Positions 1-26,810 of a DNA stretch of 26,810 bases are shown here, one piece after another (position 1 is the stretch's first letter; each line of letters starts with the position of its first letter). The notes under the pieces were generated by a model. That model ran no database searches, had not been told where the DNA came from, and saw only the letters and a program-made list of their open reading frames with translations. The position numbers and the translations under genes are program-made. Where the stretch lies: the IMG/VR virus record IMGVR_UViG_3300025470_000072, positions 1 to 26,810 of that record; one strand, written 5' to 3'. Source of the stretch: a virus (Duplodnaviria > Caudoviricetes).

Positions 1-166
1 CCCAATCGCGGGCTTGTTGAGTTGTAGTTGATTCCGACCCAATATGGGAGTGAAACCAACGCTCTACGATGTCATCTGCGTTAAACGCTTTCTGGAATCC
101 CTTACGGATTCGGTCAGCGTGTTTTGCAGCAATGCGAACCGTTGCGCCATGCGCGGGCCATTGCAT
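1..166 (-). CDS. Partial gene after portal, probably head morphogenesis (gpF-like) protein
   Basis: Its ATG overlaps the portal stop (TAATG at 164-168). Open to the window edge: MQWPAHGATVRIAAKHADRIRKGFQK... Function inferred from position only. Confidence 0.55.
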   Translation of the reverse strand, partial: MQWPAHGATVRIAAKHADRIRKGFQKAFNADDIVERWFHSHIGSESTTTQQARDW

Positions 167-1980
167 TACAACCCCAAATAGCGTTCGGCGTACCAGCGAG
201 CGCCGTCAAGGTCTTTTTCCTCAACGAACTTATTGAGAACTTCAGCGTAAGCATGGTCAAGATGTTCGAAGTTAAATGCGCGGGTTGGTGTACCTCGGCG
301 AACCCAACGGATGAACTTCTTGACTTCTTCCTGAGCTGGCTCTGCTGGCTTTTCAGCAGGTGCTTCTGTGGCAGAAGGTTCGTTGTCCTGAATACCGCTT
401 TCGTCTAGTGAAGTACCAGCAGCAACCATTCCATCTGGAGTAAAGAGGAACACGGATTGTCCGGCAACGAAGATAGGCATATCGGCTTCTGGAGTATCCA
501 AGAGAGGCATACCAGCTTCGGCGCGGTGTTCGTTAACTGTCATTCCGCCGTTGCGAACAACGATGTCGTCACGCTTAGCAACGCCTTCGGTGTCTTGACG
601 CTCTGCCTTCATAAACTTAAACTCAAGCTCGCGTGGCATATTGAGGAATGAGTAGGAAATGTTAGTGAGAATCTTGCCGAGCCATTGCGAAATCGGATCA
701 ACGCCGATAGCTTGACCTGACTCTGCTTCGCCGTCTTGGTGACCCTTGCCGCCAAGTCCACCGCTCTTAGGGGTGAATCCGATTTCACTTGGCATAACGC
801 CGAAGTGACCGCAGATAGAGGTAACGAGATAGTCGTCTAAGACATCCTTAAACTTCTCGCCGTAGCCATCAAACTGAACTGCCTTGATACCCGCAGGAAG
901 CAAACGAGCGCGCTTGCGTTGTTCGGTCTGTCCGGCGAGGTCATCGTTGAAGATGTTCTCATAGGCACGAAGCAACTCTGGGTTGTTACCGAATGTTGCA
1001 TCGGTTTCGAATAGCATCTCAGGCACAACGCCATCGGTGTATTCAGCGCGAATCCATTGCTGACGGCGCAGGTAAATATCGGCAATCATCAACGAACGCT
1101 CAACTGGTGAGTAGCCGTAAACAGTCCATGTACGGCGGTTCATGATGTTATAGACAAGCTGATCCGAAGTGAACTCACCATCGGCAGCAGGGGCATCATC
1201 CGTCACATCAAATTCTGTGCGAGGGAAGCCGTAAAGAATCTGTTGGTAAGCAGGGCCTTGTTCTGGTGTTGGGCGGAATCCAAGGTCGTTAATAAGTGGC
1301 TTGATAGTTGAGCCGTCAAGAACCTTCAGACCCATAAGGTCGCCGCCTACGGTCTTTTGGGGCCAGATAGCCCATGCGTCTAGCACAAGGATTTCTTCTA
1401 ATGAGAGCTTGAGCCAATCGGCAAATGTCAAACCTTCTTGCACATCAGGCATACGCCAGAAATCAACGAGGCGGTCAATCTCAGGAGCGAACTGGTCGCG
1501 GGCTTTGTTCATCGCCTGAAGGTGGTTGCCACCTGAGTTAGCAATAATCTTTTCGCTAGCGGCTTGGGTAATCGTAATATCCCATTCCAGCGCGGCAATC
1601 TTGTTCTTTAATACTTCGATGCAACGGCGCAAGATGTCAATCTGGTCTGCGGCAGCGCGTAGGGTCTTGAACGGTACAAGGCGAGTTTCGGTGATGTTGA
1701 TGTTCTGCGCAACAAGGAACTCATAGCGGCGTGGATCAGGGCGACCGCGCTCTTGTAGCGGGTTAATAGCGCCGGGGATAAGTGGAACGCCGGGGCTGAA
1801 AGGAACATTGGCGATATTTTGGTCGCGTGGAAGTGGTACTTGTGTGCCGTAACCTGAGTTTTGGGTAAGAACACTATTGCGCAGTTGCGATTCAGACATA
1901 GCTACCGCACCAGTTGGCAATCCCGGTGCTTTAACAATCTCTGAGGCTACGCGCGCGGCGAAGCGGTCTAGTAAGCCCAC
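166..1980 (-). CDS. Phage portal protein
   Basis: 604 aa, GTG start with AGGAG RBS. Portal-like motifs YGYSPVE, ICGHFGVMPSEIG and MTVNEHRAEAGMP. Confidence 0.9.
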   Translation of the reverse strand: MGLLDRFAARVASEIVKAPGLPTGAVAMSESQLRNSVLTQNSGYGTQVPLPRDQNIANVPFSPGVPLIPGAINPLQERGRPDPRRYEFLVAQNINITETRLVPFKTLRAAADQIDILRRCIEVLKNKIAALEWDITITQAASEKIIANSGGNHLQAMNKARDQFAPEIDRLVDFWRMPDVQEGLTFADWLKLSLEEILVLDAWAIWPQKTVGGDLMGLKVLDGSTIKPLINDLGFRPTPEQGPAYQQILYGFPRTEFDVTDDAPAADGEFTSDQLVYNIMNRRTWTVYGYSPVERSLMIADIYLRRQQWIRAEYTDGVVPEMLFETDATFGNNPELLRAYENIFNDDLAGQTEQRKRARLLPAGIKAVQFDGYGEKFKDVLDDYLVTSICGHFGVMPSEIGFTPKSGGLGGKGHQDGEAESGQAIGVDPISQWLGKILTNISYSFLNMPRELEFKFMKAERQDTEGVAKRDDIVVRNGGMTVNEHRAEAGMPLLDTPEADMPIFVAGQSVFLFTPDGMVAAGTSLDESGIQDNEPSATEAPAEKPAEPAQEEVKKFIRWVRRGTPTRAFNFEHLDHAYAEVLNKFVEEKDLDGARWYAERYLGL

Positions 1981-1993
1981 TTGTTCTCCTTTG

Positions 1994-2650
1994 TCATATA
2001 ACCCACATCATGCCCACATCGGCAGTTGGTCGTAGTCCTGCGTTTTTCCATTCATGCGATTCCCAAAATGATGCGTGTTCGTTGCGCCATGTTGTTACAT
2101 CTAAATCTATGTCGTACCAAGTTGCAGGTCGTTGCAAGTGATGAACGATGAACTGTGGTGCAACCTTCGTATAGCCAAGTGATGCGAGATAGGCTAACTG
2201 CTCTTGATGCTGATCCAAGGTTTCCCGAGTCCATTCAAAAGTCAGCTCGCCGTAGTGCTGAGTCATGCCTCGAAAAACATTCCATTCAGCGCCTTCAACA
2301 TCTATCTTAGTCAAATCTGGCTTGCCGTGTTTCTTGACCAAGGTGTCCATCGTGATTGTCAGAACTTGTATCGTATGAAACGGCTTGCCCGAGTAGGGCA
2401 TGGTCTCGGCGGTCAGCCAATCTTTATTCAGGGTGCTTAGCCCATCTTCGTCAGCTTCGTAAAACTCCACCGTCTGATAGTCGCTATCGGATACGGCGTA
2501 TTTTAGGGGCGTGACATTCGGGTTGTTGATGAAGTTACCCGCAAGCTCGCCATACATCCGTGACGGTTCGATAGCTATTACTTTGTAGCCAAGGTTTAGC
2601 CCGGCTTGAGTTGCATCGCCTTTATTTGCGCCTATATCAAATAGAAGCAA
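1994..2650 (-). CDS. FkbM-family SAM-dependent methyltransferase
   Basis: Motifs FDIGANKG, IAIEP, KIDVEGAE. Start reassigned to TTG 2650 (GGTGG upstream), overlapping the TPR gene end. Confidence 0.88.
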   Translation of the reverse strand: MLLFDIGANKGDATQAGLNLGYKVIAIEPSRMYGELAGNFINNPNVTPLKYAVSDSDYQTVEFYEADEDGLSTLNKDWLTAETMPYSGKPFHTIQVLTITMDTLVKKHGKPDLTKIDVEGAEWNVFRGMTQHYGELTFEWTRETLDQHQEQLAYLASLGYTKVAPQFIVHHLQRPATWYDIDLDVTTWRNEHASFWESHEWKNAGLRPTADVGMMWVI

Positions 2651-3182
2651 GGTTGCGCACCACCGATTCACGATATTCAAGGGTGAGGTCGTAGGCAAGA
2701 AGGTCGTTAAATATCTTGACCGCTTCATCCTTGCGACCAATCCACCACGCCGCCACGCCCTTCTCAAAGAGCAAGCAGTAATCGGTGAACTCTAGGTCAA
2801 TCGTTGGATCGCTTTTCTGTCCGTTGTGCAATCCCAACTCGGCCCATGTGTAGGACTCTTGGTATTCACGCTGGCGTTCAAAGAACCGCGACATCCAGAA
2901 ATACGCCTCAGAGCGATAAGGCAGATAAGCGAGTGCTTGCAAGATGCAGTTAGAGACGGTGTGCAGTCTGTCGTTCTGTTGTTCGAAGCACTTGGCAAGT
3001 CGCAGCAGCGAGGCATAGACCAAGCTCGGATGCGTGTCCTTGCCGTACTCTGCCGTTCGCAAGTAGAACGATACGGCGCTCGCAATTTGATTCTGCGAGT
3101 CGTACTTTACGGCGGCTTGGAAGTTCAGCTCAGGATTAAAAGGGTCTTTGGATAAATCCGCGATGATTGTCTCTATAAGCAC
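2637..3182 (-). CDS. TPR-repeat protein
   Basis: Helical TPR-like repeats (SLLRLAKCF, PYRSEAYFWMSRFF, AAWWIGRKDEA). Start reassigned to GTG 3182. Confidence 0.75.
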   Translation of the reverse strand: MLIETIIADLSKDPFNPELNFQAAVKYDSQNQIASAVSFYLRTAEYGKDTHPSLVYASLLRLAKCFEQQNDRLHTVSNCILQALAYLPYRSEAYFWMSRFFERQREYQESYTWAELGLHNGQKSDPTIDLEFTDYCLLFEKGVAAWWIGRKDEAVKIFNDLLAYDLTLEYRESVVRNLASI

Positions 3183-4144
3183 TTTGCCACCATTTCGTTT
3201 ACAAGTTCGCCTGGTACTTGCAAGATAAACGCGGCATTGTCTTGGAAACCCCAAGAGATAAGCAGGTCGCCGTTATGTTCGGCAGCTCCTACGCAGAACT
3301 CAATCCTGCCGTCTAAGAACTTAAACGGTTCAGGTGAGATGCCGATAAGGTGCAGTTCGTCATCATAAACGCAGAGACGGTGGTTGTAGATGCCGTCCTT
3401 TTGCCCAAGATAGTTCTTGAACAAGTCCACTTCATGCGTGATAGAAATATAGTGGTCGCCCCAACGGATAACCTGCGAGCTTCCGCGCTGATCCTTTTCG
3501 GGCTTTAGCCCGCCGAAGTGAAGCGTGTCTTGCATGGCTTGGTCTCCCACAACAGAGACAACCTCAACAGGTGAGTGCCATTTGATGAAGTTAAAAGGTC
3601 GGTCAATGACCGGAACCCAGTTCTTCTCGCAGTACGAGTTATCGGGTTGCGGTGCTTTGATGCGTGTTCGGGAAACTTCCTTAACGCTCCAGTTGTTTTT
3701 ATTTATCTCTACCTTAGATAGTTCCATGCGACCCACGCCGTTAGTTGTGGTGTCTCGGCGAACTCCGATGAGATAGTAGCCATCCCAGTAAACAAGGCGA
3801 GCATCTTCTAATCCGACAAACTCCCAGATAGGTTCATGCAAGTTCAGCATTTCTACCTTGGTGCAATCGGTGATGTTTAAATCGTTGTTGAGTCGAACGA
3901 CATAATTCTCAGTAACGAGTCGCTGGTCTTTCTCGGGGTGGAGATAAGCAAGTGGCCCCCACCGCGAGGGAAAGATTTGCACATTCTCGCTATGAAAGAG
4001 GATGTAGTTGACGACTCGGACATTAACGAGGATGTCGCCATCTGGATCAATAAAGACCGATGGGTTCATGCCACCGAATGTTCCGGGTATTGCTAGTGGG
4101 GCTAACTTACCGCCCTGTGCAACCGCCTTTTGCACTAAATTCAT
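3173..4144 (-). CDS. GH130/GH43-like five-bladed beta-propeller glycosidase or phosphorylase
   Basis: Motifs NPSV, GLEDARL, EKNWVP, RGSS, IEFCVG are typical of this propeller superfamily. Confidence 0.7.
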   Translation of the reverse strand: MNLVQKAVAQGGKLAPLAIPGTFGGMNPSVFIDPDGDILVNVRVVNYILFHSENVQIFPSRWGPLAYLHPEKDQRLVTENYVVRLNNDLNITDCTKVEMLNLHEPIWEFVGLEDARLVYWDGYYLIGVRRDTTTNGVGRMELSKVEINKNNWSVKEVSRTRIKAPQPDNSYCEKNWVPVIDRPFNFIKWHSPVEVVSVVGDQAMQDTLHFGGLKPEKDQRGSSQVIRWGDHYISITHEVDLFKNYLGQKDGIYNHRLCVYDDELHLIGISPEPFKFLDGRIEFCVGAAEHNGDLLISWGFQDNAAFILQVPGELVNEMVAKCL

Positions 4145-4159
4145 TTGTGTAGCTTATCA
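4145..4159 (-). promoter_or_regulatory. Extended -10 element for a leaderless transcript
   Basis: TGA-TAAGCT, 6 nt, ATG; no SD. Confidence 0.45.
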
Positions 4160-4543
4160 GGCGCTCGCTACAACCTCAGTCCACGACTTAGTGGCTTCAT
4201 CCCATGAGTAGAGCTTGCCGTCTGTTGGCATAGGGGTTGGAGCTTCCCAGAGGTAAGTGGTCTTGTTGAGTGTCCATGAAGGGAAAGGCTGAGGCGCGTG
4301 GAATCCGGTGCCGTCCCATGTGTAACCAATTCCGGCGTAGTTGAATCCAATTTGTGCGCCACCGTCAGGCTGACCATCTGATCCGTAATGAACTCCGCCG
4401 CGAGTGTTGTACGAAGTCTGAACCCATGTGCCGCCTAAGCCAAGTTCCTCAGAAAGAAACTTGTTGCCATCAGTAACTGAGTTATCAACAACGAGAACGC
4501 GAGTGACGATGTTGTTTGAATCTATTTCGGCCCAATGTGCCAT
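4157..4543 (-). CDS. Fibre-associated small protein (possible fibre assembly chaperone)
   Basis: AGGAG RBS. Trp/Pro-rich WVQTSYN...YAGIGYTWD...WEAPTPMP...YSWDE pattern, directly after a Gly-rich fibre gene. Confidence 0.6.
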   Translation of the reverse strand: MAHWAEIDSNNIVTRVLVVDNSVTDGNKFLSEELGLGGTWVQTSYNTRGGVHYGSDGQPDGGAQIGFNYAGIGYTWDGTGFHAPQPFPSWTLNKTTYLWEAPTPMPTDGKLYSWDEATKSWTEVVASA

Positions 4544-4552
4544 GTTGTCTCC

Positions 4553-5569
4553 TTAGTTGGTTGCAAAGGTAAATGAACCAGTAGATTTAAAGGCGTGATA
4601 AGTGTAAGTGCCATCGTTGGTAATTGTTCCGCCTGTTGCTTGAGCGGTAGTTCCAAGATAACGAACAATTACAATACCCGACCCACCAGCACCACCGGCA
4701 GAACCATAACCGCCACCGTCAGCACCGCCACCGCCACCGCCTGTATTTGCAGTTCCAGCCGTAGCTGATCCACCGCTTCCATTACCGCCAGCGCCGCCAC
4801 CACCGTTACCACCAGCAGCAGCGTTAGGGTTATTGCTACCACCACCGCCGCCACCTGCATAATAATAATGTGAGGAAACGAGCTGACCAGTTGAGGTTGC
4901 AGAACCCATCGCATCAAGAGCAGCAATCGTTGTTCCGCTTAAACCAATACCGCCCGCTCCACCAATAGATGTAGTGCCGTTGCCGCCGACTCCACCCGCT
5001 CCACCGCCGCCACCTTGACCATACAAAGCAGCCGATGTTGCATTACCGCCGTTGTTACCATAACCAGTTGCGCCACCAGTATTGCCCTGTGTTGCAGTTC
5101 CCGGAGAAGTTTGATTTTTGTCACCAGCTCCACCGCCAGAACCACCGCTACCACCAGCATTACCACCGAAACCGCCATAACCACCGCCGTTGGATGTAAT
5201 TGTGTCAAAGGTAGAGTTGTTGCCAACATTTCCGTAAGTGCTTCCAACCGCTCCACCAGCACCAACGGTTACAGTAAAACTGCTAGTTCTTGCTAATGTG
5301 CGACCGCTTTGCCATGAAAGACCACCCGCGCCACCACCAGTTCCAGTTGGTGCGCCACCGCTACCGCCACCAGCAACAACCAAAACATCAACTGTTAAAG
5401 ATGGTGGGTTAGCAGTACCAACCGCAGCCCAAGTTCCAGTTGCCGTGTAGTTAAGCATCTGCCCTAAAGTCGTGTCGTAATACTCCATCCCCACGAATGG
5501 CGAGGATGGGCGATTGGATGTTGATCCGATTGCATAACCTGAACGAGATAAATCTCTAGAGCGTGACAT
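4553..5569 (-). CDS. Glycine-rich fibre or receptor-binding protein
   Basis: VLVVAGGGSGG...YYYAGGGGG...GGSGIVIVRY polyglycine domain; TAATG-coupled to the upstream gene. Confidence 0.8.
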   Translation of the reverse strand: MSRSRDLSRSGYAIGSTSNRPSSPFVGMEYYDTTLGQMLNYTATGTWAAVGTANPPSLTVDVLVVAGGGSGGAPTGTGGGAGGLSWQSGRTLARTSSFTVTVGAGGAVGSTYGNVGNNSTFDTITSNGGGYGGFGGNAGGSGGSGGGAGDKNQTSPGTATQGNTGGATGYGNNGGNATSAALYGQGGGGGAGGVGGNGTTSIGGAGGIGLSGTTIAALDAMGSATSTGQLVSSHYYYAGGGGGGSNNPNAAAGGNGGGGAGGNGSGGSATAGTANTGGGGGGADGGGYGSAGGAGGSGIVIVRYLGTTAQATGGTITNDGTYTYHAFKSTGSFTFATN

Positions 5570-8500
5570 TATCCACCTACCTGTGAACGAGTGTAACGAA
5601 CGATGATGATACCTGAACCGCCGTTGAAGCCAGAAGCAGTTCCGCTATAAACATTTCCGCCTCCGCCGCCACCTGTGTTTGTAGCGCCGTTAGAACCGTT
5701 TAAGCCCGGTGTCCAATAAGAACCAGTTCCGCCACCACCAAAGCCACCAGCAGTTACAGCGCTTGCGCTTCCGTTAGAACCACCACCACCGCCAGCGTAA
5801 TAATAATTTGGTGAGTGATAATCGCCAGTAGAAGTTGCGGCAGCCATAGCGTTAATGAGTGAGCTTGTTGCGCCGATTCCACCGACTCCGCCAGTATTAG
5901 AACCACTAGCATTTCCGCCAGCTCCGCCAGCTCCACCACCACCGCCACCGCCTTGAGTTCCGCTTGGTGATGAACCGCCGTTATTTCCTTGACCGCTTGT
6001 TCCAGTACCGCCAGATTTTGCGGGAGCGCCACCGCCACCCGAACCGCCGTTAGAACCGTTATTGAAAATGGTGTCGGGTGAGTCAGCAGCGCCACCACCA
6101 CCGCCGCCATAAATAGTTCCAGACAAAGAACCAAATGATGAGTTTCCACCATTAGTTCCGTTGGCGTTATAAACACCACCGGCACCGGGGCCTCCAACGG
6201 TACAAGTGTAAGCTCCGTTTAGAGATTGAGATGTTGCAGTCCATAAACCACCAGCACCACCAGCGCCAGACCATTGACCATTAGCGCCACCGCCACCACC
6301 GCCACCAGCTACTACCAAAATATCTGCGGTGATTGTGCCGTTGGATACTGTAAAAGTGGATGTTGATGTAAATAAACGATAATAATAAGTAGAATCAGAA
6401 TAAAGAGTTCCACCGGATACGGTTGGCAAGGAAAGCGCCAACGGATACCATGCACTTCCATTGTAAACCTGCAACGCGCCCGATGTTGTATTCCAGAACA
6501 ACTGTCCAGCATAAAGACCTGTTGGGTTTGTCGAACCGCTTGGTGGGTATTGCTCCCAGTTCAATCCGTTAGTCTGAGATGAATCAGCCGTGAGAAGGTA
6601 AGTATTTGATCCGATAGGCAAACGGTTAACGGTTGATGCCGCGTTACCAACAATCAAGTCGCCCTTAGTAGTGACGGTTGAAAGCGGGATTGCGTTAGCC
6701 ACCGAGAACGATGATGGCGAGACTACTGTGGCAATATCGCCAGAAACAAGAGCCGTCAGTCCGGTGATAGATGTTCCTGTAGTTGCGGTGTAGTCCACGC
6801 CGCGCTCAAGAAGAACGCCGTTGATAAAGACTTGTTCAGCTCCTACGGTATATGACAGGGTTGTAGAGAATCCGTCAGTTCCGGACAATGAAGTTTCGCC
6901 GCCTGTTGCGGTGTAACGCCATTGTTGCATGGAGACAGAAGCGGTTGAGCCTTGAACGCCTTGAGTACCTTGTGTTCCAGTCGCACCCTGAACACCGCTT
7001 GTTCCAGTTGTTCCCTGTGATCCGATTGAACCAGTCGCGCCCTGAATACCATTTGTTCCTTGAGAACCTGTCGCGCCTTGAGTACCAATGAGACCTTGAG
7101 TGCCTGTCGTACCCTGAGCGCCAGTAGTTCCCTGCGCTCCGGTCATTCCTTGAGAACCAGTTAGACCTTGGCTACCAGTTGTTCCTTGTAATCCGTTAGA
7201 ACCGCTAGTGCCAGTCGTACCTTGTGAGCCAGTCGAACCTGTTGCGCCGACTGCGCCTTGAGTGCCAGTCGTACCCTGCGCACCATTAGTTCCGCTTGTA
7301 CCTTGCGCGCCATTAGAGCCAGCAGTTCCCTGAGCGCCTGTTGCACCTTGCGTTCCGTTAGTACCCGAAGCACCTTGAGTTCCTGTTGTTCCTTGCAGAC
7401 CTTGAGTACCAGCGCCAGTTGCGCCTTGTGTACCTTGAACACCCTGCGAGCCAACTGCCGAGGTCTGAGTAAAGAGAATCTGATCCGTGCCGATGATAAT
7501 TGAGCCATCAGCATACGAACCGACATTGTATTGAATCCATGAAGTTGAAGCGTTGGCAGTTCCCGATGTGACATAGAGATAATCGCCGGGTTCTACTTGA
7601 CTCATCACATGGTCGTCATAGTCTGTTGCGCGAGTCAATACCCATGCGCTACCAGCAGGGTTGTTCTTACCAAAAGCGGTGACGGTGTAAATACCGTTTT
7701 GCGTGCCGTCAGTTTGATTCTTAACGAGTACGCGCTGACCGTTAGCAGTAAAGGTGTGACCGTCAATAACAAGAACGGCGTTCGATGATGCGGTGAGCTT
7801 TGCGCCAACACCATAACCACCGTTAGCGTCCAGCGTTCCCGGTGTGTAAGTAGGCGTGTTAGGAAGTACGGCGGCAGTTGCATAGATAGCAGCAGCGTGA
7901 GCGTTAGCGGTTGATGTGCCGCCAACAAGTCCTTGAACGCCTTGCAATCCTTGGATGCCTTGCGCTCCGACAGTTCCCTGAATACCAGTTAAACCTTGTG
8001 TGCCTGTCGCGCCTTGTGATCCAGTAATACCTTGAATACCTTGCGAGCCAGTCGAGCCAGTTGCACCAGTTGAACCCTGAGTACCAATAGCGCCTTGGAT
8101 TCCGTTTGTGCCTTGAATTCCCTGTGCGCCTGTAAAACCTTGAGTGCCTTGGCGACCTTGAACACCCTGAACGCCTTGGATACCAGTAACACCCTGAGAG
8201 CCAGTCGTACCCTGTGTTCCTAAAGTTCCTTGTGTGCCAGTTGCACCCTGTGTACCTGTTGTGCCTTGCGCACCAGTCATTCCTTGCAAGCCAAGCAAAC
8301 CCTGAATACCTTGCGTTCCTTGAACGCCTTGTATTCCCTGAGTTCCCTGATTGCCTTGAGTTCCCTGAACTCCTTGAACGCCCTGAGTTCCTTGCACACC
8401 TTGAATACCAGTTGTGCCTTGGTTGCCTTGGATTCCTTGAGTGCCTTGCGCGCCCTGCGTACCAAAATGACCTTGTACGCCTTGAGTTCCCTGTACGCCT

Positions 8501-8601
8501 TGAACTCCTTGCGTACCCTGAACACCTTGCAAACCGCGAGCGCCAGCAGCAGAGATAACGATGTTAGGCGTTACTGCTTGGATATTGATGTTATCGCTCA
8601 C
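5569..8601 (-). CDS. Collagen-like fibre protein with C-terminal glycine-rich domain
   Basis: Two long G-X-Y tracts rich in GTQ/GVQ/GIQ/GSQ, an internal RVLVKNQT...NGIY domain, a TTKGDLIVG motif and a C-terminal Gly-rich domain. Confidence 0.88.
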   Translation of the reverse strand: MSDNINIQAVTPNIVISAAGARGLQGVQGTQGVQGVQGTQGVQGHFGTQGAQGTQGIQGNQGTTGIQGVQGTQGVQGVQGTQGNQGTQGIQGVQGTQGIQGLLGLQGMTGAQGTTGTQGATGTQGTLGTQGTTGSQGVTGIQGVQGVQGRQGTQGFTGAQGIQGTNGIQGAIGTQGSTGATGSTGSQGIQGITGSQGATGTQGLTGIQGTVGAQGIQGLQGVQGLVGGTSTANAHAAAIYATAAVLPNTPTYTPGTLDANGGYGVGAKLTASSNAVLVIDGHTFTANGQRVLVKNQTDGTQNGIYTVTAFGKNNPAGSAWVLTRATDYDDHVMSQVEPGDYLYVTSGTANASTSWIQYNVGSYADGSIIIGTDQILFTQTSAVGSQGVQGTQGATGAGTQGLQGTTGTQGASGTNGTQGATGAQGTAGSNGAQGTSGTNGAQGTTGTQGAVGATGSTGSQGTTGTSGSNGLQGTTGSQGLTGSQGMTGAQGTTGAQGTTGTQGLIGTQGATGSQGTNGIQGATGSIGSQGTTGTSGVQGATGTQGTQGVQGSTASVSMQQWRYTATGGETSLSGTDGFSTTLSYTVGAEQVFINGVLLERGVDYTATTGTSITGLTALVSGDIATVVSPSSFSVANAIPLSTVTTKGDLIVGNAASTVNRLPIGSNTYLLTADSSQTNGLNWEQYPPSGSTNPTGLYAGQLFWNTTSGALQVYNGSAWYPLALSLPTVSGGTLYSDSTYYYRLFTSTSTFTVSNGTITADILVVAGGGGGGGANGQWSGAGGAGGLWTATSQSLNGAYTCTVGGPGAGGVYNANGTNGGNSSFGSLSGTIYGGGGGGAADSPDTIFNNGSNGGSGGGGAPAKSGGTGTSGQGNNGGSSPSGTQGGGGGGGAGGAGGNASGSNTGGVGGIGATSSLINAMAAATSTGDYHSPNYYYAGGGGGSNGSASAVTAGGFGGGGTGSYWTPGLNGSNGATNTGGGGGGNVYSGTASGFNGGSGIIIVRYTRSQVGG
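6945..7450 (-). repeat. Collagen G-X-Y repeat tract 2 (approximate bounds)
   Basis: 9-bp periodic coding repeats. Confidence 0.85.
7920..8545 (-). repeat. Collagen G-X-Y repeat tract 1 (approximate bounds)
   Basis: 9-bp periodic coding repeats (ccttg motif on the plus strand). Confidence 0.85.
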
Positions 8602-8960
8602 CGAGAAACCTCTGCATCAACTTGAACAACGCCGCGACCAAGAAAAATAGAGCCGTTAGCTGATGGGTTGGTCAATACCAAATCCCATTCGTACTTGCCG
8701 GGAGCTACTGCAACCTGAGCATCTACTTGAACCTGTGGTGTGGTGGTGGGGTTAAAGGTCAGCCCACTACCTACGCTCAAAGAAAGAGCAGTTGTCTTGG
8801 CGAGCGCCGAAGTACGGAATTGCAAAAGAGGCGTGTAGCCAGTCAGGTTAATAGGGTTGTTCGATGGATCAGTATAGGAAAAAGTAATTGACCATTCTTG
8901 ATTCTGGCGAAGGGTGAGATTAACTGGGTCAGGCGTTTGATTTATTGATTGCGCTGGCAT
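8598..8960 (-). CDS. Ig-like/BppU-N-like fibre anchor protein
   Basis: NLTLRQNQ...PINLTGY...GKYEWDLVL...GVVQV beta-sandwich pattern; coupled to the collagen gene. Confidence 0.6.
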   Translation of the reverse strand: MPAQSINQTPDPVNLTLRQNQEWSITFSYTDPSNNPINLTGYTPLLQFRTSALAKTTALSLSVGSGLTFNPTTTPQVQVDAQVAVAPGKYEWDLVLTNPSANGSIFLGRGVVQVDAEVSR

Positions 8961-10326
8961 CTGAATCTCCTATAACTGAACCGCAACGAGGACATACACG
9001 GCTGGACTTGGGGGCTGGCATCTTGCAATTTGGGCAGAACACCGCCATTGCTGCCAATGCGGTCATTGTTGCCGAGCCTTCACTCAATTCTGTAAGCGCC
9101 CACACTAGGGCATCCATGCGGTCAGGAGATTTCAGACTTACGCCCGGCTCCCACTCGCACATCTCTGTTTCTAAATCTGCGAAGTATCCAACATGGTGAA
9201 CTCTGCCTTGTTCATAAAGTGAGGCGATAGGTTCTGCGCGAACTGCTTTGCCGCGAGTAGCCGTCACTTTTTTAACTGGCACATTGGGATTAACTTGTTG
9301 CAATAGATGAACTACCAAATCGCCGCCGTTATTCGTTTCTGCGATGATGCGGTCTGCTTTATGTAGTTCAAAGGCGTTGATTGCTTTTCTTGCCCAAGCA
9401 TCGGGGCTGGCTTTAAGAGTGTCGTCTGCCAAGATGTAATAGTGACCGTCTGCCGTCATTCCTGCGGTGACGATACCGGTGGAGTCTGATTCCTCGCCTG
9501 AAGTAACGGCAGGATCTATGCCTACAACTACGCGAGTGAAAGCTAACGGCTCGCTTTGTACGCGAGTGGCTTCTATCTGTGCGCGATTCCATAGAGCGCC
9601 GGGGTTGTCGTCTAGGATTTCGCCAAAGAGTTCTTGACGACCGAGGCGAGTGCCAGCGTATCTATTCTGCATTTCGACAAGCGCTGATTGCGAAAGGTTG
9701 TCGGAGTTCTCAAAAGTTGATCCGCGTGTGACATAGGTAGTCTCGCGGGAGATTAAGTCCTTGATGATTTTAGTCGGGCGAGGCGTGGTCGTGATAACAA
9801 CCTGCGGGGTATTGCCGAGGCGAAGTCCGAACTGAAGCTGGTCGTATGCGTCAGGCTTTTCCCAAGCTGCCAACTCATCAAGCCAAGCGCCGTGATGTTG
9901 CGGGCCGCGAAGTCTGTCAGGTTCTTCGGCGGAGAATAATTTAATCTTTGAACCGTTGGTAAGAGTTATCTCACCTATCGAGCGGTTGTAAGTTTTGATT
10001 GCTTGATAGCGATTGAGTACCGAGACGATTCCCGACACACCTTCAGCACAAGTATCACGCACATCGGCGTAAGTTTTAGCGACTATCGCCCAGCGAGTCT
10101 TCGGGTTGGTTATCGCCTGATACGCCAGCCACTCCGATCCTGTCCTCGTCTTGCCCCACCCGCGCCCCGACAGGATCAGCCAAGTCTGCCAGTTCGTCTC
10201 CGGCGGTAATTGCGAGGGTCGTGCCTGAATCTTCTGCCATTGGATTCTCGCTTGAGCTTTCCTCAGCGTGTCTTTCGAGTAGCGCGGCAAGGTCTTTGAC
10301 TGCTCGGTCAATTGATTCATCGCCAT
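8929..10326 (-). CDS. terL: Terminase large subunit
   Basis: Walker A GRGWGKT, Walker B AWLDE, TTTP, nuclease motifs GIDPA and DRMDALVWA. Start uncertain (10326 or 10320). Confidence 0.95.
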   Translation of the reverse strand: MAMNQLTEQSKTLPRYSKDTLRKAQARIQWQKIQARPSQLPPETNWQTWLILSGRGWGKTRTGSEWLAYQAITNPKTRWAIVAKTYADVRDTCAEGVSGIVSVLNRYQAIKTYNRSIGEITLTNGSKIKLFSAEEPDRLRGPQHHGAWLDELAAWEKPDAYDQLQFGLRLGNTPQVVITTTPRPTKIIKDLISRETTYVTRGSTFENSDNLSQSALVEMQNRYAGTRLGRQELFGEILDDNPGALWNRAQIEATRVQSEPLAFTRVVVGIDPAVTSGEESDSTGIVTAGMTADGHYYILADDTLKASPDAWARKAINAFELHKADRIIAETNNGGDLVVHLLQQVNPNVPVKKVTATRGKAVRAEPIASLYEQGRVHHVGYFADLETEMCEWEPGVSLKSPDRMDALVWALTELSEGSATMTALAAMAVFCPNCKMPAPKSSRVCPRCGSVIGDSDASAINKSNA

Positions 10327-10687
10327 CCCATGTAGTTACATCTTGCTGAATCTTGATTGGTGTATCCAACCCTAAGAGTCTAGCGCGTCTTTCCATGAGG
10401 CGAACGATGGTGTTGATGGAGGCGTTGTCGCCCTTCATGGCTTTGGGCCATAGAGCCAACTGAAGGCGGTCTATACGGTCTAATTCGGCTTCTCGTAGCT
10501 CGTCTGCGGGTTGTTGCATGGTGCGCTTGATAGCCCGCTTATAAGCCGCGTATGCCCCTGTGTGGTCGGCGTAGCCTGTTTCCTCGGCTATGCGTTGCCA
10601 AGTGAGCCCAGCGCGGCGTAGTTCGAGGACTTTAATCTCTTTATCTACTAGCTCGGGGCTAGGAACTGCGGCATTGTGATTTGGCAT
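10076..10687 (-). CDS. terS: Terminase small subunit
   Basis: N-terminal HTH (LELRRAGLTWQRIAEETGY) and ERRARLLGLD; directly upstream of terL. Confidence 0.8.
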   Translation of the reverse strand: MPNHNAAVPSPELVDKEIKVLELRRAGLTWQRIAEETGYADHTGAYAAYKRAIKRTMQQPADELREAELDRIDRLQLALWPKAMKGDNASINTIVRLMERRARLLGLDTPIKIQQDVTTWDGDESIDRAVKDLAALLERHAEESSSENPMAEDSGTTLAITAGDELADLADPVGARVGQDEDRIGVAGVSGDNQPEDSLGDSR

Positions 10688-10694
10688 GGATAGA

Positions 10695-11888
10695 TTACTT
10701 ACTGTTCACAAGTTCGGCTTTTTGCCCTGTAAGGTTTTCCCATCGAGTGACGATGACATCGCAGTATTTAGGGTCTAGTTCCATTAAATAAGCTGTTCTA
10801 TTAAGTTTTTCGGCGGCTACAATGGTTGTTCCTGTGCCGCCAAATGTGTCCAAAACTAATCCGTTCGGTGGACAAAAATTGGCAATAATGTTTTCTGGCA
10901 AATACACCGGAAAAGTTGCTTTGTGGATATTAGCAAATTCATTACCAGATGCGTTTGCGCCTTCTATAACATTCCAATATGTACCTTGTCCAAATTGCGC
11001 GTTTTTAAATCGTCTTTTACCATCGCCAAAGCATAAAATAAATTCAACAAGGTTATTTACAATGCCCGGTTGAATATGTGGGGCAACAGTTGATTTTTTC
11101 CAATAAATAATATCTTTAAATTGATTGCGGTAATGAGCCAAAATATCAACAATAACACGCTTGTTGCCTTCAACTAACCCAATGTTATATAAAACTTCGT
11201 CACATACGGCAAAAATACAATCCAAATTAGATTTTATAAAATGTTCATATTCTGATTCAGATTGATTATCAACAAAAGAATTATATTTTTTTTCTGTTGT
11301 TTTGTTGCCTTTAATTTCTAATGATCCGGCGTTGTAAGGTGGCGATGTAAAACAAATTTCAGCGCGTTTTCCATCCATCAACCGCTCAACGATGGCTAAA
11401 TCCGTACTATCCCCACACATCAGCCTATGCCGACCTAATTGGTAGATATCGCCTATTTTAGTCTTAGGTTCAACGGGTGGTTCAAGAATCTCATCTTCAT
11501 CTACAGGCTCAATGTCAGCTAGAGCGGGTACTTCAAATCCTAATTCGGTGATATCCCACTCGGCATCTACAAGTTCCAAGAGTTGCTTGGCGAGTTCAGA
11601 TTCATCCCATTCAGCCAGTTCAGCCGTTCTATTATCGGCGAGCGCATAAGCCTTGGCGGTCTCGTCATCCCAATCATCAGGAACTTCGGCTACATCAATC
11701 TCTGTCCAGCCTAGAGTCTTAGCGGCCTCTAGCGTTCCATTTCCGGCAAGAACAACGCCACGATGGACAACGATAGGTTTGCGCTGACCGAACTTCTTTA
11801 GAGAAGCGGCGATAGCATCTAGGTTGCGCTGAGAGTGCTTTCGAGCATTTCTAGGGTCTAGGGATAGCTCTGTTATGGAAATCTTCAC
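10695..11888 (-). CDS. ParB/Srx-like domain fused to an N4C/N6A DNA methyltransferase (beta class)
   Basis: ParB motifs DPRNARKH, LAGNG, ADNR; MTase motifs TSPPY, HKATFP, DTFGGTGTT, ELDPKY. Confidence 0.9.
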   Translation of the reverse strand: MKISITELSLDPRNARKHSQRNLDAIAASLKKFGQRKPIVVHRGVVLAGNGTLEAAKTLGWTEIDVAEVPDDWDDETAKAYALADNRTAELAEWDESELAKQLLELVDAEWDITELGFEVPALADIEPVDEDEILEPPVEPKTKIGDIYQLGRHRLMCGDSTDLAIVERLMDGKRAEICFTSPPYNAGSLEIKGNKTTEKKYNSFVDNQSESEYEHFIKSNLDCIFAVCDEVLYNIGLVEGNKRVIVDILAHYRNQFKDIIYWKKSTVAPHIQPGIVNNLVEFILCFGDGKRRFKNAQFGQGTYWNVIEGANASGNEFANIHKATFPVYLPENIIANFCPPNGLVLDTFGGTGTTIVAAEKLNRTAYLMELDPKYCDVIVTRWENLTGQKAELVNSK

Positions 11889-12063
11889 GGTTGCCTCCCG
11901 TTAGTGAATTGCGAGCGTCTAACAAATCGTCAACGCTCGAAAGATAAAATTGCTTCTGTTGATAGGTCAGCCGATTGCCATAGCGGTCTTGTAACTTATC
12001 CCTCAAGTGAGCAAGGGCTTCGTCTATGTCGGCGATTGTGACTTCTTCTAGGGCTATTTGCAT
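11851..12063 (-). CDS. Hypothetical protein
   Basis: ATG 12063 after GAGAG; overlaps the next gene. Confidence 0.6.
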   Translation of the reverse strand: MQIALEEVTIADIDEALAHLRDKLQDRYGNRLTYQQKQFYLSSVDDLLDARNSLTGGNREDFHNRAIPRP

Positions 12064-12088
12064 GGCTCTCTCGTTACACGCCACCCAA

Positions 12089-12125
12089 TTATAGATAATA
12101 TAACTGAAAAGAAAAGCAAATGCAA
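12089..12125 (-). promoter_or_regulatory. Putative promoter upstream of packaging genes
   Basis: TTGCAT-17-TATATT plus a second TATAAT in an AT-rich gap. Confidence 0.45.
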
Positions 12126-12126
12126 A

Positions 12127-12309
12127 TTACTTACGGAGGATATGCACACGCGGTTTAGACTTTCGGCGCTTGTCGTATGCCGCCTGTAACTTATCCAAGT
12201 CGTATTGACCATTCACGCACTCTATCTCATCTTCCATAATCCAGTTGTAAACGGTGCGGTTAGTGACTTTATAGAGAAGGCTGGCTTGAATGACATTAAC
12301 TTTGGGCAT
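12127..12309 (-). CDS. Small HTH DNA-binding protein
   Basis: VIQASLLYKVTNRTVYNWI is a MerR/Xis-like HTH. Confidence 0.65.
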   Translation of the reverse strand: MPKVNVIQASLLYKVTNRTVYNWIMEDEIECVNGQYDLDKLQAAYDKRRKSKPRVHILRK

Positions 12310-12916
12310 CAAGCATCTTTCCAAGCAGTCGCCATTGGTGGGATTCCCAGACCGTACCGCATCGCCGGCACTTAATCTCTGAAGTGCGCTCTAGCTGAGT
12401 CGGGTCAATCTTGAGTTTAGTACCGCAGACTTCATCCTCTTTATTTATCGTGGGGCATTTGCCGATTATTATCTCGTCAGACTTCTTGCCAAGAATAAAC
12501 ATAATCTTGTTATGCGTAGAGATAATAACGGTGGCAAGGTCAACGGCTTCGTTGTAGTTCTTGTATGCCCAATCCCCGCGCTTAGATATGTATTCGCAGG
12601 TCATGGTGATTTTATTTATCTCTTGCCCGCGAAAGGTAATGCGCGTTTCGGATCGCGCCTCGCGCATCATGGCTTCGTGGCGCATGAGTGGAGTGCTAAT
12701 ACCGCCTGAGCGCATATTCAGGGTTTCGATACGAACTGGAAGCGGTGGAGTCTTGCTACCGGATACTTTCTCACCGCTTCGCCCGCTACTCGGAATCAGC
12801 TCGCGCTCTAGGTCGTAATATAAATCAGGAAACTTCACCAACCGCGACATGGCAAATTGCCAGCATGACGGACAAATATCATGCTGGCTATCCCTGCGAC
12901 AGTTGGCACATTTCAT
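12296..12916 (-). CDS. Zinc-ribbon hypothetical protein
   Basis: N-terminal CxxC..CxxC and C-terminal CP...C...CxxC motifs. Confidence 0.7.
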   Translation of the reverse strand: MKCANCRRDSQHDICPSCWQFAMSRLVKFPDLYYDLERELIPSSGRSGEKVSGSKTPPLPVRIETLNMRSGGISTPLMRHEAMMREARSETRITFRGQEINKITMTCEYISKRGDWAYKNYNEAVDLATVIISTHNKIMFILGKKSDEIIIGKCPTINKEDEVCGTKLKIDPTQLERTSEIKCRRCGTVWESHQWRLLGKMLDAQS

Positions 12917-13071
12917 TTATCGCGCTTGGCCTTAAACGCCAAAACATCAGCGCGGTTGTAATAGACCCTCTTGCCTTTTTTCTCTACCCAAGTTAACTGC
13001 TTGCGGTTTTGTAGTTGGTGCAGGTTGTTATGGGTAATGACAAGAAGCTCGCAGACTTCATCGCTTGTCAT
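12913..13071 (-). CDS. Small HTH protein, 52 aa (not in the ORF track)
   Basis: MTSDEVCELLVITHNNLHQLQNRKQL...YYNRADV; TAATG and ATGA coupled on both sides. Confidence 0.75.
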   Translation of the reverse strand: MTSDEVCELLVITHNNLHQLQNRKQLTWVEKKGKRVYYNRADVLAFKAKRDK

Positions 13072-13466
13072 TAGTTCCAAGAGCTACCCCACTCAGGCTC
13101 ATCGTTCTTAGGCTTTGAGAACTGTGATTTATTGGCAGACTTCAACACAATCGTAATGTCGTCAGCCTTGATTTCTAAACCTTGCTTCTGTGAGCCGTCT
13201 TTAGCTTGATAGGAGCTGACCTTGAGCGTTCCGACAACCTTTACGCGCTCGCCTTTGCGAACTGCATCAGTAACAAGTTCTGCTTGCTTGCCGAGGATAG
13301 AGGTGCGAAACCAAACCGTCTCGCCGTCAACCCAATCCTGACCCTTCTTCTCGCGTGGTGTGTACGCAAGCGAAAAAGACGCAACGCCAAACGACCCATT
13401 CTTGCCTTCGAAGAACTTAATCTCTGGATCAGTTCCTACATTTCCTACAACTTCAATGCGAGCCAT
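13071..13466 (-). CDS. ssb: Single-stranded DNA-binding protein
   Basis: GNVGTDPE, TVWFR, KGERVKVVGTL OB-fold pattern. Confidence 0.92.
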   Translation of the reverse strand: MARIEVVGNVGTDPEIKFFEGKNGSFGVASFSLAYTPREKKGQDWVDGETVWFRTSILGKQAELVTDAVRKGERVKVVGTLKVSSYQAKDGSQKQGLEIKADDITIVLKSANKSQFSKPKNDEPEWGSSWN

Positions 13467-13470
13467 CCTG

Positions 13471-13791
13471 CTATTCCAATCGTTCGTAGTTACCTTCGTT
13501 GTCTATTCTAACAACCTCAGCGCCGTGTAGGTGCATGGGGTAGTCGGCGGGATTAGCCCATGAAGGACACATCCAACCTTTCATCGTTGCCCGCGCCGGG
13601 TTGAGATGAATACTGTCTGTGCCGAGGTTATGGCACTTGTGATGAACGGCAATCAGGTTGCTTACTTCATCTTTTCCGCCGCGAGATTTCAGCTTGCGAT
13701 GATGTAAGGCAAAGTCGTCACCCGAACCCCCACACATCTCGCAATATCCTTTTGCGCGAGCTAATACCGTCTCGGCTATTTTCTTATCCAC
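13471..13791 (-). CDS. HNH endonuclease
   Basis: CEMC...HHR...GG...NL...CH; GTG start at 13791. Confidence 0.85.
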   Translation of the reverse strand: MDKKIAETVLARAKGYCEMCGGSGDDFALHHRKLKSRGGKDEVSNLIAVHHKCHNLGTDSIHLNPARATMKGWMCPSWANPADYPMHLHGAEVVRIDNEGNYERLE

Positions 13792-14317
13792 GCTTTTGCT
13801 CAACAATCAAGAAAGGCGGTGCGGTATATGGGTCTTTCTCGGAAGCAATCGTAAGAGCTTTCTTAATACTTGCACCTTGCTTAAGCGCCCCAATAGCAAG
13901 GCTGCTGCCACTACCAATCCCATAAATACCATCGGAATCAAGGCAGATAGCGAAATCATCAGCAATATCAAATACTTCACCGTGAACTGCAACCAAGAAC
14001 GCAAATCGTGTCTCGTCATCTTTATCATCTTCCAGCTTGAGGTCGTTGTCTTTAAAGCATTGCTTAAGCGCCGGGATGAACTTAGAAATCATGAAGTGAT
14101 ACAAGTCTTTCTTATCAGCTTCGGTTGGCTTGGGCGGGTTAAATATGTGTTGCGCCACATCGCAATACGAACTAAGACCAGCGCCAGCAATAAGGAATTG
14201 CCCGCGTTCGGTTATCTTGACCATCTTGGGGTGGGTGTATTTGCGAGTTGCGGTGACTAATGAATCCGATCCGATAACCACCTTGTCGGCGTATTGTCGG
14301 GCAACAATCGTGGTCAT
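13784..14317 (-). CDS. HslV/proteasome-beta-like Ntn threonine protease
   Basis: N-terminal MTTIV, DS, a Lys near position 30, IGSGS and DPYT. Confidence 0.8.
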   Translation of the reverse strand: MTTIVARQYADKVVIGSDSLVTATRKYTHPKMVKITERGQFLIAGAGLSSYCDVAQHIFNPPKPTEADKKDLYHFMISKFIPALKQCFKDNDLKLEDDKDDETRFAFLVAVHGEVFDIADDFAICLDSDGIYGIGSGSSLAIGALKQGASIKKALTIASEKDPYTAPPFLIVEQKRG

Positions 14318-14338
14318 GGGGATACCTTACACCATAAG

Positions 14339-14384
14339 AAAATATGCGTTTGAGCGCATATTTGTAGCTACAATGTAGCTACAA
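14339..14384. promoter_or_regulatory. Palindromic operator-like cluster
   Basis: AAATATGCG/CGCATATTT inverted repeat followed by two tandem TGTAGCTACA palindromes. Confidence 0.5.
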
Positions 14385-14388
14385 GCAC

Positions 14389-14420
14389 AAAGCCCCACAC
14401 CCTTGAGAAATGTGGGGCTA
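14389..14420 (-). terminator. Putative intrinsic terminator
   Basis: AGCCCCACA/TGTGGGGCT stem followed by TTGTGCTTGT. Confidence 0.55.
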
Positions 14421-14552
14421 AGGCAGACAACCGCGAGCGCAATCAACTGGAGGTAATCATGCGCTCAAGCGGTCGTACCTTCACGGAAGAGGAACGGCTC
14501 TTTCGTGAAATCTAGCGACTCACGCCCATAGGCGCGGTCAGGATTGTCATCC
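14420..14552 (-). ncRNA. Candidate structured sRNA with anti-RBS loops
   Basis: Consecutive hairpins whose loops ACCUCC(AGUU) and CCGUUC are complementary to early-gene leaders. Strand is inferred. Confidence 0.45.
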
Positions 14553-14984
14553 TTAATACCAGTAATGGCGATTCCAGAAGCGGAGTGCGTTGCAGGGAGT
14601 TGAGTATCGGTCACGAATATATCGTAACCCGACATTCACTTGCTGACTAACGCTTGCTAATGGCGATAATCCAATCCTCTGAGGAATACCCCCGGCGTGA
14701 TAAGAAACCGTTAACCCATCCACCACTAGCTTCACAGGAGTAGCGTTGTAGGCGTTTGGTCGCCAGTTACTCTCGTTAGTCCAGACGGTGACTAGGCATC
14801 TCCATTGGTAGGTGGAGTTCCATCCGTATTTATGAAGTTGTGAGTGTGCGTAGGCTTTTGCCGCTGCAGGTGTGCGCTCTATCGCATCCGTAAATGCTTT
14901 AGGGCTTTGCGCCACCGATGGACTTGCAAACCCGATCCCAACCGCAAGCGCGGCGACTACAAGGAAACGAGTCTTGAACTTCAG
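14553..14984 (-). CDS. Secreted lysozyme-like transglycosylase (SLT/Rpf/Apf-like) with signal peptide; putative CTG start
   Basis: ESNW, AGGIPQ, GLRYIRDRY, HYWY. Signal peptide KFKTRFLVVAALAVGIGFASPSVA lies upstream of the tracked GTG. Confidence 0.82.
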   Translation of the reverse strand: MKFKTRFLVVAALAVGIGFASPSVAQSPKAFTDAIERTPAAAKAYAHSQLHKYGWNSTYQWRCLVTVWTNESNWRPNAYNATPVKLVVDGLTVSYHAGGIPQRIGLSPLASVSQQVNVGLRYIRDRYSTPCNALRFWNRHYWY

Positions 14985-15019
14985 CGCGAACCAATCGCCG
15001 CCTGTTCCATAGCGTTCAT
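14981..15019 (-). CDS. uORF2, 12 aa MNAMEQAAIGSR
   Basis: GGAGG SD; its stop overlaps the CTG (CTGA). Confidence 0.5.
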   Translation of the reverse strand: MNAMEQAAIGSR

Positions 15020-15048
15020 CGTGTGCCTCCGTTGTTAAGTGCGTTCAT
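15016..15048 (-). CDS. uORF1, 10 aa MNALNNGGTR
   Basis: AAGGAGG SD; ATGA overlap with uORF2. Confidence 0.5.
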   Translation of the reverse strand: MNALNNGGTR

Positions 15049-15078
15049 TTCTGAACCTCCTTAGTCGGTTGTGGGTTA

Positions 15079-15084
15079 ATTATA
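15079..15084 (-). promoter_or_regulatory. -10 element TATAAT
   Basis: Perfect TATAAT about 30 nt upstream of uORF1; no clear -35. Confidence 0.5.
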
Positions 15085-15157
15085 GTGCATACAGAGCAGG
15101 TCTTACCCAAGACCATCCATTCTCCACACCCTCTGCATCGGGCGATATTCCACTCGT

Positions 15158-15391
15158 TCATGGCTGACCGTGTTTTGCGTACCCGGCGATGTCGAGCCAA
15201 GAATCCGCAAGGTCGGGATTAACTGAGATGCGTTGAAGCTTGAGAGCAATCATCATTTGAGCCACTTGATACGGCGCTAATGCGTAAGGCAGGTCAAGGA
15301 TGACCCCCCACATAATTCCTATCTTGCGAAAGTTCTCAGTCGGATCACCGTACTGCTCTTGACGCTCGGCAAGGATGTCGTCTAGCTCCAT
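15158..15391 (-). CDS. DUF6378-like protein (nucleotide modification associated)
   Basis: RQEQYGDP.ENF..I...W...MMIALKLQR...DSWLDIAGYA. Confidence 0.75.
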   Translation of the reverse strand: MELDDILAERQEQYGDPTENFRKIGIMWGVILDLPYALAPYQVAQMMIALKLQRISVNPDLADSWLDIAGYAKHGQP

Positions 15392-15525
15392 TAAAATTGC
15401 CAGCCAACATAAAACATCAAGAATTCAATATCCAAGCCGTACTTGCTGACACTAATACCTAACCCAAAACCCTTACAGATTCCGTAGGTAATCCAGCTAT
15501 TTTTTAACCGTAGTTCTCTATGCAC
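15391..15525 (-). CDS. Small hypothetical protein, 44 aa
   Basis: GTG start with AACTGGAG SD; alternating hydrophobic C-terminus. Confidence 0.55.
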   Translation of the reverse strand: MHRELRLKNSWITYGICKGFGLGISVSKYGLDIEFLMFYVGWQF

Positions 15526-15658
15526 TTGCCTTCTCCAGTTCTGTTTCGATGTTTTGTTTGATAACACAATGCTTGCAGACATAGACCCGAAAGCCCATAT
15601 ATAAGCCTTTATATAATTTTTTATTGGCGGCCGAGCAGAAACCACATTGAGCCATCAT
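15518..15658 (-). CDS. Small zinc-finger protein, 46 aa (ClpX C4-like spacing)
   Basis: MMAQCGFC...YVCKHC; ATGA-coupled; not in the track. Confidence 0.65.
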   Translation of the reverse strand: MMAQCGFCSAANKKLYKGLYMGFRVYVCKHCVIKQNIETELEKASA

Positions 15659-15759
15659 TTCACCCACTTGCGTTTCGCGGCAAAGTATCCATAGATTCCA
15701 AACGCAATGCCTACGGTGTCAATAAACGCAACCCACAACAGGGCAAGTTTCACAATCAT
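15655..15759 (-). CDS. Small membrane peptide, 34 aa
   Basis: MIVKLALLWVAFIDTVGIAFGIYGYFAAKRKWVK; ATGA overlaps on both ends. Confidence 0.6.
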   Translation of the reverse strand: MIVKLALLWVAFIDTVGIAFGIYGYFAAKRKWVK

Positions 15760-15938
15760 CGCTGAGGTGTCCAGTTCACTCGGTAACTTTTTGCAAAAAC
15801 GGTTAACTCAAAGATGCGGTTATTCGCGTAATAACTTGGCATGAGGCGCAACTTTAAGTATGGCTTGCGGCGCTTGTACCGGGGAAAAATTGAAAGGTGA
15901 ACTTCTCGCCCAAAGATTCTTTTACGAAATGTTTTCAT
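15756..15938 (-). CDS. Basic hypothetical protein
   Basis: MKTFRKRIFG; ATGA-coupled with GGAGG SD. Confidence 0.55.
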   Translation of the reverse strand: MKTFRKRIFGREVHLSIFPRYKRRKPYLKLRLMPSYYANNRIFELTVFAKSYRVNWTPQR

Positions 15939-16105
15939 TTTGACCCTCCCCAACCGCCCCCGCGAAATATCGCTGGCGTTGCTTGAAAGACTTTCGACAT
16001 GGGCTTTTTGCACTCAGGGCAATCGGGAGCAATATCCTCATAAAACCCTTGGTGCAATTCCATAAACGCTTTACATTTATTGCATCGGTATTGGTAGGTT
16101 GGCAT
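15935..16105 (-). CDS. FmdB-family zinc ribbon protein
   Basis: MPTYQYRC..C...CPEC...FRGGGWG. Confidence 0.85.
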   Translation of the reverse strand: MPTYQYRCNKCKAFMELHQGFYEDIAPDCPECKKPMSKVFQATPAIFRGGGWGGSK

Positions 16106-16386
16106 TAGAACAATCCAATCTGACCGTACTGAGACGAAACCCAGACGATGCACTCGTTACCATTAGCGTTCTTGCGTAGCTTGCCTGACTCGTAAATCAA
16201 GCCATCTTTAAGAAGGCTAAGGCGAGTTGGGCGCAAGGTGTCGCCTGACATACGAAGCGCGGCTTGAATCTCTTGATCCGTAGCGCCGTTCTCCATTTGG
16301 TCAATGATGTATTGATTGACCTTTGCTCGGTTAGACCCCATGCGAGGTTCGGCTTTAATTTTCGCGGCGATAGATGTGGCTCTCAT
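16105..16386 (-). CDS. Winged-helix hypothetical protein
   Basis: GATDQEIQAAL...TLRPTRLSL..DGLI...IVW. Confidence 0.65.
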   Translation of the reverse strand: MRATSIAAKIKAEPRMGSNRAKVNQYIIDQMENGATDQEIQAALRMSGDTLRPTRLSLLKDGLIYESGKLRKNANGNECIVWVSSQYGQIGLF

Positions 16387-16637
16387 TTCTTATCCCCCAA
16401 TGCAATCTGAGCGCAAGCGTCTTGAACCATAAGCGCGACATTCTCAATACCAAGCTTCACGATGCGCTTGCGATCCGTGACAAGCGGTAGGGCGCAAATC
16501 TGCTCGTAAATGCCGAGGCGAATCTGAGCTTCTAGGGTTGAGATGACTTGCTTGGCAAGCTCCTGCCCCTCCGGGGTATCAAGAATTAACTGACCATTCT
16601 TAACGCTCCAATGGTTTTCTTTGCAGACGAATTTCAT
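16383..16637 (-). CDS. Hypothetical protein
   Basis: Coupled ORF. Confidence 0.65.
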   Translation of the reverse strand: MKFVCKENHWSVKNGQLILDTPEGQELAKQVISTLEAQIRLGIYEQICALPLVTDRKRIVKLGIENVALMVQDACAQIALGDKK

Positions 16638-16726
16638 TTGGTCAGCCTTTCCTCAATGTCAAACACGATGGATAGAAATACAACAACAAGCGCGGGTAAG
16701 CCTACTAACAATAAAAGCTCAGTCAT
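16634..16726 (-). CDS. Small membrane peptide, 30 aa
   Basis: MTELLLLVGLPALVVVFLSIVFDIEERLTK; GGAGG upstream; ATGA overlap. Confidence 0.55.
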   Translation of the reverse strand: MTELLLLVGLPALVVVFLSIVFDIEERLTK

Positions 16727-17009
16727 TTGCCCATGCCTCCGATACATAGTTAGTCAGGATTACATATTCAAGCGTTGCGGTGTCGAATACGGTCTGCGAC
16801 TCATATCCGCGAGATGACAGGAATTGTTGGCAGACAAGGATGTTCAGCCAATTTGGTTCGCACCAATAAGCCATCTTCCAAGTAAAGAGCGGTTGCTCGT
16901 CAAAACGATTAGCTTGCTTTGCCCAATCTTTACCCCATTGCATTGAGGTATTGTGAAGGCGGTCAAAGTCTGAATCCGTGATTGTGACGGTAAAAGTTGC
17001 CGATGCCAT
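16719..17009 (-). CDS. Hypothetical protein
   Basis: TAATG-coupled ORF. Confidence 0.65.
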   Translation of the reverse strand: MASATFTVTITDSDFDRLHNTSMQWGKDWAKQANRFDEQPLFTWKMAYWCEPNWLNILVCQQFLSSRGYESQTVFDTATLEYVILTNYVSEAWAND

Positions 17010-17206
17010 TATGCAAGCAATTCTGCGTAGCGTGGGTCAGCCATCATGGTTTGAGCTTGTTTTGCGGTACGAACAATCTCCAATTTCGTTGCTGAACTCC
17101 AACGAAAATCAAACCACTTATTAACAAAATCGCGGATTTCTTCTGCGGATTCAAGGTTGATTTTCAGTCCGTCAGCGATTGTTGCGGTATAAGCATTTGT
17201 AGCCAT
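17009..17206 (-). CDS. Hypothetical early protein
   Basis: Start MATNAY lies immediately after the previous stop. Confidence 0.6.
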   Translation of the reverse strand: MATNAYTATIADGLKINLESAEEIRDFVNKWFDFRWSSATKLEIVRTAKQAQTMMADPRYAELLA

Positions 17207-17207
17207 G

Positions 17208-17483
17208 TTATGCGACTTCAATTTGATTAAGGTTGAATGAGCAGAAATGTTGTCCAGCCTCAAACCACACATCAGCCTTGCCGAGCTTTGTATTGACTGA
17301 ATCAAGGATTCCGTACTCAACACCTGCAAGTGATGTAACTTTTACAGTTTGTCCGATTGTCATATTGCGCACTTCATTGACTCGGTTAAGAAAGCAGGTG
17401 TAGCACTCAACTGCCATTTTGCCATTGTCTGATTGTGCGGTTGTAAACTTGGTATTGCAGTAAATACAATTTCTTGTAGCCAT
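17208..17483 (-). CDS. Hypothetical early protein with zinc-finger N-terminus
   Basis: CIYC...CYTC; GGAG SD; follows a promoter. Confidence 0.65.
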   Translation of the reverse strand: MATRNCIYCNTKFTTAQSDNGKMAVECYTCFLNRVNEVRNMTIGQTVKVTSLAGVEYGILDSVNTKLGKADVWFEAGQHFCSFNLNQIEVA

Positions 17484-17526
17484 TTTGTTCTCCAGTTCTG
17501 CCCCGCCGTTCGGGGCTTATGGGTAA

Positions 17527-17555
17527 AACATACGCCCGATCCGCTAGGCAATCAA
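17527..17555 (-). promoter_or_regulatory. Sigma70/SigA-type early promoter
   Basis: TTGATT-17-TATGTT, then a GCCCCG-AACGG-CGGGGC hairpin and an SD. Confidence 0.65.
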
Positions 17556-17572
17556 GCATTTTTGGGTGTGTT

Positions 17573-17962
17573 TTAGGTCACACAATCAAAGGGGTCGGAA
17601 ACCTCAATATCCACGCCTGTAATGTCCGAATAGACTTTTTTTGCTTTTATGTCAATTACCTGTGAGTCGTCTAGGTAGGCGCACCCGGTGAGCGCATCCA
17701 GCACCCCGCGAACCAGTTTGTCTAAGTCTGGGGCTACTGTGGGAAGGGCGCGTTTGACCGTTTTAGGCTTTTTGAGGCGGAAAGTCATGGAAATAGCTAT
17801 CGGGTCAGGAATCGGCTCGCACCCCGCCTGTTTAGCCGCGAGAGCAATTAGCGCCCGCCAAGTGGCAAGCTCGGTCGCCCGCGAGTGAATCATGCGCCCC
17901 TGCCCAATGTGCTTCATTGAGCCTTGAGGAATCGGAGTGCCTTCCACCCCGAATCGGATCAT
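17573..17962 (-). CDS. rusA: RusA Holliday junction resolvase
   Basis: GTPIPQGS, PDLDKLVRGVLDAL, DDSQV. Confidence 0.92.
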   Translation of the reverse strand: MIRFGVEGTPIPQGSMKHIGQGRMIHSRATELATWRALIALAAKQAGCEPIPDPIAISMTFRLKKPKTVKRALPTVAPDLDKLVRGVLDALTGCAYLDDSQVIDIKAKKVYSDITGVDIEVSDPFDCVT

Positions 17963-18150
17963 AATTCGATGGTGACTTTTTCCCCTGTAGCTACAAAGTG
18001 GCACTTGGGATTGCCCGATGAATCGCGGAGACGAAAATCGCGCCCGGTGCTTTCATCCTCAATCGAAGTCACTCCATAGCGGGTCGCGCCAAGAACCAGC
18101 ACATCCCCAACTTCTACCTGCTCAACTGCTACCAAATGAATCAGTTTCAT
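17959..18150 (-). CDS. Small beta-rich hypothetical protein
   Basis: AAGGGGG SD; coupled to rusA. Confidence 0.6.
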   Translation of the reverse strand: MKLIHLVAVEQVEVGDVLVLGATRYGVTSIEDESTGRDFRLRDSSGNPKCHFVATGEKVTIEL

Positions 18151-18175
18151 AGTGGTATCCCCCTTTCGGTGTTCC

Positions 18176-18205
18176 AGTATGACATATATTACTTACTCTG
18201 CGCAA
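18176..18205 (-). promoter_or_regulatory. Putative promoter
   Basis: TTGCGC-18-CATACT with an extended TG. Confidence 0.45.
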
Positions 18206-18308
18206 ATCGGACAGGCCTCAAATCGGGCATATTTGGGCTTTTGCGCCTCTTGGAGTTGTAGGCTTTGACCCGAACCGCCCAAGCGACCTAAAAACCCCGC
18301 AAATCGCC

Positions 18309-18653
18309 TCACACGCCCGATTCTGGGGGTGTGTGAACTGAGTCACGCAACCGTTGTTTTAGCTCGCGGATAAAATCGGGCGCTACAACGGCATTAGAGC
18401 TTTTGAACTCTAAAGCGTTGTAAGTCGGTGGCACGATGGTTTTCTTGAAGTAATCACGGATTGCGGCAACGGTAGGGAAATAGCTGGAAGTCTGAACAAC
18501 CTGCTTGACCGCCTCAAATAACTCAGCCTTGCTGATTTCTAAATCGCCCAAACATTCGTAGTACGCCTCAACCTGCGGGCGGTCGAAGTTGTAGGTCGGA
18601 AAGGCGGCAACTGCCAACATCATGCAATCAAGAACATCGGCTTTGGTAATCAT
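18309..18653 (-). CDS. Helicase loader/inhibitor (G39P-like)
   Basis: AVKQVVQTSSYFPTVAAIR; coupled to the initiator gene. Confidence 0.65.
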   Translation of the reverse strand: MITKADVLDCMMLAVAAFPTYNFDRPQVEAYYECLGDLEISKAELFEAVKQVVQTSSYFPTVAAIRDYFKKTIVPPTYNALEFKSSNAVVAPDFIRELKQRLRDSVHTPPESGV

Positions 18654-19477
18654 TGAGCTATCTCCAATACTGTCGTGGTTTTTAATTCTTCGCGCATCTT
18701 TTCCAACGATGCCAAAGCCCGAGGCTGGCGCTTGTTCTTTTCTGCTTGCGCTTCCATGCGTAGGCGCGGATATTTCAAGCGAAGGCTATTAGGCGAAAGG
18801 ATGTTTTTTGCCCAGAACTCGTTGTTCATCGCCCAGTCAATCGCGGATTTAATCTGATCCGCAGATAGCGACCCGACATCTTCTAAGGTATCCATCTCGC
18901 CTATTTTCCCGGCAAGCAATAACCGCATCTCATTTTGCCAACGGTGGGTGCGTAAGGTGTCGGCAGAAGGTCGTTTGCGTAATCCCCGGCTTTCGATGGC
19001 ATTAGCTAGGTAGTTACAGAGTTCATCAATCGTTGGGTCGGAGGTTTCTATGGTTCTCTTTGTATTCTTTGTATAAGAGGTAGAAGGGACAATTTTGTCC
19101 GTTCCATCGGACATATTTGTCTCATGGATGGGACTTATTTGTCCGTTCCAAAAGTCATGGTTGTAGTCAATCGTGTACCACTTGGTGCGGTCGTAGGCTT
19201 TGGGTTGGCAAGAAACCACCACGCCCAATTCCTCCAATGCGGTCATGGCGCTTTTCACTTGCCGGGCGGTTAGCCCTAGATTTTCCGCCCATAGCTCATA
19301 GGTGTTATAGACCCAGATGTGTCCTTCGTATTCATTATCGGATCGCTCTAACCAGTACGATAATTGTTGAAGGCACAGGGCTTGACTGGCTGACCCAAGT
19401 TTTCTCACAATTTCGGGATGCACTTGGACAAAGTAGCCAGAGGCTAGTAATGATGGCTTGGCTTGAGTATGATTCAT
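18650..19477 (-). CDS. Replication initiator protein
   Basis: N-terminal wHTH (QLSYW...WVYNTYE.W...DRTKWYTIDY); C-terminal IDWA...FWAKNILSP..LR.KY. Start at 19477 with AGGAG. Confidence 0.8.
   Translation of the reverse strand: MNHTQAKPSLLASGYFVQVHPEIVRKLGSASQALCLQQLSYWLERSDNEYEGHIWVYNTYELWAENLGLTARQVKSAMTALEELGVVVSCQPKAYDRTKWYTIDYNHDFWNGQISPIHETNMSDGTDKIVPSTSYTKNTKRTIETSDPTIDELCNYLANAIESRGLRKRPSADTLRTHRWQNEMRLLLAGKIGEMDTLEDVGSLSADQIKSAIDWAMNNEFWAKNILSPNSLRLKYPRLRMEAQAEKNKRQPRALASLEKMREELKTTTVLEIAQ
19086..19150. repeat. Three iterons with 22-bp period; putative origin
   Basis: GGGACAATTTTGTCCGTTCCA / CGGACATATTTGTCTCATGGA / GGGACTTATTTGTCCGTTCCA. Confidence 0.7.
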
Positions 19478-19648
19478 GTTACTGCTCCTACTGATCTTAG
19501 GTGTGGTCACGCCCTCGGCCGTTTGCGCGGCGCGGGGGTCTTTAATCGTACCTGTAACCTTTGCATCCGGCGAATTCATGTCATCGCCCAAACTAGTAGG
19601 CAAAATACGGCAATAGCGCCACAAATGGCATACGGTAAAAAGCGTTCG

Positions 19649-20137
19649 TCAATCAATGCTTGCCTCCAATAATCTATCTACGATCCATGACACTACTGGT
19701 ACTGCTACGGCATTTCCCATTTGCTTATAGCGTTGAGAATCCGATTGTCCTTCTGTCCAACCGTCAGGAAATCCCTGAAGGCGTTCGCACTCCACCGGGG
19801 TAAGTCGGCGAACAAGAATTTCTTGATTCATATCTTCCTCCTGCACTAAAAAAGTTTGAGCGTGGTGAGATTGCACCGATGGCTGATGGGCCTGTAAAGC
19901 GTTAGTCACCGTCAACTCTGTTGCGCTAAAAGTATTAGCTTTGGCATCCTCACGAATTGAATACGCTACGACTGGCACATTTCCTCCACCTGTTCCCCAC
20001 CTAGAAATAACTGTTTGCATGATGTCATCTTCATACACGCGTACATCATTGACCCGCGTTCCATCAAGAATTAAAATTTTATTGAACAACGACTTTCCCA
20101 TCTGAGACATATTGATTGCTAATTCCCTTAGCATCAC
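19649..20137 (-). CDS. C5-cytosine MTase C-terminal part (TRD modules, motifs IX-X)
   Basis: RRLTPVECERLQGFPD and YKQMGNAV. Confidence 0.8.
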   Translation of the reverse strand: MMLRELAINMSQMGKSLFNKILILDGTRVNDVRVYEDDIMQTVISRWGTGGGNVPVVAYSIREDAKANTFSATELTVTNALQAHQPSVQSHHAQTFLVQEEDMNQEILVRRLTPVECERLQGFPDGWTEGQSDSQRYKQMGNAVAVPVVSWIVDRLLEASID

Positions 20138-20865
20138 TCGCGGTTAAAGTACCAATAATGTTTCGCTGCCCCCCCCAGAGCGCCCCCGCTTACAGTCAAA
20201 GTTCGGGAGACATCATCTTCTACGAAGTCTGCAAAGCCAGTTTCTCTAAAGCTTCTTGGAGAGCCTTTGGCAGAGTCTTTTCTCTTTTGTCGGCTCGTCT
20301 CAAGATACCTTGCGCGGCCTTCGCTGATAGAAAGTACTTGTGCAGGTGTTCGCCCATCGTCTCCAAGACATCCGACAATGAAGATTCTTCTACGGCGTTG
20401 GGGCACTCCGAAGTACTGAGCGTCAAGAACCCGGTACGCGACCCCATACCCGAGTTCAGCCAGCGCCCCGAGGATGATTCCCAAATCCCTTCCTCCGTTT
20501 GATGACAATAAACCGGGTACATTTTTGAGGATGAACCACCTTGCTTTGGTTTCGTCAAGGAGTCTGACGACTTCGAAAAATAATCCCGAGCGTTCTCCAG
20601 CAAGTCCTTTACGCTTTCCTGCAACTGAGAGGTCTTGGCAGGGGAATCCTCCGACAATAATTCCAGACGATTCGAATCCGAGATCAAGTAGTTGTTGTCC
20701 TGTGACATTTTTTACATCCTCCAAAATAGTTGAATTAGGAAATTGCTTGGTCAAGACCTGCCGAGCGTGTTTATCAATCTCTACAGACGCAACAACTTTT
20801 ACACCCTTGCGTTCTAGCGCGAGGTCAAAACCGCCCACGCCGGCAAATAGGCTAACTGCCTTCAT
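20134..20865 (-). CDS. C5-cytosine MTase N-terminal part (motifs I-VIII), possibly inactive
   Basis: FAGVGG, GGFPCQ, QRRRR; motif VI reads KNV instead of ENV. Confidence 0.85.
   Translation of the reverse strand: MKAVSLFAGVGGFDLALERKGVKVVASVEIDKHARQVLTKQFPNSTILEDVKNVTGQQLLDLGFESSGIIVGGFPCQDLSVAGKRKGLAGERSGLFFEVVRLLDETKARWFILKNVPGLLSSNGGRDLGIILGALAELGYGVAYRVLDAQYFGVPQRRRRIFIVGCLGDDGRTPAQVLSISEGRARYLETSRQKRKDSAKGSPRSFRETGFADFVEDDVSRTLTVSGGALGGAAKHYWYFNRE
20220..20708 (-). CDS. Overlapping +1-frame MTase beta-like polypeptide
   Basis: 162-codon open frame nested in the MTase, ending SLSDVLE...YFLSAKAAQGILRRA. The arrangement resembles M.EcoHK31I alpha/beta. Confidence 0.6.
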   Translation of the reverse strand: MSQDNNYLISDSNRLELLSEDSPAKTSQLQESVKDLLENARDYFSKSSDSLTKPKQGGSSSKMYPVYCHQTEEGIWESSSGRWLNSGMGSRTGFLTLSTSECPNAVEESSLSDVLETMGEHLHKYFLSAKAAQGILRRADKREKTLPKALQEALEKLALQTS

Positions 20866-21143
20866 TATTCCCCCAACGCAAACTTGATAGCCAACTCAAA
20901 GATGTTATTGAGCGCCCAGACATATTCCGAAGCCTCGCTCTGATCGCGCGCAGCAACCCAATGGTCACGGTTCTCCATGAGTTGCGCGGCAATTTCTTCC
21001 CGAAGCGGTTGCTCAATTTCCTTCTGATATTTCTTAATGCGCCGGATTAAATCGGCGTGGTGGCAGTCAAAGATTCGCCCCAAGCACCTGTCTTGATGGT
21101 TTTGATTAAATGAGTCCACCGCCTCATCAATAATTGACTTCAT
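20865..21143 (-). CDS. Hypothetical protein
   Basis: MKSIID start with GAGGG SD; TAATG-coupled. Confidence 0.6.
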   Translation of the reverse strand: MKSIIDEAVDSFNQNHQDRCLGRIFDCHHADLIRRIKKYQKEIEQPLREEIAAQLMENRDHWVAARDQSEASEYVWALNNIFELAIKFALGE

Positions 21144-21654
21144 CAAACACCCTCTCAACAAGTGACGCTTCTACAATTTCCTCGAACGGTACACCGAACT
21201 CTTTGCAATCCCGCTTCAATGGCCCAAGACGCTCCGATTCCAATTTGCCCCTGCCAACGAGCTGACGCTCTAACGCGGCAAGTCCACCCCAGAAGCCATA
21301 ACGCTCATGAGAGAAACCAACCTCTAAACAAGCGCGTTGAATAGGGCATCGAAAACAGATATTGCGAAGCTGGCGATACTCTGCCTTTTTGTTCTTCAGC
21401 AAATCTTCTTCCAGATAAAACATATCGGTATTGATTCCCCGGCAGTTTGCCTGATCCCAATCCACTTGTGTTCTATCTACTGGTACTGGTGGCACGAATA
21501 AATCCAAGACCGCATCGAGTTCGTCACGGTCATAGACGGTCGTGTGAGTGGTTTTATCGGCGGTGATGTTGTGCTTTTTGATAATGCGATAAATCTGGCG
21601 CTCGCTATATCCGTACAAATCCACCGCTTCTTTCATCGTTATTTTCCGGCGCAT
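21127..21654 (-). CDS. whiB: HTH-WhiB fusion transcription factor
   Basis: N-terminal HTH; ANC...C-xx-C-x5-C...GFWGG WhiB signature. Confidence 0.85.
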   Translation of the reverse strand: MRRKITMKEAVDLYGYSERQIYRIIKKHNITADKTTHTTVYDRDELDAVLDLFVPPVPVDRTQVDWDQANCRGINTDMFYLEEDLLKNKKAEYRQLRNICFRCPIQRACLEVGFSHERYGFWGGLAALERQLVGRGKLESERLGPLKRDCKEFGVPFEEIVEASLVERVFDEVNY

Positions 21655-22295
21655 CCATTAACCCCTGACTTGTCATAAAATTGGCAATAATCGGCGCAGA
21701 AATAAACCGCGCTTCTTTCAGGCGGTGGTGGGGTTTCCATCGCCTTTACATCGGCAACCCAAGCTCGGGCTTCCTCAACAAGTTTCGGATCGTAATCATC
21801 TTCCCAGACGCGAATATCCGACATCTTGCCGTCACGCGGAATAAAGACCAACCCGACCTTTTTCACCGAATACTTCTGCGCAATCATGCTCGCGTAGATA
21901 TTGACCTGCATCTTCTGTTGTTTGGTAGGCAATCCGCCCTTCGCCATCTTTGCCAAGGTAACGGTTTTCCAGTCATAGACGGCTTCTGCTTTGCGTGAAT
22001 AGAAATCGGCGTGACCCTTAAAAAAATCATCGCTTAGAGATTCCTCAAGGATAAAGTCGTCACCAAAGACATCGTGCGCGGCTAGGGCTTCGGCAATAAC
22101 GGTGTGCATTGCCGTTCCCATGATTGCGGCTAAGGACTCGGTATCGAAGTTGGTCTTGGGAGTCTGGTTGAGGATATGCCACGCCTGAGTGCGACAACCC
22201 CCAACCGAACTCGCCCCCAACTCAGTTTGCACCGAGCGTTCGCGTTGGCTATCGGCTTCCCTCAAAGCCGTAGTCAATGTTTTAAAGATGTCCAT
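21639..22295 (-). CDS. Cas4-like PD-(D/E)XK exonuclease
   Basis: GC, GTAMH, GHAD, DWKT, QVNIY, C..C.....C. Confidence 0.85.
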   Translation of the reverse strand: MDIFKTLTTALREADSQRERSVQTELGASSVGGCRTQAWHILNQTPKTNFDTESLAAIMGTAMHTVIAEALAAHDVFGDDFILEESLSDDFFKGHADFYSRKAEAVYDWKTVTLAKMAKGGLPTKQQKMQVNIYASMIAQKYSVKKVGLVFIPRDGKMSDIRVWEDDYDPKLVEEARAWVADVKAMETPPPPERSAVYFCADYCQFYDKSGVNGCAGK

Positions 22296-22934
22296 TTAAT
22301 TTCCCGCCTTAATTACTTTAGGTTCTAAGTATTTGCCTAATTCATAATTTGAATTTTTATTTTTAGGATAATCAGTAATTTTATATTTTAAGTTTTCCAA
22401 CCATTCTTTTTTTAATTTTTTGTCATAAGTTGCAAAATATATGTAACGATGTTTTGCGCTTCTTATTTTTCGCAAACCATTCTGTTCCGTATTTTTGTAA
22501 TGACGAGAATGTTTATTGCCTTCGGTATATTTATCAGTTCTTTCTTTGGTTTTGCCAGTATAAAGAAAATTTGTTGCTTGATAAATGTAACCATTGTGAT
22601 TCATTTCTGTATCAGCATAAGAAACAATAATCCAATTTTTGCTACGCAACCTTCGCAAACAACCAGCTACAAATGCGCTTAATTGTTCATTCAAAGTTTC
22701 TATTCTGCATAAACGATTTAATTCATACACGCTTGTTGAATACTGTTCGCCCGCTACCCCTTTACAAAGCGACGGAGATGCGGGTTTGCCAAAAGAACAG
22801 ACCGCCACTAACTCATTGTTAACAAACCATCCAAAAGCTATACTTATAGACGGAATGCGACCTGAATAATGTTTTGGCAAAAGAAAATCTACAGCCACCT
22901 GATAGTCAAGTGTGGAGATTTCACCTTTCATCAC
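22296..22934 (-). CDS. Mom-like (GNAT) DNA modification protein
   Basis: HYS, ELNRL, VSYAD...H.G.IYQATNF.YTG, KHRY; AT-rich. Confidence 0.75.
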   Translation of the reverse strand: MMKGEISTLDYQVAVDFLLPKHYSGRIPSISIAFGWFVNNELVAVCSFGKPASPSLCKGVAGEQYSTSVYELNRLCRIETLNEQLSAFVAGCLRRLRSKNWIIVSYADTEMNHNGYIYQATNFLYTGKTKERTDKYTEGNKHSRHYKNTEQNGLRKIRSAKHRYIYFATYDKKLKKEWLENLKYKITDYPKNKNSNYELGKYLEPKVIKAGN

Positions 22935-23278
22935 AAATCCAGCGTTGCTTTGATGGATGAAGAAATGGATCGCGTGATGTCCACCTGCGTCTTGATTCGG
23001 CTGACATTCGCCCGGTGAGCCTTAACAGAAGCCTCGGCATACGCTACGGCTTCGTGCTGGCTGGCGTTCTCAATAAGCGCAGCGTCATCGCGCATTACAA
23101 CCGTCATCTTCATATCAGGGTGTGCGTTGCGCATACGAGACTTCGCCATTGCGATTTCATAGACCGCCTTGATAGTGGAGTATTGAGTCTCCGCTTCGAC
23201 TAGCGCCTTGTGCGCGTCATCCATTTCAAGGCTGAGGTCATACAGACGCTTTTCGACTTGTTGTGGTGTCAGGCTCAT
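22931..23278 (-). CDS. Coiled-coil hypothetical protein
   Basis: MSLTPQQVEKRL; ATGA-coupled. Confidence 0.7.
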   Translation of the reverse strand: MSLTPQQVEKRLYDLSLEMDDAHKALVEAETQYSTIKAVYEIAMAKSRMRNAHPDMKMTVVMRDDAALIENASQHEAVAYAEASVKAHRANVSRIKTQVDITRSISSSIKATLDL

Positions 23279-23397
23279 AGGTAATACCGCCCATATAGAT
23301 AAGCTCCTGCGCAAACAACAACCGCCCAGAAAACCCATGAACCGAATGAACGGAAGATAGAACGGTCGTTAGTACCTGTTGGGTGCATCATGCTCAC
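23275..23397 (-). CDS. Small membrane peptide, 40 aa
   Basis: ...WVFWAVVVCAGAYLYGRYYL; GGAGG SD; coupled on both ends. Confidence 0.55.
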   Translation of the reverse strand: MSMMHPTGTNDRSIFRSFGSWVFWAVVVCAGAYLYGRYYL

Positions 23398-23567
23398 TTG
23401 GTCGCCTCCATTAAATTATTACAAAAATCTTCAATTGTTTTTTCGTTAAATCTTACGCTTCTTCCAATGTTCATATATGGCAATTGACCGCTTTTTATCA
23501 AACGATTGACGGTCGAACGAGATATCTGTAATTGCTCCATAACATCTTCTATCTTCAATAATTTCAC
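23394..23567 (-). CDS. Excisionase-like HTH protein, 57 aa (not in the track)
   Basis: MKLLKIEDVMEQLQISRSTVNRLIKSGQLPYMNIGRSVRF. Confidence 0.85.
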   Translation of the reverse strand: MKLLKIEDVMEQLQISRSTVNRLIKSGQLPYMNIGRSVRFNEKTIEDFCNNLMEATK

Positions 23568-23580
23568 TTGGTCGCCTCCA
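23394..23580. repeat. 17-bp direct repeat flanking the HTH gene
   Basis: TCACTTGGTCGCCTCCA at 23394-23410 and 23564-23580. Confidence 0.9.
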
Positions 23581-24106
23581 ATTCTTTCTTGCGGGCAGAA
23601 ATAACCTTGTTTAAGGTTGAGCCATCAACAGGAATCTGTAGCAATCCAGCTTCTTGTGCGCCTGTATAAAAGAGCTTCAACTCGGCAACCGAAGAAATCT
23701 CAGGCACTTGGCTGATAGCCTCTAGCGCAAGGTTTACTTGGTCGTCTGTGTATGCAGGTTCTTTTGGTGTTTCAGCTCGGCGAGCTACCTTTTCCATTTC
23801 TTCCTTAGATGGTCGCTTGCCTTTCGCAGCAAACCCACCGTTCGCTAATGCGCGACCCAAAGCTGAGGTTTCGCAGTTCTCTACCCACGCATCACGATTG
23901 ACAGGAGATGAACCTTTAACTTCTTCTGCAATCCCGGTAGCAATCGGGTTGAGGTCTGCGCGATCCGCGTAAATAGAACCAATCATCAAGATTGAGTTCT
24001 CTGTCTTTTCTAGCACCGCAGTATGAGTGCGACCGTTGGGATACTTTTCCCAAAAGCGTTCTAGTCGAACTTCTACTGGTTCGTAGTTATCAAGGTTGTA
24101 AGCCAT
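23564..24106 (-). CDS. Putative ssDNA annealing protein (Rad52/Sak-like)
   Basis: NYEPVEVRL..F...P.G...ATGIAEE...VENCETSALGRAL; clusters with the exonuclease. Confidence 0.6.
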   Translation of the reverse strand: MAYNLDNYEPVEVRLERFWEKYPNGRTHTAVLEKTENSILMIGSIYADRADLNPIATGIAEEVKGSSPVNRDAWVENCETSALGRALANGGFAAKGKRPSKEEMEKVARRAETPKEPAYTDDQVNLALEAISQVPEISSVAELKLFYTGAQEAGLLQIPVDGSTLNKVISARKKELEATK

Positions 24107-24147
24107 TGCCGTTCCTTTGTCCATCTGCCGAAGTTGGCATTGGCTCA

Positions 24148-24177
24148 AGGCTAAAGGTTACAAAGGGTCAAAGTCAA
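24148..24177 (-). promoter_or_regulatory. Putative early promoter
   Basis: TTGACT-18-TAGCCT; shares TCCTTGACTT with the 24639 promoter. Confidence 0.55.
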
Positions 24178-24215
24178 GGATTTTGTAAGGTGTGTTTCTG
24201 TGCCATAATGTCGTC

Positions 24216-24407
24216 ATGATTTCGGTGCGCATACGAGCTTACGAGCTAGAGGTGGAAGTTCAGCAGACCGAATCTCACCCTGACGCGCTAACAGACGCAA
24301 CCAATCGCGCCATAACCTTATTTAATAGTTCGGTAACAACCTTACAATCTAATAATGTGGCTTTATACGATGCCGACCGTTTGCCCGATCCAGAGGAATT
24401 AGAGTAG
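24216..24407 (+). CDS. Small acidic protein; only credible plus-strand gene
   Basis: TGC-CATAAT, 6 nt, ATG (leaderless); followed by a terminator. Confidence 0.7.
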   Translation: MISVRIRAYELEVEVQQTESHPDALTDATNRAITLFNSSVTTLQSNNVALYDADRLPDPEELE

Positions 24408-24433
24408 TATCCGCATCCCCCCGCAATGACAAA

Positions 24434-24470
24434 TAACCCCTAGGCAATCCTGCACCTAGGGGTTTTTGTT
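24434..24470. terminator. Bidirectional intrinsic terminator
   Basis: AACCCCTAGG/CCTAGGGGTT stem with a T-tract, between convergent genes. Confidence 0.8.
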
Positions 24471-24478
24471 TTATTTAA

Positions 24479-24595
24479 TTATGCGCCAACTTTGTCGCAA
24501 TAATCGCGCTCAAATTGCGCTCTGCGCTCTGCAAGCATTTGCTTAATTTGTGCTACTAATTCAGCAGTTGAAAGTTCTTCAAGATTTGTAGCCAT
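24479..24595 (-). CDS. Small helical early protein, 38 aa
   Basis: MATNLEELSTAELVAQIKQMLAERRAQFERDYCDKVGA; GGAGG SD, own promoter and terminator. Confidence 0.7.
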   Translation of the reverse strand: MATNLEELSTAELVAQIKQMLAERRAQFERDYCDKVGA

Positions 24596-24638
24596 TTCGA
24601 TTCCTCCAGAATCTTGAGCGCCGTTCGCTCATGTCTTA

Positions 24639-24667
24639 AAGATATACTTCCGCTAACCTCAAGTCAA
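24639..24667 (-). promoter_or_regulatory. Sigma70/SigA-type early promoter
   Basis: TTGACT-17-TATCTT, then a GAGCG-AACGG-CGCTC hairpin and an SD. Confidence 0.7.
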
Positions 24668-24755
24668 GGATATTCAGCCAAATCTTAAAAAAATTTTGTG
24701 ATTTAGCCCACACTCCTCACGGAGCGTAAATGGGCGGGGTTTTCGAACAGATGTT

Positions 24756-25784
24756 CTAATCTAGCCAAACCTGATATTGCGCCGTTACGCGCCCCTTGAG
24801 GGGATCAACGAAGTGGAGTCGCTGGCTAGGCATCCCTGACGCAGCCATAGAGTCTCTAGCGTATCGGTTGTCAGACTCGGTAGAACCTGTCCAGTAAAGG
24901 TTAAAGTTCTTTTGAATCGGCTCTTGTGCGTGACGGTGGTAGTGCCCCAAATATATGTCGTGGAAATCGTAATCATGCGCTCCAGCTTTCCAACGGTTAG
25001 CTCCTGCAATCCACGCGGCAGGTGAGGCGAATCCACTACGACCGAGTTCGTCTCCATGCATGAGTAAAGCACGATAGTTGCCAACTTCCACCTCTTGAAT
25101 ATCTTCTGGGCAATCTTCCCAAGTTAATCGTTTTTCACCTGCAAGAATTTGGCGAGACATTTCATAGACCATACGATCCACATTGTCGCTCTTAGGAACT
25201 TCGGCGCGTTTGCCACCAATACGACCGTGATTACCCCACTCAGCAACAACAGTTACCTTGTCAAAGTTGGCGAGCATAACCCGAACGAAGTCCACGCAGA
25301 GCCGAGAGACTTGTGTGAATTGTCCAAAGAGTGATGCGTCAATCTGCCAGAGTTGCGCCGGGTAGTTGAACAAGCCCTCAACCATGTCGCCACCAAACAT
25401 CACTACGCACTCCCGAACAGGATGATGCTCGCGTTGCAGGTTTGTCAGGTGAACGATTTTGTCGGCGAACTGTAAGACGCGCTTGCGCATAATCTCCGAG
25501 TTGTACGAAGTCGTAACCTTTGCGCCCTGCCAGTCAGTTGAGTGAACAAGTGCCACTTCAGGATTTGCCTTACGAATATCTTTCTTTGGTGCGGCTACTA
25601 GCGGTACTTTGCCCAATGCCAGCATTGCTTCATACGCTCCACGCAAAGTAGCTACCACCAGTTCATCATTGCGAATCTTGGCTTTGGCTAATTGCTTCTG
25701 AGTGTTATTCAAAGCCTTGCGCAGTTCCACAATCTCTGGGTCAAGGTCTTTAAGAGCTTTGTCTAAATCGTTTTCTATGCTCAT
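24756..25784 (-). CDS. Calcineurin-like metallophosphoesterase (nuclease-like) with N-terminal coiled coil
   Basis: TDWQ, GDMVEG, GNHG, HGD, GHYH motifs. Confidence 0.85.
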   Translation of the reverse strand: MSIENDLDKALKDLDPEIVELRKALNNTQKQLAKAKIRNDELVVATLRGAYEAMLALGKVPLVAAPKKDIRKANPEVALVHSTDWQGAKVTTSYNSEIMRKRVLQFADKIVHLTNLQREHHPVRECVVMFGGDMVEGLFNYPAQLWQIDASLFGQFTQVSRLCVDFVRVMLANFDKVTVVAEWGNHGRIGGKRAEVPKSDNVDRMVYEMSRQILAGEKRLTWEDCPEDIQEVEVGNYRALLMHGDELGRSGFASPAAWIAGANRWKAGAHDYDFHDIYLGHYHRHAQEPIQKNFNLYWTGSTESDNRYARDSMAASGMPSQRLHFVDPLKGRVTAQYQVWLD

Positions 25785-26032
25785 TGAAAGCACCGACAGT
25801 CTTTGCGGCGATGTTTATACAACGATGCTTTAGATACTTCGTAACCTTTGTTAATGACAATGTTATGAATACTTGCCACCCCATATTTCGGCGTATCTAA
25901 TAGCTTGTTAAATTTTTCTTTGCTTTCATCGCTCAGCTTTTTTAAGAACTCGCCCACGCTACAAGGAAATCCTGTAACGACTGGACTATTCATTAGTTCT
26001 TCAATAGCAGAAAGAAGCCCCTGCTCATCCAT
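25781..26032 (-). CDS. Small Zn/HTH-like hypothetical protein
   Basis: CSVG...HRRKDCRC; GGAGG SD; ATGA-coupled to the phosphoesterase. Confidence 0.7.
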   Translation of the reverse strand: MDEQGLLSAIEELMNSPVVTGFPCSVGEFLKKLSDESKEKFNKLLDTPKYGVASIHNIVINKGYEVSKASLYKHRRKDCRCFQ

Positions 26033-26081
26033 ATAGCCTCCCTAGAGTTAGGGTAGAGACTACACGAACAAGCAGGGGCTT
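26015..26081 (-). promoter_or_regulatory. RBS-sequestering RNA hairpin
   Basis: 26-bp stem (20 Watson-Crick and 6 G.U pairs) covering the GAGG of the SD and the ATG. Confidence 0.8.
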
Positions 26082-26103
26082 GTCGGTATTGAAAGGGGCG
26101 TGT

Positions 26104-26427
26104 CTAGTGAACGATACCGCTATTGATTTGTATGACCTTCTTTACATCTGTGCCTTCGGGTTGGTAGGAAGGAACTGGCTCGGGAGCTCCCGAATTATTA
26201 TCTTCAATGTTGGCGAGGTATGGGGTCTGAATGTGGGATGTCGGGGTAACATTGGGATTTGCTTCGGCGTTATGCGAGACTAATCCACCAGTCACAAAGC
26301 CAATGAGGATGTAGCCAAGGTGGGGCAGGTCGTGTTGAAAGCCTGTCGCCGCCCATGTGCTAAATGCGCCAGTCATGGCGATTGCTAGTTGCTTGGCATC
26401 AAATATATGAAACTTAAAATGCTTCAT
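26104..26427 (-). CDS. Putative holin
   Basis: Two hydrophobic segments; ATGA-coupled downstream of the endolysin. Confidence 0.55.
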   Translation of the reverse strand: MKHFKFHIFDAKQLAIAMTGAFSTWAATGFQHDLPHLGYILIGFVTGGLVSHNAEANPNVTPTSHIQTPYLANIEDNNSGAPEPVPSYQPEGTDVKKVIQINSGIVH

Positions 26428-26810
26428 AGCGAACCCTTGAGCTGATCATAGATTATCTGTGGGAGCGCGCCTGTAACTTTGATGCCTTCCTTTCCTTCAT
26501 ATTTCACTAAAGCCTGTTCGGTCTGGGTATTCATAATCCCTGTGACATATTGAGCGGGAAGCAGTCCAGCTTTGAGTAAAGCCTTCTCCACCGTCATCAC
26601 GGCATCGTTCTGTTGACCGAGGTTAAAAGCAGTCGCGCTAGTGGGAAATGGCGGGGCAACGAATACTGTTGTGGCTTTGGTTGTAGCGGTTGGCGTAGTA
26701 GTCATTAATCCGCTATGTACGGCCCCTGTAACGCCCGCAACCGCCGTTCCTGTACCCGCTACCGCAGCAGTCGCTTTCTTGCTTGTAACGCCCTTAGAAA
26801 CGGGTTTTAG
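26424..26810 (-). CDS. Endolysin C-terminal part with peptidoglycan-binding domain (partial)
   Basis: Frame is open from the window edge. GQQNDAVMTVEKAL...TGIM...T..AL....GIKVTG is a PG_binding_1-like pattern. Confidence 0.7.
   Translation of the reverse strand, partial: LKPVSKGVTSKKATAAVAGTGTAVAGVTGAVHSGLMTTTPTATTKATTVFVAPPFPTSATAFNLGQQNDAVMTVEKALLKAGLLPAQYVTGIMNTQTEQALVKYEGKEGIKVTGALPQIIYDQLKGSL

Follow-up and report, generated by a model that had tools for sequence, protein, structure and literature searches.

The C4 RNA of bacteriophages P1 and P7 is described as binding, through its loop sequences, around the ribosome-binding site of a phage mRNA (PMC12197685, PMC8546580), and c4 motifs are listed for Proteobacteria and their phages (PMC2864571). 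The CI RNA of phage P4 is reported to be cut from a longer transcript and to silence the phage's own early genes via two complementary sites (PMC4825925). In Escherichia coli, two stem-loops of the sRNA OxyS kiss two stem-loops of fhlA mRNA, one sequestering the ribosome-binding site (PMC2946933). The PeSL cassettes of T4-like phages are described as a promoter, a stem-loop and a Shine-Dalgarno (SD) sequence preceding variable small genes (PMC2839356, PMC4122927).

The window studied here, i.e. the whole stretch of DNA analyzed, is a whole virus record of 26.8 kb (26,810 nt) with its genes on the minus strand. For the gap that follows its transglycosylase gene (14389-14552), the original prediction proposed an RNA analogous to P1 C4 or P4 CI that silences early genes by loop-loop pairing. 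We computed structure, covariation, the leader module and complementarity, and give a probability of about 0.7 to the sequence-based reading that a minus-strand RNA of two hairpins acts in trans as an antisense RNA, blocking translation of the early cassettes by two-site kissing. The relevant features are collected in Table 1.

Table 1. Features of the window connected with the predicted RNA and its putative targets
Feature	Positions	Strand	Basis or remark
Conserved two-hairpin RNA core, hairpin A then B	14422..14510	-	101/108 loci, covariation
Hairpin A, loop CCGUUC at 14497-14492, complement of the leader loop G-AACGG	14481..14508	-	
Hairpin B with 2-nt bulge, anti-Shine-Dalgarno loop CCUCCAG at 14453-14447	14422..14479	-	
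Optional 5′ hairpins, stop codon to hairpin A	14516..14552	-	fold
Intrinsic-terminator-like hairpin, three G.U pairs on the minus strand; likely 3′ end of the RNA	14381..14419	-	
Transglycosylase-like gene, signal-peptide-like N terminus (by eye)	14553..14984	-	PHROG 15428/12661
Two overlapping mini-ORFs of 10 and 12 codons	14981..15048	-	sequence
Predicted -10 box TATAAT (15084-15079) and +1 (~15072) of the RNA-carrying transcript	15072..15084	-	
Leader 1: TTGACT-17-TATCTT promoter, hairpin UGAGCG-AACGG-CGCUCA (24631-24615), ATG	24593..24667	-	
Leader 2: TTGATT-17-TATGTT promoter, hairpin GCCCCG-AACGG-CGGGGC (17516-17500)	17481..17555	-	
Possible third target: promoter, leader with AGGAACGGC (9 bp to hairpin A) over the SD	24104..24177	-	
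AACTGGAG in a small coding frame, SD of the next GTG	15533..15540	-	without loop-A hairpin

By matches to PHROG-type profiles, the window encodes portal, terminase, methyltransferases, SSB, HNH, HslV-like peptidase and transglycosylase proteins, as well as RusA, an O-like replication protein, WhiB and a Cas4-like exonuclease. Its cytosine methyltransferase (19649-20865, minus strand) appears in two or three overlapping frames (20134-20865, 19649-20137 and 20220-20708), each of which matches methyltransferase profiles. WhiB is named as a key indicator of actinophages (PMC10202952). Since the nearest cellular homologues of the transglycosylase in GTDB are mostly actinobacterial and at most 42% identical, the host group can be named by inference only, and among these homologues neither a prophage copy nor a host was found. 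The carriers are uncultured lake phages of one family, likely with actinobacterial hosts. One relative, G001, is complete at 41,191 bases, with terminal repeats and siphovirus tail genes; it also encodes an ADP-ribosyltransferase domain fused to a MuF-like head protein (L331:11934-13445).

The gap after the transglycosylase gene had been described as a run of hairpins and indeed folds far better than its shuffles (z -5.9 on the minus strand and -4.9 on the plus strand). The two minus-strand motifs singled out there, the anti-SD ACCUCC (14454-14449) and CCGUUC, both lie in loops: within the core the unpaired probability was 0.8-1.0 for CCUCC and 1.0 for loop A. When the full transcript was folded without constraint loop A was about half open; with pair span limited to 150 it was fully open. 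Of the stretch 14389-14552 originally taken as the element, only the two central hairpins proved to be a conserved core, the 5′ hairpins and the terminator varying between lineages. The 5′ hairpins are missing in L019, L139-L145, L147, L185 and related types. Three further observations concern the DNA downstream of the core. In the window (14360-14385), L011 and L013 the terminator is followed by short TGTAGCTACA/TGTAGCCACAA repeats, whose copy number varies. Some members of the L139 lineage (L191, L192, L208, L217 and L225) have an extra conserved structured segment of ~130 nt between hairpin B and the next gene. In L147 (8556-8628) a tRNA-Asn gene stands directly 3′ of hairpin B, so that 5′ processing of the tRNA could make the 3′ end of the RNA there.

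Relatives of the element were collected as 108 loci, 104 via the transglycosylase protein and 4 via a DNA pattern, many being the same contig filed twice. The core lies directly after the transglycosylase stop codon in 101 of them and the remaining 7 end inside the gene. They comprise 31 sequence types, of which 30 entered the alignment and one, containing an N, was left out. Nine of the 15 consensus pairs change on both sides, 97.1% of cells are paired, and the covariation score of 0.539 compares with 0.202 for shuffled alignments and at most 0.19 when slid; two of five shuffle measures were unexceptional (191 and 214 of 500). Stem A has 7-11 bp (median 9.5 bp) and differs in sequence between types, and stem B has a median of 17 bp, with its lower stem covarying. 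On these changing stems loop A reads CCGUUC in 27 types, CCGUUU in 2 and UCGUUC in 1, and loop B reads CCUCCA in 30/30. This constancy is not due to selection of the loci: nearly all were found via the protein, and the loop pattern was present in every locus with downstream DNA. The RNA occurs once in each of 5 genome records. The matches listed by a first DNA-pattern scan were mostly chance matches.

The search of Rfam with Infernal that had been suggested as a check gave no family match. In the window there was no match to C4 (RF01695) at the gathering score or at E up to 10, and the only match listed, Ms_IGR-2 (E 7.9), lies outside the RNA; four relatives searched at E up to 1 gave none, nor did 5 records, and control genomes likewise gave none. 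A BLASTN search with the RNA in 50,697 annotated phages gave no match. Model R1 identified no new member in 74 other loci, which included 30 of 80 bacterial loci with distant transglycosylase homologues, and in 100 loci from a UCGUUC scan it gave one weak partial match lacking loop B and otherwise nothing. We found no description of this RNA in the literature, nor of such an RNA for the host group. Four supplement files of PMC10690425 held no match to the loop words, and file 4 also none to four contig ids; the motif may still be among the 10,006 candidates of that work, in its alignment files. The RNA family is real and apparently undescribed.

All six leader motifs of the original prediction, and the 18-aa plus-strand ORF noted as a caveat, were recovered at their positions. 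A third minus-strand copy of AACTGGAG, at 3687-3694 inside a gene, had been left out. The warning that the matches are short was justified for single words: GAACGGC alone has 8 minus-strand copies in the window, 5 of them inside ORFs. The composite GAACGGC-N8-12-CTGGAG occurs twice (17490-17511 and 24604-24626, 3 and 10 kb from the RNA) and in none of 100 shuffles (mean 0.00, maximum 0), which agrees with the claim that two leaders carry both motifs. In G001 there are 2 leaders versus a mean of 0.02 in 200 shuffles.

In these leaders a sigma70-type promoter is followed by a 5′ hairpin, with loop AACGG on changing stems, and then by a UGGAG Shine-Dalgarno. Both window leaders have, at their predicted 5′ end, a 6-bp hairpin with AACGG as its loop; the stems are unrelated, begin 1-5 nt past the predicted +1 and are followed by no U run. 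The SD of leader 1 is itself the loop of a hairpin, GAUUC-UGGAG-GAAUC. Leader 2 has AACUGGAG as its SD, followed by the ATG of a small-gene cassette, and the same leader precedes different first genes in L004-L006, L009 and L012. Of the four leaders originally put forward, those at 24632-24593 and 17520-17481 are strong. The AGGAACGGC site at 24108-24116 is specific to the window's lineage, others having AACUGGAGG or AAGGAGG, a plain SD, at this place. The site at 15533-15540, lacking a loop-A hairpin, is a doubtful target; L012 and L013 have a full leader at a similar distance from the transglycosylase gene.

For comparison across the family, 37 leaders were taken from contigs that also hold the RNA. 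They were picked for [AG]ACG[GA] and TGGAG, so complementarity of the core within this set is by selection, and the informative parts are the hairpin, the position of the promoter and the flanks. The stems differ, the AACG loop core is kept, and the hairpin always lies just past a TAnnnT box where the promoter is readable. A scan of all viral contigs with the leader pattern matched 42 loci. By eye, 17 of these have both promoter and hairpin, and all 17 belong to this phage family. The RNA is on the same locus in 10; the other 7 are G001, where it lies just beyond the locus, and six short or truncated records. A leader-like hairpin pair with GAACGG and CUGGAG was also seen in an unrelated 68-kb phage (L356:10001, minus strand), which has no match to model R1.

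Twenty-three of the 37 leaders pair with the RNA of their contig over all 7 positions formed by loop A and its closing bases, two of them with the help of G.U pairs. L183 combines a UCGUUC loop with GAACGA in both of its leaders, a compensated change seen in 2 leaders of a single lineage; a dedicated scan for a second UCGUUC lineage found none. Two other changes keep G.U pairs at loop A (leader GGACGG in L013 and loop CCGUUU in L186). In 11/37 leaders AACGA faces a CCGUUC loop, an uncompensated C.A mismatch; 8 of these form one leader clade that pairs over 9-11 bp at loop B and may in this way make up for the mismatch.

At loop B, cognate combinations pair over 7.81 bp on average, compared with 7.22 bp when the 9 lineages are permuted in every way (p 0.014; p 0.022 for energy). 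RNAs of lineages with AUGGAGG leaders carry GCCUCCA, those of most lineages with AACUGGAG leaders carry CUCCAGUU, and the L017 RNA pairs over 12 bp with its own leader. We regard this advantage as modest support, because the lineages were grouped by eye and are mutually related, and an RNA of another lineage is often a better partner than the cognate one: leaders of the window's lineage pair better with RNAs of lineages 9 and 10. Unconstrained duplex energies, which ignore structure, were set aside. Covariation between loops and leaders, proposed at the outset as a check, was found in L183, with a modest cognate advantage at loop B, and is lacking in the 11 uncompensated leaders. The core of the original prediction, a structured minus-strand RNA with loops matching the leaders, has gained from covarying stems, fixed loops, one compensatory change in loop A and the cognate advantage of loop B.

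The RNA has no promoter of its own. TAYAAT or TATACT occupies the -10 place upstream of the mini-ORFs in all 13 members with enough upstream DNA (15 listed); in the window this box was not among the sites found by a consensus promoter scan. In L013, L020, L138 and L143 a conserved TTGAC stands 19 nt before it, not 17 nt as in the early promoters. The transglycosylase promoter may belong to a class other than that of the early promoters. The transglycosylase gene likely starts at an invariant CTG (14984-14982 in the window) that overlaps the stop codon of the second mini-ORF, which seems in turn to be coupled to the first; the CTG is present in 15/15 relatives listed. In L186 an in-frame stop stands just before the CTG and in L204 both mini-ORFs are fused into one, from which the coupling cascade looks conserved. 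In L020 (9950-10003), L138 (3660-3713) and related loci the predicted transcript of the RNA itself starts with unpaired AACGA, and UGGAGG is the SD of the second mini-ORF. Both elements occur in most lineages outside the window's and are absent from the window's lineage; they would be a possible autoregulatory target.

Parts of 13800-15100 were present in 21 lake metatranscriptome runs, 8 of which were examined. In all 8, contigs cover the transglycosylase gene, and in 5 they reach into the RNA; contigs end at 14416-14427, beside the terminator, in 3 runs and at 14551-14555, by the stop codon, in 3 runs. As the runs were chosen with this stretch, missing cover elsewhere or past the terminator carries no weight. 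The contigs, which are unstranded, assembled and from close relatives, weakly hint at a transcript from ~15072 to the terminator.

From these features we infer an RNA that accumulates from the minus strand, pairs with the leaders and represses them. It would be the 3′ part of a short minus-strand transglycosylase transcript, or be cut from it. Loop A would form a kissing contact with the AACGG loop with which the likely early transcripts of the phage begin, and loop B would cover the UGGAG Shine-Dalgarno of the leaders, blocking translation. Loop A would give specificity, because loop B alone matches a common SD. With the SD itself covered by loop B, the effect is more likely to be repression than activation. 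Stem A, the kissing helix and the leader stem are together about as long as stem B (17 bp), which could bring loop B next to the SD even with the two sites arranged in the same order. The simplest role would be feedback on, or shut-off of, the 2-4 strong promoter cassettes of each genome during infection.

A more far-reaching role is conceivable, if rather unlikely: an RNA-only master repressor that shuts all early cassettes at once in a siphovirus family without integrase and protein repressor, and thereby maintains superinfection immunity or a carrier state without integration, the transglycosylase-plus-RNA unit being the transcript of that state in lake actinobacteria. Among the 84 ORFs of G001 that were scanned, integrase, XRE repressor, antirepressor and ParA are all absent. 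Tyrosine integrase, serine recombinase and HTH_3 were each found in 0/5 genome records, 2 of which are at least 90% complete, and no antirepressor was found among 39 window proteins. 

The same data could reflect a cis-acting 3′ structure of the transglycosylase mRNA, such as a stabiliser, a terminator or a put-like antiterminator, with the leaders being mobile promoter cassettes of a PeSL-like kind, their common loops inherited, and the complementarity being incidental. Such a structure would fit an element that is always directly 3′ of one gene and has, after hairpin B, a U-rich run (L139 lineage) or a terminator (other lineages); identical leaders before different first genes are also a feature described for PeSLs (PMC2839356). 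However, both loops are fixed on changing stems and both match leader motifs, which this explanation does not account for, nor does it account for the joint change in L183 or the cognate advantage. Descent alone, moreover, does not give a kept leader loop on sequence-unrelated stems. We hold the cis-acting structure to be distinctly unlikely.

The RNA is likely encoded by the minus strand, which is favoured by G.U pairs, the terminator and the conserved upstream promoter. Isolated stem mismatches in distinct contexts read as G.U on the minus strand in 6 cases versus A.C in 2. The G.U evidence on strand had been called mixed; this holds for helix A (1 to 1) and not overall, helix B giving 5 to 1. 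The terminator-like hairpin is oriented on the minus strand, and the -10 box, two mini-ORFs and transglycosylase gene form a constant 5′ neighbourhood, with a 3′ neighbour that varies (tRNA-Asn in L147). Whole-core fold energy is lower on the plus strand in 20/31 types and was discarded as a strand test, because a G-rich strand tends to fold lower. This energy, the z of -4.9 and one G.U pair of the window's hairpin A would suit a plus-strand RNA with leader-like loops (CUGGAGG and GAACGG) serving as a decoy for a leader-binding protein. Such a decoy is quite improbable: no plus-strand promoter-like site was found from 12240 to 14643, the DNA that would hold one varies freely among relatives (terminator, tRNA-Asn or next gene), helix B favours the minus strand, and the decoy loop would have 6 nt where the leader loop has 5 nt.

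For the minus-strand RNA, the anti-SD loop could mainly be directed at host mRNAs, or at ribosome-binding sites generally, as a takeover device. CCUCC is a generic anti-SD, and UGGAG is one of several SD forms in G001 (10/36 GGAG words before a start). The loop CCUCCA[G/C], however, fits the (C)UGGAG of the phage leaders and not the commoner AGGAG, and loop A has no such generic match, which makes a host-directed device very improbable. The plus-strand SD and 18-aa ORF (14459-14515), with GGAGG 5 nt before the ATG in the window, can be dismissed as a functional unit: the ATG is present in 8/31 types, all of one lineage, with frame changes giving lengths of 18, 22 and 23 aa, 22/31 types have no start, and 1 has an unrelated TTG frame.

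We return to the two-hairpin antisense RNA and its relation to described systems. Like c4 (RF01695), it is phage-encoded and structured, would act in trans, and has loops complementary, here by computation, to the ribosome-binding region of its targets. It has no covariance-model match to c4, and what C4 regulates is the synthesis of an antirepressor, in a temperate phage that has a protein repressor, whereas here several separate promoter leaders 3-10 kb away would be addressed and no integrase or XRE repressor was found. P4 CI is likewise a phage RNA with two complementary sites in the phage's own early genes, but those sites, seqA and seqC, lie on either side of CI within one leader, and its action ends in transcription termination; the sites predicted here are found 3 and 10 kb from the RNA, and one of them is the SD itself. 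The analogy originally drawn with C4 and CI therefore extends to mechanism, not to family or to the placing of targets.

The arrangement would most resemble OxyS-fhlA in that each of two RNA loops has an exposed complementary site in the target, with one of these sites lying over the SD. OxyS is a host sRNA assisted by Hfq, its second site is in the coding region, and no homology to it is indicated by Rfam; here both sites fall within a 40-nt leader that is repeated across the phage regulon, in the same order as the loops of the RNA. Actinobacteria are generally not known to have Hfq. The likeness to PeSLs concerns the leaders only, as a repeated promoter, stem-loop and SD before variable genes. 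In the accounts compared, most PeSL stem-loops are placed between -35 and -10 or overlap -10, they act as terminators, and no antisense partner is described for them, whereas here the hairpin follows the predicted +1, has a fixed loop and lacks a U run.

By analogy, then, the RNA would work like P1 C4, P4 CI and OxyS, and by model match and arrangement it belongs to none of them. The known phage antisense repressors C4 and CI serve one operon, beside or around them. The RNA predicted here would address a set of scattered early promoters via a portable two-part leader, in phages without a recognisable repressor. As the RNA and the leader are short and have natural variants, including the L183 pair, this form of loop-loop control over a regulon can be tested without culture of the phage.
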